Positions 1 through 64,000 of a DNA stretch of 64,000 nucleotides are shown piece by piece; the first letter of the stretch is position 1, and the number at the start of each line of letters is the position of its first letter. The stretch is from an uncultured Gammaproteobacteria bacterium. GTDB lineage: Bacteria > Patescibacteriota > Patescibacteriia > Magasanikbacterales > GWA2-37-8. Where the stretch lies: positions 15,595 through 79,594 of the forward strand of contig CAZBWU010000002.1 in NCBI GenBank assembly GCA_964496095.1, read 5' to 3'. A model generated the notes under the pieces. The model ran no database searches and was not told where the DNA came from. It saw only the letters and a program-made list of their open reading frames with translations. The position numbers were made by a program, and so were the translations under genes.

Positions 1-977
1 CAAGCAAACGGTAACAGCCCGAGCCAAGCTAAAAATAACGATCGTCTATTATCGCAACCAAAGGCGCAACCAATTTCAAATAATAATAGTGGAAATACCA
101 GGGACCACAAAATCGGTAAAAACCATTTGGTAATAGTTAATAAATCTGTCTTAAAAACTTTTGCCAAAATAACATTACTTGACCAAAAATTACCATACGA
201 CAATTGACCAACTACAGATTTTAAATTTAATATTTCAGAATTAGGATTATCATAAATAATTGGTCCTACGATCTTAGCTTCCAAAAATTGTTTGCCATCT
301 AACAGTCTTTGTTCATTCGCAATATGTCGCCAACCATCTGCTCCATAAATTAAATCATGCGTAAGCGGTAAATAACTATGTAATAAAAAAGTTTGCAAAA
401 TCAAAAAGAGAATAATAATTGGGGTTTTTAATTTTGACCAAATTAACACTCCTAGTGTAAGCGTAGATAAAAAGAAAATAAAAATGTATTGTGGATTGAT
501 AACTTGCCATGGAGTTAAAATTGCATTTCCTGTACGCGAACTATAAAGCAAATAAAATCCATAACAAACTAAAATTAAAAAGGCTACGGATGCAAACCTG
601 ACTTTTAGTTTATCATTCTGAATGAAATGAAGAATCTTTCTGTCTTCAAGCTCTGTATCGGAAAGATCCCTCGTCCCCCGCTCTTCGCGAAGGGCGGGGT
701 CGCTCGGGATGACAGTTGACGCTATAATTCTTTTTGCCCACCTGGACAATAAGAAAAAAATCAATGCATTCAAAACAAAAATCCCAGCTAAAACCCAAAA
801 AGTTAAAGGCAAAAATAAAATAGCTACTCCAGCTACCCATCCCAAACTAAGAAAACTCGCAAATACTCCCAATATTCTACCATTAAAATTATTATCCAAA
901 CCAAACACTCTGACCAAGACGGCAGATACCCAATTTCCAACAATCAACAAGTAAACTGCAAAGAAAATAAACAACAT
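1..977 (-). CDS. Polytopic integral membrane protein, 3' end truncated by the window edge (possible GT-C-like glycosyltransferase; family not established); ATG at 975-977
   Basis: Manual translation of the minus strand gives an uninterrupted frame from ATG (975-977, preceded in frame by a TAG stop) to position 1. The product is strongly hydrophobic with many predicted TM segments (MLFIFFAVYLLIVGNW...). The frame runs straight through the palindromic repeat at 611-714. Not listed in the ORF track, presumably because it is partial. Confidence 0.5.
   Translation of the reverse strand, partial: MLFIFFAVYLLIVGNWVSAVLVRVFGLDNNFNGRILGVFASFLSLGWVAGVAILFLPLTFWVLAGIFVLNALIFFLLSRWAKRIIASTVIPSDPALREERGTRDLSDTELEDRKILHFIQNDKLKVRFASVAFLILVCYGFYLLYSSRTGNAILTPWQVINPQYIFIFFLSTLTLGVLIWSKLKTPIIILFLILQTFLLHSYLPLTHDLIYGADGWRHIANEQRLLDGKQFLEAKIVGPIIYDNPNSEILNLKSVVGQLSYGNFWSSNVILAKVFKTDLLTITKWFLPILWSLVFPLLLFEIGCAFGCDNRRSLFLAWLGLLPFA
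611..714. repeat. Nested-palindromic MITE/REP-like element copy E1, located inside the membrane-protein CDS and in-frame
   Basis: Termini tcattctgaatg ... cgctcgggatgaca. Internal palindromes gaaagatccctcgtc / gcgaagggcggggtcgc. Same family as the copies at 2590, 13644, 15154, 19461, 31986, 40575, 54453, 56500 and 58396. Confidence 0.7.
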
Positions 978-1121
978 AATTAAGTAAAGTATATAAAATT
1001 CAAAGGAAACAAACAAGCCCTAACCACTAGCAACAATTTATCCCCCTTCTACCAACAGGAATGCCACATTTTTTCTTGCCAAAAAAAACTGATTAGATTA
1101 AGATATACAAACACAAAAAAT

Positions 1122-2582
1122 ATGCCTCCTGACATTACTCAAATAGAAAAAGTTCAGCCTCAAAGCCTAGAAGCCGAAATGTCTCTTCTTGGCTCTGTTT
1201 TGCTTGATAAAGATGCGATGATTAAAATTGCGGACATTGTGCAGGCTGAAGATTTTTACAAAAATGCTAACGCTCAAATTTACGAAGCTATCGTTGAACT
1301 TTACCAAAAAAATGAACCGATTGACTTGCTTACTCTTAGTAATCGCCTTAATGAAAAAGGTCAATTAGAAAAAGCAGGCGGTCACAGCTATCTAGTATCG
1401 CTAACAAATACCGTACCAACCGCATCGCACGTTGTAAACTACGCCCACATTGTCCATAAAAAAGCGACTCGCCGAAGACTCTTAGGCGCCGCTCATGAAA
1501 TTTCCAAATTAGGCTACGACGAAAACGAAGAACTTGATACTCTGCTCGATCAAGCACAAAGAGAACTTTTTGGAGTTTCTCAAAACTACATGAAGCAGAC
1601 TTTTACTCCGATTCGTAGCGTACTTAATGAAGCGTTTGATAGAATTGACGAATTACACAAAAACAAAGGCCAAATGCGAGGCACACCAACTGGCTATCCT
1701 GACCTTGATAATCTTTTGGCCGGTTTGCAAAAATCAGATTTAATTATTCTAGCTGCTCGTCCGAGTGTGGGTAAAACTTCTTTTGCTCTAGATATTGTCC
1801 GCCACGTAGGAGTAAAAAATAAAACACCTGTAGGGCTCTTTTCTTTGGAAATGAGTAAAGAACAGCTAGTAGACCGCCTCCTCTGTTCTGAAGCCAACGT
1901 AGACCTCTGGAAGATGCGTACTGGACGATTGAGCGACAGACCTGAAGATGATGATTTCCCTCGTATTGGTCATGCGATGGGTGTACTTTCTGAAGCGCCA
2001 ATTTTTATTGATGATGCGCCAAACAACAATATCATGCAGATCCGTACCAAGGCTCGCCGTCTACAGATGGAACATGGCTTAGGGCTGATAGTTATCGACT
2101 ACTTGCAGCTCATGGAATCACGTGGAAGTTTGGAAAATCGTGTGCAAGAAGTTGCGGAAATCACTCGTGGTCTCAAAGGTATTGCACGTGAACTTAATAT
2201 TCCAGTAATGGCTCTATCACAGTTGTCTCGTACGGTAGAACAAAGCAAACCGGCTGTGCCAAAACTTTCTCACTTGCGTGAATCAGGGTCTATTGAACAG
2301 GACGCGGATGTGGTATTATTTATCTATCGTAAATCCGCCGACCGTAACTATCGCCCCGAAGATATTCCGCCTGATGAAAAAAATATTGCCGAAATCCATA
2401 TTGCCAAACACCGTAACGGTCCAACCGGCATGGTCCGAATGATCTTTGATGAACAGCGCGCTTCCTTCCGCAACATGACTACCCAATATACAGATCGTAT
2501 GGCTCCAGCTACCGCAGCACCTACTCTCAAACCAAAATCAGCGTTTAGTAACAACAGTGCCTTATCTGAACCACCAATGTAG
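1122..2582 (+). CDS. dnaB: Replicative DNA helicase DnaB
   Basis: DnaB N-terminal domain (LEAEMSLLGSVLLD), Walker A GARPSVGKTSFALD, the IDYLQLM motif and a typical 486-aa length. Confidence 0.9.
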   Translation: MPPDITQIEKVQPQSLEAEMSLLGSVLLDKDAMIKIADIVQAEDFYKNANAQIYEAIVELYQKNEPIDLLTLSNRLNEKGQLEKAGGHSYLVSLTNTVPTASHVVNYAHIVHKKATRRRLLGAAHEISKLGYDENEELDTLLDQAQRELFGVSQNYMKQTFTPIRSVLNEAFDRIDELHKNKGQMRGTPTGYPDLDNLLAGLQKSDLIILAARPSVGKTSFALDIVRHVGVKNKTPVGLFSLEMSKEQLVDRLLCSEANVDLWKMRTGRLSDRPEDDDFPRIGHAMGVLSEAPIFIDDAPNNNIMQIRTKARRLQMEHGLGLIVIDYLQLMESRGSLENRVQEVAEITRGLKGIARELNIPVMALSQLSRTVEQSKPAVPKLSHLRESGSIEQDADVVLFIYRKSADRNYRPEDIPPDEKNIAEIHIAKHRNGPTGMVRMIFDEQRASFRNMTTQYTDRMAPATAAPTLKPKSAFSNNSALSEPPM

Positions 2583-2589
2583 CGGCCAA

Positions 2590-2684
2590 TGTCATTCTGA
2601 GCAAAGCGAAGAATCTTTCCGTTAGCAAAACTTTTTCTCGGAAAGATCCCTCGTCGACCTAAAAAGGCCTCGCTCGGGATGACA
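2590..2684. repeat. MITE/REP-like palindromic element copy E2, starting 8 nt after the dnaB stop
   Basis: tgtcattctgagcaaagcgaagaatc ... ggaaagatccctcgtcgacc ... cgctcgggatgaca; the termini are inverted repeats. Confidence 0.75.
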
Positions 2685-2728
2685 ACGTTTTCTAAATTCA
2701 TAATTCATTATTTTTAATTCAAAAAAAT

Positions 2729-3031
2729 ATGTCCGTATTTTCAAAACTCAAACAGTTCAAAGATTTACGCGAACAAGGTAAAAAACTCCAGGGCGCTTTG
2801 GCTGGAGAATCAGCCACTGTAAATAATGGCGGTGTAGCTATAACTATGGATGGTAATTTTCAATTGACCGGAGTGGCAATTGACGAAGAACTACTAAACC
2901 CAAACAAAAAAGCAAAACTAGAAAATGCAATTAAAGACGCCCATGCCGACGCCCTCAAAAAAATGCAACGCATTATGGCTAGCAAGATGCAAGAAATGGG
3001 TGGCATGGAAAATTTATTTCCTAAAAATTAA
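2729..3031 (+). CDS. ybaB: Nucleoid-associated protein YbaB/EbfC family
   Basis: 100-aa protein with the YbaB signature (GGVAITMDGNFQLTGVAIDEELL...KKMQ), positioned immediately upstream of recR as in the conserved ybaB-recR pair. Confidence 0.85.
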   Translation: MSVFSKLKQFKDLREQGKKLQGALAGESATVNNGGVAITMDGNFQLTGVAIDEELLNPNKKAKLENAIKDAHADALKKMQRIMASKMQEMGGMENLFPKN

Positions 3032-3633
3032 TGTCTTACTCCCCCTCCATCCAAAATTTAATTAAGGCGTTTCGAAAACTTCCAACGGTCGGCCAAAGAA
3101 CGGCCGAACGTTTTGTTTTTTATCTTCTCAAATCTGGCAAAAAAGAAGTTGCGGAAATCACTCTGGCTCTCAAAGAACTGATAGACAACGTGAAGAGCTG
3201 TGAAATCTGCTGGGATTTTGCCGATCAAAGCCCTTGCGCTATTTGCAACAATAAAACTAGAGATCAAAATACAATTTGTATTATTAGCGAACCGCAAGAT
3301 ATCCAAGTCATCGAAGGCACTGGCGCTTATACCGGGTTGTACCATGTCTTACGCGGAGTACTAGAAGCTGGCGAAGAAGATTTGGGCAGGCTCAAAATAA
3401 AAGAGCTTTTTGAAAAATTAAAAAATAATACAAATATTACTGAACTTATCCTGGCGCTCAATCCTGATTTGTCAGGCGAAACCACCATGTTATTTTTGGA
3501 AAAAAATATAAAAATCAAATTTCCCAATCTCAAAGTGACACGACTCGCCCGAGGACTACCGATGGGAAGTGACTTGCAATATGCAGATGAGATTACTTTG
3601 GGTAGTGCGATAAAAAATAGGACTATTAAATAA
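3031..3633 (+). CDS. recR: Recombination protein RecR
   Basis: HhH motif (LPTVGQRTAERFVFYLL), a C4 zinc finger (CEICWDFADQSPCAIC), a Toprim region and a 200-aa length. Confidence 0.9.
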   Translation: MSYSPSIQNLIKAFRKLPTVGQRTAERFVFYLLKSGKKEVAEITLALKELIDNVKSCEICWDFADQSPCAICNNKTRDQNTICIISEPQDIQVIEGTGAYTGLYHVLRGVLEAGEEDLGRLKIKELFEKLKNNTNITELILALNPDLSGETTMLFLEKNIKIKFPNLKVTRLARGLPMGSDLQYADEITLGSAIKNRTIK

Positions 3634-3653
3634 TCATTCATTAAAATATAAAT

Positions 3654-4040
3654 ATGAGTGCAGAAGGAAGACCAGCTAGAGAAACCAGAACTTTAAACTC
3701 AAGAAAAAGCCGGGAAATAAAGAGGGAGCTTGGAGCAAGGTTTGTAACAGATCTCGCTATTGCCTTAAGTAGTGTAATTTACAAAGACAAAAAACTTCCT
3801 TCTGATACTTCCTGCACATCTTGTGCCTTTATTTCTGAAGCACTCACAAAATTAGCATACGATCTCAATGATCTCTCTGAACAAGAAAAACAAGAAATTA
3901 AAACAAGTCCCGGTGCAATACAAAGCTGGTTAGAAGGTAGAACTAATCCAACACCTGAAAAGTTTACAGCTATCAGGCAACTACTTATAAAAATTAAAGC
4001 CCCAGAAGAATTAATTCCTAAAGAAAATCTCTTTCAATAA
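3654..4040 (+). CDS. Hypothetical protein with a C-terminal XRE-like helix-turn-helix
   Basis: 128-aa ORF whose C-terminus (SPGAIQSWLEGRTNPTPEKFTAIRQLL) resembles the XRE-family HTH pattern. Followed by a terminator. Confidence 0.4.
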   Translation: MSAEGRPARETRTLNSRKSREIKRELGARFVTDLAIALSSVIYKDKKLPSDTSCTSCAFISEALTKLAYDLNDLSEQEKQEIKTSPGAIQSWLEGRTNPTPEKFTAIRQLLIKIKAPEELIPKENLFQ

Positions 4041-4059
4041 AAAATAAAGGGAAAGAACC

Positions 4060-4092
4060 AAAAAACCCGCCTTTACAGCGGGTTTTTTGTTT
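4060..4092. terminator. Bidirectional rho-independent terminator between the convergent XRE-like gene and rplU
   Basis: aaaaaacccgcctttacagcgggttttttgtttt: a GC stem flanked by an A-run and a T-run. Confidence 0.6.
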
Positions 4093-4107
4093 TAAATTTT
4101 GAAAATA

Positions 4108-4413
4108 TTACGCAATCTTTACCAAGCTGAATCTTTGTCTTTGACCTCTTACTTTGTGGTAACGAACTTTGCGTTTAAATTTCTCTACGCGCAAGGTGCG
4201 TTCTTTGCCTTGTTTTTCTAAAGTGGCGGAGATAGTCACACCCTCAAGAAAAGGTTGACCGATTTTAACATCACTACCGTCATCTTTGGCAGTTAATAAA
4301 ACTTGATCAAAAACAACTTTCTCACCTTCAACAACAGGTAATTTTTCTATTTTTAGAGTTTCTCCGGTCTTAACCAGATATTGTTTTCCGCCGGTGGCAA
4401 TTACTGCGAGCAT
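4108..4413 (-). CDS. rplU: 50S ribosomal protein L21
   Basis: 101 aa (MLAVIATGGKQYLVKTGETLKIEKL...) with the typical L21 sequence. Confidence 0.9.
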   Translation of the reverse strand: MLAVIATGGKQYLVKTGETLKIEKLPVVEGEKVVFDQVLLTAKDDGSDVKIGQPFLEGVTISATLEKQGKERTLRVEKFKRKVRYHKVRGQRQRFSLVKIA

Positions 4414-4488
4414 ATAATGAATTATGAAGACGAATTAAGAATAATGATAATAGTGTGCGTAGTATATGCTAAAGATTAATTTTTGTCA

Positions 4489-4544
4489 ACCCTGTTAAAT
4501 GCCCCTTTGGGGCAAACCCGATATATTCGGGTTATTTAACAGGG
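4489..4544. promoter_or_regulatory. Perfect 12-bp inverted repeat enclosing two hairpins, in the rplU 5' region (candidate r-protein leader structure or solitary MITE)
   Basis: ACCCTGTTAAAT-[GCCCCTTTGGGGC]-[AAACCCGATATATTCGGGTT]-ATTTAACAGGGT, flanked by the direct repeat GTCAACCC. Lies between the DUF192 gene stop and the rplU start on the transcribed (minus) strand. Confidence 0.4.
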
Positions 4545-4581
4545 TCAACCCAAAGATACTCCCAAAACCAGCTTAAAATAC

Positions 4582-5052
4582 TTAATCCGTGATTACTTGT
4601 AGCTCATCCCCTATTTTAACACCTGTCCGCTCCATAAACCCAGCTGGAACCTCCAAAACAAGAGTAGCTTCGGCACGTGGCTTGTATACCACCAGCTTTT
4701 CCTCTGGCACATGCATTTCTGGCGGTAAATTAGGGGCAATATCTACAATTGTATTATTATATAACCAAATTATATCAAGCGGAAAGTGCATGTCTCGCAT
4801 AACCATAGCATACCTATCACTAGTCGGAAAGACAAACAGCATGCCACCATACTTGCCCATATCTTTTCTATCGCTCCAGCCTTTGAATCTATGATTGGGA
4901 GTGTCGGCCACCAGAACATACAATTTCTGGTTGCCGATTTTTATAGTGGCCTTTGTCCAAATGGCACCATAGATTCTATAGCCAATAGAAATAACTACAA
5001 GAATTGCGATTAGTACCAGATGCCAAGTTTTAAATGTTTTTTTTTCTTGCAT
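4582..5052 (-). CDS. DUF192 (COG1430) family protein, membrane anchored
   Basis: N-terminal TM helix followed by a DUF192-like core (GMLFVF...MRDMHFPLDIIWL). Confidence 0.65.
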   Translation of the reverse strand: MQEKKTFKTWHLVLIAILVVISIGYRIYGAIWTKATIKIGNQKLYVLVADTPNHRFKGWSDRKDMGKYGGMLFVFPTSDRYAMVMRDMHFPLDIIWLYNNTIVDIAPNLPPEMHVPEEKLVVYKPRAEATLVLEVPAGFMERTGVKIGDELQVITD

Positions 5053-5061
5053 ATAAATAAA

Positions 5062-6069
5062 CTAAACTTTCTTTCGTCCAATCAAATGACTAACTATTGC
5101 CATTAAAATTACTAAAAACAATAAAGCGTAAAATTTTTGTAAACTTTGTAAAAACAAGGTGCTCAGACCAAATAAAATTGCCATAAAATATAAAAGACCA
5201 ACTGCTTGCCTCTGACTAAATCCGCCGTCCACCAAACGAAAATGAAGGTGTTCACGGTCGCCAGTAAAAATAGGCTGCCCTCGACGGACTCTTATATATA
5301 TTACACGAATTAGGTCAAAAACGGGAATAGCCATCACTAGTAGCGCAGTCGCAAGTTTTCCACCACCGACAATCGCCAATACCCCAATCATAAACCCGAG
5401 CAACATACTACCACTCTCTCCTAAAAATATTTTGGCTGGATAGAAATTAAAAACCAAAAATCCTAAACATACTCCCAAAAAAATAAGCGCAACCAAACTA
5501 ACATTGGGTTGATAAAATTTGGTAATGGAAGTGAGTAGATATATAACAAACGCGCCAATAGCTACCACTCCTGTCGCTAGACCGTCCAGGCCATCTAAAA
5601 TTTTTACCGTATAAGTCGTGCCCATCAACCAAAAAAATACCAAAATACCCCCAAGCATATTTCCAAACTCAATATAACCGCCAAAAGGGTTTGTAATTTT
5701 ACTAATCCACGGAACAAAAAGAGCTGAGATCATAATAGCAATTACTACAAATAACAAACGCACTTTGGCTGACATAGGCCTAATATCATCCGCTATGCCA
5801 ACAAGCAACATAATAACGGAAGAAATCAGCGCCACCATTAAAAAATCTTGAATTCGCTCTATTCCTCTAATAGGATGAAAAATAAGCAAAAATAAAATTA
5901 CTGCCCAAAAGGATAAAAAAATTGACACCCCGCCAAGCAGGGCCACAGGCTTGTCGTGTAAATGCCTACCGCCATCTGGCCGATCGACAATACTTAACTT
6001 CAAAGCCACCTTTCTAACTAGAAAAGTTGATATGAGTGATAATAAAAAAGCGATTAGAAAATAAAACAT
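5062..6069 (-). CDS. Glycosyltransferase family 4 polyprenyl-phosphate sugar-1-phosphate transferase (MraY/WecA-like)
   Basis: 335 aa, polytopic, with the DD motif (IADDIRP) and ILDGLDGLATG characteristic of the MraY/WecA family. The length favours WecA/TagO-like over MraY. Confidence 0.7.
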   Translation of the reverse strand: MFYFLIAFLLSLISTFLVRKVALKLSIVDRPDGGRHLHDKPVALLGGVSIFLSFWAVILFLLIFHPIRGIERIQDFLMVALISSVIMLLVGIADDIRPMSAKVRLLFVVIAIMISALFVPWISKITNPFGGYIEFGNMLGGILVFFWLMGTTYTVKILDGLDGLATGVVAIGAFVIYLLTSITKFYQPNVSLVALIFLGVCLGFLVFNFYPAKIFLGESGSMLLGFMIGVLAIVGGGKLATALLVMAIPVFDLIRVIYIRVRRGQPIFTGDREHLHFRLVDGGFSQRQAVGLLYFMAILFGLSTLFLQSLQKFYALLFLVILMAIVSHLIGRKKV

Positions 6070-6072
6070 AAA

Positions 6073-8868
6073 CTATTCTACCGACATCATCCCTCCAGCT
6101 CCAACCGTCACCGTACTACCCCTTCTCAGTTTACCTTGCAATAACAATTCTGCCAATTTGTTTTCTACTTTCTCCTGTAAAGCCCTACGCATAGGTCTGG
6201 CACCAAACTCGGCATCAAAACCAACATCAACCAAAAATTCTAAGGCTTCATCGGTCGCTACCAAAGTCACGCCTTTTTCTTCAATATTTTTGGCAAGCTT
6301 CAAAAACATTTGGTTGGCGATTTTTTTGATACCATCTCTGTCCAAATCATTAAATAAAACAATACCATCAAACCGGTTCAAAAATTCCGGACGATAATAT
6401 TGTTTGAGTTCACCGTGAAGAAGTTGATTGAGAACTTTTTCATGCGGAACGCCATTTCGGTTTTGCTCTTGCACAAAGGCTGTGCCGGCATTGGAAGTAG
6501 CAATGATAATGACATTGGTGAAATCATAGACATGACCCGTACTGTCGCTCAACCGGCCATCATCCATAACTTGCAAAAATAAATTCAAAATATCAGGATC
6601 AGCTTTTTCCATTTCATCCAAGAGTACGAGTGAAAATGGATTCTGACGTATAGCTTCGGTCAGCACCCCGCTCGCCTTTTCTCCTGGCATACCAATAAGC
6701 CGATAAATACTAGACTTGTCTTGGTATTCACTCATATCTAGGCGAATCATACGATCTTCTCCGCCAAAATAAATATCAGCGATAGTTTTGGCAAGTTCGG
6801 TTTTACCTACACCAGTTGGACCCAAAAATAAAAAGCTAGCAATTGGCCGTTTGCCCGAACGAATCTCGGCTCTCGCTCTACGCAAGGCATTGGCTACGGC
6901 ACTCACGCCTTCTTCTTGACCAATCACGCGCTTGCGCATTTCTTCTTCTAGGTGCATTAATTTTTCTGATTCATTACTAGATATTGCCGACAAAGGAATC
7001 TTTGTTTTTTCGGTAATAACAGTGGCCACTTCTTCTTTAGTCACTAGAGAATTAGCGCCTTTGGTATTATGAGTAAGGCTCGCAGCTTCGGTAATAATCT
7101 CCAGCGCATTGCCAGGCAAAACTGTTTCATGCAAAAATTTCATGGAAAATTCTACCGCTTTTTCTATAGCCGAGTAAGAGAAAAAAACATTTTGTTTATA
7201 CTCCAAAGAACCAACTCTTGATTCCAAAACTTGAATAGCCTGATCTTCGTTCATCTCGGCAATATTTACTTTGGTAAAGACATCTTTGAGCGAAGAATTT
7301 GAAAAACGTCCGGCATAATCTTCGGTAGTAGTGGTAGCAATAGTAAGCACCTTATCACTACGCAAAAATTCAGCGATAGTATCGGCCATATCAAGACTAC
7401 CACTCTCACCGACCGACACACCCACAAGCTCATGCAAATTATTGATAAATAAAATCACATTTCGCGCTCGAGAAATCTCTTGCATGATAGATTGCAATCT
7501 CTCCACCGCTCCCTCGGGGCTTGTGCCGGCGAGCAAAGCCGAACTGCTAAGCCTAATCAATCTTTTATCTTTAAGTTTACTTGGCACATCTCCAGAGATC
7601 ATACTTTGAGCAATTCCCTCTACAATCGTTTTTTTACCCACCCCATGCTCGCCTACCAAAATCACATTATTTTGGCCACCATCAATTACTTGGAAAATCT
7701 GATCTATCTCAGCGGTACGAGCCACACATTCTTCTAGTTGGCCAAAATGAGCCATCATCGTAATATCAGAACTAAAACTATTTAAGTACGGTGTCGCTAG
7801 AGCAGTCATCGCTTTATCCATGCCATACTTGGAATGATGACTGATAGCCTTTTGCATTTTGAGGTACTCATGATGAAAACGTTCACGCATTCTCGCCCAC
7901 TCAATCACATTAGTCAGCTGTCTTTCGGAAATATCAAAATCAAACAACATGTCTTGCAAAGCAGGAGTTTCTCGCAATACTACAATCAATAACTCAGTCA
8001 CACTCACATAATCCTGCCGAGCCAAACAGGCTTCTTCGTAGGCTTGGAAAATTATTTGGTGAATATCTTTAGATACTATTGGCGACACACCATCATAAGC
8101 TTTTTGCTTATCAACCATTGGGAAAATATGCTCTAATTCTTTTTGCAAAGAACTAGCCGGAATTCCAAGTCTAATAAAAATATTGGAAATTCTATTAAAT
8201 GACAATAGTGTATAAAATATATGTTCAGGTTTTAATTCTTTGACTCTCATTTTATCAGCCAAACCATAGCTCTTAGCTAGAGCTGTCAAAGCTTCTTCAG
8301 TAAAAGCATTGGCAATATTAAATTTTTTTCTGCCAGAAAATTTTTTCGCTTGTGCCCAAGAATCTACAACCGCATCTGCCTTTTTCTCTTTATGTTGATA
8401 ATCATGTTTGAATGTTTCCATTTTACCCACAGATTCTTTCTTACGGATAATTTGATACCAAAGATATAGGATTGATAAGACACCTAACCAAAATAAAAAT
8501 TCTGCCCAATTATTTATTCCCTTAAAAAACAAAGACCATTGTTTCGGATCTGCTAATAAAGCAAACTTATCTTGCTTGAAAATAATAAACCCAGCCCAAA
8601 TCCAAGCGTTGAGCCAAAAGACAAAAGTTGTCACCATTCTTACGCGTTTCAAAATTCTACGCGCTTTTTGCAAAGCCAGATTATATTTGGTGAGCGAAAA
8701 ATCCCAATACAACCATAACCCACGCCTAGACATACCAAAAGCCATACTTTGACACTCTTTACATTTTCGGAGTTTGACAAAGCCTGTGCCTTGGCAGGTT
8801 TCACAAAAAAGTAATTTTAATGATTCTGATTTTTTAAATTGCTGCATATATAAGTCCGTAAAAAACAA
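6073..8868 (-). CDS. ClpC/ClpB-family double-AAA+ unfoldase with an N-terminal zinc ribbon and two TM helices
   Basis: Two AAA modules (Walker A GEHGVGKKT and GPTGVGKT; D2 Walker B LLDEME; sensor SRLIGMPGE), Clp_N-like repeats and a short middle region. The N-terminus carries CETCQ...CKECQ followed by two hydrophobic helices. The D1 Walker B reads FINNLH rather than FIDE(I/L)H. Confidence 0.85.
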   Translation of the reverse strand: MFFTDLYMQQFKKSESLKLLFCETCQGTGFVKLRKCKECQSMAFGMSRRGLWLYWDFSLTKYNLALQKARRILKRVRMVTTFVFWLNAWIWAGFIIFKQDKFALLADPKQWSLFFKGINNWAEFLFWLGVLSILYLWYQIIRKKESVGKMETFKHDYQHKEKKADAVVDSWAQAKKFSGRKKFNIANAFTEEALTALAKSYGLADKMRVKELKPEHIFYTLLSFNRISNIFIRLGIPASSLQKELEHIFPMVDKQKAYDGVSPIVSKDIHQIIFQAYEEACLARQDYVSVTELLIVVLRETPALQDMLFDFDISERQLTNVIEWARMRERFHHEYLKMQKAISHHSKYGMDKAMTALATPYLNSFSSDITMMAHFGQLEECVARTAEIDQIFQVIDGGQNNVILVGEHGVGKKTIVEGIAQSMISGDVPSKLKDKRLIRLSSSALLAGTSPEGAVERLQSIMQEISRARNVILFINNLHELVGVSVGESGSLDMADTIAEFLRSDKVLTIATTTTEDYAGRFSNSSLKDVFTKVNIAEMNEDQAIQVLESRVGSLEYKQNVFFSYSAIEKAVEFSMKFLHETVLPGNALEIITEAASLTHNTKGANSLVTKEEVATVITEKTKIPLSAISSNESEKLMHLEEEMRKRVIGQEEGVSAVANALRRARAEIRSGKRPIASFLFLGPTGVGKTELAKTIADIYFGGEDRMIRLDMSEYQDKSSIYRLIGMPGEKASGVLTEAIRQNPFSLVLLDEMEKADPDILNLFLQVMDDGRLSDSTGHVYDFTNVIIIATSNAGTAFVQEQNRNGVPHEKVLNQLLHGELKQYYRPEFLNRFDGIVLFNDLDRDGIKKIANQMFLKLAKNIEEKGVTLVATDEALEFLVDVGFDAEFGARPMRRALQEKVENKLAELLLQGKLRRGSTVTVGAGGMMSVE

Positions 8869-9187
8869 CTATCGGCAGAACTAACCAGATTAAAAATAAA
8901 ATTGAACAAAAAATTAACCAAAGAAAAAGTCCGAAAATACGAACTATAATTTGCACTAATCTGACAAAAAAACTGATAACTCGTCCTTGAAAATCAAACT
9001 GGCCATACATTGGCACAAACAGATTGGCCAACCACAAACCCGGAGCCAGGCTTTCATTACCCGTTTTGAGCAGACTAAAACATTGGCGCAAAGCATAGAG
9101 AATGCCCTTGCTATACCACCAAAGAGGAAAATAAAAAATATCAATAACAGATTCCAAAAGTAAATGCTGGAAAATAAGAATACCCAT
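8834..9187 (-). CDS. Hypothetical small membrane protein
   Basis: 117 aa, hydrophobic, overlapping the start of the ClpC-like gene. No recognisable domain. Confidence 0.35.
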   Translation of the reverse strand: MGILIFQHLLLESVIDIFYFPLWWYSKGILYALRQCFSLLKTGNESLAPGLWLANLFVPMYGQFDFQGRVISFFVRLVQIIVRIFGLFLWLIFCSILFLIWLVLPIVVFYGLIYAAI

Positions 9188-9302
9188 AATAGTTTTTATT
9201 ATACCATAAAAATGAAATTGTGCCGACTTTATTTATCCAAAGCTTGACGCAGTAATCCATCTATGTTAAATAAACTTCCAGGCCTAAAGGAGGGCCACTA
9301 CT

Positions 9303-9722
9303 ATGACGACTCATGACTGGAGAAAGCGCACGTCGGAGGGCGAGAAGCAACGACTGATCGGCAGGGCGTGGGGGTCGGTGGTGGGCACCTACCTCTGGTA
9401 CGAGATCGGGGAACGCGATCAGATCGTTCGCGAGCGGCCGAACATCATCGCCAACTGCTTCACCGATCACGTGGTGGTGCCCGGTGACATCGAGTGTCAC
9501 CGCAGCAAGTACCTCGCGGGCAACCCATGGCTCCTGCGACTGCGCGGCGGCAATCTCATCTTGCACCCCTCGCTGATCTGGGGGGGAGCAAGGCGCTACT
9601 GCCCGCTCTACCAGATCGGGCACGTGGTCGAGAGCAAGTGCGTGGACGACTGCCTCAACTTCTGGCAACGGATGGACGTCAACGCTCGCGCCGGCGGGCA
9701 CAGCCACAGCGACGACATCTGA
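9303..9722 (+). CDS. Hypothetical protein encoded in a GC-rich island (foreign-looking cassette)
   Basis: 139-aa ORF preceded by a strong SD (aaaggaggg, 7 nt from the ATG). The local GC content is far above the flanking DNA, the amino-acid composition is protein-like (W, Y, C, H rich), and a terminator follows. No recognised domain. Confidence 0.45.
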   Translation: MTTHDWRKRTSEGEKQRLIGRAWGSVVGTYLWYEIGERDQIVRERPNIIANCFTDHVVVPGDIECHRSKYLAGNPWLLRLRGGNLILHPSLIWGGARRYCPLYQIGHVVESKCVDDCLNFWQRMDVNARAGGHSHSDDI

Positions 9723-9866
9723 TCATGCCCTTCGGGGCCAGATCCGCGAGCGGCTCGGGCGCACCATACGACCCGACCACCGCTCAGATCCCAGACCCGA
9801 GCCGTTCACGCAATCTAATAATTAATTTGTTAAATTGCGCGAGCTCGGATCTGTATATAATTTAAA

Positions 9867-9897
9867 AACCCCGCCTTTCACGAAAGGCGGGGTTTTT
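9867..9897. terminator. Bidirectional rho-independent terminator between the GC island and ftsL
   Basis: aaaaaccccgcctttcacgaaaggcggggttttt: a perfect GC stem with A/T runs on both sides. Confidence 0.65.
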
Positions 9898-9918
9898 AGT
9901 ATATTTTTTTATTCAAAC

Positions 9919-10281
9919 TTACCTCTTCGCAACCTCATTATTATTAAAGCTCAATTGCTTGGCAACTCCAACTGATTCAACCATGTTTAATTTTTCAACT
10001 CTAGTCGCAATACTATTTATAGAACTATTATCTGCGATTTGTACTTCTAATTTTTGAATTTCATCTTGAAGACTATCTGTTTTTTGTTCTAACACTTTTA
10101 TTTGATAACCACTGGTCGCAGAAGCGGAAATATTAAAAATATAAGCCGCACCAAAAATAAATATAATTGAAAATAAACCAACACGAACCGCACGAGAATT
10201 CAGCCATCCAGGCAAACTAATAGTCTGTAAAGAAAATTTGAAATTCTGATATTTATTTTTGATTTGGCGTTTGATGGACAT
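9919..10281 (-). CDS. ftsL: Cell division protein FtsL-like (septum formation initiator family)
   Basis: 120 aa with a single TM helix followed by a coiled coil, located immediately downstream of rsmH in the conserved dcw order mraZ-rsmH-ftsL. Confidence 0.5.
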   Translation of the reverse strand: MSIKRQIKNKYQNFKFSLQTISLPGWLNSRAVRVGLFSIIFIFGAAYIFNISASATSGYQIKVLEQKTDSLQDEIQKLEVQIADNSSINSIATRVEKLNMVESVGVAKQLSFNNNEVAKR

Positions 10282-10286
10282 ACGAA

Positions 10287-11210
10287 TTAAATTTTTTCCA
10301 TAACCCTTAGTTTAGCGCTTCTGGCTCGTGGATTTGTCTCCAGCTCAGCTTCTGAGGCGATAATGGGTTTTTTATTAATTAATTTTATAGTTCTATTTTC
10401 GATTGATTTGAAATATTGTTTAACTATCCTATCTTCCAGCGAATGAAAGGTAATAACCGCTAATCTACCACCGCTTACGAGCACTTCTACGGCTTGCGGT
10501 AAGGCTTTTTTAAGATTTTCTAATTCGTGATTAACTTCTATTCGCAGTGCTTGGAATACTTTTGTGGCCGGATGTAAACCGCCAATCCAAGGAACTTCTT
10601 TTTGCGAATTTAATTTTTCTCTATACGCTTGTAAAATTATTTCTGTTAACTCTCCTGTCTTTTCTATTTTTTTATTTTTTCTATAAACTGTTATTGCTTT
10701 GGCAATCTCTCGGCTCAGTTGTTCTTCGCCTAAATTTTTAAAAATCACAGCCAACTCATTTTCACTATAACTATTTACCACCTCAGCAGCCGTCCAACTT
10801 TCGCCTTCAGATTTGAGCATCTCACCAGAGTCATACCGCATATCTAGGACCTCGTCTGTCAAAAAGCTAAATCCTCTCCCCCGCTCTTCAAATTGCGGTG
10901 TGGACCAACCCAAGTCCATCAAAATTGCATTTACTGTTTTAAAATCGTTTTTTTCAACAATATTTTTTAAATTGGCAAAATTGTCTCTTACTAGTACGGC
11001 TTTATCCTCAAATCGATACAGAAATCTTTTAGCTCGCAAAATCGCTTCTAGATCCAAATCTATGCCAAGCAATTTGCCAGTCGGCGCAATCTTCTCCAGC
11101 ATGGCTTCGCTATGCCCTGCATCACCGAGTGTACAATCAATGACATTGCTTCCTGCTTTTAGTTGTAAAGAGTCAATCGTTTCAGTTGGTAATACCGGTA
11201 CATGTTTCAT
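10287..11210 (-). CDS. rsmH: 16S rRNA (cytosine1402-N4)-methyltransferase RsmH (MraW)
   Basis: N-terminal VPVL motif, SAM-binding region (DCTLGDAGHSEAMLEK) and a 307-aa length. Adjacent to mraZ. Confidence 0.9.
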   Translation of the reverse strand: MKHVPVLPTETIDSLQLKAGSNVIDCTLGDAGHSEAMLEKIAPTGKLLGIDLDLEAILRAKRFLYRFEDKAVLVRDNFANLKNIVEKNDFKTVNAILMDLGWSTPQFEERGRGFSFLTDEVLDMRYDSGEMLKSEGESWTAAEVVNSYSENELAVIFKNLGEEQLSREIAKAITVYRKNKKIEKTGELTEIILQAYREKLNSQKEVPWIGGLHPATKVFQALRIEVNHELENLKKALPQAVEVLVSGGRLAVITFHSLEDRIVKQYFKSIENRTIKLINKKPIIASEAELETNPRARSAKLRVMEKI

Positions 11211-11220
11211 ATTGTTTTTA

Positions 11221-11652
11221 TTACACTCCTAGCTCCCCCATCTTCTCAGCAATCGCTCCACTTTCGGCTTCAGTTTGATTCTTGTATTTATTCCATAATT
11301 CATCATCCCAGATTTCCAAGCGATTATAGAGACCGGCAACAACCAAAGTTTTTTTGATACTAGCAAACTTACGTAAGTACTCTGGCAAAATCACTCGGCC
11401 TTGTTTATCAAGTTCTACATCCATCGCACCAGCAAGCATGAGTCTAGAAAAAGCACGACTGTTGGATTGACTAATTGGCAGAGCGGCTAATTTCTCAGCG
11501 AGTTTTTCCCATTCAGTTTTGGTATAAAGAAAAAGACAATTATCCAAACCTCTAGTAACGACTGCGCCTTTGCTAAGTTCACGACGAAATTTAGCTGGAA
11601 TAGCCATTCTGCCTTTATCATCTAGATTGTGGCTATATTCACCAATGAACAT
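11221..11652 (-). CDS. mraZ: Transcriptional regulator MraZ
   Basis: 143 aa with the duplicated MraZ fold signature (KGRMAIPAKFRREL ... KQGRVILPEYLRKF). Confidence 0.9.
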   Translation of the reverse strand: MFIGEYSHNLDDKGRMAIPAKFRRELSKGAVVTRGLDNCLFLYTKTEWEKLAEKLAALPISQSNSRAFSRLMLAGAMDVELDKQGRVILPEYLRKFASIKKTLVVAGLYNRLEIWDDELWNKYKNQTEAESGAIAEKMGELGV

Positions 11653-11717
11653 ATGATTGTGAAATTTTATTTAAGCAGGAAGACAAGCATTTTCCCCACT
11701 TCATACCACTACAACCC

Positions 11718-11746
11718 ATTTTACACCACTTCTAAACACAAGTCAA
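11718..11746 (-). promoter_or_regulatory. Candidate sigma70 promoter for the mraZ operon (TTGACT-17-TAAAAT)
   Basis: On the minus strand, TTGACT (plus-strand 11741-11746), a 17-nt spacer and TAAAAT (plus-strand 11718-11723), roughly 65 nt upstream of the mraZ ATG. Confidence 0.35.
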
Positions 11747-11787
11747 CATTTTATGCCATTTTAAACACGTATTTTTTTGGCTAATAT

Positions 11788-11817
11788 AAAACAAAAACAG
11801 CCCCCTTGTGGGAGCTG
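11788..11817 (-). terminator. Rho-independent terminator of the coiled-coil protein gene
   Basis: Minus-strand hairpin CAGCTCCCACAAGGGGGCTG followed by TTTTTGTTTT. Confidence 0.55.
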
Positions 11818-11847
11818 TGGATAAGATTTATTAAATTATTATAAATT

Positions 11848-12237
11848 CTATGCCAAACCCAAAGCCGGCTTAACATGTCTCATATCTTTTTCCAAAACTT
11901 CAACTCTGTCTGTCAGATTTTTTTGATCATGGGCTAACAGGGTTTGCTCTTCGTCTTTTTTGGTATATAAACCAACAATTTTATCTAAGGTGTTCATTAT
12001 TTTTGACATATCTTCTTTTGTAGCCATGTTATCCAAAACATAATCAAGCTTCTCGCTATGTTCCGCGACTGTGCGAGCCAAAAAATCAAGCTTCTGATCA
12101 TGATCTTCAAGCTTGTCATCTATTTTATCAAACTTTTTATCTATGTTATCAAACTTAAAAACAAACTCTTCAAGTTTGTTATCTATTTTATCAAATCTTT
12201 TTTCTTGTTCCATAAAATTTGTCCCAATTTTTAACAC
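11848..12237 (-). CDS. Hypothetical coiled-coil protein with FDKIDxKLE-type repeats
   Basis: 129 aa with repeated FDKIDNKLEEF / FDNIDKKFDKIDDKLEDH units. No recognisable domain. Confidence 0.4.
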   Translation of the reverse strand: MLKIGTNFMEQEKRFDKIDNKLEEFVFKFDNIDKKFDKIDDKLEDHDQKLDFLARTVAEHSEKLDYVLDNMATKEDMSKIMNTLDKIVGLYTKKDEEQTLLAHDQKNLTDRVEVLEKDMRHVKPALGLA

Positions 12238-12273
12238 TTGTTATTATACTATTTCAACAAATTAACTGTCAAA

Positions 12274-13629
12274 CTATACCTCAACCTCCAACCCAAAGAT
12301 CACCGGCATTGCCTGTATCCCCAAATCTTCTGTCACTTTTTTTGCCAGAATTGCTGACACCCCCGGTTCGCCATGATTGAACAAAACTTTTTTCGGCTTG
12401 CTTTTATTACTATCTATCCATTTCATTAGTTTGGCTTGATCGCCGTGGGCTGATAAGGCGCCAATGGCTTTGATTTGGCAATGCACCGGAATATGTTCTC
12501 CCATAATTTCTACAGGTGACTGACCGTCCAGAATTCTTCTACCCAATGTATTTTCTGATTGATAACCAATAATAAGCAACGTATTTCTGGCATCCGACAA
12601 ATAACGCATCGCATGATGCATAATACGCCCCCCATTCATCATCCCCGAACCGGCAATAACTATTTTTGGTCCCGGTACATTATTTATTTTTTTTGATTCT
12701 TCTTTGGTTTCCGTCATCACCAGTCCTGGGAAATCAAACAATTCATCGCCATTTTTATATAACTTCGCTGCTTCCACATCGTAATACTTAGGATATTTAA
12801 GATACGTTCTGATAGCTTTGATAGCCAAGGGACTATCCAAAAAAATCGGCACTTTTGGCAAGATATGCTGACGATCAATGAGATTATTTAATTCATAAAT
12901 TAATTCTTGCGTTCGCTCTAGAGAAAAAGATGGGATCATTAGCGTGCCTCCGCGAGCAATCGCTTCGCGAATAAGAGTTGCCAAAATTTCTTGACGTCTA
13001 GTAATAGTTTCATGCAAACGATTACCATAAGTAGATTCACAAACAAGCACATCTATACCGGCTGGGAGGTTTTCGGTTTCTTTTAAGATCGGCACATTGA
13101 CATTGCCAACATCGCCTGAGAACACAACACGCTTTCCTTCGGCTTCAACTTCTACAAACGCAGAACCAAAAATATGACCTGCATCGTGCAGTGTAAAAGA
13201 TACTTCCGGAGTGAGAGTAAATTTTTCATTATATTCAACCGGCTTAAATCTTTCCATTACTTTTGTAATATCACCTTCGTCATACAAAGCTGGAATATTG
13301 TAATGAGTCTGGTTATATAACATGATATGCAAAGCATCTTCCATAATCAGTTCGGCCAGTTCTATCGTCGGAGGGGTGGCATAAAAACGACCTTCATAAC
13401 CGTCTTTGACTAGTAGTGGCAATCGACCCACGTGGTCAAGATGAGCGTGAGTGATAATTACCCCAGATAATTCTGACGGTTTAAAAGAAAGTTGATCTTT
13501 ATTTTTGGCTTCACTAAATTGATTGCCTTGAAACATTCCGCAGTCAACCAAAAAATGCTTAGCACCAACCGTAAACATACTGCAAGAACCTGTGACTTCG
13601 CCTGCCGCGCCGAAGAAAGACAACTTCAT
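12274..13629 (-). CDS. MBL-fold beta-CASP ribonuclease (RNase J-like)
   Basis: HAHLDHVG motif, beta-CASP and MBL motifs, and a conserved N-terminus MKLSFFGAAGEVTGSC. The track ORF extends a further 49 aa upstream through the repeat E3; ATG 13627-13629 is taken as the likely true start. Confidence 0.8.
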   Translation of the reverse strand: MKLSFFGAAGEVTGSCSMFTVGAKHFLVDCGMFQGNQFSEAKNKDQLSFKPSELSGVIITHAHLDHVGRLPLLVKDGYEGRFYATPPTIELAELIMEDALHIMLYNQTHYNIPALYDEGDITKVMERFKPVEYNEKFTLTPEVSFTLHDAGHIFGSAFVEVEAEGKRVVFSGDVGNVNVPILKETENLPAGIDVLVCESTYGNRLHETITRRQEILATLIREAIARGGTLMIPSFSLERTQELIYELNNLIDRQHILPKVPIFLDSPLAIKAIRTYLKYPKYYDVEAAKLYKNGDELFDFPGLVMTETKEESKKINNVPGPKIVIAGSGMMNGGRIMHHAMRYLSDARNTLLIIGYQSENTLGRRILDGQSPVEIMGEHIPVHCQIKAIGALSAHGDQAKLMKWIDSNKSKPKKVLFNHGEPGVSAILAKKVTEDLGIQAMPVIFGLEVEV

Positions 13630-13643
13630 ATAAATAAGGTATC

Positions 13644-13719
13644 TGTCATCCTGAATGAAATGAAGGATCTCTGTCTCAATCACCGCCGGACAGAGATTCT
13701 TCGCAAGCTCAGAATGACA
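13644..13719. repeat. MITE/REP-like palindromic element copy E3, 15 nt upstream of the RNase J-like start
   Basis: tgtcatcctgaatgaaatgaaggatctctgtc ... ccggacagagattcttcgcaagctcagaatgaca. An open reading frame is retained through it. Confidence 0.75.
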
Positions 13720-13821
13720 ATTAAAAAATGCTTTATTGACTGGATAAAGTATACCAAAGAAAATAATATAAAACAAAAAAGCACGCGGGTGCGAGCAATA
13801 ATTTAAAACTTTATTTATGAG

Positions 13822-13850
13822 GGCTGGGTCGAGGAACGGTCGACCCAGCC
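13822..13850 (-). terminator. Hairpin (11-bp perfect stem) downstream of the Cys-rich island gene
   Basis: GGCTGGGTCGA-ggaacgg-TCGACCCAGCC. The downstream tract is only weakly T-rich. Confidence 0.3.
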
Positions 13851-13946
13851 ACGTGGCATGATGGTCTACCGTTCCTAGGTGGTCAGGCTAATAGCCCGAC
13901 CGTTGTTGGCGGTGGCTCAGCCACCCGTCGGCACGCCCCTTGCGGG

Positions 13947-14309
13947 CTAGCCGTGCTTGCAGGCGCAGCCGTTGCCCTTGTCGTCGCAGCCCGTCCAGTG
14001 CAGGCAGAAGGGCACGCAGGTGAAGCCCTGAGCCTCGACCTGCGCACAGCAGTCCGTGTCACCCCCGACACCGCACTCCATGCAGATCGCCGCCCAGAGG
14101 TTGTCACCGCAGTCGATGACGTACACTCCGCGAGCCGCGGCTTCCGGGGTGGAGTTGTCCTCCTCCGTGCAGGCCGCGCCGGTGCAGGACGAGTCGTTGT
14201 CGTTGATGCGGGTGACGAGGGTCACACCGTCATCGGTGGGGACGTCCTCCGTACAACCACCGACGGTGAGGGTGGCGAGGACCGCGAGCAAAGTGGTGAA
14301 GGTACGCAT
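13947..14309 (-). CDS. Secreted (probable lipo)protein, cysteine-rich, encoded in a GC-rich island
   Basis: 120 aa with signal peptide MRTFTTLLAVLATLTVGGC and about 18 Cys in the mature part (CxxC, CC and CxC motifs). SD aggag about 10 nt upstream. The local GC is far above the genome background. Confidence 0.5.
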   Translation of the reverse strand: MRTFTTLLAVLATLTVGGCTEDVPTDDGVTLVTRINDNDSSCTGAACTEEDNSTPEAAARGVYVIDCGDNLWAAICMECGVGGDTDCCAQVEAQGFTCVPFCLHWTGCDDKGNGCACKHG

Positions 14310-14473
14310 TTTTGAAACTGACTCCTGTCAAGAAAACGCCTTCGAGGAAACCTTTCCTCGGTTAGACCCCAACACCTTGCCCTATTTTCCCCTTTTTGTC
14401 AAGGGTTTTATCCCCATTTTTATATGTTTTTTGAGATGTTCAAAAACAAATTTTTCTGCTACAATAATGCAAT

Positions 14474-15145
14474 ATGCGAAGAAACATAAACAATGTTGAA
14501 ATAGTTGAACCACCAATTGGCGAACTGACCAAAAAATACTCCGCTTTCTCGGCTATAAAACGCGCCTGCCTGACTGGTTGCGGTTGTTTGGTTTTTGTGA
14601 TTATTGCTGTTATCATTATTATTCGCCTGGTGATGGGAAGCGGCCCCACCACTCTCAAATCTGTACCAGAAAACTTCCCGTCCGATATACCAGTTTATGA
14701 CCCAGACAGAATCGAACAAATCACTTTTATTTCCGGCAAATACAAAAATCGAGGCATAGAGATTGCGGCCTTATTCCCCAAAATCATCCTCTCTCCCCTG
14801 CTCGTCACTTTAGATAAGGGTTCTCAAAATAACATTACCGCTGATAAAAATACTTCCATCAAAAATTTATGGAACACAATTAGCGCGCCTGTGAGCGACC
14901 ATCGCGACACAGTGCAAATTGAATGGCGCAAGCTGGATGCTGAACCACCGTATGTCATCACCTATTACAAAACCGAATTACAAAAAGAATCATACAAAAT
15001 AGATGTGGAAAGCGAAGGTGATAATGTCCAACAATTTTCTTTTAGTAAGGGCGAAGTAAGCGGATCAATGTATGTGCAGGGCCCGCCTGGGCAAGGATCG
15101 GATTATGCGGTGCTGACTGTCAACTTAATCAATAAACCAGAATAA
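14474..15145 (+). CDS. Hypothetical membrane-anchored protein
   Basis: 223 aa with one N-terminal TM helix (CLVFVIIAVIIIIRLV). No recognisable domain. Confidence 0.4.
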   Translation: MRRNINNVEIVEPPIGELTKKYSAFSAIKRACLTGCGCLVFVIIAVIIIIRLVMGSGPTTLKSVPENFPSDIPVYDPDRIEQITFISGKYKNRGIEIAALFPKIILSPLLVTLDKGSQNNITADKNTSIKNLWNTISAPVSDHRDTVQIEWRKLDAEPPYVITYYKTELQKESYKIDVESEGDNVQQFSFSKGEVSGSMYVQGPPGQGSDYAVLTVNLINKPE

Positions 15146-15153
15146 ATTTCAAC

Positions 15154-15299
15154 TGTCATCCCGAGCGAAGCCGCTCCTGCGGCTGACGAGGGATCTAAAC
15201 ATTAATTTTAATTTAATGAATAGATTCCTCACACCTAAAGGGGGTTCGGAATGACAACGACCAACCGGACAGAGATTCTTCACTCCGTTCAGAATGACA
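15154..15299. repeat. Composite MITE/REP-like elements E4 (full unit plus half unit) between the stop of the previous gene and murJ
   Basis: tgtcatcccgagcgaagccgctcctgcggctgacgagggatct ... ggttcggaatgaca, followed by accaaccggacagagattcttcactccgttcagaatgaca. Confidence 0.75.
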
Positions 15300-15333
15300 A
15301 GGAACAAACCAGATAGATACAAAAAATAAAAAT

Positions 15334-16950
15334 ATGCTCAAAATTCTCAACAGCCAATTAAAATCAATCACCAGCGCCGCCATTATTATTTCTGGCGCGA
15401 CCTTGGTTAGTCGCGTTGTTGGATTAGCTCGGGATAGAATCTTTGCGCACTACTTCGGCGTGGGACCAGTGATGGATTCATATTACGCTGCTTTTAGAAT
15501 TCCGGATTTGATTTATAATCTGCTTATTGTCGGCGCGCTCAGCGCCGGTTTTATCCCTACTTTTACCAAACTATTTAATCAAAGCGAAGACAAAACTCCG
15601 GCCTGGAAATTGGCAAATAATATTTTAAATATCACCGCCATATCTCTGGCTATACTTAGTTTTTTTGGCATGTTATTTACTCCAGCTCTGACAAACCTTA
15701 TTGCTCCCGGATTTGATAACGCCTCCAAAGAACTAGTGACGAGTTTTACTAGAATCATGTTTGGCTCAACTGTTATGCTCGGACTATCTATGGTTATCGG
15801 TGGAGTCCTGCAATCTCTACGTGCTTTTTTCTTATATTCTCTAGCGCCAATTTTTTATAATCTTGGCATTATTGTCGGAGCCGTGGTACTGGTGCCACTG
15901 ATGGGCATAAGAGGCTTGGCTTGGGGTGTGGTCCTCGGTGCTTTTATGCACCTATCACTCCAAATATATAGCGCCTATGCCAATGGTTATAAATGGAAAT
16001 GGTACTTTAATCTCAAAGATCAAAACGCCAAAATAATCGGCAAGCTCATGGTACCACGCACTTTGGGACTAGCTATTAACCAACTCAATCTAGTTATCAT
16101 CACTATCCTTGCTTCTTGGCTTCCGACAGGCAGTGTAACAATTTTTAATTTTGCCAATAACTTGCAAGCTGTGCCTATCGGCATTATCGGCATACCATTT
16201 GCGATCGCAGTATTCCCCGTACTCTCGGCGGCCGCTGCCAAAAACGATATAGATGAATTTATCAAAAATCTATCATCAACAATCAGACAGATTTTATTTT
16301 TAATAATCCCCTGCGCTATTATTTTTCTACTTCTGCGAGCCCAAATCGTACGCGTGATATTAGGCACAGGCAAATTCAATTGGGATGCAACCATAAGCAC
16401 TGGCAACACTTTGGCTTTTTTTGCGCTGAGTATGTTTGCCCAGGCTCTTATCCCGCTAGTGGCTCGCGCTTTCTATGCGCTTGCCAATACCAAAACTCCT
16501 TTTATCATCGGCATCATCTCGGAGCTAACTAGTATTATTGCGGCTCTCTTGCTGATGAAACCGTTTGGCGTCGCTGGCTTGGCTTTGGCATTTTCTATTG
16601 GCTCTATTTTAAATTTAATTATTTTAAGTATATATCTAAGAAATACTCTCACAAAAATTAATGGCGACAAAATCTTTTCTTCTTTTTATAGAATAATTAT
16701 AGCAGCCATCCCAATGGCTCTACTAATACAATATATCAAAGATCCGCTAGCTAAAATTTTTAATCAAGACTATTTTTGGGGTATCCTAGGCCAAGGATTG
16801 GTAGCGGGGCTGGCTGGTCTAGCAATCTATCTTATACTGTGTTATCTTTTGAGGGTGCCAGAGCTACTTCAGATCAAAGAAAGCCTTACGAACCGGTTCC
16901 TACGACCAAAACAAGTCCAAACTCAAGAATCTATTGAAACAAACGCTTAA
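15334..16950 (+). CDS. murJ: Lipid II flippase MurJ (MviN)
   Basis: 538 aa, polytopic, with the conserved MurJ N-terminus (SRVVGLARDRIFAHYFGVGPVMDSYYAAFRIPD). Confidence 0.85.
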   Translation: MLKILNSQLKSITSAAIIISGATLVSRVVGLARDRIFAHYFGVGPVMDSYYAAFRIPDLIYNLLIVGALSAGFIPTFTKLFNQSEDKTPAWKLANNILNITAISLAILSFFGMLFTPALTNLIAPGFDNASKELVTSFTRIMFGSTVMLGLSMVIGGVLQSLRAFFLYSLAPIFYNLGIIVGAVVLVPLMGIRGLAWGVVLGAFMHLSLQIYSAYANGYKWKWYFNLKDQNAKIIGKLMVPRTLGLAINQLNLVIITILASWLPTGSVTIFNFANNLQAVPIGIIGIPFAIAVFPVLSAAAAKNDIDEFIKNLSSTIRQILFLIIPCAIIFLLLRAQIVRVILGTGKFNWDATISTGNTLAFFALSMFAQALIPLVARAFYALANTKTPFIIGIISELTSIIAALLLMKPFGVAGLALAFSIGSILNLIILSIYLRNTLTKINGDKIFSSFYRIIIAAIPMALLIQYIKDPLAKIFNQDYFWGILGQGLVAGLAGLAIYLILCYLLRVPELLQIKESLTNRFLRPKQVQTQESIETNA

Positions 16951-17024
16951 GACTATATGACTGAAAACATTCGCAACTTTTGTATCCCTGTAGTAGAAAC
17001 TAAAGTTTCACTACAGGGCAAGTA

Positions 17025-18845
17025 TTGCCCATTATGAATAATATAAGAAACTTCTGTATCATCGCTCATATAGATCATGGGAAGAGCACAATGGCTGACC
17101 GTCTTTTAGAATTTACCGGCACTGTGGAAAAACGAAACATGCAAGACCAGCTTTTGGATTCTATGGATTTGGAAAGAGAGAGAGGTATCACAATCAAACT
17201 AACACCGGTCCGGATGAACTACACTCTCAACTCAACACCGTATATTCTCAATTTAATTGATACTCCTGGCCATGTTGATTTTAATTACGAAGTTTCCCGT
17301 TCTCTAGCTGCGGTGGAAGGCGCCATCCTACTGGTTGATGCCAGCCAAGGAGTGCAAGCGCAGACTATCGGTAATTTGTATTTGGCGATTGAACAGAATT
17401 TAAAAATTATACCGGTAATCAACAAAATAGACATGCCAGCAGCCAATGTCGAAAAAACTAAAGCTGAAATCTTGCACTTAATAGGTTGCAATCCAGATGA
17501 AATAATTTTGGCATCAGGCAAAACGGGTCAAGGCGTCGAAGAAATTTTAAAAGCCGTTATTGAACGTCTTCCTCCCCCACCAGACACCAGCTCCCAAGCC
17601 ACTCGCGCTTTGATTTTTGATTCTATGTATAATGACTACAAAGGTGTCATCGCCTCTGTAAAAGTAGTCGACGGCGAATTAAAAAAAGGAGACAAAATAT
17701 TTTTAATTGGTACCAGAACTCCGGCAGAAATTTTGGAAGTCGGATACTACAAACCAAAATTCCAATCCACTCCCAAATTATTTAATGGTGAGATTGGCTA
17801 TGTAGTGACGGGTTTAAAAGATCTCAAAGATTGTCGTGTGGGTGATACCATTACCACTTTTACCAAAGATCAAGAAGAAAAAGATATTCATACTTTGGCT
17901 TTGCCTGGTTATAAGGAAGTTAAGCCGATGGTTTATGCGGGTATTTTTCCAAAAGAAGGCGACAACTACCAAATGCTTCGTGATGCCATTGATAAATTAA
18001 AACTAAACGACGCGTCGCTGTTTTATGAGCCTGAACATTCACTCGCTTTAGGTTTTGGTTTCCGCTGTGGCTTCTTAGGGCTATTACATTTGGATATTTT
18101 TCAGGAAAGATTACAGCGCGAATACGATTTAGAAATTATTATTACCGTACCGAGCGTGGCTTACCGAGTAATAGATACAAACCATAAAGAAAAAACCATT
18201 CACAGCCCCCAAGGCATGCCCGACCCAAATCATCTGGAGCAAGTTTTGGAACCTTGGATGAAATTAGACATCATCACCCCTAAGGCGTATGTGGGAAATG
18301 CGATGGGATTGGTCTCCGAACGCAAAGGAAAATATATAAATACAGAATATCTCAGTACCGACACAGACCAGCGTGCTATGTTGCATTATGAGATTCCTCT
18401 TGCCTCGCTTGTTACTGATTTTTATGATAAACTAAAAACCGTTACTTCGGGTTATGGCTCTATGAATTACGAATTTATGGAATACCAACCAACCCACGTA
18501 GTCAGACTAGATATTATGGTAGCCGAGGAACAAGTAGAAGCCTTATCAACTCTTGTTTGGGAAGACTATGCCTACAAAACAGGCAAAAAAATAGTTGAAT
18601 CTCTCAAAGATTCATTACCGAGACAGCAATTTGTCCTAAAAATCCAAGCTACTATTGGCGGAAAAGTTATCGCCTCCGACCGCTTGTCAGCGCTACGCAA
18701 AGACGTGATTGAAACCATGAGTGGTGGTGATTATACCCGTAAACAAAAACTATTACAGAAACAGAAAAAAGGTAAAAAACGAATGTTGGAACATGGAAAA
18801 ATAGATATCCCGCCGGAGACTTATTTGGCGGTTTTAAAGCGTTAA
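17025..18845 (+). CDS. lepA: Translation elongation factor 4 (LepA)
   Basis: G domain (AHIDHGKST, DTPGH, NKID), the LepA-specific C-terminal domain and a 606-aa length. Confidence 0.95.
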   Translation: MPIMNNIRNFCIIAHIDHGKSTMADRLLEFTGTVEKRNMQDQLLDSMDLERERGITIKLTPVRMNYTLNSTPYILNLIDTPGHVDFNYEVSRSLAAVEGAILLVDASQGVQAQTIGNLYLAIEQNLKIIPVINKIDMPAANVEKTKAEILHLIGCNPDEIILASGKTGQGVEEILKAVIERLPPPPDTSSQATRALIFDSMYNDYKGVIASVKVVDGELKKGDKIFLIGTRTPAEILEVGYYKPKFQSTPKLFNGEIGYVVTGLKDLKDCRVGDTITTFTKDQEEKDIHTLALPGYKEVKPMVYAGIFPKEGDNYQMLRDAIDKLKLNDASLFYEPEHSLALGFGFRCGFLGLLHLDIFQERLQREYDLEIIITVPSVAYRVIDTNHKEKTIHSPQGMPDPNHLEQVLEPWMKLDIITPKAYVGNAMGLVSERKGKYINTEYLSTDTDQRAMLHYEIPLASLVTDFYDKLKTVTSGYGSMNYEFMEYQPTHVVRLDIMVAEEQVEALSTLVWEDYAYKTGKKIVESLKDSLPRQQFVLKIQATIGGKVIASDRLSALRKDVIETMSGGDYTRKQKLLQKQKKGKKRMLEHGKIDIPPETYLAVLKR

Positions 18846-18871
18846 CGCAGATTTAAATAGACTACTTAGAT

Positions 18872-19303
18872 GTGTTCAAAAAAATAATATCACCCATAAT
18901 ATACACAGCTTTTATACCCGTAACATTTGTTGGTGTTGTAGGAATTATTAATGTCATCGCGCCAATTTTTGTATCATCTCTTAAAAGTACTTTTATTTTT
19001 GTAATGCCCCCCGTTATTATTATATTTGGAACATTCTTATACTGGACTGCTAATAAGTTAATTGCCAAACTAGAAAAACCATACACGCCAAAAATTGCCG
19101 ATCATTTTCGACAATCAGGACTACCCTATTTGATATTTTTCAGTATTCTTTCTGGAACGTTGCAAGCTTGGTATGGTGGATTTCACCATCCTCGTTTCAT
19201 ATATTTTACAGCTATAGCATTATTAATTTCTATTTTGGCAATTTTTATTAATGCAATTTTCCTATATAAACACAGGCAAGCTAACCCACCCACTAACATC
19301 TAA
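18872..19303 (+). CDS. Hypothetical polytopic membrane protein
   Basis: 143 aa with four hydrophobic segments. No recognisable domain. Confidence 0.35.
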   Translation: MFKKIISPIIYTAFIPVTFVGVVGIINVIAPIFVSSLKSTFIFVMPPVIIIFGTFLYWTANKLIAKLEKPYTPKIADHFRQSGLPYLIFFSILSGTLQAWYGGFHHPRFIYFTAIALLISILAIFINAIFLYKHRQANPPTNI

Positions 19304-19460
19304 CGTGCCTGCCAAAGCTAACTATTACTAACCTTGTTAAAATCTGTACTATGAAACATAAAACCATAAAAAGAATCTGGATTGTAATTTCTTTCATTGC
19401 TATTCTGGCGATGCTAGTTTTTTCTTTCCTACCCGCACTACAATACTAATTTTTAACAAA

Positions 19461-19538
19461 TGTCATTCTGAGCAAAGCGAATAATCCCTGTCCAACGAAA
19501 CAACCGGACAGAGATCCTTCACTGCGTTCAGGATGACA
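19461..19538. repeat. MITE/REP-like palindromic element copy E5, ending 5 nt before an ATG
   Basis: tgtcattctgagcaaagcgaataatccctgtcc ... ggacagagatccttcactgcgttcaggatgaca. The terminal AGGA may serve as an SD surrogate. Confidence 0.75.
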
Positions 19539-19543
19539 AATAT

Positions 19544-19945
19544 ATGTTAATTCTTCGTAAATACCAGCTAGATATCGTTTTTCTTTTTTTTGCCCTGCTT
19601 CTATTTATCGGCTTAGTTTTTTATTATCTAGGGCAAATGGGTGTAGACCCACACCAGTTTGAATGGTATGTGGCTGGGCCGCTAATTGTTTTATACTTTG
19701 CCTATATTTGGGAAATAAGAAATAAAATTAGCCTTGCCGACAGGAGGAGCCTGACAAGCAAAACTCTAGTCTATTGGATCATCTTTGGTATAATTCTTTT
19801 CATAAACTTTCAAACACCTCTAGCAGGCAAAGAATACCTAAGTATGTATGTGCTATTTATCATTTTTTCAATACTGCTGGCTGATTCATATTGGGATTTC
19901 AAAAAAATTAATTTAAAAAGTTTTTGGGATAAAAAAGAAAGATAA
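19544..19945 (+). CDS. Hypothetical polytopic membrane protein
   Basis: 133 aa with several TM helices. No recognisable domain. Confidence 0.4.
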   Translation: MLILRKYQLDIVFLFFALLLFIGLVFYYLGQMGVDPHQFEWYVAGPLIVLYFAYIWEIRNKISLADRRSLTSKTLVYWIIFGIILFINFQTPLAGKEYLSMYVLFIIFSILLADSYWDFKKINLKSFWDKKER

Positions 19946-19955
19946 ACTATAATCT

Positions 19956-21734
19956 ATGTTAAAAAGATGGAACATCCTCCCGCCACCTCCGGAAGAATTT
20001 ATAAACTCTCGCCCAGAACTACCAAGTATCATCACTCGCCTACTCTGGAACCGCAACCTACGCGATCAACAAAAAATAGACGAATTTCTCAACCCTGATT
20101 ATTCTCAAGATATTCATGATCCTTTTATATTTCAGGACATGGAAAAAGCGACTGATATTATTTTTGCGGCTATTGCTGAACAAAAAAATATTGTCGTCCA
20201 TGGCGACTATGATGCCGATGGTGTTTGCGCCTCAGCTATAATTATCGGCTGTTTAAAAAAATTGGGAGCCGAACATGTATCTGTCTTTATCCCTCATCGT
20301 GAAATAGATGGCTATGGATTAAACTTAAAAACAGTAGAGCTACTTCATAGCCAAGGAACAAACCTGATTATTACTTGTGATTGCGGTATTAGCAATTATA
20401 ACGAAGTCGTCTTAGCCAAAGAAAAGGGCATGCAAGTAATTATTACCGACCACCATGTGGTGCCAAGTCAAAAACCACCGGCCGACGCTATCATTCACCC
20501 CCTTGTACCTGGCGAACCTTACCCTGACAAAGGACTCTGTGGCGCAGCTGTCGGATTTAAACTAGTCCAGGCTTTGATCAAAAAATACGCCCGCACCAAC
20601 GCTGTACTGCCAGACGGACAGACCTTTGAAGGTTTTGAAAAATGGATGCTTGATCTAGTAGCAATTGCGTCTATTGGTGATATGGTGCCTCTCCTTGGAG
20701 AATCCCGCACTCTGACCAGATACGGACTAACAGTAATCAATAAAACAAAAAATATTGGCTTAAAAAAATTGTTAATAATGTCTGGCGTTGCTGATGAAAA
20801 TGGCAATCCAAAACGTGGAGCTTACGATGCCTACACAATGAGTTTCCAGGTCATCCCTCGTATCAATGCTGCGGGGCGCATGGATCACGCCAACTTCGCT
20901 TTTGCCTTACTTATGGCAACCGATGAGACTGAGGCCGAAAACTTAGCCTTACAACTCAACAAAAATAATTCTGATAGACAAAAACTGACCGAACAATATG
21001 TCAGCGAAGCTAGAAAACAAATCAAAGAAACCAAGCAAACAGAAAATCCCGTCTTGTTTGTGGTTGGCAAAGGTTGGCCAACTGGTATCCTCGGACTTAT
21101 CTCTGGAAAAATCAAAGATGATTATTACCGACCTTCGATTGTAATGGGTGAAGGTGAAGAAATTACCGGCTCTGGCCGTAGTATTAAAGAGTTTAACCTC
21201 ATCAGAGCGCTTCAAGAAATGCCTGAAGTATTTACAAAATTTGGCGGTCATCCCCAAGCTTGTGGCTTTACTTTAAGAAACAAAGAAACTCTAGAAGAGT
21301 TTAAAACTAAACTAACTGAAAAAGCGAGAGCTCAAACCACGAACGTAGACATGACACCACAAATAAATATTGATGCCGAGATTGATCTTGATGAAGTAAA
21401 CTGGAAACTATACGACTTGTTAGAAAAATTTGAGCCATTTGGCCAATGCAACGAAGAACCAAAATATGTGGCGCGAGGCGTCACAATGATAAATATAGAC
21501 CCAGTAGGACAGGACGGCAAACATTTACGCATCACTGTCAAACACAATTCTCATCTCGTGAAAAAAACTATCGGCTTTGGCCTTGGCGATAAAAAACGTT
21601 TTTCAGAAGACTGGAAGGAAAACTTAAAACCAGGAGACAAAATTGATATGGTATTTTCTATCAGCGTCAACCAGTGGAATGGGAATCGGGAATTACAACT
21701 GACTATTGAGGATATACAAAAATCCCCCGTGTAA
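19956..21734 (+). CDS. recJ: Single-stranded-DNA-specific exonuclease RecJ
   Basis: DHH motifs (VHGDYDADGVCASAII, ITDHH), a DHHA1 domain and a C-terminal OB-fold-like region; 592 aa. Confidence 0.85.
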   Translation: MLKRWNILPPPPEEFINSRPELPSIITRLLWNRNLRDQQKIDEFLNPDYSQDIHDPFIFQDMEKATDIIFAAIAEQKNIVVHGDYDADGVCASAIIIGCLKKLGAEHVSVFIPHREIDGYGLNLKTVELLHSQGTNLIITCDCGISNYNEVVLAKEKGMQVIITDHHVVPSQKPPADAIIHPLVPGEPYPDKGLCGAAVGFKLVQALIKKYARTNAVLPDGQTFEGFEKWMLDLVAIASIGDMVPLLGESRTLTRYGLTVINKTKNIGLKKLLIMSGVADENGNPKRGAYDAYTMSFQVIPRINAAGRMDHANFAFALLMATDETEAENLALQLNKNNSDRQKLTEQYVSEARKQIKETKQTENPVLFVVGKGWPTGILGLISGKIKDDYYRPSIVMGEGEEITGSGRSIKEFNLIRALQEMPEVFTKFGGHPQACGFTLRNKETLEEFKTKLTEKARAQTTNVDMTPQINIDAEIDLDEVNWKLYDLLEKFEPFGQCNEEPKYVARGVTMINIDPVGQDGKHLRITVKHNSHLVKKTIGFGLGDKKRFSEDWKENLKPGDKIDMVFSISVNQWNGNRELQLTIEDIQKSPV

Positions 21735-21762
21735 GCGGAGGATTTTTTAGTTTGAATTTGAA

Positions 21763-22071
21763 TTACTTCTTAATCTCTTTTTCCAACTCCTTCCATCTCT
21801 TCTTCAACTCTCTCACCAGCTGATTTTTCATCTCTACTGCCATATCTTTTTTGGCAGCATATTCTTCTACCGCTCTCTCAACTAGCGCGTCATACATTTC
21901 TTTTGTCGGACCATCCAATTTTTTTAGACTTTCTTTTAGTTGCGCAAAAAGGTCGTTAGCTTGCCCCATCATTTTTTCTCTCATTTCTTTACCTTTAGGG
22001 GTAGCGTTGAGCCACATAAGCGCCGCACCGACTAACCCTCCTAAAAAAAGTCCTTTATTAAAACGTCCCAT
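21763..22071 (-). CDS. YtxH-like small membrane-anchored protein
   Basis: 102 aa with an N-terminal glycine-zipper TM (GLFLGGLVGAALMWL) followed by a charged coiled coil, as in the YtxH family. Confidence 0.45.
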   Translation of the reverse strand: MGRFNKGLFLGGLVGAALMWLNATPKGKEMREKMMGQANDLFAQLKESLKKLDGPTKEMYDALVERAVEEYAAKKDMAVEMKNQLVRELKKRWKELEKEIKK

Positions 22072-22090
22072 ACAAATATAAGTTAATAAC

Positions 22091-22699
22091 TTAACTGACT
22101 AGAGTATTATATACCAAAGCGGTCTTAGCCGCAACCACTTCCAAATCATTCCACTCAGAATCCACCCAGTCGCCTTCCAGTTTTATTTCATCAATAACAG
22201 CCAGCTCCTTATCTTTGCCAATGTATCTTGAACCTCTAAAACTCGCAATCTCCTCCAAATTTTGACAAACCACAATATCGGCCACCTTAAATAATTTTGG
22301 GAGATAATAATGATTGTATAGTTTTATAAAAAGACTAAAAGAGTCTGTCCAAACCACATCTCGATGATAAGTAATGACAAGCGGAGTTTTTGGAGTAGAT
22401 TTTTTCCAATTTAAAATCTGACGAGAGGCTCCCAACAACGGACAATGCAGATGCACAATATCAAAGTCAGCCAGGCTATCCACCAAACCATTGGCGCCAG
22501 TGCTACTTATATAATTATGAACCGAAGGCGAATCTGATTTGATTTGATCTTTGATGGTTTTTGTTGGCCCGCCATATTGCAGAGTGAAAGCTTCGGTTTC
22601 TATTCCCATTTTATAAAGACCTTCAATCAATTTAAAAACTTCTGATCTAATATCATCAAAATACTCAAAAGCCGATGGGATAATATGTATGACACGCAT
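22091..22699 (-). CDS. Stand-alone GT4 glycosyltransferase N-terminal domain (truncated; possible pseudogene or split GT)
   Basis: 202 aa resembling only the Glyco_trans_4 N-terminal Rossmann half (MRVIHIIPSA...HLHCPLLGA). The C-terminal catalytic half is absent. Confidence 0.45.
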   Translation of the reverse strand: MRVIHIIPSAFEYFDDIRSEVFKLIEGLYKMGIETEAFTLQYGGPTKTIKDQIKSDSPSVHNYISSTGANGLVDSLADFDIVHLHCPLLGASRQILNWKKSTPKTPLVITYHRDVVWTDSFSLFIKLYNHYYLPKLFKVADIVVCQNLEEIASFRGSRYIGKDKELAVIDEIKLEGDWVDSEWNDLEVVAAKTALVYNTLVS

Positions 22700-22821
22700 A
22701 ACTAACTTGAAATAAATTTATAATGATTTTTGCAGCGGCAATCACCAACCCCTTCAGGGGTGGTCGTCCGCCTAAGCGAACGACCACTTTGCCACAAGAA
22801 AATTATTATAAATTTATAATT

Positions 22822-23643
22822 TTACTTTTTAACAACCACCAAATGCACATTTGGCGAAGGAATTATAGAAAAAACAATAGACTCTGTCGCTACCAAACTA
22901 TTAACTACATCCTTAAGCAACTTGAAAGCTCCCCCACCCTTCTTATCCAAATCATAAAAAAACTGCTCGTTGTTTACTTGTTCCAAATTGTTTTTCTTCG
23001 CGAATTTACTCATAGAAAAAAACGAGGCAATGCCTAATAACTGCCCCAAAACATGCTCACTATATCTAATTCTATCTTTGGTAAAACCAAAAGATTCAAC
23101 TAATTTTAATAATTCTTTCCGGCTAAATCGATTGATATGTCCGGCATATTTTTTGGTCAGATCCGTACCGATATCAAACTTTCGCAAAAAATTCCAAAAA
23201 GATAAAGAGTCGCCTTCACAAGGTACAAAAGAATAGAACCGACCACCAACTTTCAAAATTCTTTGCACTTCAGATATAATCGACCCCGGGTCTGTCACAT
23301 GCTCCAAAACATCATAGATTAACACCGCATCAAAAGCATTGTCTTCATAAGGAGCCATCTTCTCTTCACTCAAACCATAAATCACACCGTCGTTGCTTTT
23401 TTTGGCAAAATTTATAGCGTGCTGGCTAATATCACAGCCATAACAATTTAAGTCCGGTCTGATTCTTTTTATCTCTCTAATAAATTGTCCGGCACCACTA
23501 CCAAGCTCCAAAACCTTGGCTCCGGCTGGCAACCCAGATAAAGCTTGCAAACTTTGACGTAGCCGAAAACTAGTCGGCGAACTCAATCTCAAACTAGCGT
23601 CACCATAACCCCAGATGGACTTCTCGTAATCAAATTCGCTCAT
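22822..23643 (-). CDS. Class I SAM-dependent methyltransferase
   Basis: SAM-binding motif VLELGSGAGQF, acidic loop D/E and a 273-aa length. Confidence 0.75.
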   Translation of the reverse strand: MSEFDYEKSIWGYGDASLRLSSPTSFRLRQSLQALSGLPAGAKVLELGSGAGQFIREIKRIRPDLNCYGCDISQHAINFAKKSNDGVIYGLSEEKMAPYEDNAFDAVLIYDVLEHVTDPGSIISEVQRILKVGGRFYSFVPCEGDSLSFWNFLRKFDIGTDLTKKYAGHINRFSRKELLKLVESFGFTKDRIRYSEHVLGQLLGIASFFSMSKFAKKNNLEQVNNEQFFYDLDKKGGGAFKLLKDVVNSLVATESIVFSIIPSPNVHLVVVKK

Positions 23644-23672
23644 ATAATAAACTAATAATTAGCAATAAACAA

Positions 23673-24791
23673 CTAACAATCGACGATTTTTTTATAAACA
23701 TTTTCAAGCTTATCAATATGACCCTGCCAAGAAAATTCTTTTTTGACTTTTTCAATTTGCAAATCCCCAATTATTTTTTTCTCAGCAACTGAAAGTGATA
23801 AAACTTTTTTCAAAGCCTCGGCCGAGCTTTCTACAGACCCTCTCTCAAAAAAAACTACCCCTTCTACTTTATTTTTAAATACTGCTAAATTGCTTACAAC
23901 TATTGGTTTACCACAAGCCATAGCTTCTACCGCCACCAGTGAAAAAGATTCATAATCAGAAGGCACAGCCACACAACTAGCAACATTATAATACTGAGCC
24001 AATTTTAGCTTATCCTGACAAGAGCCCACAAAAATTACTTGCTTATCAACACCCAAATCTTTTGCAAGCTTCTGACAATTTTGGCTGTCATATCCCCCAC
24101 CGACAACTAGTAAAACCAAGTCTTTGTCATCTAGTAATTTCAGAGACCTGATAAGCAAATCCAGTCTTTTGAGTGGTAAAATATTACCAACAAATAAAAT
24201 TATTTTTTTATCTTGTAAACCCACCAAATCCAACTTTACTAGATCTACCAATTGTGGTTTAAAAATATCCAGATCAACACCATTATTTATTTCCACAATT
24301 TTATCCTTTGTAATATTTTGCAAAAGTTTGGAACCACGAAATGACGGGTCGACCAAAACAATCTTTCTGGCTTTGGTAAAAATTAATTTTGGCCAAATTA
24401 AATCATAAACTTTTTGAAACACCAATTTTAAACCTCTGGACTGCGCATCCATATGATAAGTTACAACCATTGGAATCTCTAAAAAAACTAACCATTCGGC
24501 CCCACCATAAAAGGGATAATGTAAATGAACTAAGTCAAAATTATTTTTTAACTTGCCCAAAATTTGTGGCACTAGACCCGCGTCCCCCATTTTTACCAAT
24601 GCTTTCAACCTAACTACCTTAAACGGGAACTGTGCGTCGTGTTCTTTATAATCACCTACATCGGGATAAGCTAAAGTAAAAACCGTAACTTCGTGTCCAC
24701 GTTTAGCAAGAGACATTGCTTCGTCGGCGCATACCGAGCCCATACCGCCAATCTGCGGAGCAAAAGTGGAAACTATATGGGCAACACGCAT
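23673..24791 (-). CDS. Glycosyltransferase family 4
   Basis: 372 aa with the GT4 N-domain (MRVAHIVSTFAPQIGGMGSV) and a C-terminal GT-B domain carrying an EX7E-like region. Confidence 0.8.
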   Translation of the reverse strand: MRVAHIVSTFAPQIGGMGSVCADEAMSLAKRGHEVTVFTLAYPDVGDYKEHDAQFPFKVVRLKALVKMGDAGLVPQILGKLKNNFDLVHLHYPFYGGAEWLVFLEIPMVVTYHMDAQSRGLKLVFQKVYDLIWPKLIFTKARKIVLVDPSFRGSKLLQNITKDKIVEINNGVDLDIFKPQLVDLVKLDLVGLQDKKIILFVGNILPLKRLDLLIRSLKLLDDKDLVLLVVGGGYDSQNCQKLAKDLGVDKQVIFVGSCQDKLKLAQYYNVASCVAVPSDYESFSLVAVEAMACGKPIVVSNLAVFKNKVEGVVFFERGSVESSAEALKKVLSLSVAEKKIIGDLQIEKVKKEFSWQGHIDKLENVYKKIVDC

Positions 24792-24792
24792 A

Positions 24793-25134
24793 CTATTTTA
24801 TTAAAGGCTTATCTTTTTCGTCCAAAGAAATTTTTCTAGTCAACTTGGTAATATCTCTATTCAACGTTTCAATTCTTACCATTAACTTAAAAATTATAAA
24901 AAATATAACTGCCAAAGCCACATAAACTACCAAATCAGCGCCACGAGTAATACCAACCATTTTTGCTAGAATAGATGTAGAATCCGGCAAAAGCACAACC
25001 AATATCGCTAACACCCAAAAAATAACCCAGCCTGCCATTCCCGCAGAACTCAAATCACCAGCCTGGAATCGACTAGCTACTTTAAACAAAGCAAATAAGA
25101 AAAAGATGACTAGCAATATTTGAATAAGAAACAT
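24793..25134 (-). CDS. DUF2304-like small membrane protein (GT2-associated)
   Basis: 113 aa with 3-4 TM helices (ILAKMVGITRGADLVVYVAL) and a charged tail. Sits immediately downstream of a GT2 gene, which is the usual context for DUF2304. Confidence 0.5.
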   Translation of the reverse strand: MFLIQILLVIFFLFALFKVASRFQAGDLSSAGMAGWVIFWVLAILVVLLPDSTSILAKMVGITRGADLVVYVALAVIFFIIFKLMVRIETLNRDITKLTRKISLDEKDKPLIK

Positions 25135-25140
25135 AAAATT

Positions 25141-25827
25141 CTATCTAAAAAATTTAGCTATAAAAATATCTTGTAAAACTTTTATTCCCCCGCTAACATT
25201 TTGTCCATACTCAAAATACTTTACTTCCACGGGATGCTCTACAAAAACTAAATTGTTTTCTTTTACTTGCCTAACAATTTCCGAATTGTGCGCCATGCGA
25301 TCTTGGGTAATATTTATTTTTTCCAAAGCTCGTCTGGATAAAATCCTAAAACCATTGTGCGCGTCGGTCAACTTAAGGCCGGTTAAAATCCTATTAATAA
25401 ACCGACTGATGGGCAAAAGAATATATCTTTTTGTCCAAGGAAGTTTTGATCTATTATCCAAAAACCTGGAACCAAAAACCACGTCAGCATTGTTTTTTTG
25501 CATCACCTCAATAGCCTCGGCAATATCACCAGGATTAAACTGCCCGTCAGCATCAAAATGGACAACCAAACTAGTATTTTTTAGCAAAGCGTACTCATTG
25601 CCAGTTTGTAGAGACGCGCCCTGGCCTCTATTTATCTCGTGACGTAAAACCACCGCGCCTGCCTCTTCAGCAATTTGCGCTGTACGATCTGTTGAACCAT
25701 CATCTACAACGACAATATTTTTATATCCTTTTTCAAAAAGGTCGCTTATGACGCGACCAATTTTTTTTTCTTCATTGTACGCTGGCACAATCACAAAAAT
25801 CATATTCCTTCTAGAAACCCCTACCAA
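25141..25827 (-). CDS. GT2 family polyprenyl-phosphate glycosyltransferase (DPM1/ArnC-like)
   Basis: IVPAYNEE...VVVDDGSTDRT and a DxD region; the 228-aa soluble GT-A fold is typical of polyprenyl-P sugar synthases. Confidence 0.8.
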   Translation of the reverse strand: MVGVSRRNMIFVIVPAYNEEKKIGRVISDLFEKGYKNIVVVDDGSTDRTAQIAEEAGAVVLRHEINRGQGASLQTGNEYALLKNTSLVVHFDADGQFNPGDIAEAIEVMQKNNADVVFGSRFLDNRSKLPWTKRYILLPISRFINRILTGLKLTDAHNGFRILSRRALEKINITQDRMAHNSEIVRQVKENNLVFVEHPVEVKYFEYGQNVSGGIKVLQDIFIAKFFR

Positions 25828-26833
25828 ACATCAAAGCCTCCTTGTTGGCAATAGTATAATCAATCGTTTTTTCCAAACCGTCTTGCAGACGCACTAACGG
25901 CATCCAACCCAACACATCCTTGGCATAAGCCAGGTCTGGGGCGCCTTTTCTAGTGAGAAACAACAGTGGTTTCTCAAACACAATTTTTGAAGAAGAATTA
26001 GTAGCGGCAATAATAGTATTAGCCACATCAACAATTTTTATTACTTTATCATCACCCAAATTTACAATCTGCACATCAGGAGTGCTGGCCATTAGTCGGA
26101 CCATACCATCAACTAGATCTGTAATATAGCAAAGAGATGTAGAAGAAGATTCATCTCCATTTATTACCAAATCTTTACCCATAAGCGAGTTTACAATAAA
26201 ATCAGGAATCATCTGACCTTCAAATAATTTCATGTGCGGACCGTAAGTAGTGAACACTCTCGCAATTTTGGCATCAATACCATAGACCTGACGATAAGTA
26301 GCCACACAAGTCTCGGCAAAACGTTTGCCCTCATCATAACAAGCGCGTGGTGACAAATGATCAACCAGACCCTGGTCACTTTCTTTAAAAACATATTTTT
26401 GATCTGTAGCATTACCATAGACTACCGAGCTTGATGTAAAAACATACTTAGCGTGATACTTAACTGCCAAATCCAAAGTGCTAATCATTGAAGAAGAATT
26501 CGCCCATAAAGATTTCATTTTTAATTTTTCAAAATCATTTGGGCTAGTCGGACAAGCCAAATGATAGATCTCTTGAATACCTTGAAATTTAACTTTAAAC
26601 TTATCTAATTCTTCAAATTTATCCAAATCAATCATTTGATTACTATCGCATTTGATAAACTCAAAATCAGGATATTGCAATAAGTGATTTATATTAGACG
26701 GCGAAGAATTGGAAAAGTCATCAAGACATATTACTTTAGCTTCTTTGAGTAATCGCTCACAAAGATGAGAGCCAATAAACCCAGCGCCACCGGTAACAAG
26801 GACGTTCTTTTTCTCAAAAATTAGAGTATCCAT
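25811..26833 (-). CDS. NAD-dependent epimerase/dehydratase (UDP-glucuronate decarboxylase / UXS-like SDR)
   Basis: VLVTGGAGFIGSHL Rossmann motif, a YxxxK catalytic region and a 340-aa length. Confidence 0.8.
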   Translation of the reverse strand: MDTLIFEKKNVLVTGGAGFIGSHLCERLLKEAKVICLDDFSNSSPSNINHLLQYPDFEFIKCDSNQMIDLDKFEELDKFKVKFQGIQEIYHLACPTSPNDFEKLKMKSLWANSSSMISTLDLAVKYHAKYVFTSSSVVYGNATDQKYVFKESDQGLVDHLSPRACYDEGKRFAETCVATYRQVYGIDAKIARVFTTYGPHMKLFEGQMIPDFIVNSLMGKDLVINGDESSSTSLCYITDLVDGMVRLMASTPDVQIVNLGDDKVIKIVDVANTIIAATNSSSKIVFEKPLLFLTRKGAPDLAYAKDVLGWMPLVRLQDGLEKTIDYTIANKEALMFGRGF

Positions 26834-26955
26834 ATGACGTAAATCCTAATTTCTAAAACCTTAAATACTAAAATTAAACACTAAAATTACAGTTGTAATT
26901 ATAGCATTTGCTATACTAATTGACAACATGATGCCTTCTCTAATATGCTAAACTT

Positions 26956-27125
26956 GGTGGCGTGCATCCCCGAAGAGACTTGGAAGCAAGCCTGGAGATT
27001 GGATAGTCCAATCTCTGTGGTACAGAAAACCCATTCTCAATGGACTCAAATGCATCAGATCCCAAAGGGAGAAATGCCGAGAGTTCGAGAGTGAGCACGC
27101 TGTACCCTTTAGGGCACTCGCCACC
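26956..27125. ncRNA. Candidate structured small RNA (about 170 nt with an end-closing helix); identity and strand unknown
   Basis: The GGTGGCG ... CGCCACC termini pair, and the interior has several hairpins (GGAGATTGG-atagt-CCAATCTC; CCC-aaa-GGG; CCC-tta-GGG). It is GC-richer than its surroundings, in the 300-nt gap between the S8 peptidase stop and the glycosylation-operon start. Confidence 0.2.
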
Positions 27126-27130
27126 ACTTA

Positions 27131-28654
27131 CTATTCAACCTTCCAACTTCCGCTAGAGATATCAATAATAACTTTTTGAGAAGTCTTACCTTTTTTACCG
27201 ATTATTATCGGGTTTGCTCCTTGACCCCAGAGATATTCAATTTTTACACTCGCTATTCCACTAAACCCAGGCAAAACTAAATTTGATAATTTTTTCACTC
27301 CCGACAAATCCCAAGCATCGACAATTATTCTATTTTTACCAATACGAGCATGAACAAATAATCCGTCCTTAAAAAACCATTTTGAGGACTTAGGGAAATA
27401 ATCAACTAGATTTATACTTCGTGCTACTTGCCCATCTGCCAAAATCTGCGCTACATAATTTTTGGGATTCTTGATAATTTTGACTGTATAAACTACTGCA
27501 GGAGGCGGAGGGGTATTTTTTACTTCCAGCGCTCTAAGCACCGCTTTGCCAATATTTAAACGTCCATACCCCATCTGTCCGGCAAAACCAGGATTGAGCG
27601 AATCTACATCATCTGCTGTTTTGAGCAAAACATCAGTTATTTCTTTAGGACCCCAATTTGGTTGAATAGATTTTATTAAGGCTGCAGATCCAGCCACCAT
27701 TGGCGCCGAAAAAGAGGTCCCGTACCAAGCTCCCCCAAAATCTTTGCCATAACCATCTGATGGAGAATATTTTTGCGTACTGAAGAAAGCTTCTCCAGGA
27801 GCGGAAATATCCACACAACTGCCATAATCGGCAAAATCACTTAAGTGATCATCCTTATCAACTGAAGCTACTCCCAAAACCCAATTATCAGAAGAGTCTG
27901 AATCAAGACAAATTGGATATTGTTTTATTTTTGTTAAATTTTCATTACCTGTTGTGTCGTTACGACTATTGCCAGCAGCTACTACTACCAGCACACCCTT
28001 TTTATAAGCATTATAGAGCGCGTCAGTCAAATCGATATCTTTGTTCTGACCAACAAAACTAAGACTAATAATATTAGCTCCATTATTTACTGCATAATTT
28101 ACCGCTTTGGCTACATTACCCAGCGAACCTGCACCATCACTACTAAGCGCACGCAAAGGCATAATTTTGACATGCCAGTTGAGCCCCGTGCCATTCAAAC
28201 CGTTGTTCCCTTCTTCACCAATAACACCGGCCAAGACAGTACCATGGTTAACTGCCCCCGAATCGTCAGATTGCAAAATTGCAGGAATATTTACCGAGTT
28301 ATTATTTTCCACAAAATTCCAACCACGAGTATCATCTATAAAACCATTGTTATCATCATCAATATTATTTCCTCCTATTTCTCTTGGATTTTGCCAAATA
28401 TTATTTGTTAAATCATTATTGAAAATATCTACACCAGTATCAATAACCGCCACCACCACATTACTACTGCCAGTGGTATGTTCCCAAGCTAAAGGCGCTC
28501 CAATTTGGGTATAATAGGGCTCTTGAAAACTAAATTTTGGGTCATTTGGTATCTTGGCACTAGTAGAATTAGCCAAAAAAACTGAACAAAAAAATAAAAC
28601 GGCCAAAGGCTTAACTATTGATTTTTTTCCTAATTTAAAGTAATATCTAAACAT
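27131..28654 (-). CDS. Secreted S8 family subtilisin-like serine peptidase
   Basis: Signal peptide plus catalytic triad motifs VAVIDTGVD, HGTVLAGVIG and GTSFSAPMVAGSAALI; 507 aa. Confidence 0.85.
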   Translation of the reverse strand: MFRYYFKLGKKSIVKPLAVLFFCSVFLANSTSAKIPNDPKFSFQEPYYTQIGAPLAWEHTTGSSNVVVAVIDTGVDIFNNDLTNNIWQNPREIGGNNIDDDNNGFIDDTRGWNFVENNNSVNIPAILQSDDSGAVNHGTVLAGVIGEEGNNGLNGTGLNWHVKIMPLRALSSDGAGSLGNVAKAVNYAVNNGANIISLSFVGQNKDIDLTDALYNAYKKGVLVVVAAGNSRNDTTGNENLTKIKQYPICLDSDSSDNWVLGVASVDKDDHLSDFADYGSCVDISAPGEAFFSTQKYSPSDGYGKDFGGAWYGTSFSAPMVAGSAALIKSIQPNWGPKEITDVLLKTADDVDSLNPGFAGQMGYGRLNIGKAVLRALEVKNTPPPPAVVYTVKIIKNPKNYVAQILADGQVARSINLVDYFPKSSKWFFKDGLFVHARIGKNRIIVDAWDLSGVKKLSNLVLPGFSGIASVKIEYLWGQGANPIIIGKKGKTSQKVIIDISSGSWKVE

Positions 28655-28679
28655 AATACCGTTTATTATATCATACTTT

Positions 28680-30059
28680 ATGTATCGGTTGAAACAGATT
28701 ACCCTTCTGACAGGCGACCTTATCGGACTATACGTCGGCCTATATACGGCTTTGTTTTTGAGATATCTTACCGCCCCTGGGCAAAACTTTTTAGAATTAT
28801 TAACTCCCCTAACTTTACTATTTTTTGTAGCAGTGATAATACTTTTTATCGCCGGTCTTTATGATGCTACCAAAGCCAAAAACTCTTGGCCATACTTTCA
28901 AAAAATAATTATCAGCGCTTTGGTTTGGATAATTTTGGGCATCGTCTATTTCTATATCGCTCCAAAAAAAGATGTCTCACCAAAAACAATTTTGCTTCTC
29001 ACAGCTCTAGTCGGATTTGGCTTAATTTCACTTTGGAGATTTTGTTATAACAAATTTATTTCCACCACTCTCAAATACAATGTAATTTTTGCAGGCATTA
29101 CTAGCGAAGTAAAAGAACTAATTGAAACTATCCAAAAAGAACCTCAGAGAGGTTATTTTGTAAATGGTGTTATCTACGAAAATGAGTCCGATAAAAATAT
29201 CTTATCTTCCCAAGCTAATCTAATTTTTGGCAGAAATATTTCTGAATTAAACTCACAAAGCGCCGAAAAAGCCAACATTATCGTCCTCTCCCCTGGCATG
29301 AGCGCCAATCAAGAACTTCTCAAAGATCTATATAACAGTTTGTTCCAGCAAGTAAGCATTGTAAGTCTCTCAGATTTTTACGAACTCATCATGGCTAGAA
29401 TTCCACCTTTTACTTTTTCCGAGGGTTGGTTTGTCGCCAACTTGCACGAACAACAGAAAAAAATTTATGATCGCTTCCGCATCCTGACTGATTATTTTTT
29501 TGCCATTATTATCGGTGTATTTTTTATCATTCTTTTTCCTTTTGTCTTTGTAGCCATAAAACTTAACTCCAAGGGCTCAATATTCTTTCCACATGACAGA
29601 GTTGGCAGACAAGGAAAAATTTTTAAACTATACAAATTTCGTAGCATGAAATCTTTATCAACAGATGGTAGCGCAGAAACTAACGGCCCGCAATTTGCAT
29701 CTACTAATGACAGTCGCATAACCTTAGTAGGTAAATTTTTACGCCTTACTCATATCGATGAAACTCCTCAATTTATAAACATTCTCAAAGGCGAAATGTC
29801 ATTCATTGGCCCTCGCCCTGAGCGTCCAGAGTTTGTCTCCCAACTAACAGAAAAAATGCCTTATTACGCTTTAAGACACCTGATAAAACCCGGTCTCACT
29901 GGCTGGGCGCAAGTAAATAACTCCTATTATGGAACCATCGAAGAAAACCTCCAAAAACTTGAATATGATTTATTTTATATAAAAAATCGCAACCTCACTC
30001 TCGATATTTCTATAATACTTCGGACTATTAATACTATCTTGAGATTGGGAGGAAGATAA
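28680..30059 (+). CDS. Polyprenyl glycosylphosphotransferase (bacterial sugar transferase / WbaP-like initiating PGT)
   Basis: Four N-terminal TM helices and a C-terminal Bac_transf domain (KGSIFFPHDRVGRQGKIFKLYKFRSM ... SFIGPRPERPEF). Confidence 0.85.
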   Translation: MYRLKQITLLTGDLIGLYVGLYTALFLRYLTAPGQNFLELLTPLTLLFFVAVIILFIAGLYDATKAKNSWPYFQKIIISALVWIILGIVYFYIAPKKDVSPKTILLLTALVGFGLISLWRFCYNKFISTTLKYNVIFAGITSEVKELIETIQKEPQRGYFVNGVIYENESDKNILSSQANLIFGRNISELNSQSAEKANIIVLSPGMSANQELLKDLYNSLFQQVSIVSLSDFYELIMARIPPFTFSEGWFVANLHEQQKKIYDRFRILTDYFFAIIIGVFFIILFPFVFVAIKLNSKGSIFFPHDRVGRQGKIFKLYKFRSMKSLSTDGSAETNGPQFASTNDSRITLVGKFLRLTHIDETPQFINILKGEMSFIGPRPERPEFVSQLTEKMPYYALRHLIKPGLTGWAQVNNSYYGTIEENLQKLEYDLFYIKNRNLTLDISIILRTINTILRLGGR

Positions 30060-30082
30060 GAAATAAAAAATTGCTTAAAAAG

Positions 30083-30322
30083 CTAAAATAAGATTGGCAG
30101 TTTTGGAACGCAAGACCACTCACCCATTCCCACTGCCTTACAACCTGACTTAACACAGCTTGTTTCACCTCCGGAGTATGGATATGATGGGCCAAATTCT
30201 TTGCAACGCAACTCTTCCGATCTTTGTATTTGAACATAAAAAGTACCTGCCCAAAAACTTAACCCGAGCATTATAATAACAAAACTAATCACAAAGAAAT
30301 TTTTCATAACCGAATACAACAA
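30083..30322 (-). CDS. Small membrane-anchored cysteine-containing hypothetical protein
   Basis: 79 aa with an N-terminal TM helix and six Cys in the C-terminal half. Low confidence. Confidence 0.3.
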   Translation of the reverse strand: MLYSVMKNFFVISFVIIMLGLSFWAGTFYVQIQRSEELRCKEFGPSYPYSGGETSCVKSGCKAVGMGEWSCVPKLPILF

Positions 30323-30333
30323 AAAATTATTAT

Positions 30334-31974
30334 TTAATCAATTTTTTTCCCTTTTAATCCCGCCTTCACAAGCCCCACGAACAAAGGATGTGGAAAAAGG
30401 AAACGAGATTTGAACTCTGGATGAAATTGCACCCCGACAAAATATGGGTGCTTTTTTAATTCTATAATTTCTACAAGATTTGATTGCGGATTAACACCTG
30501 TGACTACCATACCCTTCTTTTCCATTTCTTCTCTATACTTGTTATCAAACTCGTAGCGGTGACGATGGCGTTCACTAATTTTTTCTGACTTATACAAATC
30601 GCGAGAGATACTTCCTGGCGTCAAAACACAATCATAAGCTCCCAGACGCATAGTACCACCATAACGAGCTTTTTTGATATTCTCCGCTTGCGTTTGATTG
30701 ACATTGATAATCAAATTTTTACTCTTTGGATTACACTCTACCGTATGAGCATCTTTGTAGCCCAAGACATTGCGAGCAAATTCGATAGTCGCTAATTGCA
30801 TACCATAACAAAGGCCCAAGTACGGCAAATTATTTTCCCGGGCAAACTGAATAGCGTTGAGAATCCCATCAATGCCTCTCGTACCAAATCCACCTGGGAC
30901 AATCAAAGCATCAAAATTACCAAGCTCTTTGACTTTAGCTGGGTCTTTTTCATAGTCCTCAGCATCTACCCAAGTCATGTCTGGGTGCACACCACTATGC
31001 CAAGCTGCATGCTTCACAGCGTTAATTACAGAAGTATAAGAATCTGCCAAGGTGTAATCACCGGTGGCAAAATATTTTCCAACCACGGCAATTTTTATTT
31101 TTTTATCTAATTTATTTATCTTACCCACAAAATTATCCCAGCTCTTATCTGGCGATGTTCTTGCTTTCATTCTCAATCTTTTCATAACCAATTCTGCAAA
31201 TTTTTGTTTTTCTAATACCAAAGGAATTTCATAAATACTATTTACATCGGGAGCATTTATCACATCCTCTTCGTTACGCAAACCGCACAAAACCGAAAGT
31301 TTCTCACGTCTTGGCTTGTCTAACTCAGAAGGACCGCGTGCCACGATAAAATCAGCTTGAATACCGCTAGCATTGAGCGTACGAGAAGCATATTGTGTTG
31401 GTTTAGTCTTCATCTCACCCAAATGTCCTGGGACTGGCAAATAACTAACCAAGACAATAGCCACATCATCTGGCGTCTTTAGCTTCATCATGCGGGCTGC
31501 TTCCAAGAACAAAATATTTTGATATTCTCCGGCTGTACCACCAACTTCAATTACCATTACCTCGGCTTTAGTTTTAGTAGCGGCGTTTTTAATCCGATCA
31601 ATCACTTCCATCGGAATATGAGGCACCACTTCTACACATTTGCCTTTATAGTACATGCTTCTTTCTTTTTCTATGACGCTTTGATATACCCTGCCAGTAG
31701 TCATGTAATTGTATGAGAAAATATCTTTCTCCAAAAATCTTTCATAATTTCCCAAATCTTGGTCAGTCTCATCACCATCTTCGGTCACAAAAACTTCGCC
31801 GTGTTCGGTTGGGTTCATCGTACCTGCATCAATATTAATATATGGATCAATTTTAATGGCCGAAACATTAAATCCTCGGTTTTTAAAAATACGGCCAATA
31901 GATGCCGTAGTTACGCCCTTACCTACTCCGCTTAGCACTCCCCCAATCACGAAAATGTATTTTGTCTTTTGCAT
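30334..31974 (-). CDS. pyrG: CTP synthase
   Basis: N-terminal synthetase domain (KYIFVIGGVLSGVGKGVTTASIG), a C-terminal glutamine amidotransferase domain (GLCYGMQ) and a 546-aa length. Confidence 0.95.
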   Translation of the reverse strand: MQKTKYIFVIGGVLSGVGKGVTTASIGRIFKNRGFNVSAIKIDPYINIDAGTMNPTEHGEVFVTEDGDETDQDLGNYERFLEKDIFSYNYMTTGRVYQSVIEKERSMYYKGKCVEVVPHIPMEVIDRIKNAATKTKAEVMVIEVGGTAGEYQNILFLEAARMMKLKTPDDVAIVLVSYLPVPGHLGEMKTKPTQYASRTLNASGIQADFIVARGPSELDKPRREKLSVLCGLRNEEDVINAPDVNSIYEIPLVLEKQKFAELVMKRLRMKARTSPDKSWDNFVGKINKLDKKIKIAVVGKYFATGDYTLADSYTSVINAVKHAAWHSGVHPDMTWVDAEDYEKDPAKVKELGNFDALIVPGGFGTRGIDGILNAIQFARENNLPYLGLCYGMQLATIEFARNVLGYKDAHTVECNPKSKNLIINVNQTQAENIKKARYGGTMRLGAYDCVLTPGSISRDLYKSEKISERHRHRYEFDNKYREEMEKKGMVVTGVNPQSNLVEIIELKKHPYFVGVQFHPEFKSRFLFPHPLFVGLVKAGLKGKKID

Positions 31975-31985
31975 ATGTTTTTTAT

Positions 31986-32071
31986 TGTCATCCCGAGCGA
32001 AGCCGCTTTTGCGGCTGACGAGGGATCTATACTTTAATGAATAGATTCCTCACACAAGGTTCGGAATGACA
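31986..32071. repeat. MITE/REP-like palindromic element copy E6, between the rplI stop and the pyrG start
   Basis: tgtcatcccgagcgaagccgcttttgcggctgacgagggatct ... ggttcggaatgaca. Confidence 0.75.
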
Positions 32072-32077
32072 GTTAAT

Positions 32078-32518
32078 TTAAATTTTAGATACAACTATAT
32101 GAATTTCCGATTCCAAGCCATAGGAAAATTTCACCTTGGCGCTAAATTGTCCAACATCTTTAATCGGTTTCATCACTATCTGATTCTTATCTACATTAAA
32201 ACCGGTTTTTTTCAAAACTTCAGATATTTTTTGAGGACCTACTGATGCATACAACGCTCCGACCGCACTAGTTTTTTCTTTTATCACCACTTCATGCCCA
32301 TCCAATTTCTCAGCCAACTCTTGTTGGTGTCGCAATTCTTCTTCTACATTTTTTACTTGTTTTGTCTTACGAGCTTTGATTTCAGCTAACATTTTGGGTG
32401 TGGCCGGCACAGCCAAATTCTTGGCAAACAAAAAATTACGGGCATAGCCTTCGGAGACTTCCTTAATATCATCAATTTTGCCTATCTTAGGGACATTTTG
32501 AATAAAAACGACTTTCAT
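32078..32518 (-). CDS. rplI: 50S ribosomal protein L9
   Basis: 146 aa (MKVVFIQNVPKIGKIDDIKEVSEGYARNFL) with the L9 N- and C-domains. Confidence 0.9.
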   Translation of the reverse strand: MKVVFIQNVPKIGKIDDIKEVSEGYARNFLFAKNLAVPATPKMLAEIKARKTKQVKNVEEELRHQQELAEKLDGHEVVIKEKTSAVGALYASVGPQKISEVLKKTGFNVDKNQIVMKPIKDVGQFSAKVKFSYGLESEIHIVVSKI

Positions 32519-32586
32519 ACTTGTAGCCTTGATTTAACTAGATTATTCGTGTAGTATTATACTATTATAGAATTTTATAGGCAAAT

Positions 32587-33438
32587 ATGTTCAAATCAGG
32601 CTTTATTACTCTAGTCGGGCGTTCCAATGTGGGCAAATCTGCGCTTATCAATACTTTGATCGGCACCAAGATTGCCGCTGTCACCGATAAACCCCAGACT
32701 ACCAGAGACATTATACACGGCGTCCTAAACACTCCGCAAGGGCAGGCTGTGTTTGTTGATACCCCTGGAATTTTCAAAGACAAGGGCAATGCCCTCTCTG
32801 GCAAACTGACTGAGAGAGCTAAAGAATCTTTGCATGGCGTAGAAATTATAATGTATGTCGTTGACCCTTGCAAATCTATTGGTGAAGAAGAACGCGCAAC
32901 GCTAGCCATGATTCGCAATATCAATATTCCAAAACTACTTATCATCAACAAGTCTGATTTGCCTACTTACGAAAAAAAATTCCTTGATGATTACCTAGCG
33001 CTCAAAGATCAATTCACTGAAATTTTTGAAGTTTCCGCTGAAGCCAATCGCCATATCCAACCGCTCAAAGACAAAGTATTTGAATTACTCCCAGAAGGCG
33101 AACCGATTTATCCAATAGATCAATTAACCAATATTGATAAAAAAACTTGGGTAGCAGAAATTATCAGAGAAAAAATCTTCCGCGCGCTACGCCAAGAAGT
33201 GCCGTATACCACTCATGTAGAAGTGACTGACATTGAGGAAAGACCAGACATGTTTATCGTCAAATCACTTGTTTATACTTTTGATAGTCGCTATAAGAAA
33301 ATGATTATCGGCGCTGGTGGCAGATCAATCAAAGAAATTGGCATTGCTGCTCGCAAAGAATTAGAAGCCGCACTCAATAAAAAAGTCTTCTTGGAACTTG
33401 AAGTTGAAACTGACAGACGGTGGGAAGAAAAAATTTAA
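32587..33438 (+). CDS. era: GTPase Era
   Basis: G motifs (GRSNVGKSALIN, DTPG, NKSD), a C-terminal KH domain and a 283-aa length. Confidence 0.9.
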   Translation: MFKSGFITLVGRSNVGKSALINTLIGTKIAAVTDKPQTTRDIIHGVLNTPQGQAVFVDTPGIFKDKGNALSGKLTERAKESLHGVEIIMYVVDPCKSIGEEERATLAMIRNINIPKLLIINKSDLPTYEKKFLDDYLALKDQFTEIFEVSAEANRHIQPLKDKVFELLPEGEPIYPIDQLTNIDKKTWVAEIIREKIFRALRQEVPYTTHVEVTDIEERPDMFIVKSLVYTFDSRYKKMIIGAGGRSIKEIGIAARKELEAALNKKVFLELEVETDRRWEEKI

Positions 33439-33439
33439 A

Positions 33440-33475
33440 AACAAAAAAGCCGTCTGTATAGACGGCTTTTTTGTT
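33440..33475. terminator. Bidirectional rho-independent terminator between the convergent era and ctpA genes
   Basis: aaaaaagccgtctgtatagacggcttttttgttt. Confidence 0.65.
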
Positions 33476-33506
33476 TCATTAATAGCGTAGGAGAAAATTT
33501 ATTTCA

Positions 33507-34769
33507 TTACCACTTAAAAGTAGTTGAAGCTAAAATATCCAAAGCGGCATTAAGAACCAAATCCTCCCCCACCTTTTCTTTCTCCCAATCTTCTTTCATT
33601 TCAATATTTGGTTTGATGCCTTCTTTGTTTATATTTTTTCCATTTGGAGTGTACCATTCGGCAATTGTGAGTTTCAAAGCTGATCCATCTGGAAATTGTT
33701 CCAAATCCTGAACTGATCCCTTACCATAGGTCTGTTCTCCCAAAAGAATTCCTTTTTTTGTATCCTGCAACGCGCCAGCCACAATCTCTGAAGCTGAAGC
33801 TGAACCTTTATTAACAAGTACTACTGTTTTTATTCTTGAAAATGGATGCGAGCCGTAGGTCTTGTGTTCATTATTAATGCCATTTCTCCCTTTCTCACTT
33901 ACCACCGAGCCTTCAGTCACCCAATAGCCGGCCATATCAATAGCAGTATCAAGATAACCTCCTGGATTATTTCTAAGATCTAGAACAATCCCACTTGCTT
34001 TTTTATTTGTTATTTCTTTGGCATATTTTGCCAATTTCTTTTTGGTATCTTCATTAAATTGCATCACGCGCAAATAGGCCACGTTATTTTCTTTGAAAGA
34101 GAATAAAATGGAAGGAATAATAATTTTTGCTCTGGTAACAATTACATCCTGAGATTTGGTTTGACCGTCGCGAAGAATTGTTAGTGTCACTTTGGTATTT
34201 GCCTTACCCCTAATCTTACTCACCGCTGTATTTACATCCATTCCGGCTGTACTAGTTGTATCAATAGCCAAAATCTTATCCCCCGGTCGAAGGCCTGACT
34301 TTTCGGCTGGAGAGTCCGGCAGTGGCGAAACTACCATCAATTGAGCCTCTTTGATACCAATCTCCGCGCCAATACCCTCCAGCTCACCAGATAAGTCTTT
34401 GGCAAATTCATCGGCTTCCTTTGGCGGGAAGTAGAGAGAGTATGGGTCACCCAATGAGCCTACAAGGCCCTGGATGGCGCCATAGAGCATCGTAGTTTCA
34501 TCAGAGGACTGTTTGACATACTTATTCTTGATTTTGTCCCATACCTCCCAGAACTGATCAAATTCTACACCTGACTTATTAACCGAACGATCCGGGTTCA
34601 AAATATTGGCCACGTCTGTAGAACTACTCGAAGCTGTGATTTGATTTTTTGCATTCCAAGTACGACCAACAGATACACCTATCCCAAAAGAAATAATAAA
34701 AAATATTACTATCAAATAGGTGCCGAAATATTTTTGAGCTCTACTTTTTACTGGTGAAGTGTCAGACAT
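33507..34769 (-). CDS. ctpA: S41 family C-terminal processing peptidase with a PDZ domain
   Basis: N-terminal TM helix, a PDZ domain, the S41 catalytic region (GSASASEIVAGALQD ... K) and a 420-aa length. Confidence 0.85.
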   Translation of the reverse strand: MSDTSPVKSRAQKYFGTYLIVIFFIISFGIGVSVGRTWNAKNQITASSSSTDVANILNPDRSVNKSGVEFDQFWEVWDKIKNKYVKQSSDETTMLYGAIQGLVGSLGDPYSLYFPPKEADEFAKDLSGELEGIGAEIGIKEAQLMVVSPLPDSPAEKSGLRPGDKILAIDTTSTAGMDVNTAVSKIRGKANTKVTLTILRDGQTKSQDVIVTRAKIIIPSILFSFKENNVAYLRVMQFNEDTKKKLAKYAKEITNKKASGIVLDLRNNPGGYLDTAIDMAGYWVTEGSVVSEKGRNGINNEHKTYGSHPFSRIKTVVLVNKGSASASEIVAGALQDTKKGILLGEQTYGKGSVQDLEQFPDGSALKLTIAEWYTPNGKNINKEGIKPNIEMKEDWEKEKVGEDLVLNAALDILASTTFKW

Positions 34770-34774
34770 AAATT

Positions 34775-36070
34775 TTATTCTTTAACTACTTTAATATCCG
34801 CTCCGGCTTTATTTAAAACTTCATATAAATTTTCATAGCCTCTATCTATTGTATATGTATTTCGTAAAATAGATTTACCTTTGGCGGCGAGCATACCAAT
34901 AAGAATATTTACCCCGGGTCGCAAAGCTGGTGGACATACAACTTCATTGGCTTTGAATTTGGTTGGACCTTCTACCCACGCGCGATGCAGATCGAGCAGA
35001 TTGACAGTGACACCGAGTTTTTGCATTTCCATATAGTAGACTGATCTGTTTTCGTATGCCCAGTCATGCACCAAGGTTCGGCCTGTAGCCTTAGCTAGAA
35101 TCGGCACAAACAAAGGCAAGTTATCAATATTAAGTCCCGGAAATGGTCGGCCATAAATTTTGTCTGGCAAAGCTTTTAACTTTGATGGCCAAACCTCAAT
35201 ACTTGCCATGCGAAACCGGTCGTGTTTTTCGTACTTTACTGCAAACTTCTGACCCATCTTGGCTAATTTTAATAATTCCAAATCAAGAAAATCCATCGGA
35301 CAATGCTTCACAACCAAATGCGAATCAGTGGTGATAGCCACAGATAAAAACGTCATGGCTGCGATTGGATCTGGCATTATAGAATAGCTAACTTCGGTTT
35401 TTAATTTCTTAACACCTTCAATCACTAGCGTGGTCGTGCCAATACCCTCTATCTTAGCTCCTGCTTCACGCAAGAAAAAACAAAGGTCTTGCACCATATA
35501 ATTGGCTGAGGCCATACGAATCGTAGTTTTACCTGGAGCCAAAACAGATGCCATAATCGCATTTTCAGTTGGCGTATCTCCTGATTCATACATTACAATT
35601 TCAGAAGCTTTTAAAGGACTGTTTTTTACTTCATAAAATCCTAATTTGGAAACAACACTCACACCAAAACTTTCCAAAGCATAAAGATGCGGACGGACAG
35701 TACGCTCACCCAAACGACAACCTCCTGATTTATATAGTTTATAATTAATATTATGAGATGCCAAAGCTCCTAATAACAAAAGAGATGATCTGGTCACTTC
35801 AGAAGCATGTCGATCTATTTTATCTAGTTCAAGTTTTCCACTTGCATCCAGAGTCATTTTACCTGGACCGGTTTTTTCAATCTTTACCCCAATACTTCCT
35901 AGCAACTCTAAAATACGATTAACTTCTTCTATTTGAGGCACATCTGACAAAACTGTTTTACCTCGCACCAAAAGAGAGGCGCATAAAATAGCCACCGCTG
36001 AGTTTTTGGATGGCTGGTTTATAATTTCTCCGTGTAATTTCTTACCGCCATTTATAACTAAATATGACAT
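34775..36070 (-). CDS. murA: UDP-N-acetylglucosamine 1-carboxyvinyltransferase MurA
   Basis: 431 aa with an EPSP-synthase fold, the active-site Cys region (KLYKSGGCRLGERTVRPH) and the MurA N-terminus. Confidence 0.9.
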   Translation of the reverse strand: MSYLVINGGKKLHGEIINQPSKNSAVAILCASLLVRGKTVLSDVPQIEEVNRILELLGSIGVKIEKTGPGKMTLDASGKLELDKIDRHASEVTRSSLLLLGALASHNINYKLYKSGGCRLGERTVRPHLYALESFGVSVVSKLGFYEVKNSPLKASEIVMYESGDTPTENAIMASVLAPGKTTIRMASANYMVQDLCFFLREAGAKIEGIGTTTLVIEGVKKLKTEVSYSIMPDPIAAMTFLSVAITTDSHLVVKHCPMDFLDLELLKLAKMGQKFAVKYEKHDRFRMASIEVWPSKLKALPDKIYGRPFPGLNIDNLPLFVPILAKATGRTLVHDWAYENRSVYYMEMQKLGVTVNLLDLHRAWVEGPTKFKANEVVCPPALRPGVNILIGMLAAKGKSILRNTYTIDRGYENLYEVLNKAGADIKVVKE

Positions 36071-36229
36071 ATTATCTTGTTGGCTATTGGCTAAAAAGCT
36101 ATTTTAAGTTAGTATATTAAGATATAATCACCATTCACTCAAAAAAGCCTGTAAACATTCTTTTTATTCGCTTCATGATGATTATAAGTATATTATAAAA
36201 GTCCGGCTAAGTCAAAGCAAAAAAACTCA

Positions 36230-36315
36230 CCTATTTCGTTATATGGGCTAAAAGCCCATATATTCTCATTCGCTCAAAAATTTGTAGCGAGCTACATATT
36301 TTTTCACTCATTTCG
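36230..36315 (+). promoter_or_regulatory. Conserved ~85-nt leader/upstream element, copy 1 (ATATGGGCT-AAA-AGCCCATAT ... CTCATTCGCTC ... hairpin ... CACTCATTTCG-N3-ATG)
   Basis: Nearly identical elements occupy the same position relative to the start codon at 48939-49027 (hrcA) and 39051-39130. It contains a perfect 9-bp palindrome and a small hairpin with compensatory changes between copies. Confidence 0.5.
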
Positions 36316-36318
36316 ATT

Positions 36319-37704
36319 ATGGAATACCCTGGAACCAAATTTACCCGCCCCATTCGCGTTGCCTTACTTCTTAGCTTAATTGCTCTATTTTTGATTATAT
36401 CCCCCCTTCTAATTATGTATACGGCTGGCTACCGCTATGACTGGAAAAATGGCCTGCTCAAAGAAACTGGCGCCATCAACATTGACCTGGAACCAAAAAC
36501 AGCAATGGTCTACCTCAATAATGTCAAACTACAAGATAAAATTCCGGTTCGCTTAAACAATATTATCCCTGCCAAATATAATGTCCGTGTCACAAGTCAA
36601 GGCTATTTTGATTGGAACAAAGAAATAGAAGTCAAAAATAAACAAACAAACTACATCAAAGAAATCAGCTTACTCAAAAAAAATAAACCTGAAATTTTAA
36701 TTACCGGAGAAATAAATAATTTTGCAGTTTCTTACGATGGCCAATTTATCATTTATACCACCATAGAAAATGGTGACAATGAAATTTGGCTCTGGGATAA
36801 TAATACCAAACAAACCAATAGTTTATTTCGCCTTCCAGGCAATACAAAAATAAACATAGCTTGGGCGGAAAAAAATAATTACGTTTTAATTACAGACTCT
36901 GCCACCCCTTATTATCAAATAAGAATTATAAACGCGCTAGACTCGCTCAAACAAATAGACTTAACCAAAGAAAGTTTATTTATAAATAAAATCCAATGGG
37001 CAAACACATCTGACCCTCAATTGTATTACAGCACTAAAGAAAAAATTCTTTCCTACTCCCCTATTACCCAAACAAGTCAAACTATTAGCGCCAATAATTA
37101 CGCCGACTGGTACATGGAAAATGCCCAATTATGGACAATGCAGACAGATTCATCTACCAAGGACTACATAATCACCAAAGACACTTTGGGCTTTAGTAAA
37201 ATCTTAAAACAAATTAAAGATAGTGAGATAAAACTAACTACTGATATAGATCCTAAAGAAAAAGAAGTTAAAATCGGTTTTGCAGTTGCCAGACAAAACA
37301 GCGCCCTAATCAAAACAAACACAAATGGAAAAATGCTTTTGGTAAACAATAACGTAGTCCTACCAATGCAAGTAAGTAAATTTTTAATTTCAAAATATAA
37401 TAACTGGTGGCTTATGTGGTCTGACTGGGAATTGTGGAGCTATAATGACAATGAGAATCCATACTTACTCAATAGGTCTGGCGAACACCTGACTGACACT
37501 TTGCCTTTGGATCAATATAATACTTTGGCACTCGTCTGGGCAGACAAAGTCACCGCCCTCTTCCCTTACTACTCTGTGAGTCATGATTTAATAAGTGAAA
37601 AAATATCAAATCCCATTGCTGATACAGACAATAAAATTTTGTATTTTATAGAGAGCAATAGCCAGACAAAAAATAATAATGGAATTTGGAAATTAAACTA
37701 TTAA
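36319..37704 (+). CDS. Membrane-anchored PEGA-domain / beta-propeller (TolB-like) hypothetical protein
   Basis: N-terminal TM helix, a PEGA-like segment (PKTAMVYLNNVKLQDKIPVRLNNIIPAKYNVRVTSQGY) and W/Y-rich repeats (DGQFIIYTT...NEIWLWD). Confidence 0.5.
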   Translation: MEYPGTKFTRPIRVALLLSLIALFLIISPLLIMYTAGYRYDWKNGLLKETGAINIDLEPKTAMVYLNNVKLQDKIPVRLNNIIPAKYNVRVTSQGYFDWNKEIEVKNKQTNYIKEISLLKKNKPEILITGEINNFAVSYDGQFIIYTTIENGDNEIWLWDNNTKQTNSLFRLPGNTKINIAWAEKNNYVLITDSATPYYQIRIINALDSLKQIDLTKESLFINKIQWANTSDPQLYYSTKEKILSYSPITQTSQTISANNYADWYMENAQLWTMQTDSSTKDYIITKDTLGFSKILKQIKDSEIKLTTDIDPKEKEVKIGFAVARQNSALIKTNTNGKMLLVNNNVVLPMQVSKFLISKYNNWWLMWSDWELWSYNDNENPYLLNRSGEHLTDTLPLDQYNTLALVWADKVTALFPYYSVSHDLISEKISNPIADTDNKILYFIESNSQTKNNNGIWKLNY

Positions 37705-37766
37705 CACAGTTCTCAGTTCGCGGTTCACAGTTCACAATAAATAAAAGCTGTTTATTCTTTAACTAT

Positions 37767-38168
37767 ATGAGGCTAACAACATATACAGACGGGGGTGCAA
37801 GAGGCAATCCTGGTCCGGCAGCTCTTGGTGTGGTGGTCAAAGACCAGGCAGGCAAAACTATCGCCGGATATGGGCAGTATTTGGGCAACCAGACCAATAA
37901 CTACGCCGAATACTCAGCCCTCATCTCGGCCCTACAAAAAGCCAAGGAGCTAGGCGCAACTGAAGTAGATTGTGTATTAGATAGCGAGCTTGTTTGCAAA
38001 CAAATGAAACGTGAATATAAAGTCAAAGAGCCGACCTTGCAAAAATTATATATTCAAGCCTATAACCTCACGACTCAATTTAAACAGGTGACATTTCGCC
38101 ACACGCTTCGAGCTAATAATAAAGAAGCAGACAGTTGGGTGAATAAAGCTTTGGATGAAAGGCGATAA
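37767..38168 (+). CDS. rnhA: Ribonuclease HI
   Basis: Start MRLTTYTDGGARGNPGPAA, the RNase H DEDD residues (DGG...EYSAL...D) and about 133 aa. The track ORF begins upstream at a TTG overlapping the previous gene; ATG 37767 is more likely. Confidence 0.8.
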   Translation: MRLTTYTDGGARGNPGPAALGVVVKDQAGKTIAGYGQYLGNQTNNYAEYSALISALQKAKELGATEVDCVLDSELVCKQMKREYKVKEPTLQKLYIQAYNLTTQFKQVTFRHTLRANNKEADSWVNKALDERR

Positions 38169-38181
38169 AAATAATAACTAA

Positions 38182-38215
38182 AAAACACCCTCAGATAAAT
38201 GAAGGTGTTTTTTTA
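38182..38215. terminator. Bidirectional terminator between rnhA and the convergent secreted-protein gene
   Basis: aaaaaacaccctcagataaatgaaggtgttttttt. Confidence 0.55.
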
Positions 38216-38231
38216 TAGACTTATTTATGTC

Positions 38232-39047
38232 TTAGATTGATGGGGTAGTAGCTGGTGCTGGAGCCTTAACAGTTACTAATTTTGTTTTGATAACTGTATT
38301 AAGATTTGTATTAACAATACCGTCTACTCTTACTGTACTACCAACTTTTAAGTCGGCAAAAGCAATTGCAGTGTTGGCATTGTTAATTCTGGAAACAAAT
38401 TTTGTATCAGCGTCTGTTTTTACAGTCAAAGTTTTGTCGCCTTGTTTGAAGACAAAAGTCTTATTAACTGCATCTAGACTTACTACTTCGCCTTTCTTAC
38501 TAGAAATCATGTGGATAGAATTGTCTTTAACAGCGGTCACAGACAAAGATCCATCCTTGTTGAATTTAGCTACGATTCTTAATTCGTCACCAACACTCAT
38601 ATCAGACAATTTCATTTTTCCAAAGAATTCTCTGACAAATGTGGTTTTCTTGGTAAGGGTTAAAACAAGGTTGTTGCCTACCACTGGATAAACTACTGCT
38701 GGATCAACTATTTTAGAAGATTTTTTTGGTAACACACTTGTCACATTTACTGTAACTGTGGTGGAAGTTGTAGTAGAAGTGAATTCAGATACTGCGCTGG
38801 CTGTAACTAATTTTCCAACAAAAGTGAGGGTGCGAGGAGTAAATCTTAATGATTTTTCTAAGTCTTTTCTCTTTTGATCATCATTTCTGCGATCTTCCTG
38901 TCTATCCTCACGTCTATCTTCTTGTTTTTTTAACTCTGAAATTTCACGACCACGATTTTCTTGTTCACTATTTTGTGAAGCCAAGGCCGGAGCCACCGAC
39001 ATTAAAGCCATCACTGCGACTAAAGATCCTATTATATATTTTTTCAT
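38232..39047 (-). CDS. Secreted hypothetical protein with a charged RED-rich linker and a T/V-rich beta C-terminal domain
   Basis: Signal peptide (MKKYIIGSLVAVMALMSVAPALA), a QEDRREDRQEDRR linker and repeated T/V-rich strands. Sits downstream of the ECF sigma and anti-sigma-like pair. Confidence 0.5.
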   Translation of the reverse strand: MKKYIIGSLVAVMALMSVAPALASQNSEQENRGREISELKKQEDRREDRQEDRRNDDQKRKDLEKSLRFTPRTLTFVGKLVTASAVSEFTSTTTSTTVTVNVTSVLPKKSSKIVDPAVVYPVVGNNLVLTLTKKTTFVREFFGKMKLSDMSVGDELRIVAKFNKDGSLSVTAVKDNSIHMISSKKGEVVSLDAVNKTFVFKQGDKTLTVKTDADTKFVSRINNANTAIAFADLKVGSTVRVDGIVNTNLNTVIKTKLVTVKAPAPATTPSI

Positions 39048-39050
39048 ATA

Positions 39051-39130
39051 CGAAATGAGTGAGGAAATAAATTAAATGTTGTTAATTTATTCCGAGCGAA
39101 TGAGTATATATGGTTTACCTATATACAGAT
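39051..39130 (-). promoter_or_regulatory. Conserved leader/upstream element, copy 3 (more diverged)
   Basis: On the minus strand it reads ...ATATAGGTAAACCATATATACTCATTCGCTC ... hairpin ATTAA-caacat-TTAAT ... CACTCATTTCG-TAT-ATG. Confidence 0.45.
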
Positions 39131-39235
39131 TATAATTAAATTTAATTAAATACTTTTACTCAGACTGTTTATCGACCTCTCCTCCTCCATCCCGACTCAG
39201 TCGGAACCAGAGAGTTAAACAGTTAAAACTTATTT

Positions 39236-40015
39236 TTAATCCCCATCATGTCCGTCTCCTTTTTCCAGACGAGAATCGTTTCGCAAACCAGATCTATCCC
39301 CTCTTTTTTCAATCTTTTTATCTTCTAACTCTTGCAATTTTTCAGCTCTATTTTTTATAATCTCAGAGGCTTTATCTAATCTTTCTCTTCTTTTTTCTAA
39401 TCTTTGTTCGATTTTAGCCTTAACTTCTTCTTGAAATTTATTATCTTTTATTTCCACTTGATCTAGATTTTCCTTAAATTTTTCTAATCTATCTTCGGCT
39501 TCTTGGATTGATTTGTCTATGTTTTCTATTCTGGCATCAATTTTTCTATCCTTTTTAATAAACGCTTTTTTGGATTCTAAATTTGTTGCTTCTGTCGAGG
39601 TGGCGTCCTCTTGTTCTGACTCAACGCTTTGATCTTCAACTTCATTTTTCTTTATAATTGCCCTTTCAGCTTCTCGACGCTCAATTTTCTTTAGGAGAAA
39701 CTTTGCTTTCGCTTCAGGAGTTATCTTGGTAATTTCTTCTACATTCTCTATCACTTTTTTTACTGGATATAGGATATTACCTTCGGTTACATCTGGACTG
39801 TTGTAGGCATAGGCACCGCCACTTCCTACCAGAACTAGAACTACTACTGCCATCGCTCCGGCTCTGTACATAATACTAGAATGAATCCAGCTTACTTTTC
39901 CATATTTTGCATCCCAAGCTTTATTCAAATCTTTTTGTAAGCTAGCTTTAAAAACAGTACTTGGAGATAAACTTCTTTTTATTTTAAATAAATTGTACCT
40001 TGTTTTTAATGACAT
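39236..40015 (-). CDS. Membrane-anchored coiled-coil protein, putative anti-sigma factor (DUF5667-like context)
   Basis: 259 aa with a single TM helix (AMAVVVLVLVGSGG), a charged coiled-coil ectodomain, and a start 5 nt after the ECF sigma stop. Confidence 0.4.
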   Translation of the reverse strand: MSLKTRYNLFKIKRSLSPSTVFKASLQKDLNKAWDAKYGKVSWIHSSIMYRAGAMAVVVLVLVGSGGAYAYNSPDVTEGNILYPVKKVIENVEEITKITPEAKAKFLLKKIERREAERAIIKKNEVEDQSVESEQEDATSTEATNLESKKAFIKKDRKIDARIENIDKSIQEAEDRLEKFKENLDQVEIKDNKFQEEVKAKIEQRLEKRRERLDKASEIIKNRAEKLQELEDKKIEKRGDRSGLRNDSRLEKGDGHDGD

Positions 40016-40019
40016 ATGA

Positions 40020-40544
40020 TTATGATTTGGTAGATAGCTTCTTAATAGCTCTGTGAGCTGCGACCTTAACGGCCGTCTCTGTCGTTTGCTTCATCTCTGC
40101 TATCTCTGCATAACTATACCCGAGCAGGTAGTGAAAGGTTACAATTTCCCGATCATCATCGGCTAAACCGGCCAACAAATCCTCTAATTCTCGCTTTTTT
40201 TCTTCATTTTTAAACGATTTAATGGCTGATTTTAGCCAAAAACTATCATCAGACTCTTCCTCGTCCTCAGGCAAATGGTTGGTCGGCTTTTGATCCCGCC
40301 AATGGTTAGCTAGGTGATTTTTGGTAATAGTCATTATCCAGGCAGATTTGCTTAATTCTTCGTTATAACTGCCAAAATGCTCCAGGGCTTTCATAAATAC
40401 CTCTGAAACTAGGTCCTGAGCCAGGTCTTTATTTGCACCAACACGAAAAAAGACAAAGCGATACACTTTGTCTATGTGAGTATTATAAAACTTCTCAAAT
40501 TCTTTTTTTGTATTCTGGCTTTTCATGGTAAAAGTATACACCAA
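40020..40544 (-). CDS. RNA polymerase sigma-70 factor, ECF subfamily
   Basis: Region 2 (YRFVFFRVGANKDLAQDLVSEVFMKALEH) and region 4 HTH (REIVTFHYLLGYSYAEIAEMKQTTETAVKVAAHRAIKKL); 174 aa. Confidence 0.8.
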   Translation of the reverse strand: MVYTFTMKSQNTKKEFEKFYNTHIDKVYRFVFFRVGANKDLAQDLVSEVFMKALEHFGSYNEELSKSAWIMTITKNHLANHWRDQKPTNHLPEDEEESDDSFWLKSAIKSFKNEEKKRELEDLLAGLADDDREIVTFHYLLGYSYAEIAEMKQTTETAVKVAAHRAIKKLSTKS

Positions 40545-40574
40545 TAATAAGCCTTAAGGGAAGTCTGGCGGTCT

Positions 40575-40750
40575 TGTCATTCTGAATCCCCTCAAGGGGA
40601 TAAACCCCATAAAGAATCCCTGTCTAAACAATGTCATTCCCGCAAAAAGCGGGAATCCAGACAATTCAATTGAACGCTGGATCCCCGATCAAGTCGGGGA
40701 TGACAACGAACAAACCGGACAGAGATCCTTCGCTGTCACTCAGGATGACA
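40575..40750. repeat. Tandem cluster of three or more MITE/REP-like palindromic units (E7) between the dnaJ stop and the ECF sigma start
   Basis: tgtcattctgaatcccctcaaggggataaacccc..., then tgtcattcccgcaaaaagcgggaatccagacaa, then ...gatccccgatcaagtcggggatgacaacgaacaaaccggacagagatccttcgctgtcactcaggatgaca. Confidence 0.7.
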
Positions 40751-40772
40751 GTTGCGCAACAATTAAAACAAA

Positions 40773-41873
40773 TTAAAGCTCGCTCTTCAAATCTTCTAAC
40801 TTCTTTCGGACATCTCTGCTAATTTTTTTCGGCACTTTGATTTTTATCTTTACATAATGATCACCACGAACATTTCTATCCAAGTGCTGAATACCTTTAC
40901 CTCTCAGTCTAATCAATTGGCCTGACTCCACCCCTTCCGGTACCAATAATTTTTCTACACCATCCAAAGTTTCAACCTCAACTTTATCTCCCAAAACTGC
41001 CTGAGGAAAACTAACTTCTTTTTCAGTATAAACGTCATAACCCTCACGACCAAAATCTTTGTATGATTTTACGCGCACGCGCACATAGAGACTACCATTA
41101 CCACCACCGTGCGGAGCGGCTTCACCATGACCATCAAGTCGGATAGATTGGCCATTATCAATTCCAGCTGGAATTTTGACTTTAATGGTTGAATTGCTTT
41201 GCACCACGCCTGAGCCACCACAATGTTTACATTTCTTAGAAGGTTTTTTGCCCGTGCCATGACAATCACTACAAACAACCGCAGTTTGCATATTACCCAA
41301 GAAAGTTCGTTGCATCTGTGTCACCTGGCCTTGGCCATGACAAGTACCGCAAGTTTCCATTTTACTGTCCGGTTCTCCCCCACTACCTTTACAAATATCA
41401 CATTTATTTTGCTTGCGTAAAGAAATTTCTTTTTCCACACCAAAAGCAGCTTCCTTAAAATCTATCTCCACATCTACCTGAATATCTTGGCCTCTAGCCT
41501 GGCCTCGGCCACGACTGCGTCCTCCGCCAAAAAAGTCTCCAAAAATATCTCCGAGGTCGCCAAAATCACCGCCAGAAAAACCGCCCTGAGTGCCACCTTG
41601 CCCTCGGAAAGAATTCATCACATCTTCCCAGTTCATACCACCGCTAAATCCACCTTGTTGCTCAAAATCAGAACCAAACTGATCATAGCGTTGGCGCTTT
41701 TCTTTATCACTCAACACTTGATAAGCTTCGTTTATCTCTTTGAACTTTGCTTCATTGCCACCCGGTCTATCGGGATGGTGTTGCATGGCAGCTTTTTTAA
41801 AAGCCTTTTTTATATCGTCAGTGGAAGCGTTTTTTTCCACGCCAAGAATTTTGTAATAATCTTTTTGGGACAT
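40773..41873 (-). CDS. dnaJ: Molecular chaperone DnaJ
   Basis: J domain with HPD (YYKILGV...HHPDR), a G/F-rich region, four CxxCxGxG zinc-finger repeats and a 366-aa length. Confidence 0.9.
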   Translation of the reverse strand: MSQKDYYKILGVEKNASTDDIKKAFKKAAMQHHPDRPGGNEAKFKEINEAYQVLSDKEKRQRYDQFGSDFEQQGGFSGGMNWEDVMNSFRGQGGTQGGFSGGDFGDLGDIFGDFFGGGRSRGRGQARGQDIQVDVEIDFKEAAFGVEKEISLRKQNKCDICKGSGGEPDSKMETCGTCHGQGQVTQMQRTFLGNMQTAVVCSDCHGTGKKPSKKCKHCGGSGVVQSNSTIKVKIPAGIDNGQSIRLDGHGEAAPHGGGNGSLYVRVRVKSYKDFGREGYDVYTEKEVSFPQAVLGDKVEVETLDGVEKLLVPEGVESGQLIRLRGKGIQHLDRNVRGDHYVKIKIKVPKKISRDVRKKLEDLKSEL

Positions 41874-41880
41874 AAATTAA

Positions 41881-42360
41881 TTAAACAAAAAGTACTTTTT
41901 TTGCTCGTATTATAAATTCTTTAATTGATCTTAAGTCATCTTCACTGGGGCCATCGTCACCAGAACCTTCATGGGCGTCTTCATCAAGAAAAAGAAAGGA
42001 TAAATTACTTGATAAAACAAGACGATTTTTCAGCCAAGCTAAAAATTCTTTCCTATTTCCATTATCCAACACATCCTTTTTTAAAAGATTTGACTCAATT
42101 TCTTTTTTTAGTAATGATAATTGCTTTAAGTTATCTTTTAAAGATTCTGAGACTTGAACATCCTTAACCGTTTTTAGGTCTTTTAACACCGAATCTACTT
42201 TTATAAATATTTGTTTAAAAACAACCCAAACTACCATCTCGCCTACTCTTAGATCTTCTACATTTTGTACGCCAAGCCTAAGCGACTCATTTATTTCTGC
42301 CAATTTTTTTATTTCATCTCGAAAAGCCTCTAGCTCTCCTGGTTCTTCTACGTCTAACAT
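41881..42360 (-). CDS. Hypothetical protein with an acidic C-terminus, between dnaK and dnaJ
   Basis: 159-aa ORF with no recognisable domain. Tightly packed (7-nt gap to dnaJ). Confidence 0.4.
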   Translation of the reverse strand: MLDVEEPGELEAFRDEIKKLAEINESLRLGVQNVEDLRVGEMVVWVVFKQIFIKVDSVLKDLKTVKDVQVSESLKDNLKQLSLLKKEIESNLLKKDVLDNGNRKEFLAWLKNRLVLSSNLSFLFLDEDAHEGSGDDGPSEDDLRSIKEFIIRAKKVLFV

Positions 42361-42398
42361 AAATAATTATTGATATTTTTGTATACTAATCTAGAAAT

Positions 42399-43127
42399 TT
42401 ATATTTTGTCACGATTATCAACAACAAGAAAATCACTAAATTTATTAAATCTATTACCTTGATTTCGATTGACGTCAAAATTATAAATTGCATTAACCCC
42501 AGATTCTAATAACTTCTCTGAAGACAGCATGGATAAATCAACTTCTTCAGCTGCACCTAAATGCACTTGGATATCACTCAAACGTGCCATAGATTTAATT
42601 AAATTAATTGAGTACATTGGGTCACGAACAACCTTTGACTGCCAATCAGGCCCACCTAGGAATTGGGAACTGACTACTACGTCAAATTTCTTAGATGGAG
42701 TGGGAATTGCTTGTATTTCAGAAGGTAAAATATCCATATTATCAAACTCTTCATAGTTTGTTGACAAAGCAATAGGGTCGACTAAAACAACCTTTTCAGC
42801 TCCTAGCCCAGCGATAATTCTAGATTGTGTAGCTGTAAAAGTTCTATACCTATCAGGTGTAATGTCCCCATCTGCAACAACTATAATCCGCTTACCTTTA
42901 AAACCTTCTACGCCACCAAACATCTCTACTAGATAACCTAAAGTAAAGGCTTCGTTGCCAACAAGCCAATTATTTCTCTGTTGATCAGAAAAATTTTTCT
43001 TAATATACCTGGCGATTCTCAAACCTTTATAAGACAAATCTTTCAAATCGCTTTCGGTTAGTATGTTTGGGAAATGAAAATCAGGCAAATTTTCAACATC
43101 TGGCCGTGGAGTATGCACCTCACGCAT
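42399..43127 (-). CDS. Hypothetical protein with a Rossmann-like core, between dnaK and dnaJ
   Basis: 242 aa containing GKRIIVVADGDITPDRY...AGLGAEKVVLVDP (alternating beta-alpha pattern). Family not identified. Confidence 0.4.
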   Translation of the reverse strand: MREVHTPRPDVENLPDFHFPNILTESDLKDLSYKGLRIARYIKKNFSDQQRNNWLVGNEAFTLGYLVEMFGGVEGFKGKRIIVVADGDITPDRYRTFTATQSRIIAGLGAEKVVLVDPIALSTNYEEFDNMDILPSEIQAIPTPSKKFDVVVSSQFLGGPDWQSKVVRDPMYSINLIKSMARLSDIQVHLGAAEEVDLSMLSSEKLLESGVNAIYNFDVNRNQGNRFNKFSDFLVVDNRDKI

Positions 43128-43187
43128 AAGATTAACTAAATAAATTTATTCCAAAATTTGGAACTAATTTCTTATTATTAGAAAAGT

Positions 43188-45137
<1,950 letters not shown>

Positions 45138-45177
45138 TTATTAATTATTAAATTTTAACAAAGTTAATAGATATTTA

Positions 45178-46047
45178 TTATTCCGGTTTAAATAAATATT
45201 CACTAATTAGCTTATCATAATTATTCGGATCAGGACGCCATCCTTTATAATACTCAACGTGCAATGGATAGAGGAGCGATTCTTTAATAAAATTTCCTCT
45301 AACTAAATCTTCTAAAAATTTACCCTGAGAAAGAAATTCTTCTATTGTTTTAAATTCTTGATCCTGCCCTTTCTTTAGCTCGTCATACACACGCTTATGC
45401 TCTTGCCTAAATTGCCACGCACTATCAATAGCAGAGATAATATCTTTTTCTTGATCTGGTCCTAGGTCTATCACAGGATCCTTCATCTCATCTTCAATCT
45501 CAATATAATCGCCAAACTCTGGGTCATTCTTAATATAAGGCCTTCCAGAAACAGTTCCCATTATTTTACAATTATCTGATAAATCAAAGCTATACCCGAA
45601 TATAGGCAGAATTTGCTTATCTCTATCAGGTGCATCATTTTTAACCGATAAAGTACAAAATCCGCCAGAACACTGAACATCGATAGTTGGATATTTAGCT
45701 TTAATCAAATCGGCTATACGACCAGCGCTTTCGTAGGCTTCAAAAGGATCTATTTCATCTTCCATGCCAACTTCTATATCATCATGTTCTATAACATCCC
45801 TTTGGGGCGGCATACTGTCAGTTATAAACCTATCTTTGGCAGTCTTAATTTTTTCTGCCGAAACTGACGTTGGTTCTGCTGGTCCTTTTTTTAATTCATA
45901 CATAATTGCCCCGCCTTCCCCCAACACCCCCGCAATTCCGGCTGCTAATAACCATTTTTTAAATCTTTGTGATCTGCCTAAACTGAGCTTTTGCATTGCT
46001 CCGTTTTCGGCTCCTTTCAAGGATTGACTATAAACAGGTTCACGCAT
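45178..46047 (-). CDS. Hypothetical membrane-anchored protein, between grpE and dnaK
   Basis: ORF in the track runs 45178..46122. The likely start MREPVYSQ is at 46047, abutting the upstream gene's stop. One TM helix (WLLAAGIAGVLGEGGAIM). No known domain. Confidence 0.4.
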   Translation of the reverse strand: MREPVYSQSLKGAENGAMQKLSLGRSQRFKKWLLAAGIAGVLGEGGAIMYELKKGPAEPTSVSAEKIKTAKDRFITDSMPPQRDVIEHDDIEVGMEDEIDPFEAYESAGRIADLIKAKYPTIDVQCSGGFCTLSVKNDAPDRDKQILPIFGYSFDLSDNCKIMGTVSGRPYIKNDPEFGDYIEIEDEMKDPVIDLGPDQEKDIISAIDSAWQFRQEHKRVYDELKKGQDQEFKTIEEFLSQGKFLEDLVRGNFIKESLLYPLHVEYYKGWRPDPNNYDKLISEYLFKPE

Positions 46048-46051
46048 ATAT

Positions 46052-46609
46052 TTAAAAAGTCTTAGCATGCTTTTTACTATAAAGATAAGAATAAATCTTT
46101 TCTTGATTATTATGCGGATCATCTAATATGCCGCTTTTATATAATTCTCTTAAGGAATCTAGGGCAACATCATCAGCTATTTCTTCATTTACTACATCTG
46201 CAAGATTTTCATGTTTTTCTAAGCATCTCTCAATCTTAATAATCTGTTCTAAAACACTAACGATCGTTTTATAATTATCTTCTGCAGATTGCAAATTACT
46301 TTTACATATACCTAATTTATTAATCAGCTCTTGGTCTTCAGCAGACATGCTTCCTTTAAAAAAAGGCCCTTCATTGTTATCTAAAAATTCATAGATCCTT
46401 CTTGATAAGAATCTCAAAATATTTCTAACCTTACTAACCTTGTCACTAAAATTAGCATCCTTTTCTAAATCATTAAATGATTTCACTCCATTTTCACCAA
46501 CTTGACCCAACTGATCTGCAACTGCTAATTTAAAATCTATAATTTCAAAACTAATAGGTTTATGATTAACTTTTATTTCTGGGAAAATACCACCTTCTTC
46601 TCTTCTCAT
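46052..46609 (-). CDS. Hypothetical protein, between grpE and dnaK
   Basis: 185-aa ORF, predicted helical. No known domain. Confidence 0.4.
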   Translation of the reverse strand: MRREEGGIFPEIKVNHKPISFEIIDFKLAVADQLGQVGENGVKSFNDLEKDANFSDKVSKVRNILRFLSRRIYEFLDNNEGPFFKGSMSAEDQELINKLGICKSNLQSAEDNYKTIVSVLEQIIKIERCLEKHENLADVVNEEIADDVALDSLRELYKSGILDDPHNNQEKIYSYLYSKKHAKTF

Positions 46610-46652
46610 AAAATTTATTTACAAATAATAACTCGCGCTGGTTTAATAATTT

Positions 46653-47645
46653 TCAAGCAAAATTCAAAGCACTTTGAATTTTTTCTTTACAGCCATAAGG
46701 GTCTTTTCTTCCTTCATTATATAAATTAAGTAGCGAATGAAGAGTGTCCTTATCTAACGAAAGGTCCTTAGTCACAACACTCCAATCACTATCTCTTCCT
46801 AGACTAATCAACTTATCTTCTAGTTCAAAAAGTGGCTCAAAAAAGTCCGCTTCAAATGATGCCTTTTCTAGCTTAACTACAAAATCCCTTTCTACATCGA
46901 CATCTTTACACATTTCAATTATCTTATTTATCGTCTTTTTTATCTTGTCAAACCTGATTTCTCCTTTCTTTACCAGATCGGTCACTTGCTGAATGCTAAC
47001 ATCTTGAAAAATAAATCTGATTTTTTCTATAATATAATGAAATAAAGGAGAGTCCTGATTTGCTGGCAAATCGATATATAAAGAAAACTCAGATTTTCGA
47101 AGTTGATTTAACTCAATCAAAGCATCAGCAACTTTAATAAATACCACGTCATTAAACTTTCTGTCTCTAACATATCCCTCAAATAACCTTAGAAGGTTAT
47201 TTGGATGAATCTTTGGATCACCCTGAACTATGGTGCAGGCACCCACTAAATCATCTACAGTTATTCTACTGTTGCGTGCATATTCATCTATCATATGCAT
47301 CACCCTTTGGTAATCAGGATGATTGGTATTAAAACTCCATATTGGTTTTCGAATGTTAAATTCTTGTTCTACAACTGCTTCTCCTTTACTACTTTCTATC
47401 CCTGCGGTATCATCCGAAATATTCAAGCCTTCATCTTCATCAGTCGATCTTCTACTACTATAATCTCCTTCTATAACTAATTCTTCTGCGCCTGCATCTT
47501 TTCCACCACTATTACCTAACCATTCGTCTTCCTTAGGTGTTTCCTTTCTTGGAGGGGTGTTATGCAAAACAACCACATCATCATCTGCGTCAATAACTTC
47601 TGTATTAAAAACTTCAGTTCCTGTTGTTACCCTTTCTGTAATCAT
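46653..47645 (-). CDS. Hypothetical protein with an acidic disordered N-terminus, between grpE and dnaK
   Basis: 330-aa ORF with no known domain. Confidence 0.4.
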   Translation of the reverse strand: MITERVTTGTEVFNTEVIDADDDVVVLHNTPPRKETPKEDEWLGNSGGKDAGAEELVIEGDYSSRRSTDEDEGLNISDDTAGIESSKGEAVVEQEFNIRKPIWSFNTNHPDYQRVMHMIDEYARNSRITVDDLVGACTIVQGDPKIHPNNLLRLFEGYVRDRKFNDVVFIKVADALIELNQLRKSEFSLYIDLPANQDSPLFHYIIEKIRFIFQDVSIQQVTDLVKKGEIRFDKIKKTINKIIEMCKDVDVERDFVVKLEKASFEADFFEPLFELEDKLISLGRDSDWSVVTKDLSLDKDTLHSLLNLYNEGRKDPYGCKEKIQSALNFA

Positions 47646-47720
47646 AGATAAATTACTTACTTATAATAAGAAAAGCTTGAAATTTTGTCGGGCTTCCAAA
47701 TAAGAAAAATATTTTCTTAT

Positions 47721-48248
47721 TTACTCACCCCTAGAAATTATAACCCGTGCTGGTCTAATAACCTTGTCTCCACGTTTATACCCACCTTCTATTTCTTTCA
47801 AAATCAATCCTGACTCTCCTTCGGCGGATTCTTCCTCGCCTACCGCTTCATGCCAGCGTGGATCAAACTTTTCTCCGACTGTTTTTATTTCTTCTACTTG
47901 ATAGGTTTTTAAAATATCGCCAAATTGTTTTTTGATATGGCCGATACCTTCGGCCCATTGTTTCCAACCATTTTCTTCATTTAGATTTTCTCTGTGACTA
48001 AAGGCTTTTTTGAAATTCTCATAGACTGGCACAAATTCTTCCAAAATATATTGCTCGCTGGCTTTGGCCCACACACTACGCATATCAGCTGATTCTTTTT
48101 GCAAATTTTTATAATCAGCCAAAGCTCTCTGCCAACCCGATTTATATTCTTCGGCTTCAGCTTTGCACTTATCACAATTCTCACAAGTTTGCGTTTTTGC
48201 AACTTCTTGCTCTTGAACTTCGTCTTGTATGTTTTGTTCGTCTAACAT
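47721..48248 (-). CDS. grpE: Nucleotide exchange factor GrpE
   Basis: 175 aa with a coiled-coil N-terminus and the GrpE C-terminal beta domain (GYKRGDKVIRPARV). Confidence 0.85.
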   Translation of the reverse strand: MLDEQNIQDEVQEQEVAKTQTCENCDKCKAEAEEYKSGWQRALADYKNLQKESADMRSVWAKASEQYILEEFVPVYENFKKAFSHRENLNEENGWKQWAEGIGHIKKQFGDILKTYQVEEIKTVGEKFDPRWHEAVGEEESAEGESGLILKEIEGGYKRGDKVIRPARVIISRGE

Positions 48249-48257
48249 AATAATATC

Positions 48258-48938
48258 TTAAATAATTTCAAGTAACTTTTTAATCAAACCAAAATTATAT
48301 TTATAATCCATTCTCTTTGGACCCAAAAGAGTAATCATGCCTTCTTTGCCAAACCGAGCCGAGACCACACTTAGCATCTCATCAAACGGATTTTCGCTAC
48401 CGATAAAATATCTTGGCGAATCTTCTACTTTATCAAAAAAATCTTCCAGATAATCCTCGCAATGGTCAAACATTTGCGAAATAGCAGAGACTGTTTTTAA
48501 ATTTTCAAACTCTGTTTTATTAAATAAATTGGATAAGCCAGTATAATAAACTCTCTCCGGAGAAAAAGCAATAATTACAGTTTCGTTAGAAAGTTCGGTA
48601 GCGGCCTTGGCAATATTCTTGCGTGAAAGTTCGTAATCCTGGTCTTCCTCAAAAGAATCGAGCAAAATCTTAGAATCATTTTTTGAAATATGACTTTTTT
48701 CCAAATTAATACGGCTCACGTAATGACGATAACCTTGCTCAGTTGGAATTCTACCAGCGGAAGTGTGGGGATGAGTGAGATACCCACCTTCTTCTAGAGC
48801 ACGCAACTCATTGCGTACTGTAGCCTCACTAAAATCTAAATCACCAAAAGAAACCAAAAATTTTGAACCGATTGGTTCGGCATTTTTGATATAACTTTCA
48901 ATGACTAAGGTTAGTAATTCTTCTTGGCGAGGATCCAT
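48258..48938 (-). CDS. hrcA: Heat-inducible transcription repressor HrcA
   Basis: Winged-helix N-terminus (MDPRQEELLTLVIESYIKNAEPIGSKFL) and an HrcA C-domain. The track ORF extends to a GTG at 49049, but that stretch overlaps the promoter, CIRCE and the conserved leader, so an ATG near 48938 is preferred. Exact base coordinates here are uncertain by about 1 nt. Confidence 0.8.
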   Translation of the reverse strand: MDPRQEELLTLVIESYIKNAEPIGSKFLVSFGDLDFSEATVRNELRALEEGGYLTHPHTSAGRIPTEQGYRHYVSRINLEKSHISKNDSKILLDSFEEDQDYELSRKNIAKAATELSNETVIIAFSPERVYYTGLSNLFNKTEFENLKTVSAISQMFDHCEDYLEDFFDKVEDSPRYFIGSENPFDEMLSVVSARFGKEGMITLLGPKRMDYKYNFGLIKKLLEII

Positions 48939-49027
48939 ATTCGAAATGAGTGAAAAAATATTGAGCTTGCTCAAATATTTTTGAACGAATGAGAATATAT
49001 GGGCTTTAGCCCATATAACGAAATGGG
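48939..49027 (-). promoter_or_regulatory. Conserved leader/upstream element, copy 2, in the hrcA 5' UTR
   Basis: On the minus strand it reads ...TTATATGGGCT-AA-AGCCCATATATTCTCATTCGTTC ... TTGAGC-aa-GCTCAA ... CACTCATTTCG-AAT-ATG. Confidence 0.5.
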
Positions 49028-49042
49028 GTGAATAATAACAAA

Positions 49043-49069
49043 TTATCACTCAACGCTTGTGAGTGATAA
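49043..49069. promoter_or_regulatory. CIRCE operator (HrcA binding site) TTATCACTC-N9-GAGTGATAA
   Basis: Matches the CIRCE consensus TTAGCACTC-N9-GAGTGCTAA at 8/9 positions in each half, symmetrically. Overlaps the -10/TSS of the promoter upstream of hrcA. Confidence 0.7.
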
Positions 49070-49096
49070 TATAACACCGGTTTAAAGAAGTGTCAA
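49068..49096 (-). promoter_or_regulatory. Sigma70-type promoter TTGACA-17-TATATT driving the hrcA operon
   Basis: On the minus strand, TTGACA (plus-strand 49091-49096), a 17-nt spacer and TATATT (plus-strand 49068-49073). Confidence 0.55.
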
Positions 49097-49112
49097 GAGC
49101 TATTTTTAGCTA

Positions 49113-49700
49113 TTAAATCTTAGCTATTTCACTCAGGAGTACGTTTTCTACATAGATACCTCGAGCGTAGAAAATTCGTTCTAATTCATTTTTTAATTCC
49201 ATCTCAACCGCATCTCTTTTCATACCCACCGCTTCCGCATAATCAAACTTACTAAAAACCATACGCATACGACTGCGGATAGTCGGTCGCACAATCTTTG
49301 CCACAAAATCTTCACCGATTGTTTGCCAAATAGATGGTACTTGATGCACATCGAGACGCAACAAAATAGTACCCTCTACACCCACACGCTGACCGTCTTT
49401 GGTACCAGCAGCCACCGGAATATCGCCAAGAGCTTTTTCGTGTTCAGGGTTGAACTGTCTGGAAATACTATATTCAAGAGTTTGAGTATTAAATAATTTG
49501 GCTTTCTGCCAAAAAGGAATTTTGAGATGCAAACCCGGAGTCAAAACTTTCTTGAGCACACCACGGCCTAAATCATAGACACAAGCCACATAGCCCGGTG
49601 GAACGCTAATAAAAAGTCCTTTGAGGACATCGTCCATGACAAACGAATACATTAATTTATCCATTGAATCTCCGGACATATTTAAATATTTAGATGCCAT
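49113..49700 (-). CDS. SPFH/Band 7 domain protein
   Basis: 195 aa containing PGYVACVYDLGRGVLKKVLTPGLHLKIPFWQKAKLFNTQTLEY, typical of the stomatin/HflC-like SPFH core. Confidence 0.6.
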   Translation of the reverse strand: MASKYLNMSGDSMDKLMYSFVMDDVLKGLFISVPPGYVACVYDLGRGVLKKVLTPGLHLKIPFWQKAKLFNTQTLEYSISRQFNPEHEKALGDIPVAAGTKDGQRVGVEGTILLRLDVHQVPSIWQTIGEDFVAKIVRPTIRSRMRMVFSKFDYAEAVGMKRDAVEMELKNELERIFYARGIYVENVLLSEIAKI

Positions 49701-49740
49701 CCTAAATTTGTTTTAGAATGACGATAGTTTTGTTATTAAA

Positions 49741-50460
49741 TTAGTGATGCGAAGCGACTTTTGCGTCTGCTTTTTTCGCAGGAAAAATAACTTTTCTGAT
49801 AACATTAATTGTATCAGAAAATACCATGGTTGTCAAAATAAAAAGTGATTTTACCATTGGTAAATACCAGAGAATAATGAAAGTAAATAGGGGGAAAAAA
49901 ACTAAATAGGTTAATTTTGACGAGTCTCTTTTCTTTTCAGATCCTTCACCTAAATAAATGGAGACAAACAAATAAATCGCAACTATTCCTGCCCAAAAAA
50001 TATCATGACTCAAACCAATATTAAATCCATAAAAATCTGTATTTATCTTGCCTGGGAAATCTATAAAATAATAAAGAGTCTTAATAATTTTATCACCGCT
50101 AATACCATGGATAAAAACCTGATATAAAAGCAAGAAAACCAAGACCTGAAATCCTAACAAGAACACCTTTGCCCAAGGAGACACATGGTTTTTTTTCATT
50201 ACCCTGCGAATTGCCTCCTTTTGAGCCACCTGATCATTTTTGAAGGCCTTGGCAGCCAAAATAGCCTGGGCTTCAACCTCCTGCTCTTTGGCGCTATTTC
50301 TTTGAGAGATAATGGTAAGTGGTAAAAGTAAAATGCGTAAAAAAACAGTGAGCCAAATCACAGCCCAACCCATATTTTTTTCAGCGATATTTACATATAT
50401 CCAAAGAAGAGCGTTGAATAACGGTTGATATAAATATACTGTCCAAATCGTACTAAACAT
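49741..50460 (-). CDS. yidC: Membrane protein insertase YidC (short form)
   Basis: 239 aa, polytopic, with the conserved first TM region (GWAVIWLTVFLRILLLPL). Confidence 0.75.
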   Translation of the reverse strand: MFSTIWTVYLYQPLFNALLWIYVNIAEKNMGWAVIWLTVFLRILLLPLTIISQRNSAKEQEVEAQAILAAKAFKNDQVAQKEAIRRVMKKNHVSPWAKVFLLGFQVLVFLLLYQVFIHGISGDKIIKTLYYFIDFPGKINTDFYGFNIGLSHDIFWAGIVAIYLFVSIYLGEGSEKKRDSSKLTYLVFFPLFTFIILWYLPMVKSLFILTTMVFSDTINVIRKVIFPAKKADAKVASHH

Positions 50461-50537
50461 ATATAGTAGATATTACCACAAAAACAAACTCAAAACAATA
50501 ATTATTTGGTACTTAGAATTTGGCGCCAAGAATTTAT

Positions 50538-51773
50538 CTATGCCATTCCCCTATCTCTCATCGCCTGCGCAATTCTCTCTACTGCGAGCGCGTAGGCGCC
50601 AGTACGCATATCACTACTATACTTTTCTTTTCTTGACCAAACTTCACCGAACGATTCAACCATAATTTTTTCCAATTTTTCCAAAATATCTTTTTCTTCC
50701 CAATAATAACCGTAGGCATTTTGCACTTGTTCAAAATAACTAACTGCTACTCCACCAGCATTGGCCAAAATATCAGGCACAACGATAGCGCCAATACGTG
50801 ACAAAATCTCATCCCCTTCGGCGGTAATAGGACCATTGGCAAGTTCAATAACTAATTGCGCTTTTATTTTATCCGCGTTTTCCAGGGTGACACTATTTTC
50901 CAGAGCAGCTAAAATCAAAATATCAACTTCTTGCGATAAGATATCGTCTTCAATATTTTTCGCTTCTGCAAAATTTACAACTGACCCAGTTTTTTCTTTA
51001 TGTTGAAATAATTTTTCTATATCAAGCCCATCGGCATTATAAATTCCACCATGAGAATCACTGACTGCCACCACATTATAACCATTTTCAGCTACAATTT
51101 TGGCCATCGTGGCGCCGGCATTGCCAAAACCTTGTACGGCCACACGTAAATCTTTTAATTTTATTTTTTTAACTGCTTGTTGTAAAACATAAAAACCACC
51201 TTGAGCCGTAGAGTATCCTCGCGCTTTGGAACCACCAATACTAAGAGGTTTACCAGTTATAACTCCTGGCGCGCCACCACCAGTTAATTTTTCATATTCA
51301 TCCAGCATCCAACCCATAATTTTTGGATCAGTATATACATCTGGCGCTGGCACATCCACTGTCGGCCCAATTAACTTATAGATGCCTTGAATATAACCAC
51401 GAGATAATTTTTCTAATTCATGAGCAGATAATTCTTTTGGATTAACAATAACACCACCCTTACCACCACCTAACGGAATACCGACTACGGCAGTTTTGAG
51501 CGCCATCCACATACTCAGCGCTTTTACTTCTGACTCATTTACCTGGGGATGAAAGCGAATACCGCCCTTGTACGGACCACGAGAATTATTAAACTGAGAA
51601 CGAAAACCTTTAAAAACTTTGAGTGAACCATTGTCCATTTTTACAGGAATAGAAACTTCCAAAAACTTTTGCGGAGATTTTAGCTGTTCAAAAATATTAT
51701 CCTCCAAATTAATTAACTTTTTGACTTTTTCTAACTGTTTTTGAGCGCCGATAAAGGGGTCATTGTTTTGCAT
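50538..51773 (-). CDS. gdhA: Glu/Leu/Phe/Val dehydrogenase (glutamate dehydrogenase)
   Basis: Catalytic Lys motif (GPYKGGIRFHP), NAD(P)-binding GFGNAG and a 411-aa length. Confidence 0.9.
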   Translation of the reverse strand: MQNNDPFIGAQKQLEKVKKLINLEDNIFEQLKSPQKFLEVSIPVKMDNGSLKVFKGFRSQFNNSRGPYKGGIRFHPQVNESEVKALSMWMALKTAVVGIPLGGGKGGVIVNPKELSAHELEKLSRGYIQGIYKLIGPTVDVPAPDVYTDPKIMGWMLDEYEKLTGGGAPGVITGKPLSIGGSKARGYSTAQGGFYVLQQAVKKIKLKDLRVAVQGFGNAGATMAKIVAENGYNVVAVSDSHGGIYNADGLDIEKLFQHKEKTGSVVNFAEAKNIEDDILSQEVDILILAALENSVTLENADKIKAQLVIELANGPITAEGDEILSRIGAIVVPDILANAGGVAVSYFEQVQNAYGYYWEEKDILEKLEKIMVESFGEVWSRKEKYSSDMRTGAYALAVERIAQAMRDRGMA

Positions 51774-51857
51774 AATAGTAATACTATTTACTTAATTTAT
51801 TTATTATAAAAAACACTTATTTAATACTACCACCAATTCCAAAATTGTCCACCTTAC

Positions 51858-53105
51858 TTACTTTTTCCCCAAATACTTCCTATCTTTTAATTGTGGCGGG
51901 AGATATTCTTGTTCTTCTTTATAATCAAATTCCGGTGAATATTTATAATCTTTGCCATAACCAATTTCCTTCATAAACTTGGTCGGGGCATTACGCAAAT
52001 GCAAAGGTACACCCAAATGAGAGGTAGCTTTGGCATCTCGAGCGGCTTCATTATAGGCCCTATAGAGCAAATTAGACTTAGTTGACTTGGCGCAATAAAC
52101 CACCGCTTGCGCCAAATGCACCGAGCATTCCGGCATACCTATATTATGACAGGCGTTAAAAGCGGCGCTAGCCTGTATCAAAGCTTCGCTATTGGCCATA
52201 CCAATATCTTCACTAGCAAATCGCAACACTCGACGAGCAACATAAAGAGGATCAGCGCCACCCTCAAGCATTCGTGCCAACCAATACAAAGATGCGTCCG
52301 CGTCCGATCCGCGCATAGATTTATGCAAAGCGGAAATTAAGTTATAAAATTCTTCGCCGTTTTTATCAAACACCAAATGTGTGCGCTGGAGGGCTTCTTT
52401 AATATCATCTGACGAAATAATTATTTCTTTACTGCTACCTGATTTTGATTTAAAAGCCAACTCCAAACCATTGAGTGCGGTTCTCGCATCTCCCCCGGCC
52501 AACTCTGCGAGTAGTTCAATTGCTTTTTTATCTATTTTAATATTAAATTTTCCCAATCCCTTGTTTTTGTCTTTGAGAGCATTTTTTATAATTGTCGCAA
52601 TATCGCTTGACTCTAAATACTTGAGAATAAAAACGCGCGACCGAGAAAGCAAGGCGCCAATTACTTCAAACGAAGGATTTTCAGTGGTAGCGCCAATAAG
52701 CACCACTGCGCCTTTTTCTACTACCGGCAACAAGGCATCCTGCTGGACTTTGCTCCAACGGTGGATTTCATCTATAAATAAAATTGTGCGTTGCTGTTTG
52801 CTTTCCAAAATTTCTTTTGCTTCTTTTATTATTCGCATCAATTCTTCTTTACCGCTAGAGACAGCTGACAGTAAAACAAAGTTTGATTTTGTTTGCGTAG
52901 CGACAATCTGAGCAAGGGTTGTTTTGCCCACTCCAGGCGGACCCCAAAAAATCAGCGAAGTAAGCTGATCATTTTCTATTAACTTACGAAGTAGTTTCCC
53001 CTGCCCAACAATTTCTACCTGACCGACAAATTCATCAAAGATTTGTGGTCGCATTCTTTCAGCTAAGGGCGCCACCGACTTGTCTATTTCTTTAAACATA
53101 ATCAC
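51858..53105 (-). CDS. rarA: Replication-associated recombination protein A (RarA/MgsA AAA+ ATPase)
   Basis: Walker A GPPGVGKTT, Walker B FIDEIHR, the MgsA C-terminal helical domain and a 415-aa length. Confidence 0.9.
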   Translation of the reverse strand: MIMFKEIDKSVAPLAERMRPQIFDEFVGQVEIVGQGKLLRKLIENDQLTSLIFWGPPGVGKTTLAQIVATQTKSNFVLLSAVSSGKEELMRIIKEAKEILESKQQRTILFIDEIHRWSKVQQDALLPVVEKGAVVLIGATTENPSFEVIGALLSRSRVFILKYLESSDIATIIKNALKDKNKGLGKFNIKIDKKAIELLAELAGGDARTALNGLELAFKSKSGSSKEIIISSDDIKEALQRTHLVFDKNGEEFYNLISALHKSMRGSDADASLYWLARMLEGGADPLYVARRVLRFASEDIGMANSEALIQASAAFNACHNIGMPECSVHLAQAVVYCAKSTKSNLLYRAYNEAARDAKATSHLGVPLHLRNAPTKFMKEIGYGKDYKYSPEFDYKEEQEYLPPQLKDRKYLGKK

Positions 53106-54231
53106 GTATTTTATTCACTAACCAGTCTTTCAATCGACGATGCCAGCCAATTTTATTATTTAGACCCAACTCTGACAGAGGCACTGCTTCTTTTTTTAAT
53201 TCATCAAAAATTTTATTAAGGTCTTCTACCATTTTTTTATCTGAAAAAACTACGCCCGCTTCATGATTAATATAAAAACTACGCGGAGTGAGATTGGCGC
53301 TACCAACCATACCAAGCTTGCCATCCACTGTCACCGCCTTACCATGATTCATTTTTCTCAAAAAATAAAAAACCGCTCCCGCTTTAGCGGAAATACTAAA
53401 AAACATAGAAGCCATATAACGCATCAGGCGCTCATCTGTTCGCCATGGCGTGATAATATTTATTTTTACTCCTCGGGCATGTGCCTTGGCTATCAAATCC
53501 AAAAAACTCTTATCAGGCACATAGTAGGGTGTCAATAAATTAAAGCTTTCTTTAGCAGTACTAAGCGCATCTTTATAAAATTTCTTAAATGGCGACTTGC
53601 GAGTTGACCCTAAAGGTGAATGCAAAATTAGTTTTATTTTCTCCTTAAAGCTACTAATTTTAGCAACCAACTTTGGCCTTAGTAAATCTTGCACATCTCT
53701 TTTATCGCCTCCAGCTCGCACATAAGCTCTGCCAAAGGCAAACAAAATAGGCACCACTGTTTTGCCAGTCAAACGTAAATGTAAATCATGCCAACTGGCT
53801 GAGTCTTGGGCCACATTGACACCACCGATAAACAGTATATCTTTATCAATAATTAAAACTTTGCGATGAGTACGATGCCAAACTCGACGCCACCAACCAT
53901 ATATAGAAAAACCCGGACGAAGATGATTAAAAATCAAAAGCTTAATTCCCGCATTTCGCATTTGAGCAATAGCTTCTTTGGATAAATCATAACTACCAAA
54001 GCCATCCACAATAATTTTAACATCTAATCCTGTCTGCGCTTTGGCGCACAACAAATCTATAAAAGGCTTACCGGCCTCGTCATCTACAAACATAAAAATC
54101 TCCCAATAGATTGAGCTTTTGGCCTCCAAAATAGCCTGTCGCATTCCTGCCCAAGCCAAAACAGTGCTATTGTAAAATTTATAGCTAAAAGACATATACT
54201 TAAATATACTCTGCCCAAGAAGAAATATCAA
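53092..54231 (-). CDS. Phospholipase D family protein (cardiolipin synthase-like, two HKD motifs)
   Basis: HRKVLIIDKDILFIGGVN and HGKAVTVDGKLGMVGSANLTPRS; 379 aa. Confidence 0.75.
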   Translation of the reverse strand: MIFLLGQSIFKYMSFSYKFYNSTVLAWAGMRQAILEAKSSIYWEIFMFVDDEAGKPFIDLLCAKAQTGLDVKIIVDGFGSYDLSKEAIAQMRNAGIKLLIFNHLRPGFSIYGWWRRVWHRTHRKVLIIDKDILFIGGVNVAQDSASWHDLHLRLTGKTVVPILFAFGRAYVRAGGDKRDVQDLLRPKLVAKISSFKEKIKLILHSPLGSTRKSPFKKFYKDALSTAKESFNLLTPYYVPDKSFLDLIAKAHARGVKINIITPWRTDERLMRYMASMFFSISAKAGAVFYFLRKMNHGKAVTVDGKLGMVGSANLTPRSFYINHEAGVVFSDKKMVEDLNKIFDELKKEAVPLSELGLNNKIGWHRRLKDWLVNKIRDYV

Positions 54232-55271
54232 CCCAAATTATGCAGAAAATCCATCACTATTTTTTCCACATCATCGGCGGTTTTTGCGCCTTCCATCAGC
54301 CTAACCCGAAGTTCTTTAGCTCCGTCAAATCCATTGACATAAGCCTTATAATGTTTTTTCATGATATCAAAATTTTTATAGTCTCCCAGGACTTTTTCAA
54401 ACAAATGTGTATGCTCTACCATCACCATAAGTTTCTCCTCAACACTCGGCGTTGTCATCCTGAACGGAGTGAAGGATCCCTTAAACTCAGACGATAGGGA
54501 TTCTTCATTTCTCTCAGAATGACAACCGGAAAAAAGCCAGGGATTACCGAAAATCCCTCGACCAATCATCACGCCGTCTGCGCCGGTTTGTTTTACTCTT
54601 TCTTCAGCCTCGGATAAATTTTTGACATCACCATTCCCTAAAATCAAAGTCCTACTTTCTGAACTATCATATTTATTTCTAATCTCAACAGCATCTTTGA
54701 CAGTTTCCCAATTGGCAGGAACTTTGGACATCTCTTTGCGCGTACGAGCGTGCACAGTAATTGCAGCTGGTTCAGTTTCCAACAAGTACGGCAACCACTC
54801 AGACAAAGTATTTTTGTTATAACCGATTCTAGTTTTGACTGACACTGGCAAATTACCCGCTCCACGTTTAGTTTCTTTGATAATCTCTTGAGCTAACAAT
54901 GGGTGCTTTATCAGGCACGCTCCCCCGCCCTGTTTTTCTACATTTCTGTCAGGACAGCCCATATTAATATCAATTCCATCAAAACCAAGTTCTTGAATGA
55001 GCAATGCTGTTTTATAAAAATTCTCAGGATTGGAACCAAAAATCTGCGCCACAATTGGACGCTCTGCTTCGCTATACATAAAATCTATCAGAAGTTTGTC
55101 TCGGCCAGCTGAGACCAACCCATCACAAGCTACAAATTCGGTCCACATGACGTCTGGTTTACCGTATTTGGCAATTACACGTCGAAAAGCAGCGTCCGTG
55201 ACATTAGCCATCGGCGCCAAAACAAAAATTGGCTTTTTTAGTTTTTGCCAAAAGCCTGTGTGCATATGCAT
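54228..55271 (-). CDS. dus: tRNA-dihydrouridine synthase (Dus family) carrying an in-frame 24-aa insertion derived from a palindromic repeat
   Basis: TIM-barrel Dus motifs (LAPMANVTD, catalytic Cys region NMGCP, GADGVMIGRGIFGNPWLF). The segment SGCHSERNEESLSSEFKGSFTPFRMTTP is encoded by repeat E8 (54453-54524). Confidence 0.85.
   Translation of the reverse strand: MHMHTGFWQKLKKPIFVLAPMANVTDAAFRRVIAKYGKPDVMWTEFVACDGLVSAGRDKLLIDFMYSEAERPIVAQIFGSNPENFYKTALLIQELGFDGIDINMGCPDRNVEKQGGGACLIKHPLLAQEIIKETKRGAGNLPVSVKTRIGYNKNTLSEWLPYLLETEPAAITVHARTRKEMSKVPANWETVKDAVEIRNKYDSSESRTLILGNGDVKNLSEAEERVKQTGADGVMIGRGIFGNPWLFSGCHSERNEESLSSEFKGSFTPFRMTTPSVEEKLMVMVEHTHLFEKVLGDYKNFDIMKKHYKAYVNGFDGAKELRVRLMEGAKTADDVEKIVMDFLHNLG
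54453..54524. repeat. MITE/REP-like palindromic element copy E8, lying within the dus coding sequence (72 bp, in-frame)
   Basis: tgtcatcctgaacggagtgaaggatccc ... gggattcttcatttctctcagaatgaca. Confidence 0.8.
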
Positions 55272-55273
55272 AA

Positions 55274-56293
55274 TTAACCCCCAGCTAAATCCTGGATTTC
55301 CTTCATCATTATATTAAAATAAAAATCAGTTGGGTCGATCTTGAGTGCTGTTTCACATGCACTAATAGCCTCTGTATAACGTCCTAAATTTTTGTATGCT
55401 TTTGCAAGACCATCATGAATTGCAGTGTTTCTTGGAGCTTTTTCTAGTGCTATTTGAAGAATCTCTATAGCTTCTTTATATTTACCTCTATTAACAAGGC
55501 CGCATCCAGTACTAATCATAGTCTCTAGCTCTAATTCAAACTCAGGAGGAAATACAGTCATTGTCGAATCCTGCCAATACTCTTTATTAATAAAAAAAGT
55601 CATGCCTTCATTGTTGGGATTGCTTGCAAAAGCAACTATATCTGCGGGGGTAATATCTTCACCATTTTCTTTTTTTCCACTAATCTTTTCTGCATCTAAC
55701 TCCTCATTTTCTAAATGGTCTCTTTCTTTTCCATCTTGCATGTCTTGCCATAACACCCTGCCATCACTGGTGATAACGATTAAAAGAAGGTGATGCCCAA
55801 TGGCACCAGCTAAGTACTGTACACCTACTTCATGAAGCAACTTGCCACCAAGAACCGAAGCACCGACGCAATTCATTTCTTTCTTATCTAAGATGTTGGC
55901 CACATGACAGGTGCTGCTTTCGTAATCATAATCACTTATCCTTTGTTGAAAAAGATGCGCAATCTCTTCTTCTTTTTTACCTAAAGCAACCAAATCGCCT
56001 GCTTCTCTTAACGATTCGAGTTTTGATTTTAATTCCGACAGATTTAACGTATCAATTAGTTTCATTTTACTGTCTCTATGATCTGACAGTTGATCAAGAA
56101 GATTATTTACACCTGCACAAAATACAGTGTTATAAATAACCAACTTTTCTCTAGGCGAAGAATTTGGATCAATATGTTGATCTTGACTTGCGCAACCATT
56201 TATCCTGCACCAATCAAGCAAGCTAGAATTTACTATCGATTCATGAGATTCACCTCGTCCATAATCCAATATTCCGTTAGAGCCAGATTCCAT
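55274..56293 (-). CDS. Hypothetical protein with C-terminal TPR repeats
   Basis: 339 aa. The C-terminal third carries TPR-like repeats (AIEILQIALEKAPRNTAIHDGLAKAYKNLGRYTEAISACETALKIDPTDFYF). Confidence 0.5.
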   Translation of the reverse strand: MESGSNGILDYGRGESHESIVNSSLLDWCRINGCASQDQHIDPNSSPREKLVIYNTVFCAGVNNLLDQLSDHRDSKMKLIDTLNLSELKSKLESLREAGDLVALGKKEEEIAHLFQQRISDYDYESSTCHVANILDKKEMNCVGASVLGGKLLHEVGVQYLAGAIGHHLLLIVITSDGRVLWQDMQDGKERDHLENEELDAEKISGKKENGEDITPADIVAFASNPNNEGMTFFINKEYWQDSTMTVFPPEFELELETMISTGCGLVNRGKYKEAIEILQIALEKAPRNTAIHDGLAKAYKNLGRYTEAISACETALKIDPTDFYFNIMMKEIQDLAGG

Positions 56294-56351
56294 AATTTAT
56301 GGATCAAAATTATAAAATATATAAACTTATAATTCCTTGCGAAATTATTAG

Positions 56352-56423
56352 TAGCCCCAACGGGAATCGCACCCGTCTTTCGACCTTGAGAAGGTCACGT
56401 CCTAACTGATAGACGATGGGGCC
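56352..56423 (-). tRNA. tRNA-Glu (anticodon CUC)
   Basis: Manual cloverleaf: acceptor GGCCCCA/TGGGGCT (G1-U71 wobble), U8, D-stem GTCT/GGAC, anticodon stem TGACC/GGTCG, loop TTCTCAA (anticodon CTC, A37), T-stem ACGGG/CCCGT, discriminator A. The 5' sequence GGCCCCATCGTCTA is typical of tRNA-Glu. Confidence 0.75.
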
Positions 56424-56499
56424 GTATTTAATAACAATAAAATATCAAATTTTAAATCAAAAATCAAATCTTAAAAAAATAATTGCAATACAAATTCAC

Positions 56500-56553
56500 A
56501 GTGTAAGGGATTCCTCCACTCAGTCGCAAAAGCTCCTTCGGTCGGAATGACAA
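56500..56553. repeat. Partial (right-half) MITE/REP-like element E9, between the typA stop and tRNA-Glu
   Basis: ggattcctccactcagtcgcaaaagctccttcggtcggaatgaca. Confidence 0.5.
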
Positions 56554-56570
56554 CCCCTACTTTCTACTCC

Positions 56571-58376
56571 TTACATCCCTCTCGCTTTTTTCTTTGCTTC
56601 ATTCACATCCAAAACCATTTTTCTAATACGGATATTTTTTGGAGTAATTTCTACGAGTTCATCATCACTAATATATTCCAAAGCATCTTCTAGACCCATA
56701 GCTTTTGGCGCTTTAAAATACTCACTCACACCATCGCCTTTAGAACGCATGTTAGAAAGTGCTTTTTCTTTACAGACATTAACACTAATATCTTCACTAC
56801 GTGCATTTTGTCCAACCACCTGGCCTTTATAAACGCTAACAGCCGGGCCAATAAACAAAACACCGCGGTCTTGGATATTAAGAAGACCATAAAGATTACT
56901 AACGCCTGTTTCGTGTGCCACCAACGACCCCTGCTCGCGTTCGCGCCAGTTGGCTGGGTCTGGCATATAATCATGGAAGATTGTATTGATAATACCCAGA
57001 CCTCTAGTGTCAGTCAAAAACTCAGTGCGATAACCAAACAAACCACGAGTTGGGATAATAAATTCCAAGAACACAATACCATTTTCGGTACGCATTTCTC
57101 GCAGTTCACCATGACGACTACCGAGCTTTTGGATAACTACTCCGGAATGAGCTTCTGGAACTTCGATAAACACCTGTTCATAAGGAGTCATTTTTTTACC
57201 ATCGACTTCTTTGATAATTACTTGCGGACGAGAAACTTGGAACTCATATCCTTCGCGACGCAAGCGTTCAATCAAAATTGCTAAGTGCAATTCACCGCGA
57301 CCGGAAATAATCCAATTACCATCAGTGCTGTCTGCGACTTTGAGCGCCATATCTGTCTCAAGCTCCTTGAACAAGCGGTCACGAATCTGCCGAGAAGTTG
57401 TATAATCCCCTTCTTTACCGGCAAATGGAGAATTATTAACACTAAAAGTCATTTTCACTGTTGGCTCTTCGATATGCAGGAGAGGTAAGGCCACCGGGCT
57501 CATCACATCAGCCACAGTCTCACCAATATTCATTTCTGAAATACCAGCAATGGCTACCACATCTCCAGCAAAAGCTTCTTGAACTTCGATTCTTTCCAAA
57601 CCAAAGAATGTCATCAACGCCATCACACGACATTTTTTCATCTGACCTTCACGGTTAATATGCATCACATCTTGTCCAGTCTTAATAGTACCATTGTAAA
57701 TTCTACCAGTAGCAATTCTGCCTTTGAAACTATCTGCATTAATTGTTGTAATCAAAATTTGTAATGGCGCAGTTGGATCTACTTTTGGTTCAGGAATAAA
57801 TTTCAAAATTGTTTCAAAAATAGGAGTGATGCTATCCATTTTTTCTAGGTCTGGTTGCAAGTCAGCTTTGCCTTGTTTGGCAGAAGCATAAATAACTGGA
57901 AATTCCGCCGTCTCGTCACTAGCACCAAGTTCTACAAACAAATCAAAGGTTTTGTCGAGCACCCAGTTTGGTCTAGCCCCTGGTTTATCAATTTTATTGA
58001 TAACCACAATAATCTTATGACCCATCTGTAAAGCTTTTTTAAGTACAAATCTGGTTTGAGGCATTGGCCCTTCTTTGGCGTCAACAAGCAACAAGCAACC
58101 GTCAGCAAGTTTTAAAACACGTTCTACTTCCCCGCCAAAATCAGCATGACCTGGAGTATCAATAATGTTAATCTTTGTGTCTTCCCATTGCACCGAAGCA
58201 TTCTTAGAAAAAATTGTAATTCCGCGTTCACGTTCCAAATCATTACTATCCATAATTGCCTCTTGACTTACCATTTCTTTGGAAAGTTTGGTCTTAGATT
58301 GACGAAGCAAAGCATCCACTAAAGTGGTTTTTCCATGGTCAACGTGGGCGATAATGGCGACATTGCGGATATTCAT
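56571..58376 (-). CDS. typA: Translational GTPase TypA/BipA
   Basis: G domain (AHVDHGKTTL, DTPGH, NKID), an EF-G-like domain arrangement and a 601-aa length. Confidence 0.9.
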   Translation of the reverse strand: MNIRNVAIIAHVDHGKTTLVDALLRQSKTKLSKEMVSQEAIMDSNDLERERGITIFSKNASVQWEDTKINIIDTPGHADFGGEVERVLKLADGCLLLVDAKEGPMPQTRFVLKKALQMGHKIIVVINKIDKPGARPNWVLDKTFDLFVELGASDETAEFPVIYASAKQGKADLQPDLEKMDSITPIFETILKFIPEPKVDPTAPLQILITTINADSFKGRIATGRIYNGTIKTGQDVMHINREGQMKKCRVMALMTFFGLERIEVQEAFAGDVVAIAGISEMNIGETVADVMSPVALPLLHIEEPTVKMTFSVNNSPFAGKEGDYTTSRQIRDRLFKELETDMALKVADSTDGNWIISGRGELHLAILIERLRREGYEFQVSRPQVIIKEVDGKKMTPYEQVFIEVPEAHSGVVIQKLGSRHGELREMRTENGIVFLEFIIPTRGLFGYRTEFLTDTRGLGIINTIFHDYMPDPANWREREQGSLVAHETGVSNLYGLLNIQDRGVLFIGPAVSVYKGQVVGQNARSEDISVNVCKEKALSNMRSKGDGVSEYFKAPKAMGLEDALEYISDDELVEITPKNIRIRKMVLDVNEAKKKARGM

Positions 58377-58395
58377 ACTTAATTGTTATTTTTGT

Positions 58396-58495
58396 TGTCA
58401 TCTTGAGCGAAGTCGAAAGATCCCTTATACTAAGCTATTTAAAATTCTTGGTTTAAGGGATTCCTACACTACGGTCGGAATGACAAGTACATTGC
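58396..58495. repeat. MITE/REP-like palindromic element copy E10, 20 nt upstream of the typA start
   Basis: tgtcatcttgagcgaagtcgaaagatccc ... gggattcctacactacggtcggaatgaca. Confidence 0.75.
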
Positions 58496-58613
58496 CATCC
58501 TTTGACAAAAGTTATAATTTAAAAATCTGCCGAGCCGTGGCAGAAAGCACTGAAACTATACTACAAAAAAATCTATCTGTCAATGGAAAGGCTCTTATTT
58601 TAAGCCAAAAACC

Positions 58614-58645
58614 AAAACCCGCCTCTTCGGCGGGTTTTGTAACTA
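58614..58645 (-). terminator. Rho-independent terminator of the giant surface-protein gene
   Basis: On the minus strand: acaaaacccgccgaagaggcgggttttggtttttgg. Confidence 0.6.
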
Positions 58646-58675
58646 TAGGATAAATTCTTTAGAGCATCAAATCAA

Positions 58676-61600
58676 TTAAGATTTAGATACGGTCTTTGAA
58701 TTTGCATCCCAGTTTTGTAGCAAGAAACTGTTCATCCACTCAACTGAAGTGAAGGCGTCAGTATCTGCACCATTATCAGACCAAACAAATGCATTTATCG
58801 TATCTACAACAGTTGCATTGTTACCTGATCTTACAACACCACCAGACAATGCTGAGGCATCTTGAACAAACTTAACACTTACACTATCACTGGTTTCAAC
58901 ACCGGTGAAATCAGCACGAACTTCGAAGATCTTAGTTGTGCCTTTAGCGATAGTTGGTAAAGTTGAACTGGTCAAATTAATTGGATATGCAGCAGTAGTT
59001 GAAACTGTGAGAACACCTGAAGTGCCGATCACAGTAGATGGCGCTGTCATATCATACAATTTTACAGTTCCAGCAGTGATCCTCAACTCATTACCACCAT
59101 CAGAATCACCGAAAGTGATATATGGAGTAATGCGAGCCAGAGTCACATCTTCATTAGCATCGGCAGTCACCGAGAATTTGAAGATAGTCACAGTATCAGA
59201 TGCCAAAACAGTACTTGGCAAAGCTAACACACTGACAGTAGGAGCTGATTTTACAACTTGATAAGAGTTGCTAACAGCAGCATCTGCAACAATGTCTACA
59301 TAACCTGACCCACCTTGAGCGTTAAAGTCTCCACTAACAGCGGACAAAGCAAAGGTCAAGGTATCTCCAGTATCAGAACCAATACCGGCAGTAGCGTCAG
59401 TAGCTGTAGAACGCTCACCGATGGCGTTCAACATAGCTTTTACGATCACCGTAGTACCGGAAATAGGAACTTGAATACTCAAGCCACTAAATGTAGTTGT
59501 GCCATTGGCATCAAGACTAGCAGGCTCAGACAAAGCAGTAACTCCGTCTGCGGCGTACAATCTCAAATATTGAACATTGTCGTACGTAGTATTAGCGCTA
59601 CTAACACCTACAGCCAATTTATCAACTGTAAATGCTTCTTTAGTAGCAGTTAATTTAATACGATGCACTTCTTGCTCAGTAGCCAAACCAGCAATCAACA
59701 CTTTTGCTAATGGTTTACCAGTATCAGCGGCAGTAGTAATTGTACCCTGACCTGTAATGGTAATAGCTACAGATGGAGCAGTTGTTCCATTGAGATTATT
59801 GCCAGTGACGGTTGGAACAAAAGTTGCTCCTGTTCCGTCTTCAGCAGTCACATCAGCAGCAGCAAAGGTGAAAGCAAAACGATCATCGTCCCCACCGTAA
59901 GGTGCATTACCAGACACGGTTGCACGAGCGATTACAGTTTTACTGGTCCCGGCTGGAACATTGTAATAACCTCCAACAAATTTGCTGGAATTAAATACCA
60001 CATTACCAGAAGTATCCACTGAAGCTGGTCCAGCAATCTTGGTGTTGCCAACATACAAATTCACTTCAGTAACTAATTCGTTGGCGTCCACTGTACCTTC
60101 TGTTGTGTCTACATAAGTACCATCAGTAGTACCTACATTATCAACATAGACGTTCAATGTTAAAGCAGTTAATTTAACATCGTTGCCTGTACCAGAACCA
60201 GCGGCAAAAATCATTCCTAAAGCATCTACTGTAGAACCCTTCACAACTGTGCGGGATTCAGGAGTAGTAGCCCGAGAAACAGTCAAAGCACTGGAACGAG
60301 TGGTAATAGGATTACTGGCGATAGTGCTCCTTGGCACAATGTCAGTAACGGCCACATCCTTTGAATCTTTAATGACAAATTTAGTTGCGTCAGTAAAATC
60401 AAAGGTTGCGGTGTAAACTACACCGGAAATTTGAGCGGAATTTATATCGGCTACTAAGGCGATATTTCTGGTTGCGCCTTTAGCAATAGTGAAGTATTCG
60501 GTATAGACAAAGGTCAAAGTATCCTCTTCGGATTCAGTGCCAGCCCAACCATCGGCATCAGTGACAGCTTTAGCAGAACCAACAGTTCTACCAGTATCTA
60601 AATCTTTCAACTTCAAATTGCGAAGTAAAAGTGTAGAAGTGCCAGTGTAGTTCTGACCAACACCGGTCTTGAACATACCCCAATCATAGCCACCAGAAGC
60701 AGCTACTTCGTCTGGGTTAACTGTCACAGTCATCTTCTGAATTTCCACAGTGTCGGATTTGGCAGTAATTGCTACTTTGCCTAATTCAACTTCAGTACTA
60801 TCAGTTTTTACATCATGAGCAGCTAAACTCTTGTTGGCAATAGTTACACCACCACCAAGTAAAGTATAATCTTGCTCTAATGAAGCATAGTTGTTAGTAA
60901 CACTAACGCCATAACCATATGATACACCAACAGCTTTAACATCGTTGGTTGAGTCCATATAGAAATCAACTGTATCTCCAGAATCGGCTAAGGCTGAAAC
61001 ATCAGCTTTAACAGTGAAGATTTTGTTGGCGCCATTTAAAATTCTCAAAGGAGAATTTAAAGTAAATGCTACCAAACGACCACTAACTGTTGCGACAGCA
61101 GGAACTGAATTAGTGCCTTGAGTCACAACAAAATTAGACAAGTGACTGGTATCAATGGTACCACCTTGTTTTAAGGTGAAACTATAAACATCGATGTCTT
61201 CTGAGCCAGCAGTTAATTTAAACTGGGCAACAGAAGCGCCAGAATCGCCAACAACCGCAGCACTCAAAGTGCCATTGTCGTCAACAGTAACTGAACCAGC
61301 AGTCTGTGAACCAATAGTAAATGTATTACCAACCAATGGCATAGAACCACCAGCGTTACCAGAAGCCAATTTGGCAGAGATAACGGAGAAAGCACTATCA
61401 CCAACGGAACCGGCAGTTGTCGCCAAGCGCAAAGATAACGCTTTGGTTGTACCAGCTTTAACAGTCAAATTTAATGCACTAAACACCGCTTCGTTAGTAT
61501 CAGAGGCAAAAGTCTTGCCAGTGCCAACGCGATTGGCGCCATCATACAAAGTGACGGTCAAACCAGTCACTGCACCAACGCCAACTCTCTTGATGACAAG

Positions 61601-62497
61601 TTCGTCCAAGATAGAATCATTGGCAGATGGGTTAACAGCGTTGAATTTTAATACATCAATATTTGTAGCGCCCTTTGGCACAGTTTTGCTAGCTGGATTT
61701 TCAGCAGCCAAGGAAACATTTAAAGTTCCACCTGTTTGAGCCACAATAGCTCCGTCTTGAGTTCTATTAGCTAGAACAGATTCCAAAGCGGTAATTTGTG
61801 TACCAACAGTTGTACCAATTAAGTAAGAAGCAGGAACAGCATGTACCCAGCCAGATTTGAATCTGTTTGCAGTCATACCGGTTTCTGTTACTTCACGCAA
61901 CACTTTGTTGGCAGCAACATACCAAGTTTTACCATCTTTACTAACAAGCATACCTTCATGAACTGTACCCATAACATCGGCTCCTCTATTTACATAGTGA
62001 GGCCAGAAAGCATCGGCAACAGTCATTACTTTGTAGTTAGATCCATACAAAGCAGCGGCATCAGCAGAACTGATTTTTGCTAATGAATTTCCTGGTAAAA
62101 CAGCGTACAATTGATCTGAAGAAGTTCTCTTCAAAATGTATGAACCAGGCTGAAAGTTTACAGCACCTGGGTATGCACTAGGAACTGGCAATGAATCAAA
62201 ACATGCTTGAGTTATAGTTGTATAACCTGCATATTGATTAGCAGCAGTGGCTGAAAGACCATTCCAACTCTTAAACTCATCCCCTGAAGGGAAGTAAAGA
62301 ATTTGGTTCATTTTGTTGACAGAGTAAATAGCTGCCTTTCCAGACACTTTTACCATATCACCAGCGGACAAGGTTGGACAAACTGCTGCGTTTGCAGTGT
62401 TTACCAACAAAGGTGCAGCGCCTACGGACCACAACATGGTGGCTCCGACAACGCTAACTGTAAAGATTTTTTTTACAGATTTTAATACAATATTCAT
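58676..62497 (-). CDS. Giant secreted cell-surface protein (1273 aa; T/V/A/G-rich Ig-like beta repeats; S-layer/adhesin-like)
   Basis: Signal peptide (MNIVLKSVKKIFTVSVVGATMLWSVGAAPLLVNTANA). Low-complexity T/V/S/G-rich repeated segments throughout, and no TM beyond the signal. Confidence 0.7.
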   Translation of the reverse strand: MNIVLKSVKKIFTVSVVGATMLWSVGAAPLLVNTANAAVCPTLSAGDMVKVSGKAAIYSVNKMNQILYFPSGDEFKSWNGLSATAANQYAGYTTITQACFDSLPVPSAYPGAVNFQPGSYILKRTSSDQLYAVLPGNSLAKISSADAAALYGSNYKVMTVADAFWPHYVNRGADVMGTVHEGMLVSKDGKTWYVAANKVLREVTETGMTANRFKSGWVHAVPASYLIGTTVGTQITALESVLANRTQDGAIVAQTGGTLNVSLAAENPASKTVPKGATNIDVLKFNAVNPSANDSILDELVIKRVGVGAVTGLTVTLYDGANRVGTGKTFASDTNEAVFSALNLTVKAGTTKALSLRLATTAGSVGDSAFSVISAKLASGNAGGSMPLVGNTFTIGSQTAGSVTVDDNGTLSAAVVGDSGASVAQFKLTAGSEDIDVYSFTLKQGGTIDTSHLSNFVVTQGTNSVPAVATVSGRLVAFTLNSPLRILNGANKIFTVKADVSALADSGDTVDFYMDSTNDVKAVGVSYGYGVSVTNNYASLEQDYTLLGGGVTIANKSLAAHDVKTDSTEVELGKVAITAKSDTVEIQKMTVTVNPDEVAASGGYDWGMFKTGVGQNYTGTSTLLLRNLKLKDLDTGRTVGSAKAVTDADGWAGTESEEDTLTFVYTEYFTIAKGATRNIALVADINSAQISGVVYTATFDFTDATKFVIKDSKDVAVTDIVPRSTIASNPITTRSSALTVSRATTPESRTVVKGSTVDALGMIFAAGSGTGNDVKLTALTLNVYVDNVGTTDGTYVDTTEGTVDANELVTEVNLYVGNTKIAGPASVDTSGNVVFNSSKFVGGYYNVPAGTSKTVIARATVSGNAPYGGDDDRFAFTFAAADVTAEDGTGATFVPTVTGNNLNGTTAPSVAITITGQGTITTAADTGKPLAKVLIAGLATEQEVHRIKLTATKEAFTVDKLAVGVSSANTTYDNVQYLRLYAADGVTALSEPASLDANGTTTFSGLSIQVPISGTTVIVKAMLNAIGERSTATDATAGIGSDTGDTLTFALSAVSGDFNAQGGSGYVDIVADAAVSNSYQVVKSAPTVSVLALPSTVLASDTVTIFKFSVTADANEDVTLARITPYITFGDSDGGNELRITAGTVKLYDMTAPSTVIGTSGVLTVSTTAAYPINLTSSTLPTIAKGTTKIFEVRADFTGVETSDSVSVKFVQDASALSGGVVRSGNNATVVDTINAFVWSDNGADTDAFTSVEWMNSFLLQNWDANSKTVSKS

Positions 62498-62700
62498 AAT
62501 GAATTTAATATTCTTTAACCTAGGGCGCCACTCGTAATCGAGCGGTCGGTAAGTTAAAGGTTTCTCTAGCTTGCGCCAGAGTACAATGGCCTTTGCGAGC
62601 CTTTATCGGCTCTCGACCTGATGCAAAGTACCGCGGATTTTTACTATTTTCCCTCTCTTGCTTAATAAGAAATAATTCTTACCAAACAGGAAAGAAAAAA

Positions 62701-63987
62701 TTATTTATTTGTGGTTGAGACTGGTGTGGTAGTTGGTTTGATAATTATTACTGGAGTTGTACTAATAAATTTGACTGTGCCAGTTGTAGTAGTTACTGGA
62801 ACTACAGGAATAGTTGAACTGGTGCTGGTAGAAAGAACAGTGGTGCTAACCGCTGGATCAACAGCCACAACTACTACCGGCAAGATTGTTTGTACAGCTT
62901 TGATAGCATTATCAGAAATTTTTTCAATTTGAACATTGGTAGCATTAGCCTCTCCTATTTTCTTAACAGCTTCTACTAGATTATCTTGAGATAATAATGT
63001 TTGACCTTCACTAGCTGTTTTTCCAGTTTCAGTACTAAGTACTTGAGCGCTACTAACTGCGGCTTGAGTTTGTTTTGAAGTCACTTCTATCTTATCTGTA
63101 ATAACTTTATTATCCTTTATAGAACCCTCAGAAGCCTTTCCAACCACACTATTCGCAACGACTTTAGCTTCAATTTTTACCACATCCACAGCATTATTGA
63201 CTTCAACAATACTTTGTTTTGAGGCGGTGGCATCTTTCACGGCAGAATTTAACTGGTCGCTTATAGCTTGTTTTACTTCATCCTTAGAAACACCCCGATC
63301 ACCTTGCTGATGTTTTACTACAAGTATTTCTAGTGTTTGTACTGCTATATCTTTTGCTAAACCTTTGACTTCTGAAACTTCATTAGATAAATCACTGGTA
63401 GTGGAAGCATCATTAACAACCAATAAATTGTCTTTGACATCTTCCAAAACACCTTTAATTTCTTTGGCGCTTTGATTTATATTTTTAACGGCTTCTGAAC
63501 CAGTATCAGATATAGTTTTAATTTCTTCTAATTTAACACTCACGATTTTCATTTCATCTTTGAGATCCTTAACTGTTTGGGAAGCTTGAGCTATATTATC
63601 TGACTTACCCTGAGAAACAATTTTACTAATTTCTACCGCTCGTTTTTTGGCGAGCTCTCCGTGCAATTTTACCACCTCACTCTTATTGCCAACTGCATCA
63701 GTTATTACTACTTGAGTTTTTTCAGTTGCTCGTTTAGCAGAGTAAAGCCACTCACCTGGTAGAGATTCGTATGAAGCACTAACTGTGGCAACCCAACTAC
63801 CAACACCCATCATCGCAATAAGAACTAAAGCTGTAGCTGGTCGCAGCACTTTGTAGACAACTGATTGAGGTAAAAATATAGATAAACCTTGCCAGACATT
63901 TTCAGAATTAAATTTATGAGTCCTTGTTTTAGAAACAGTATTATTAATTTGAGACAACAAAAGTTCGCGGTTTCTTTTCAACCACAA
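62701..63987 (-). CDS. Membrane-anchored coiled-coil hypothetical protein with a C-terminal T/V/P-rich tail
   Basis: 428 aa with an N-terminal TM helix (LVLIAMMGVGSWVATV), a long helical K/E/V-rich region and a C-terminus TTTGTVKFISTTPVIIIKPTTTPVSTTNK. Confidence 0.4.
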   Translation of the reverse strand: MWLKRNRELLLSQINNTVSKTRTHKFNSENVWQGLSIFLPQSVVYKVLRPATALVLIAMMGVGSWVATVSASYESLPGEWLYSAKRATEKTQVVITDAVGNKSEVVKLHGELAKKRAVEISKIVSQGKSDNIAQASQTVKDLKDEMKIVSVKLEEIKTISDTGSEAVKNINQSAKEIKGVLEDVKDNLLVVNDASTTSDLSNEVSEVKGLAKDIAVQTLEILVVKHQQGDRGVSKDEVKQAISDQLNSAVKDATASKQSIVEVNNAVDVVKIEAKVVANSVVGKASEGSIKDNKVITDKIEVTSKQTQAAVSSAQVLSTETGKTASEGQTLLSQDNLVEAVKKIGEANATNVQIEKISDNAIKAVQTILPVVVVAVDPAVSTTVLSTSTSSTIPVVPVTTTTGTVKFISTTPVIIIKPTTTPVSTTNK

Positions 63988-64000
63988 TTCATCCGGTTTA

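Follow-up and report, generated by a model that had tools for sequence, protein, structure and literature searches.

Patescibacteria (CPR) are obligate episymbionts with tiny genomes. They are reported to exchange genes frequently, mostly inside the phylum, and the islets found in their chromosomes combine atypical composition and patchy occurrence with a single accessory gene that is probably exchanged mainly among CPR (PMC12455944). In phages, units of comparable design are known as morons: independent promoter-gene-terminator units of deviant GC content that are inserted between two genes (PMC3594210). The island described here (island A) lies in a stretch of 64,000 nucleotides of patescibacterial DNA, which we call the window. 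With its moron-like architecture, it falls into an established class, that of small islets acquired by horizontal transfer. It shares the atypical composition, the patchiness and the single accessory gene (ORF1) of the CPR islets, but compared with these the contrast is extreme (64% vs. 38% GC; GC3 of 0.86 vs. 0.3), a foreign SD sequence stands in an SD-poor genome, and different species make use of the same pair of intergenic slots, in which the cargo is replaced and the ends are kept.

Like a phage moron, island A has one ORF, an apparent promoter, a terminator and a deviant composition, and it is placed between otherwise adjacent genes; unlike a moron, it has mraZ-rsmH-ftsL and ClpB-like, MraY-like and MurJ genes as its neighbors rather than a prophage, and it has no phage matches. 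As to whether it forms a transcription unit of its own, the terminator is common to island A and ftsL, and the TTGACG at its 5′ end, which was read by eye and which a consensus scan did not flag, is a candidate promoter; the second island (island B) has a TTGACA. Integron cassettes are similar in size (~600 bp), in having a single ORF with an imperfect hairpin at the 3′ junction, and in the interchangeability of cargo at a fixed site. Island A differs from them in that its hairpin carries no R″-L″/L′-R′ pair at the base and is unique to one site, and in that there is no array. We therefore rejected an integron attC for this hairpin, whose base reads CCGAGC/GCTCGG and whose GTTAAAT/ATCTAAT pair lies near the apex. 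No integron integrase or recombinase was found among the neighbors examined, and each site holds one cassette.

A further parallel is offered by hypervariable surface-protein loci, where alleles are exchanged by homologous recombination through conserved flanks in naturally competent bacteria. At the site of island B (site B), the promoter, the signal-peptide region and the 3′UTR are likewise conserved, while the mature lipoproteins are unrelated between sister genomes. Hypervariable antigen loci mostly match the GC of their genome or fall below it; in contrast, every allele seen here stands about 25 points above genome GC.

The reading that we rank first, with a probability of roughly 60%, is that island A is a horizontally acquired single-gene expression cassette and that its slot is reused as a hot-spot. 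The cassette would consist of an AT-rich promoter-like segment, a leader with a strong SD, a GC-rich ORF and a GC-rich, hairpin-rich 3′UTR (Table 1), and it would have settled where a Magasanikbacteria-like chromosome tolerates insertions, in the intergenic slot that the ftsL terminator bounds on one side and the next gene's promoter on the other. ORF1 would be read convergently to ftsL and end at the bidirectional hairpin that the two have in common; other members of its family lie singly, dispersed over small CPR-like genomes that vary widely in GC. Island B would be a second such cassette, carrying a Cys-rich lipoprotein, and in both cases the ends would be kept during cargo turnover (the 3′ hairpin module at site A, the promoter and the 3′UTR at site B). 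We infer that entry and exchange may proceed by natural transformation, with recombination at the conserved cassette ends or flanks, and the 3′ hairpins may serve to stabilize the mRNA.

Table 1. Features of islands A and B and of the genes flanking site A (positions in the window)
Feature	Position	Strand	Remarks
117-aa membrane protein with promoter TCGGCA-N17-TATAAT (9198-9226)	8834-9226	-	left flank of site A
AT-rich 5′ part of the insert with promoter-like TTGACG (9244-9249)	9227-9282	+	missing from empty sites
Leader GGCCTAAAGGAGGGCC containing the 8-nt SD AAAGGAGG (9288-9295)	9283-9298	+	ahead of the ORF1 ATG
ORF1, 139 aa, predicted alpha/beta protein family	9303-9722	+	
Structured 3′UTR	9723-9855	+	GC ~0.70; hairpins 9721-9744, 9748-9785, 9792-9853
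Perfect 17-bp hairpin, bidirectional terminator	9863-9898		common to ftsL (-) and ORF1 (+); host-derived
ftsL-like gene	9919-10281	-	right flank of site A, convergent with ORF1; weak Pfam DivIC match; synteny with relatives
rsmH	10287-11210	-	
mraZ	11221-11652	-	
Island B cassette	~13798-14440	-	bounds from the empty sites of L010, L012, L015; GC 0.62
Island B structured, hairpin-rich 3′UTR	13798-13946	-	
ORF2, 120 aa, 13 Cys, lipobox LTVGGC	13947-14309	-	GC3 0.88
Island B SD CAGGAG	14323-14328	-	
Island B promoter-like TTGACA	14397-14402	-	

The mean GC content of the window is 38.7%, and 500-bp windows outside both islands average 0.384 ± 0.033 with a maximum of 0.464. Island A stands out from this background with 63.1% GC across 9265-9800 and 0.643 in its core (9283-9811; z ~7.8), so that a reading made earlier from the sequence alone, which had described a segment of ~60% GC in low-GC surroundings, is borne out. 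The codon-position GC of ORF1 (0.59/0.45/0.86) has the pattern characteristic of genes in high-GC genomes, and codon usage separates ORF1, as well as ORF2 of island B, from the native genes of the window, whose GC3 is 0.24-0.35. At the third positions of ORF1, C makes up 0.51 and G 0.36, the same as in a homologue (L076) that is native to a contig of 62% GC; across the island genes the ranges are 0.45-0.62 for C and 0.26-0.40 for G. Two overlapping ORFs, one antisense (minus strand, 9261-9707) and one in another frame of the plus strand (9494-9865), were rejected as coding: they are without the codon-position GC pattern, and homologues were found for the ORF1 frame only.

The sequence-only reading had also set the strong SD of the island against the weak SDs of native genes, and rightly so: the SD ahead of ORF1 runs to 8 nt, whereas only 1 of the 38 native genes checked has a match of at least 5 nt and the other 37 have none. 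Every cassette in the clade has an SD, and in an unrelated contig (L079) an ORF1 homologue of 48% identity has almost the same leader (GCCCTAAGGAGGGCCA). In several native genes a -10 box lies directly beside the start codon. Composition, third-codon usage, the strong SD, the GC-rich 3′UTR and the existence of empty sites together support the conclusion that the segment is foreign and comes from a high-GC source. To judge from its composition, codons and SD, the segment probably derives from a gene pool of ~62-70% GC with SD-led initiation.

When GTDB species representatives were scanned with RsmH, the window fell among Patescibacteria of the Candidatus Magasanikbacteria type, with L004 as its closest relative (92% RsmH identity) and L005, L006, L007, L008 and L010 at 74-79%. 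ORF1 is encoded on the plus strand and mraZ, rsmH and ftsL on the minus strand, so that the cassette is convergent to ftsL and does not continue its operon. The slot had been taken for the place where the dcw cluster would normally continue, but what lies downstream of ftsL in the relatives is the same 117-aa membrane protein and then a ClpB-like gene, never ftsI or mur genes. ORF1 was likewise rejected as a gene of the dcw cluster, given that it has no Pfam match, lies on the opposite strand and fills a slot that is geneless in relatives with an empty site.

Such empty sites were found in L005, L012, L014 and L015, where a spacer of 78-114 bp holds the terminator hairpin and the promoter only; measured against them, the inserted segment of island A extends over ~9227-9855. 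An equivalent terminator follows ftsL in these island-less relatives, and the GC-stem terminator once assigned to the island itself is thus the terminator of ftsL. Site A is occupied in the window and in two of its relatives. L008 has a GC-rich island in the same orientation, with an ORF1 homologue (65% aa identity), which is cut by the contig end. L006, the sister of L008 in a neighbor-joining tree of MraZ and RsmH, has a 680-bp GC-rich island with an unrelated cargo, a 168-aa lipoprotein (lipobox LVTAC, read from the translation), and yet the last ~75 bp of the L006 and window cassettes are in common. Occurrence at site A is therefore patchy, and on the same tree the lineages with empty sites are interleaved with the carriers; L004, which is rearranged downstream of ftsL, was left out of this comparison. 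No integrase, transposase or convincing target-site duplication adjoins either island, and the sole tRNA gene of the window is at 56352, with none beside the islands. An 8-bp repeat, TGTTAAAT (9264-9271 and 9828-9835), was rejected as a target-site duplication, since its estimated chance probability of ~0.04-0.1 is marginal and compatible with chance.

The 3′UTR of cassette A is 79% identical to that of L008, and its predicted RNA fold has a z of -9.1. The last of its hairpins, GC-rich at the base and AT-rich at the top, is conserved between the window and its relatives L008 and L006; of its 24 predicted pairs, three show compensatory double changes, and its sequence motif has no other occurrence in the window or in the 83 loci fetched. 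A structured RNA gene was rejected, there being no Rfam match at gathering scores and only chance sub-threshold ones (Thr leader, 32 vs. 55 bits).

ORF1 had been described as a protein-like ORF without recognizable homology. Its coding nature is upheld by the GC3, but the lack of homologues is not: an exhaustive HMMER search of 1.84 billion representatives returned 37 representative homologues at E<1e-3, 21 of them at E<1e-10. A word-indexed protein search with ORF1 matched only ORF1 itself. The 37-member alignment has four conserved blocks (W..P.SE..K..LIG..WG...YLWY.LG; FGDIELH.S..PG..LRLRG; RGRYCPLYQ.GH; INF..W), and the amino-acid composition of the representatives spans AT-type to GC-type proteins. 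Many family members have an N-terminal hydrophobic extension. No member matches Pfam, PADLOC or PHROGs, and the family profile found nothing among PDB sequences. An AlphaFold model of ORF1 was obtained with a pLDDT of 90 and a pTM of 0.83, for which Foldseek gave only a weak, non-significant resemblance to Rep endonuclease domains; an IS200/IS605-type or HUH element was rejected in view of the missing Pfam matches in all 37 members, the empty PDB profile search and the single copy in the window. ORF1 is predicted to be a cytoplasmic alpha/beta protein of an uncharacterized family, a small and new one whose confidently predicted fold has no match among solved structures. The members of this family are solitary genes of patchy occurrence in varied housekeeping neighborhoods, and between the window and L008 the dN/dS of ORF1 is 0.59 vs. 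0.02-0.09 in the flanking genes, all of which would suit an accessory protein active in conflict or in the cell envelope.

Island B, of the same size and composition as island A, was detected 4 kb away at 13777-14386, directly upstream of a beta-CASP/RNase J-like gene. An indexed protein search with ORF2 found no homologue but itself, and a structure predicted from the single sequence was unusable (pLDDT 41). Lipoprotein ORFs with a GC3 of 0.87-0.93 occupy site B in the window, L004, L005 and L008, with the lipoboxes (read from translations) LTVGGC, VAGTGC, LLVAAC and LGMAAC, respectively. The site is empty in L010, L012 and L015 and holds a gene of normal GC instead in L007, L009 and L013. 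The ORFs of L004 and L005 are 32% identical in amino acids. Between the window and L004, which are sister genomes, the flanks of site B are 82-87% identical and the cassette promoter and 3′UTR are in common (81%), but the segment from the 5′UTR through the ORF (13926-14377 of the window) has no detectable similarity. With flanks and cassette ends conserved and the ORF segment dissimilar, the cargo has been replaced since the window and L004 split. Both slots are hot-spots in the clade, at which a genome may have a cassette, lack it or carry an unrelated GC-rich ORF in its stead, the ends being retained.

ORF1 of the window and its L008 counterpart, which are inserted at the same junction, are 77% identical in nucleotides, while synonymous sites in the flanking genes have reached saturation (dS 1.8-3.8, against a raw dS of 0.41 for ORF1). 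One recent acquisition cannot explain both copies, given that L008 holds a 77% copy between saturated flanks; thus, of the earlier proposal of a recent horizontal acquisition from a high-GC donor, the foreign, high-GC part stands and “recent” can be meant only in a relative sense. Nor could we retain the view that the cassette is much younger than the host genome, since the dS contrast is weakened by a test that corrects for codon bias: in ORF1, 51 of 67 codons are identical where 40.7 are expected (z 2.9), and the flanks give z values of 0.7-3.8. At a GC3 of ~0.87, saturation is reached already at low pS. Of the 12 differences between the two ORF1 copies at four-fold sites, eight are C<->G, which argues that they diverged under a GC-favoring regime and not under the AT pressure of the host. 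This could be due either to divergence in high-GC donors, followed by two entries into the same slot, or to maintenance of GC in situ; two entries into the same slot would require targeting or recombination through the conserved ends.

Several other explanations must be weighed against a horizontally acquired cassette. An assembly chimera or contaminating DNA, named as an alternative in the sequence-only reading, would account for the sharp compositional boundaries and for the termination of the L008 contig within its own island. However, Logan contigs from two runs are 100% identical to the window over 2626-13673 and 8739-13673 and span both junctions of island A, and the identical ORF1 protein is recorded in NCBI (on a 457,569-bp contig) and in the Logan assemblies of two runs. 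Island B is carried by a third Logan contig (13646-14927). The ends of these contigs (2626; 13646-13673) fall inside copies of a palindromic repeat with TGTCATYCYGAGC termini (17 matches in the window vs. 0.16 expected), so they break at this repeat and not at the islands. In addition, MAGs of related species from unrelated projects have homologous or analogous GC-rich cassettes at the same site A. These independent assemblies and MAGs refute the chimera, and we give it next to no credence. More plausible, if still improbable, is a direct transfer in which the episymbiont's host, actinobacterial or otherwise high in GC, was the donor. The third-position values of C (~0.5) and G (~0.36) and the strong SD speak for such a donor, codon usage and SD use of this kind being typical of high-GC Gram-positive bacteria, as does the one homologue in a 62% GC contig (L076), where it has native composition. 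On the other hand, the homologues with readable context lie in small-gene, CPR-like neighborhoods and no named actinobacterial protein is among the matches, so that the actinobacterial donor suggested earlier is not borne out. The closest homologue overall is that of the related L008, and the closest outside the clade is 43-50% identical; we found nothing specific in the literature on HGT in Magasanikbacteria or on the SRA runs. The suggested comparison with phages returned no match for the island either, and a phage, prophage or plasmid origin was rejected after zero matches in PHROGs, INPHARED, PLSDB and IMG/VR. Family members elsewhere form a graded series of GC3, from 0.84 in L079 (flank GC 0.40) and 0.77 in L082 (flank GC 0.375) through 0.64 in L081, 0.62 in L078 and 0.54 in L080 to 0.40 in L083, which has native composition; this is what transfer followed by amelioration predicts. 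In 57 low-GC loci (652 kb), high-GC3 ORFs were confined to the two slots of the clade and to loci of ORF1 homologues.

The same series bears on the unlikely, though not negligible, possibility that the islands are long-resident native loci, ancestral and vertically inherited, with their GC kept, for example, by selection on the structure or stability of the mRNA or, at a recombination hot-spot under diversifying selection, by GC-biased gene conversion. The two sites are indeed occupied across species whose flanks are synonymously saturated, the amino-acid identities between the window and L008 are of the same order in ORF1 (65%), FtsL (71%) and RsmH (74%), the corrected excess of identical codons in ORF1 is close to that of the flanks, C<->G dominates the four-fold differences, and the four site-B ORFs include no ameliorated intermediate. 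Nevertheless, vertical descent sits poorly with clean empty sites interleaved with carriers, with a foreign-type SD kept in an SD-less genome and with the graded GC3 of the family elsewhere. The non-coding 3′UTRs, moreover, are as GC-rich as the genes, indicating regional ancestry or mutation rather than codon selection, and we know of no mechanism that would hold a GC3 of 0.9 vs. 0.3 in a 600-bp patch. A site-specific mobile cassette, integron-like or novel, with a recombinase encoded elsewhere and the 3′ hairpin as its recombination site, would explain the repeated arrival at exactly the same nucleotide positions. It would also agree with the one-ORF size, with the long imperfect hairpin common to the 3′ junctions of the window, L008 and L006 despite different cargo, with the exchange of cargo between preserved ends and with a GTTAAAT motif (fitting GTTRRRY) near both ends of island A. 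We nonetheless hold it to be rather unlikely: the hairpin motif is confined to site A, the GTTRRRY/RYYYAAC-like pair is at the top and not at the base of the hairpin, so that attC geometry is unmet, and the 3′ structures at site B are different. A Pfam scan of 10 other window ORFs revealed no integrase, the neighbors visible in relatives have housekeeping functions, the cassettes form no array, and they have apparent promoters of their own, unlike those of integrons. It is conceivable, though we put it forward tentatively, that these are fixed “expression slots,” their promoter and 3′ hairpin or terminator kept, into which GC-rich, SD-led ORFs are repeatedly swapped, or else that GC3 is maintained locally. 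The ORFs would then be envelope lipoproteins and the ORF1 family, drawn from a pool that could be the host of the symbiont or an unseen mobile element, and the logic would be that of an integron with neither a recognizable attC nor a recognizable IntI.

What sets a horizontally acquired cassette of this kind beyond a routine islet is its triple foreign signature (GC, codons and SD), its new protein family, the reuse of the slots with swapping of cargo, and the persistence of its GC-richness. If the GC-rich state is maintained in situ, this would challenge the usual picture of amelioration. How CPR bacteria acquire and renew their surface and conflict genes is poorly known, and two delimited cassettes provide a tractable handle on this gene flow; should the donor turn up in the same samples, they may even allow the identity of the partner to be traced.

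The second GC-rich island (island B) carries a single gene, ORF2, encoding a 120-aa Cys-rich lipoprotein with a GC3 of 0.88; directly downstream of the island comes a beta-CASP/RNase J-like gene. In three loci from related genomes (L004, L005 and L008) this slot (site B) is occupied by differing GC-rich lipoprotein ORFs; in three others (L007, at about 190-740, L009 and L013) the lipoprotein cassette is replaced by a gene of normal GC, about 190 aa long and of unknown function. The two perfect hairpins in the 3'UTR of ORF2 are mutually exclusive, with arms AGGAACGGT/ACCGTTCCT and, as the alternative, GGCTGGGTCGA/TCGACCCAGCC; their layout resembles that of a terminator/antiterminator pair, and the arrangement is kept in part in L004, the closest relative.

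Features located in the window
Feature	Position	Strand	Remarks
ClpB-like AAA+ protein	6073-8868	minus	931 aa
Coiled-coil-like protein ORF	11848-12237	minus	129 aa; between mraZ and beta-CASP gene
Two hairpins	13821-13905	minus	3'UTR of ORF2, upstream of beta-CASP gene
Island B	13777-14386; cassette about 13798-14440	minus	GC 62%
Palindromic element copies	702, 2590-2684, 13636-13719, 15154-15299, 19461-19538, 31986-32071, 40738, 54453-54524, 56540, 58396-58485		

In L004 (7335-12942), synteny is lost immediately past ftsL: p117, the membrane protein gene beside ftsL, and clpB give way to rplT-infC and smpB, together with a long hairpin and, at 10219-10652, a non-coding stretch that is GC-rich (0.56) and possibly a tmRNA. 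The ClpB-like protein is 53-72% conserved in relatives and has an unusual N-terminal region, in which a CxxC...CxxC zinc-ribbon-like motif is followed by hydrophobic segments. Within the ORF of the coiled-coil-like protein, which has DKKFDKID-type heptads, a 21-nt periodic repeat (12043-12205) occurs in five copies.

Short intergenic palindromic elements, MITE/REP-like, form a family across the window, and their termini, TGTCATYCYGAGC, have 17 matches there vs. 0.16 expected. Ends of the Logan contigs, independent assemblies matched to the window, are located within copies of this element (2626; 13646-13673).

The foreign cassettes carry strong Shine-Dalgarno sequences, unlike the native genes, from which such sequences are nearly absent (38 gene starts checked over the whole window). 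Several native genes have a -10 box at most about 10 nt from the start codon, as at p117 (9187-9203), suggesting initiation that is leaderless or independent of a Shine-Dalgarno sequence.

What the first reader, a model, noticed from the sequence alone, without database searches (positions are those of the whole stretch)
13800..14330. Second GC-rich island encoding a secreted protein with about 18 cysteines in 120 residues
A second short high-GC block, on the opposite strand, carries a gene with a lipoprotein-like signal peptide (LTVGGC) and a mature domain packed with Cys (CxxC, CC and CxC motifs). An AGGAG SD precedes it and an 11-bp perfect-stem hairpin follows it. Cysteine-rich secreted miniproteins are typical of antimicrobial or defensin-like peptides, metal-binding proteins or effectors. 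Its presence as a compositionally foreign cassette next to the RNase J-like gene is unusual. Two independent GC-rich cassettes in 64 kb suggest repeated gene capture from a high-GC source.
Basis: seen in the sequence. Interest (0 to 1): 0.62.

Follow-up and report, generated by a model that had tools for sequence, protein, structure and literature searches.

The report
Swappable GC-rich cysteine-rich lipoprotein cassette
The GC-rich block is a real gene for a small, cysteine-rich, membrane-anchored surface protein of a previously undescribed family, and it sits in a gene slot that related Magasanikbacteria (tiny uncultured bacteria) fill with quite different genes, including unrelated but equally GC-rich proteins of the same type.

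Summary
The island is real: 13815-14312 is 65.5% GC in a 38.7% GC window. Three other assemblies reproduce its junctions exactly, so it is not a chimera. The coding strand is minus (13947-14309). The evidence is GC3 of 0.87, a lipobox, a Shine-Dalgarno site and two homologues. The plus-strand ORFs are shadows. The protein has 13 cysteines, not about 18. It matches no Pfam, PHROG or PDB family, and only two true homologues were found, both on 59-62% GC contigs. The host is a Candidatus Magasanikbacteria (CPR) genome. The gene lies in a roughly 640-bp islet between two conserved core genes. In relatives this slot is empty, holds an unrelated gene of ordinary GC content, or holds other small cysteine-rich lipoproteins. 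Those lipoproteins fall into three classes with no detectable homology, all with GC3 of 0.86-0.96. The closest relative keeps the promoter and the hairpin-rich 3' UTR but has a different leader and coding sequence. Strains of another species show a recombination mosaic at the cassette. Best reading: a replaceable cassette for a variable surface lipoprotein. Its function, and why every such cassette stays so GC-rich, are unresolved.

The parts
13800..14440 (-). Whole islet: the segment present in the window but absent from relatives with an empty slot
   Evidence: Comparison with the empty site of L002 and others. Homology resumes at ...TTTGTTTTTG (14441 and above) and at ATTGCTCGCA (13799 and below). 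The islet is 641 bp and 59% GC.
14378..14415 (-). Conserved promoter block GGGGATAAAACCCTTGACAAAAAGGGGAAAATAGGGCA. The -35 TTGACA is at 14397-14402. A putative -10 hexamer spans 14374-14379 and straddles the homology border.
   Evidence: Nearly identical in L103 and recognisably conserved in L006. Its function as a promoter is inferred from the consensus only.
13926..14377 (-). Variable (swapped) module: 5' leader, coding sequence and about 20 nt after the stop codon
   Evidence: No BLASTN similarity to the closest relative L103, although both flanks align (77% and 88% identity overall). Global alignment z is 2.9 here against 11.8 for the 3' UTR.
14343..14360 (-). Leader hairpin CGAGGAAA-GG-TTTCCTCG, followed by AAGG
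   Evidence: Folds as a 7-bp stem. L006 has a hairpin at the same place with a different stem sequence. A similar CGAG...CTCGAAGG(C/T)G precedes homologue P0005 on L088. The leader as a whole is not significantly structured (z -0.9).
14322..14326 (-). Shine-Dalgarno AGGAG, 12 nt upstream of the ATG
   Evidence: Read directly from the sequence.
13947..14309 (-). Coding sequence of the 120-aa prolipoprotein (stop codon TAG at 13947-13949)
   Evidence: GC1/2/3 is 0.58/0.54/0.87. Periodicity was reached in 0 of 100,000 shuffles. Homologues P0004 and P0005 have E of 2e-5 against 1.8 billion proteins. Nine non-lipobox Cys are invariant among the three proteins.
14253..14309 (-). Signal peptide (residues 1-18) and lipobox Cys19 (LTVGG|C)
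   Evidence: Positively charged n-region, hydrophobic core and a lipobox pattern. The same architecture occurs in all six cassette proteins.
13959..14186 (-). Cysteine-rich domain (residues 42-117, 12 Cys) that follows an acidic linker
   Evidence: The mature protein has 18 D+E against 4 K+R. The number of non-lipobox Cys is even in all six proteins (12, 10, 10, 6, 8, 8).
13929..13946 (-). Post-stop motif CCCGCAAGGGGCGTGCCG
   Evidence: A 17-nt match at 94% identity in L006 directly after its stop codon. A related motif occurs in L103.
13822..13925 (-). GC-rich structured 3' UTR with three hairpins: 13911-13925, 13881-13901 and 13822-13850 (the 11-bp stem)
   Evidence: RNA fold z is -3.6 with 0 of 200 shuffles as stable. 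It is homologous to the L103 3' UTR (86 of 99 aligned positions, z 11.8). The stems are kept while the loops differ.
13775..13792 (-). Short hairpin GCAC-CCGC-GTGC plus a T-run: a probable weak terminator lying in host-derived sequence just outside the islet
   Evidence: Identical in L103 and partly present at the empty site of L002. It was not called by the terminator scan because the stem has only 4 bp.

Best explanation
The island is a complete small transcription unit on the minus strand, and the gene is the current occupant of a replaceable slot in a Candidatus Magasanikbacteria genome.

The gene product:
- It encodes a 120-aa prolipoprotein.
- After Sec export and lipidation at Cys19, the product would be a roughly 100-residue, strongly acidic protein tethered to the outer face of the cell membrane.
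- Its 12 remaining cysteines most likely form six disulfides.

The slot:
- It lies between the divergently transcribed 223-aa membrane protein gene (14474-15145) and the beta-CASP ribonuclease gene.
- A resident promoter on one side and a hairpin-rich 3' UTR on the other are inherited with the host lineage.
- The leader-plus-coding module between them is exchanged by recombination, so close relatives carry unrelated modules.

Composition and function:
- The module is GC-rich because it comes from a GC-rich gene pool. Its only homologues are on 59-62% GC contigs.
- It is replaced faster than it can drift to host composition.
- The likely role is a variable cell-surface protein under diversifying or frequency-dependent selection, for example contact with the host organism or avoidance of phage or host recognition.

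Shown: gene reality and strand, lipoprotein-type signal, novelty of the family, slot polymorphism, sharp module boundaries, and a recombination mosaic in a related population.

Inferred: lipidation, disulfides, promoter use, the source pool, and the function.
For: Real, not chimeric:
- Logan contigs from two runs (SRR10036080 and SRR10036081) match at 100% across both junctions.
- An NCBI metagenome contig matches at 99.97%, starts inside the island and crosses the p223-side junction.

Coding strand:
- GC3 is 0.87 with 0 of 100,000 shuffles reaching this periodicity.
- There is an SD site, an ATG and a lipobox.
- Homologues P0004 and P0005 have the same length, lipobox and Cys pattern.

Host and synteny:
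- The order beta-CASP, slot, p223, MurJ is conserved in Magasanikbacteria relatives.

Slot polymorphism:
- Empty (about 110-170 bp) in L002, L010-L016, L091, L100 and L101.
- An unrelated 'gene X' in ten loci, a small membrane protein in L004 and a different 184-aa ORF on the opposite strand in L064.
- GC-rich Cys-rich lipoproteins in the window, L103, L003 and L006.
- The distribution is patchy on a core-protein tree.

Three non-homologous classes:
- BLASTP groups window/P0004/P0005 together and L103/L003 together, with L006 alone.
- hhalign aligns only the lipobox region between classes.

Module boundaries:
- Window and L103 share 84% nucleotide identity in beta-CASP (90% at the amino-acid level).
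- They align at 13167-13925 and 14378-14563 but not in between.

Recombination shown directly:
- In the L003 species, L107 is 99.8% identical to L003 in beta-CASP but 94.4% in the cassette.
- The L107 cassette is 100% identical to that of L109, whose beta-CASP is only 91.8% identical to that of L107.

Not hypermutation:
- The mature domain is nearly invariant within that species.

GC-richness belongs to the cassette, not the slot:
- Cassette GC3 minus core GC3 is +0.49 to +0.59.
- For the other residents of the same slot the difference is 0 to +0.19.

Disulfide inference:
- All six proteins have an even number of non-lipobox Cys.

No mobile-element genes:
- No integrase, transposase or reverse transcriptase in the 64 kb.
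Against: - If the module is exchanged through flanks that are inherited within the low-GC clade, the donors should be low-GC relatives. The cassettes would then be long-term residents and should have lost their GC excess. Yet all four are at GC3 0.86-0.96 with no intermediates.
- P0004 is also the most GC3-rich of the 13 genes examined on its own 59% GC contig. This hints at a gene-intrinsic cause rather than simple import.
- The taxonomy of the GC-rich contigs is unknown.
- Lgt, LspA and a disulfide-forming system were not found in the window and cannot be checked genome-wide.
- There are no expression data.
- The putative -10 hexamer (CAAGGT) is poor.
- The function rests on analogy only.
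Confidence: 0.6

Rival explanations
1. A single recent horizontal transfer from an ordinary high-GC bacterium such as an actinobacterium, landing by chance in an intergenic region. On this view there is no slot or cassette system, and the gene may be a passenger of little consequence.
For: - Extreme compositional contrast with the host.
- The only homologues lie on 59-62% GC contigs.
- No mobility genes are nearby.
Against: - The same slot, in the same orientation, carries GC-rich Cys-rich lipoprotein genes in four genomes.
- The promoter and 3' UTR are shared with L103 while the coding sequence is not.
- There are no homologues in any well-sampled high-GC phylum among billions of proteins.
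- A recombination mosaic is seen at the cassette in a related population.
Confidence: 0.1
2. The cassettes are long-term residents of low-GC Magasanikbacteria, and their GC3 of about 0.9 is actively maintained. Candidate causes are GC-biased gene conversion from unlinked donor copies (a vls-like or pilin-like variation system) or selection on the mRNA or DNA itself.
For: - All four cassettes are equally GC-rich with no ameliorated intermediates. The flanks that bound the exchange are clade-inherited.
- P0004 exceeds the GC3 of the other 12 genes examined on its contig.
- The island-1 orthologues in the window and L006 keep about 86% GC at four-fold sites, although core four-fold sites are saturated.
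- In Borrelia, the vls lipoprotein cassettes are 49% GC in a 28.6% GC genome and this is thought to be maintained for gene conversion (PMC11499132).
Against: - No second copy or silent cassette lies within 64 kb.
- Island GC skew is about 0, whereas vls has 0.52.
- There are few G-runs.
- Other residents of the same slot are not GC-enriched, so a slot-wide biased-conversion hotspot is unlikely.
- Polarised singleton counts in the L003 population are 4 S-to-W against 4 W-to-S, too few to decide.
Confidence: 0.18
3. Assembly chimera or misjoin: GC-rich reads from another organism were spliced into a low-GC contig.
For: Abrupt composition change; the genome is metagenome-derived.
Against: - Logan assemblies of two sequencing runs reproduce both junctions exactly, and an NCBI metagenome contig (99.97% identical) reproduces the p223-side junction.
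- Equivalent GC-rich inserts sit at the same site in MAGs and contigs from unrelated studies.
- The promoter and 3' UTR inside the islet are homologous to those of relatives.
Confidence: 0.01
4. The block is not this gene. It is either a structured non-coding RNA or a gene on the plus strand (13953-14315 or 14056-14499), as two automatic annotations called it.
For: - All frames are fairly open in this composition (P about 0.05 per frame).
- An NCBI metagenome record and one Logan contig call plus-strand ORFs.
- The 3' part folds stably.
Against: - Strong three-base periodicity is in phase with the minus ORF only, and the plus ORF shows the mirror pattern.
- There is no Rfam family match.
- The minus-strand product has homologues, a lipobox and a conserved Cys pattern. 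The plus-strand products have no significant Pfam match (best E 0.1) and the amino-acid make-up typical of antisense GC-rich DNA.
Confidence: 0.02
5. Same gene, different function: a metal-sequestering (metallothionein-like) lipoprotein, or a released antimicrobial or toxin peptide, rather than a variable surface recognition protein.
For: - 12% Cys in the mature part, with CxxC, CC and CxC motifs.
- It is small and exported.
Against: - An even Cys count in 6 of 6 proteins and the extracytoplasmic location favour disulfides.
- There are only two His residues.
- No similarity to metallothionein, bacteriocin or defensin families.
- There is no adjacent immunity, transporter or maturation gene.
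- Lipid anchoring argues against a freely diffusing peptide.
Confidence: 0.12

Closest known systems
Replacement-type flexible genomic islands or islets (the same chromosomal position between conserved core genes holds different, functionally equivalent surface-related genes in different strains, exchanged by homologous recombination in the flanks; concept from marine and pathogen population genomics, recalled from my own knowledge)
   Same: - A fixed position between conserved core genes.
- Alternative, non-homologous occupants that share one architecture: small Cys-rich lipoproteins.
- Patchy distribution on the host tree.
- A recombination mosaic at the locus.
   Different: - It is a single-gene islet of about 0.6 kb rather than a multi-gene glycosylation or O-antigen cluster.
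- The exchanged unit begins at the transcription start region and ends just after the stop codon, inside a conserved promoter and 3' UTR frame.
- Every lipoprotein allele is extremely GC-rich relative to the host.
Borrelia vlsE/vls antigenic variation locus
   Same: - A surface lipoprotein gene whose variable part is far more GC-rich than its low-GC genome (49% against 28.6%; PMC11499132).
- Variation arises by recombination.
   Different: - No silent cassette array or any second copy within 64 kb.
- No GC skew.
- Variation is seen between strains and species, not shown within a clone.
- The proteins are unrelated, and the alleles here are not even homologous to each other.
Integron gene cassettes
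   Same: - A compact leader-plus-coding-sequence unit that depends on a resident upstream promoter.
- It is followed by a hairpin-forming 3' element.
- Different cargo is found at the same site in different genomes.
   Different: - No IntI-type integrase in 64 kb.
- No attC R''/R' core-site pair in the 3' region.
- It is a single unit rather than an array.
- The hairpins are inherited with the host flank rather than moving with the cargo.
Bacterial lipoproteins (Lgt/LspA substrates; PROSITE PS51257-type lipobox)
   Same: An n-h-c signal peptide with [LVI..][..][AGS]C, with the Cys at position 19-25, in all six proteins.
   Different: The mature domains belong to no described lipoprotein family. 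Lipidation is unverified.
Diversity-generating retroelement (DGR) targets, which are common in CPR genomes (own knowledge)
   Same: A hypervariable exported protein with GC-rich hairpins just downstream of the variable part.
   Different: - No template repeat and no reverse transcriptase in the window.
- The whole coding sequence and leader differ, not an adenine-specific patch.
- The mature domain is nearly invariant within a species.

Membership tests
Bacterial lipoprotein (Lgt/LspA pathway) | N-terminal signal peptide with a positively charged n-region, a hydrophobic h-region and a lipobox ending in the invariant Cys | tested here: met
   MRTFTTLLAVLATLTVGG|C, Cys19. The pattern is met in the window protein and in all five related or co-located proteins.
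Bacterial lipoprotein (Lgt/LspA pathway) | The genome encodes Lgt and LspA, and the protein is actually lipidated | not testable with these tools
   No LGT or Peptidase_A8 hit among the roughly 60 window genes scanned. The rest of the genome is not available and there is no biochemical evidence.
Horizontally acquired gene (compositional and phylogenetic criteria) | Composition far from the host, patchy distribution among close relatives, and similarity relationships that conflict with the host phylogeny | tested here: met
   - GC3 is 0.87 against 0.38 for the core genes.
- The slot is empty or filled differently in relatives.
- The window protein groups with proteins from 59-62% GC contigs, while its closest relative L103 carries the class found in L003.
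Replacement flexible genomic islet | The same site between conserved core genes holds different genes in related genomes, with homology breaking sharply at the islet borders | tested here: met
   Non-homology between the window and L103 is confined to 13926-14377.
Replacement flexible genomic islet | Exchange by homologous recombination in the flanks | tested here: inconclusive
   A recombination mosaic was shown in the L003 species (L107, L109 and L003). That is between similar alleles. A swap between classes was not caught in the act.
Integron gene cassette | An attC site (R''-L''...L'-R' with a GTTRRRY core) at the 3' end, with an IntI integrase and attI nearby | tested here: not met
   The only GTTRRRY/RYYYAAC match is a single site in the leader, and there is none in the 3' region. 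No integrase in the 64 kb.
DGR variable protein | A template repeat / variable repeat pair that differs at adenines, with a reverse transcriptase nearby | tested here: not met
   No repeat of the island exists anywhere in the window. The only RT-like hit is an RNase H (RVT_3/RNase_H). The test is limited to 64 kb.
vls-like antigenic variation system | An expression site plus an array of silent cassettes about 90% identical to it, with high GC and strong GC skew with G-runs | tested here: not met
   High GC is met. There are no silent copies in the window, the skew is about 0 and G-runs are few. Silent copies elsewhere in the genome cannot be excluded.
Known cysteine-rich peptide, metallothionein or bacteriocin families | A significant match to a curated family profile or to a solved structure | tested here: not met
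   Pfam, PHROGs and PDB profile searches were negative. The AF2 models are too poor for fold comparison (pLDDT 42 and 46).
Structured non-coding RNA | An Rfam family match, or structure without coding periodicity | tested here: not met
   No Rfam hit at the gathering threshold. Strong codon periodicity is present. Only the 3' UTR is significantly structured (z -3.6).

The most novel reading that the evidence does not exclude
The cysteine-rich lipoprotein cassettes (and perhaps island 1) are not recent imports. They would be a special class of long-resident genes in low-GC CPR genomes whose GC3 of about 0.9 is actively maintained. Possible causes are repeated GC-biased gene conversion from unlinked donor copies in a programmed surface-variation system, or selection on the nucleic acid itself. 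That would make this a CPR counterpart of the Borrelia vls principle, built from unrelated parts.
Probability: 0.18. Interest if true: 0.8.

Novelty: new variant of a known kind. Interest (0 to 1): 0.55.

Why it matters
CPR/Patescibacteria are thought to live attached to other cells, yet almost nothing is known about the surface molecules that mediate or diversify that contact.

This locus supplies three things:
- A concrete, easily tracked candidate: a one-gene slot with a fixed promoter and 3' UTR frame.
- Interchangeable, disulfide-rich lipoprotein cargo, so strain-level surface variation could be followed in metagenomes.
- A sharp compositional puzzle. Cargo from three classes with no detectable homology is uniformly at GC3 of about 0.9 in 38% GC genomes. 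This could inform how fast such genes turn over, or whether GC can be maintained locally in bacteria.

There is also a practical point. Gene callers place this gene on the wrong strand or omit it, so such cassettes are likely under-annotated in CPR genomes.

Tried and rejected
- **Family and structure searches.** Pfam, PHROGs and PDB profile searches found nothing for the window protein or for the other cassette proteins P0004, P0005, P0008 and P0009; Pfam also found nothing for the L103 protein. Two AlphaFold runs were unusable (3-sequence alignment, pLDDT 41.8; Cys-rich domain alone, pLDDT 45.5), so no fold search was run.
- **Word-indexed protein searches.** Both the single-sequence and the profile search returned only the query or input sequences. 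The exhaustive HMMER search gave two true homologues plus three low-complexity or repeat false positives, P0003, P0006 and P0007.
- **Degenerate-pattern locus search.** Viral contig scans were negative.
- **DGR hypothesis.** Rejected within the window: there is no template repeat and no reverse transcriptase, and the mature domain is conserved within a species.
- **Integron hypothesis.** Rejected: there are no attC core sites and no integrase.
- **Slot-wide GC-biased conversion hotspot.** Not supported: other residents of the slot have near-host GC3.
- **Distant homology between the three lipoprotein classes.** Not supported by hhalign, which aligns only the lipobox region.
- **Phage or mobile context for the homologues on L082 and L088.** None was found.
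- **Taxonomy of L082 and L088.** It could not be established. The only lead is a Band_7 protein 57% identical to one on L029, a 0.95-Mb contig at 55% GC.
- **Polarised substitution counts in the L003 population.** Too few to decide (4 against 4).
- **Literature searches.** Three searches for a described CPR cysteine-rich or GC-rich lipoprotein locus found nothing relevant.
Full report
**1. The observation**

The block is real and sharply bounded.
- Sliding windows of 300 nt reach 0.67 GC at 13850-14299 against about 0.40 on either side.
- The core 13815-14312 is 65.5% GC in a window of 38.7% GC.
- Only one other stretch of the 64 kb exceeds 50% GC, at about 9260-9870, the 'first island'.

The 120-aa ORF on the minus strand (13947-14309) exists.
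- It starts with MRTFTTLLAVLATLTVGG|C.
- It contains 13 cysteines, not about 18. One is the lipobox Cys19 and 12 lie in the mature part. These include CxxC, CC and CxC motifs.
- AGGAG lies 12 nt upstream of the ATG (14322-14326).
- The perfect 11-bp hairpin is at 13822-13850, about 97 nt after the stop codon and without a following U-run.

**2. Artefact and wrong-strand tests**

The junctions are reproduced in other assemblies.
- Independent Logan assemblies of two sequencing runs reproduce both junctions at 100% identity (window 13646-14927 and 13646-15180).
- An NCBI metagenome contig is 99.97% identical over 13891-17695.

The coding strand is minus.
- GC by codon position in the minus frame is 0.58/0.54/0.87. 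Host genes have GC3 of 0.31-0.43.
- None of 100,000 shuffles reaches this periodicity in any phase.
- The plus-strand 120-aa ORF has the mirror pattern (GC1 0.85), which marks it as a shadow ORF.
- ORF length alone is weak evidence here. A 120-codon open frame has P of about 0.05 in this composition.
- Two automatic annotations put the gene on the plus strand, and the NCBI source lacks the minus-strand protein.
- Rfam finds nothing in the block.

**3. What the protein is**

Known families give nothing.
- There is no Pfam, PHROG or PDB-profile match.
- Word-indexed searches of 5.8 billion proteins return only the protein itself.
- Two AlphaFold attempts gave pLDDT of 42 and 46, so no fold comparison was made.

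The exhaustive HMMER search of 1.8 billion representatives gives two genuine homologues.
- They are P0004 (121 aa) and P0005 (120 aa), at E of about 2e-5 and about 30-32% identity over the full length.
- Both have the same lipobox position. Nine non-lipobox cysteines are invariant among the three.
- Both lie on GC-rich contigs (59% and 62% GC) of unknown taxonomy. P0004 has the highest GC3 (0.95) of the 13 genes examined on its contig.

The mature window protein is strongly acidic (18 D+E against 4 K+R). All six cassette proteins discussed below have an even number of non-lipobox cysteines (12, 10, 10, 6, 8, 8). This fits an oxidised, disulfide-bonded extracytoplasmic domain.

**4. Genomic context: a replaceable slot**

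The window is a run of housekeeping genes.
- In order they include DnaB, RecR, L21, MraY-like, ClpC-like, [island 1], FtsL, RsmH, MraZ, beta-CASP RNase, [this islet], a 223-aa membrane protein ('p223'), MurJ, LepA, RecJ, glycosyltransferases, DnaK/DnaJ/GrpE/HrcA and YidC.
- There is no integrase, transposase or reverse transcriptase.
- Relatives of the beta-CASP protein identify the host as Candidatus Magasanikbacteria, part of the CPR.
- The order beta-CASP, gap, p223, MurJ is conserved.

The gap differs between relatives.
- It is about 110-170 bp (empty) in L002, L010-L016, L091, L100 and L101.
- It holds a 170-250-aa 'gene X' of near-host composition in ten loci.
- It holds a 122-aa membrane protein in L004.
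- It holds a different 184-aa ORF on the opposite strand in L064.
- It holds small GC-rich Cys-rich lipoprotein genes, in the same orientation, in the window, L103, L003 and L006.
- A rough core-protein tree shows this distribution is patchy.
- Comparison with the empty sites places the islet at about 13800-14440.

**5. The cassette and its frame**

L103, a groundwater metagenome contig, is the closest relative.
- Its beta-CASP is 90% identical at the amino-acid level and 84% at the nucleotide level.
- It aligns with the window over 13167-13925 and 14378-14563 but not in between.

The conserved frame has two parts.
- One is the promoter block GGGGATAAAACCCTTGACAAAAAGGG..AATAGGGCA.
- The other is the GC-rich 3' UTR with three hairpins. 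The stems are kept and the loops differ. The fold z is -3.6 and the alignment z is 11.8.

The non-homologous segment is the leader plus the coding sequence plus about 20 nt. Its global-alignment z is only 2.9.

The L103 product belongs to a different class.
- It is 32% identical to the L003 protein (E 5e-18) and has no similarity to the window protein.
- Profile-profile comparison aligns only the lipobox region between the three classes.
- The pattern is therefore module replacement, not in-place hypermutation.

Other shared elements:
- L006 shares with the window the promoter, a leader hairpin with a different stem sequence, and a 17-nt post-stop motif.
- A similar leader hairpin, CGAG..CTCGAAGG(C/T)G, precedes P0005 on its GC-rich contig. 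This suggests, without proving it, that the leader travels with the coding sequence.

**6. Recombination and stability within a species**

Four contigs of the L003 species are collinear through the cassette.
- L107 is 99.8% identical to L003 in beta-CASP but 94.4% in the cassette and 77.7% just upstream.
- The L107 cassette is 100% identical to that of L109, whose beta-CASP is only 91.8% identical to that of L107.
- This is a recombination mosaic centred on the cassette.
- The mature domain is almost invariant among these alleles. Most changes are in the signal peptide. This argues against a DGR-like mutator.
- No template repeat of the island exists in the window.

**7. The GC problem**

- Cassette GC3 exceeds core GC3 by +0.49 to +0.59 in all four genomes.
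- Other residents of the same slot exceed it by only 0 to +0.19.
- GC-richness is therefore a property of the cargo, not of the location.

The simplest account is import from a GC-rich pool, with turnover faster than amelioration. This is consistent with the GC-rich contigs that carry the homologues.

Four facts remain uncomfortable for this account.
- The frame that bounds the exchange is inherited within the low-GC clade.
- There are no partly ameliorated cassettes.
- P0004 is more GC3-rich than the other 12 genes examined on its own GC-rich contig.
- The island-1 orthologues of the window and L006 keep about 86% GC at four-fold sites, although core four-fold sites are saturated.

Active maintenance of GC therefore cannot be excluded. 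The Borrelia vls cassettes are a precedent: 49% GC in a 28.6% GC genome (PMC11499132). However, the island lacks the vls GC skew, G-runs and nearby silent copies.

**8. Verdict**

Its interpretation of a foreign cassette for a secreted Cys-rich miniprotein is partly right.

What is actually there is one allele of a replaceable single-gene cassette. It encodes a novel, probably disulfide-rich, acidic surface lipoprotein, framed by a conserved promoter and a structured 3' UTR, in Magasanikbacteria.

The function is inferred, not shown. My working view is a variable surface protein involved in host or phage interactions. The uniform extreme GC content of all the cassette classes is the most interesting unexplained feature.

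Noticed in passing
window 9261-9865 (ORF 9303-9722, plus strand): The 'first island' is also a genuine GC-rich gene.
- It encodes a 139-aa protein with GC3 of 0.86 and no signal peptide. It is an ORFan in 5.8 billion proteins.
- L006 has a 68%-identical orthologue at the same FtsL|p117 slot.
- The slot is empty in L003, L004, L064 and L010.
- Four-fold sites are 62% identical and still about 86% GC in both copies.
   Followed up: partly
window 13645-13718; also 612-713, 2591-2683, 15155-15298, 19462-19537, 31987-32070, 40576-40749, 54454-54523, 58397-58484: A dispersed palindromic intergenic repeat of about 75 nt, GTCATYCTGAR...YTCAGRATGAC. There are 24 half-sites against 6 expected by chance. 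One copy lies between the islet and the beta-CASP start codon, and a tandem pair lies between p223 and murJ.
   Followed up: partly
L105 (NCBI JACCDK011240574.1) and L106 (Logan SRR10036081), equivalent to window 13891-15180: Automatic gene calls place the islet gene on the plus strand (140-aa and 120-aa shadow ORFs). The true minus-strand protein is absent from the NCBI source.
   Followed up: yes
L005, L089, L092-L096, L098, L102, L104 (slot between p223 and beta-CASP): The commonest occupant of the slot is a fast-evolving 170-250-aa protein family ('gene X'). It carries ...PERVRA... and (I/V)PG(I/L/M) motifs, some members have an N-terminal TM helix, and there is no Pfam match. GC3 is close to that of the host.
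   Followed up: partly
L107, L108, L109 compared with L003 4667-6635: Strain-level recombination mosaic. L107 matches L003 at 99.8% in beta-CASP, but its cassette is identical to that of L109.
   Followed up: yes
L082 2992-6366: The 59% GC contig that carries homologue P0004 is itself compositionally mosaic. GC3 ranges from 0.61 to 0.95. An ECF sigma factor gene, a 276-aa lipoprotein with weak metallopeptidase hits, and P0004 are the most GC3-rich genes.
   Followed up: no
loci L004, L006, L014, L017, L034, L035 and others (genome contigs titles): Several contigs with clear Magasanikbacteria/CPR synteny carry implausible organism titles, such as uncultured Gammaproteobacteria, Udaeobacter and Woesearchaeota.
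   Followed up: no
window 58676-62497 (minus strand): A 1273-aa ORF with no Pfam match at E of 1e-4 or better.
   Followed up: no
window 9863-9898: A 36-nt near-perfect palindrome (94%) immediately downstream of the island-1 ORF. It is probably the terminator of that gene.
   Followed up: no

Follow-up and report, generated by a model that had tools for sequence, protein, structure and literature searches.

Short, MITE-like repeats are carried in dozens to hundreds of copies by Neisseria (Correia/NEMIS) and by enterobacteria and pneumococci (ERIC, RUP and BOX). A second group of mobile hairpins, IS200/IS605 and the REP/RAYT systems, is served by HUH Y1 transposases, which act on single-stranded hairpins through pairing of a guide with the cleavage site; REPs usually lie 3' of genes. 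Hairpins can also delimit cistrons at the RNA level. The RNase III hairpins of phage T7 and the tRNA punctuation of organelles define the 5' end of the next cistron, and the mitochondrial mRNAs released in this way are leaderless. We know of no Correia/NEMIS, ERIC, RUP or BOX elements from Patescibacteria (candidate phyla radiation), whose genomes of about 1 Mb contain very little non-coding DNA. To our knowledge, almost nothing has been learned about mobile DNA in this group or about how its translation starts without Shine-Dalgarno (SD) sequences.

Here we describe a hairpin repeat found in a 64-kb stretch of patescibacterial DNA, referred to as a whole as the window. Like Correia/NEMIS, ERIC, RUP and BOX, it consists of short, non-coding, intergenic units that lie near gene starts, are probably co-transcribed and form long imperfect hairpins. 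It also resembles them in having subfamilies, in its presence or absence between relatives and, as in BOX, in its modular and tandem arrangements. Unlike them, it is locked to the start codon, with the start context apparently regenerated, and it shares no sequence similarity with any of them. Its conserved parts are mismatched boxes within the hairpin, in contrast to the long terminal inverted repeats of those elements, and no TA duplication could be discerned. With moderate confidence, we interpret the 85-nt "leader" at these genes as a unit of a dispersed, non-autonomous MITE/REP/BOX-like hairpin repeat of Magasanikbacteria and neighbouring Patescibacteria. Dozens of start codons have the repeat in the 70-110 nt that immediately precede them, and it offers a way into operon processing and SD-less or leaderless initiation in an uncultivated phylum. 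With the covariance model and the pairs of filled and empty sites, these ideas can be put to the test in metagenomes and metatranscriptomes that already exist.

Results

Three copies of a structured repeat stop just short of start codons

Three intact copies of the hairpin repeat are present in the window, each stopping 3 nt short of a genuine ATG (Table 1). The palindrome pattern has 0.00 expected occurrences in shuffles of the window, and the three copies are the only occurrences there of the exact 11-mer CACTCATTTCG. The hrcA ATG is real, since HrcA homologues are also 226 aa long, at 100% coverage. Box3-like half-units accompany two of the copies. The half-unit next to copy 1 is probably the remnant of an older upstream unit, and tandem arrays elsewhere show the same junction with hp1. 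The half-unit next to copy 2 is missing from the 94%-identical orthologous hrcA leader L123. A decayed fourth unit was recovered with filters off as a full-length match to covariance model R1.

Table 1. Positions of the repeat units, their parts and neighbouring features in the window
Feature	Strand	Position	Remarks
Decayed fourth unit	+	36120-36188	Upstream of copy 1; R1 17.6 bits, E 0.019
Box3-like half-unit CTCACCTATTTCG	+	36226-36238	Directly 5' of copy 1 hp1; 2 mismatches
Copy 1 palindrome ATATGGGCT-AAA-AGCCCATAT	+	36241-36261	
Copy 1 ATTCTCATTCGCTC	+	36262-36275	
Copy 1 CACTCATTTCG	+	36305-36315	ATG at 36319
Copy 1 hp1 TATATGGGCT-AAA-AGCCCATATA	+	36240-36262	10-bp hairpin; present in MFE fold
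Copy 1 strand S (P1 5' strand), TATATT + C1 of box5	+	36259-36265	Covaries with positions +1 to +6
Copy 1 box5 CTCATTCGCTC	+	36265-36275	
Copy 1 P2 hairpin	+	36276-36302	Tip is GTAG-cgag-CTAC of the earlier note
Copy 1 box3 TTCACTCATTTCG	+	36303-36315	
Copy 1 P1 3' strand G-ATT-ATG	+	36315-36321	Includes start codon of PEGA-domain gene
PEGA-domain gene	+	36319-37704	After copy 1
Copy 3, whole unit	-	39045-39125	Before DUF5666 gene; R1 82.9 bits, core z-score -4.65
Copy 3 imperfect palindrome TATATAGGT-AA-ACCATATATA	-	~39125-39105	
Copy 3 ATACTCATTCGCTC	-	39107-39094	
Copy 3 CACTCATTTCG	-	39061-39051	ATG at 39047
Copy 3 hp1	-	39125-39105	Imperfect
Copy 3 strand S	-	39110-39104	
Copy 3 box5	-	39104-39094	
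Copy 3 P2	-	39093-39064	
Copy 3 box3	-	39063-39051	
Copy 3 P1 3' strand	-	39051-39045	
Copy 3 ATG	-	39047-39045	
Copy 2, whole unit	-	48936-49017	Before hrcA; R1 73.3 bits
Copy 2 palindrome	-	49016-48997	2-nt loop
Copy 2 ATTCTCATTCGTTC	-	48996-48983	
Copy 2 CACTCATTTCG	-	48952-48942	ATG at 48938
Copy 2 hp1	-	49017-48996	
Copy 2 strand S	-	48999-48993	
Copy 2 box5	-	48993-48983	
Copy 2 P2	-	48982-48955	
Copy 2 box3	-	48954-48942	
Copy 2 P1 3' strand	-	48942-48936	
Copy 2 ATG	-	48938-48936	
Box3-like half-unit TTCACCCCATTTCG	-	49032-49019	Between CIRCE and copy 2 hp1
CIRCE-like TTATCACTC-N9-GAGTGATAA	-	49069-49043	Upstream of copy 2; not part of repeat
hrcA promoter TTGACA, TATATT	-	49096-49091, 49073-49068	17-nt spacer; not part of repeat

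Two hairpins make up each unit: a small one (hp1) and, downstream of it, an irregular one of about 30 bp. In the larger hairpin, a helix of 7 bp (P1) and a variable stem of 8-14 bp (P2) accompany two boxes rich in pyrimidines (CUCAUUCGYUC and YUCACUCAUUUCG), which are linked through three or more cross-pairs that covary. P1 pairs the bases just 5' of CTCATTCG with G-WW-TATG, and the start codon lies inside the helix. Because the 5' strand of P1 (strand S) also belongs to hp1, the hp1 and P1 folds are mutually exclusive. In copy 1, where the 3' arm of hp1 overlaps this strand, the isolated core has P1 in its MFE fold. The start-codon helix is absent from the earlier note, which also missed the decayed unit, both half-units and the size of the family.

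The family was gathered with an exact pattern on both boxes, and the invariance of the boxes in the collected set is therefore by construction. P1 and P2 covary: across 118 members, 90% of cells are paired and double changes occur in 15 of 15 pairs. None of 500 shuffles reached the observed values, and slid controls gave 38-52%. The closing pair C1:G13 also covaries (CG 17, UA 5, GC 1, UG 1, CA 2). An all-against-all scan singled out the cross-box pairs 1:13, 4:9 and 8:5, the last two with four double changes each. P1 is G/C-rich in distant lineages (GCTTC/GAAGT, AAATCG/CGACTT). Pairing within hp1 is seen at positions -8 to -3 in about 70% of the 118 copies. Closer to box5, P1 pairs far more often than hp1 (77% versus 22% at position -1, 90% versus 45% at position -2). 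The strand test comparing G-U with A-C gave 42 versus 29, which does not tell RNA and DNA hairpins apart.

This pattern bears on whether the element is a double-stranded DNA site, serving either as an operator for a repressor or as a promoter of leaderless transcripts. The TATAWW just 5' of box5 does resemble a -10 box, but its last base is A 58 times and T 48 times. Higher-G+C lineages read GCTTC, AAATCG or CTAGAC at this place and still pair with the 3' flank. On both grounds a sigma-70 promoter inside the element was rejected. A protein-bound site could also explain the two or three direct repeats of CTCATT(T)CG. However, the stems change sequence while pairing is kept and the loop of hp1 differs in length between copies. 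Neither reading the sequence nor a consensus scan found a -10-like hexamer 6-11 nt before the ATG within the element, in box3. We regard a double-stranded site as highly improbable.

The MFE fold consists of hp1 and P2 (z-scores about -4.1), with box3 and the AUG single-stranded between the hairpins. Hp1 is much more stable than P1, and when hp1 is included P1 appears in the MFE fold of only 15 of 118 copies.

The unit ends in the generic start context of an SD-less genome

The ATG is found at +4 in 89 of 119 copies (75%), and Pfam profiles of the downstream proteins align from residues 1-3. The generic start context is WWT-ATG, with T at -1 in 53 of 61 window genes. The 3' strand of P1, G-WW-U-AUG, is this same context, and hence the unit sits exactly on the start codon. 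Most window genes start without the element in the same context. SD-like motifs precede 4 of the 61 window genes and are found in none of the three leaders. When alternative SD/anti-SD pairing was considered, no SD was found in the leaders or the genome, and the 16S gene was absent from every fetched locus. Extended -10 promoters are most frequent 6-11 nt upstream of the ATG (23 of 145), indicating that leaderless or near-leaderless starts are normal here. A leader peptide was rejected, since hp1 carries an ATG-GGC-TAA mini-ORF in only some 20 of 112 copies and an upstream ATG is missing from 60%.

A genome without SD sequences is one in which unpaired pyrimidine-rich boxes might recruit the 30S subunit or S1 to the AUG, as in the E. 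coli rpsA leader. Such an SD-independent enhancer would suit the single-stranded state of box3 and the AUG in the MFE fold, and the element does precede several highly expressed genes (r-proteins, rpoA, eno). However, enhancement would leave the covariation of P1 and across the boxes unexplained, and it sits poorly with patchy occupancy and with the 13% or so of copies that are not upstream of a same-strand gene. No complementarity was seen to the rRNA regions compared, which came from outside this clade. We consider this explanation very unlikely.

The hrcA copy and 17 others lie downstream of recognisable sigma-70 or extended -10 promoters, and the element should therefore be transcribed. 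In 62 cases the unit lies between two cistrons, and the median gap separating its core from the preceding stop codon is 45 nt. The hrcA promoter and CIRCE are kept in seven of eight element-free hrcA orthologue leaders; the eighth locus, L128, begins too late. The element is not itself the CIRCE/HrcA operator (TTAGCACTC-N9-GAGTGCTAA), as the CIRCE-like site is separate and conserved in element-free relatives. Nor is it an intrinsic terminator or attenuator. P2 is AU-rich and is followed by YUCACUCAUUUCG, and a loose terminator scan passed only hp1 of copy 1, which is followed by TTCTCATTCG.

Much of the earlier note holds at this level. The three sites exist as it described them, without a canonical SD and in a fixed register to genuine start codons. 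The compensatory changes that it saw are real, although the short hairpins it listed are the tips of the longer stem P2. Its preference for a covarying structure over a plain double-stranded palindrome is borne out, and the hrcA copy does lie past the CIRCE promoter, where it should be transcribed. Its suggestion that the element defines the ribosome loading site stays conjectural: most window genes initiate translation without any such unit.

The repeat is dispersed and comes and goes between relatives

The earlier note named as its refutation a set of just three copies without relatives, which is clearly not what we see. In an exact-pattern scan, more than 117 blocks were found among the matches listed, in 45 assemblies of which about 42 are genuine; these are Patescibacteria, mostly Magasanikbacteria. 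Up to 14 blocks occur in a single genome among the same listed matches. The downstream genes are diverse, including those for ribosomal proteins and glycosyltransferases, rpoA, recA, ssb, eno, pgk, adk and others. Tandem arrays of 2-3 units occur. The same P2 types turn up in different species at different genes; distances are 0.35 within genomes and 0.38 between them. No near-identical whole units were seen within one genome, and there is thus no sign of a recent transposition burst. About 87% of copies share the orientation of the downstream gene. Together with the conservation of boxes and P2 types over about 42 species, this bias suggests purifying selection and a role at the host or RNA level.

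A scan of the window against Rfam 15 at gathering thresholds found only a tRNA and no family for the element. In 36200-36340, a permissive scan yielded only noise, no hit exceeding 17 bits where the cut-offs were 47-102. We found no published description when searching for the box sequences or in the literature on translation and structured RNA in the candidate phyla radiation. A phage-carried element was rejected, as IMG/VR returned two doubtful matches only.

Occupancy differs between close relatives. Eight hrcA orthologues (55-94% identity) lack the element, and it is patchily present at rplX, rpsE, rplQ, rplT, recA, eno and ssb, also between pairs whose proteins are 83-90% identical. The rplN-rplX junction reads TAA-T-ATG when empty and TAA-TATATG-...-core-ATT-ATG when filled, and in L069 the same junction holds a reversed copy. 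In L031, TATATG in the 5' arm of hp1 stands against ATTATG on the 3' flank, with blurred boundaries. Because the compared genomes belong to different species, the duplication at filled sites is not crisp. Decayed copies also occur. Patchiness even at genes with 83-94% identical proteins indicates that no gene depends on the element.

A repeat that is scattered and comes and goes between relatives is not a regulator specific to hrcA and two envelope genes. A gene-specific cis-regulatory leader was rejected accordingly, being patchy at orthologues and placed before unrelated genes. The heat- or envelope-stress regulon proposed to join hrcA, the PEGA gene and the secreted-protein gene is not upheld: the family precedes unrelated housekeeping genes, and one of the eight hrcA orthologues without the element is 94% identical. 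Because it resembles a regulon signal, the repeat misleads annotation and motif searches, as it did in that proposal.

Control of a broader kind might be exerted by a cis-regulatory RNA switch of the host. A trans factor (a protein, the ribosome or S1, a small RNA or a small molecule) would bind the paired boxes, stabilise P1 and sequester the AUG; in its absence hp1 would capture strand S and free the AUG. Many housekeeping genes would then be under global translational control, with mobility merely distributing the module. Two mutually exclusive pairings of one strand are indeed conserved, P1 covaries at positions -1 and -2 where hp1 mostly does not pair, and 75% of copies have the AUG within P1; however, P1 is rare in MFE folds that include hp1. 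The three-strand logic recurs in Berkelbacteria with unrelated sequence, tandem units could bind the factor cooperatively, and the stand-alone copies L074 and L041, which are followed by terminator-like hairpins, could be decoys. Such a factor would have to act on a functionally incoherent gene set, with patchy occupancy and one copy reversed in an operon junction. Strong conservation of the boxes and the orientation bias fit a bound factor, but no Rfam family was found and purine-poor boxes are unusual for a small-molecule aptamer. As in translational riboswitches and protein-dependent leaders, a closing helix contains the start codon and an upstream hairpin competes for its other strand. Unlike those leaders, the element is not conserved at orthologues and has no coherent regulon. 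Overall, we judge a host switch to be unlikely.

Two Berkelbacteria copies abut tRNA genes

In a Berkelbacteria genome (loci L045 and L083), the three-strand logic is the same as elsewhere while the sequence is unrelated. Nucleotides 1-7 or 2-7 of the tRNA recur in the 5' arm of hp1, and in two cases the element stops within 1-2 nt of where the mature tRNA begins. Strand S varies by copy and matches the flanks of its own copy, including two different tRNA 5' ends. Other tRNAs of the same cluster lack the element, a metagenome scan for elements abutting tRNAs returned only chance-like matches, and no copies were found within 30 nt of a 16S 5' end. A general marker of stable-RNA 5' ends was rejected on these grounds.

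Boundaries of this kind would be expected from RNA punctuation, in which the rod is cut at box3/P1 by RNase P, RNase III, RNase Y or self-cleavage. Freed with a leader of 3-4 nt, the downstream cistron would be translated in the manner of leaderless mRNAs, which are common in this lineage, and the upstream fragment would keep hp1 and P2 at its 3' end as protective hairpins. The rod of P1, boxes and P2 resembles the internal-loop hairpins cut by RNase III in phage T7 early RNA and in the Correia repeats of Neisseria. Most copies are intercistronic, and the boundary 3 nt before the AUG in 75% of copies fits a lineage with leaderless starts and an extended -10 peak 6-11 nt before the ATG. However, element-free genes start in the same context, the tRNA and 16S scans show that adjacency to stable RNAs is not general, and no match to a known ribozyme family was found. 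Although intercistronic internal-loop hairpins are shared with T7 and with organelle tRNA punctuation and t-elements, cleavage is hypothetical here, and the element differs in being optional at any gene and not tRNA-shaped. We regard punctuation as improbable.

A gene-start heptamer as a possible insertion target

An insertion repeat, the reading that we prefer, would spread at the DNA level by structure-dependent insertion. Its target would be the gene-start heptamer, the pairing partner of the internal strand S. On the left side, a heptamer copy would stay behind as the 5' arm of hp1, and on the right another would be regenerated, so that the gene would keep a working start. If this model is true, the repeat avoids harm by rebuilding the start of the gene on which it landed. 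Once inserted, the unit would be transcribed as a 5' leader or intercistronic spacer and would fold mainly as hp1 and P2; box3 and the AUG, left unpaired, would thus be compatible with SD-less initiation. The alternative rod form (P1) would pair the AUG. The RNA may tune translation or stability, and nothing shows gene-specific regulation.

The proposed guide has parallels in IS200/IS605, where short conserved single-stranded segments flank imperfect hairpins, as they also do in REP/RAYT. Strand S, like an IS200/IS605 guide, can pair both with the flanking target (5' arm of hp1) and with the 3' end of the element itself (P1). Insertion of the repeat would likewise be specific for strand and orientation, and self-targeting would yield tandem arrays. 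In contrast to the 4-5 partly non-canonical contacts of IS200/IS605, the pairing here spans 7 Watson-Crick bp, and one guide would have to serve both ends. The pattern is the reverse of REP, as hairpins vary and linkers are conserved here. With no GTAG-type guide motif found, a REP/BIME-RAYT or IS200/IS605-derived repeat was rejected.

Several observations count against insertion. No transposase or recombinase was found among ten small ORFs of the window, and no identical copies were seen within a genome. A variable strand S that matches its flanks is hard to explain by a fixed guide and fits selection on RNA structure equally well. The conserved boxes and P2 types and the orientation bias also suggest a role for the host or the RNA. 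A combination of ideas is conceivable but unlikely in our view: a mobile cassette of a new kind could target gene starts through a 7-nt strand (G-WW-U-AUG or tRNA nucleotides 1-7), with P1 perhaps marking RNA cleavage at box3/P1 that yields near-leaderless mRNAs.

With regard to class, the repeat is short, non-coding, multi-copy and dispersed, and is present or absent at orthologous sites, as are MITEs. Over 7 bp the two ends of the core can pair (P1), but they covary from copy to copy and are not a fixed transposase-binding sequence. An integron attC site (RYYYAAC/GTTRRRY) was rejected: the ends read TATAWWC/GWWTATG, with no GTTRRRY, and copies lie inside housekeeping operons such as rplN-rplX. 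The helices show compensatory changes, as do those of riboswitches and r-protein leaders. An RNA thermometer of the fourU or ROSE type would have a weak helix pairing the SD or AUG of heat-shock or virulence genes; the AU-rich P1 is predicted to pair the AUG, but in a family that extends beyond heat-shock genes.

Three copies of a hairpin repeat in the window

The earlier note described three sites as a conserved leader common to hrcA, a PEGA-domain gene and a secreted-protein gene, and each site carries the palindrome, conserved stretch, variable hairpin and fixed spacing to the ATG reported there. In all three copies the order is palindrome, (A)TNCTCATTCGYTC, a hairpin of copy-specific sequence and CACTCATTTCG-N3-ATG, and the copies align from about 90 nt upstream of the ATG up to the ATG. 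The palindrome is a perfect 9+9 bp in copies 1 and 2 and imperfect in copy 3; its pattern has a chance expectation of 0.00. Within the window (38% G+C), the exact 11-mer CACTCATTTCG occurs at these three places only. The genes that follow encode a PEGA-domain protein, a short HrcA (226 aa) and a DUF5666 protein, and copy 3 lies between the DUF5667 and DUF5666 genes of an apparent sigma-factor operon. The DUF5666 and DUF5667 genes, the short HrcA, the G+C content and the matches described below together assign the window to Patescibacteria, near Magasanikbacteria.

We describe the unit as a hairpin (hp1) followed by a core (stem P1, box5, stem P2, box3) that ends on the start codon. R1, a covariance model of the family run on the window with filters off, scored the three copies at 62-83 bits and found a decayed fourth unit. 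A decayed box3 lies directly upstream of copies 1 and 2, as it does at many single units elsewhere.

Coordinates of features in the window
Feature	Position	Strand	Remarks
Copy 1, start codon	36319	plus	PEGA-domain gene
Copy 2, start codon	48938	minus	hrcA
Copy 3, start codon	39047	minus	DUF5666 gene
Decayed fourth unit	36120-36188		R1, filters off: 17.6 bits, E 0.019
Apparent operon	38232-40526	minus	the three genes below
ECF-type sigma factor	40020-40526	minus	Sigma70_r2 + r4_2
DUF5667 protein	39236-40015	minus	possibly anti-sigma factor
DUF5666 secreted protein	38232-39047	minus
CIRCE variant at hrcA	49043-49073	minus	overlaps -10 box
Second palindromic family	603-644, 2588-2623, 13640-13677, 15254-15300, 19450-19542, 40704-40735, 54451-54535; also 15147-15206, 31979-32038
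Tandem repeats, 21-nt period	12043-12205		ATCAARCTT..., inside the ORF below
ORF	11848-12213	minus	no Pfam match
Starts exemplifying the start-site grammar	9187; 28654; 14474	minus; minus; plus

The repeat belongs to a dispersed family

We scanned one genome per species, in 8-kb blocks, for CTCATTCGYTC-N20-45-CACTCATTTCG. At least 117 blocks from at least 45 assemblies matched. Among the matches listed, three were chance matches and the remainder came from Magasanikbacteria or other Patescibacteria, one Uhrbacteria genome and one Berkelbacteria genome, with up to 14 blocks from a single genome. Because the pattern fixes both boxes, their invariance among these matches follows from the search itself; R1 added about 28 copies within the same loci that have one to three box substitutions or stronger decay. 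Rfam holds no matching family, and we found no description of the repeat in the literature.

P2 sequence types are shared between different genes in different species. Copy diversity is nearly the same within a genome (0.35) as between genomes (0.38), suggesting that the family is old and turns over slowly rather than having burst recently. The conservation of boxes and P2 types across species suggests selection acting on the RNA, or on the hairpin as such.

Some variant units reach about 105 nt because P2 is extended by some 35 nt, as an insertion or a branch (L094 4999-5103, L092 90-195, L002 4301-4406, L018 2858-2964). At L047 7231-7410 (minus) and L073, in a MAG with higher G+C, a longer inverted repeat, GCGCGTATCTG ... 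CAGATACGCGC, encloses a unit lying about 60 nt before a small membrane-protein ORF, a context different from that in Magasanikbacteria. Many MAGs that carry the element are titled 'uncultured Gammaproteobacteria' or 'Candidatus Udaeobacter' (DATION01), including L009, L013, L014, L018-L022 and many other CAY*/CAZ* accessions. These titles are probably wrong, since the AT-rich contigs and their gene content resemble Patescibacteria.

Covariation defines an irregular rod and a competing hairpin

Anatomy statistics were taken from 118 copies among the matches listed. P1 joins the six bases 5' of box5 (consensus TATAWW) to the six bases 3' of box3 (W'W'TATG). Its two variable positions are paired in 77% and 90% of copies, compared to 40% and 49% with partners shuffled. 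A seventh, closing pair, which links base 1 of box5 to the final base of box3, also covaries (non-consensus copies: CG 17, UA 5, GC 1, UG 1, CA 2). Where G+C is higher, the P1 sequence has changed and pairing is kept: GCTTC/GAAGT in Uhrbacteria, AAATCG/CGACTT and CTAGAC/GTCTG. P2 spans 8-14 bp (mean 11), nearly all Watson-Crick. Across P1 and P2, 90% of cells are paired and 15 of 15 pairs show double changes, counts that are not independent events because the copies include subfamilies; none of 500 shuffles reached the observed pairing, and slid controls gave 38-52%.

When every box position was compared with every other in 24 variant copies, exactly three nested pairs emerged: 1:13, 4:9 and 8:5. 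Four changes each were seen at two of them, A-U to G-C at 4:9 and G-C to A-U at 8:5. Rather than two stems flanking an open loop, the core thus forms an irregular rod of some 30 bp.

The 3' arm of hp1 overlaps the 5' strand of P1 (strand S), and hp1 takes up positions -8 to -3 in about 70% of copies, so hp1 and P1 are mutually exclusive. When hp1 is included, 75 of the 118 copies are predicted to fold as hp1 plus P2, leaving the AUG unpaired, with z about -4.1 for the window copies; the core folded alone is predicted to form P1 and P2. The main rival to the insertion mechanism proposed below is a translational switch in which a factor would govern the choice between hp1 and P1.

The repeat is in register with start codons

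An ATG at +4 characterises 89 of the 119 copies. Alignments to the Pfam profiles start at residues 1-3 for L24, L34, L17, L11, L20, S5, RpoA, RecA, SSB and enolase, indicating that these are true start codons; HrcA homologues are likewise 226 aa. The remaining copies are followed by an ATG 8-18 nt further on, the next tandem unit, a tRNA or nothing recognisable. A same-strand gene lies upstream of 62 copies (median distance from stop codon to core, 45 nt), and there the intergenic space consists of hp1 and core only. About 13% of copies are antisense, convergent or stand-alone.

The units lie downstream of promoters or between cistrons. The hrcA unit has a promoter (TTGACA-17-TATATT) and CIRCE upstream, and in 17 cases an extended -10 box precedes the unit, 60-180 nt before the ATG. 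That the unit is itself a promoter or operator is unlikely given the composition of its putative -10, the G+C-bearing P1 variants and a promoter scan.

Shine-Dalgarno sequences are nearly absent in the window (4 of 61 genes). Genes generally start in the context WWT-ATG: T occupies -1 in 53 of the 61 genes, and W is found at -2 and -3. The P1 3' strand has the same context. Extended -10 boxes (TGnTAnAAT) peak 6-11 nt before the ATG (23/145), a position that implies that leaderless mRNAs, or mRNAs with 2-4-nt leaders, are common. The next rival is a cleavage (punctuation) signal that would yield near-leaderless mRNAs. Both this signal and the translational switch could be compatible with mobility.

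The rpoA leaders of L018, L039 and L103 share a conserved hairpin, GGAGGGGACACCCCC. In L018 the repeat separates this hairpin from the ATG, and in L103 it precedes the hairpin; the L039 rpoA leader lacks it.

Occupancy is polymorphic at orthologous genes

We compared hrcA loci from eight relatives with HrcA identities from 94% down to 55%, and none of the eight leaders carries the element. The operator TTATCACTC-N9-GAGTG(A/C)TAA, a CIRCE variant, adjoins the -10 box in seven of these leaders; the remaining locus, L128, starts too late to include it. The variant overlaps the -10 box in the window and in L123-L127, L129 and L130, and is conserved across Magasanikbacteria, where HrcA is uniformly short (226-228 aa). 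In the 94%-identity relative, CIRCE and ATG are 18 nt apart.

The leaders of L124 and L129 have a different palindromic repeat where the window has the element. That repeat belongs to a second, unrelated palindromic family, which also occurs in the window. The family comprises TGTCATYCTGARCRRAGYGAAGRATC ... GATCCTTCRCTNCGTTCAGGATGACA and a TGTCATCCCGAGCGAAGCCGC...GACGAGGGATC type, and its copies often stop 5-20 nt short of an ATG.

Element occupancy at orthologous genes of relatives (L numbers, fetched loci)
Gene	Present	Absent
rplX	L012, L031	L034, L105
rpsE	L105	L012
rplQ	L039	L018 (83% identity), L103
rplT	L077	L002 (90% identity), L041
recA	L088	L013 (83% identity)
eno	L092	L080
ssb	L064, L081	L008

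The rplN-rplX junction gives the cleanest comparison of an empty with a filled site: TAA-T-ATG when empty and TAA-TATATG-(hp1 loop)-CCATATAAT-core-ATT-ATG when filled. The hp1 5' arm appears to be the surviving old start context, with a new ATG at the right end. L069 has a reversed copy in this junction, and tandem arrays of two to three units occur upstream of ftsA-like, ssb and tdk-like genes.

Two Berkelbacteria units end 1-2 nt inside tRNA-Ile and tRNA-Val. Their hp1 5' arm copies tRNA nucleotides 1-7 (CGGTCTG) or 2-7 (GGCTCT), strand S is complementary to that arm, and the P1 3' strand is the tRNA 5' end itself. The three-strand logic is thus that of Magasanikbacteria, in unrelated sequence. 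Other tRNAs of the same cluster are without the element. In metagenome scans no copy abutted the 5' end of a 16S gene, and no additional convincing case next to a tRNA emerged.

A proposed model of insertion at gene starts

The element is thus a dispersed, covarying hairpin repeat, polymorphic at orthologous sites and locked to start codons. The RNA-level cis-regulatory leader of the earlier note holds in part: the structure covaries, lies downstream of promoters and keeps a fixed register to true ATGs, but it is absent from the eight hrcA relatives. The implied co-regulation of hrcA and envelope genes finds no support, as occupancy is patchy and host genes have no functional theme.

We propose that the unit spreads by insertion that would depend on single-strand structure and on pairing of strand S with the first heptamer of the gene. 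Insertion would leave the heptamer on both sides of the unit, which would survive through rebuilding of the gene start. This model would explain the fixed ATG register, orientation bias, half-units, reversed copy, tRNA cases and varied host genes, and also the tandem arrays, because the target recurs at the end of every unit. Its weak points are that no partner enzyme was found among the ten small ORFs of the window examined, that heptamer duplication at filled sites is not crisp, that strand S varies among copies and that the cross-species conservation of boxes and P2 types suggests selection on the RNA or the hairpin. A bolder reading, a guide-directed cassette targeting gene starts whose P1 may also mark an RNA cleavage site, has a low probability.

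In behaviour the element resembles the structured intergenic repeats Correia/NEMIS, BOX and ERIC. With IS200/IS605 and REP/RAYT ends it shares guide logic, an internal strand complementary to both the flank and its own end. By sequence and defining motifs it falls outside all of these systems, and unlike any of them its 3' end coincides with the start codon context of the gene that follows.
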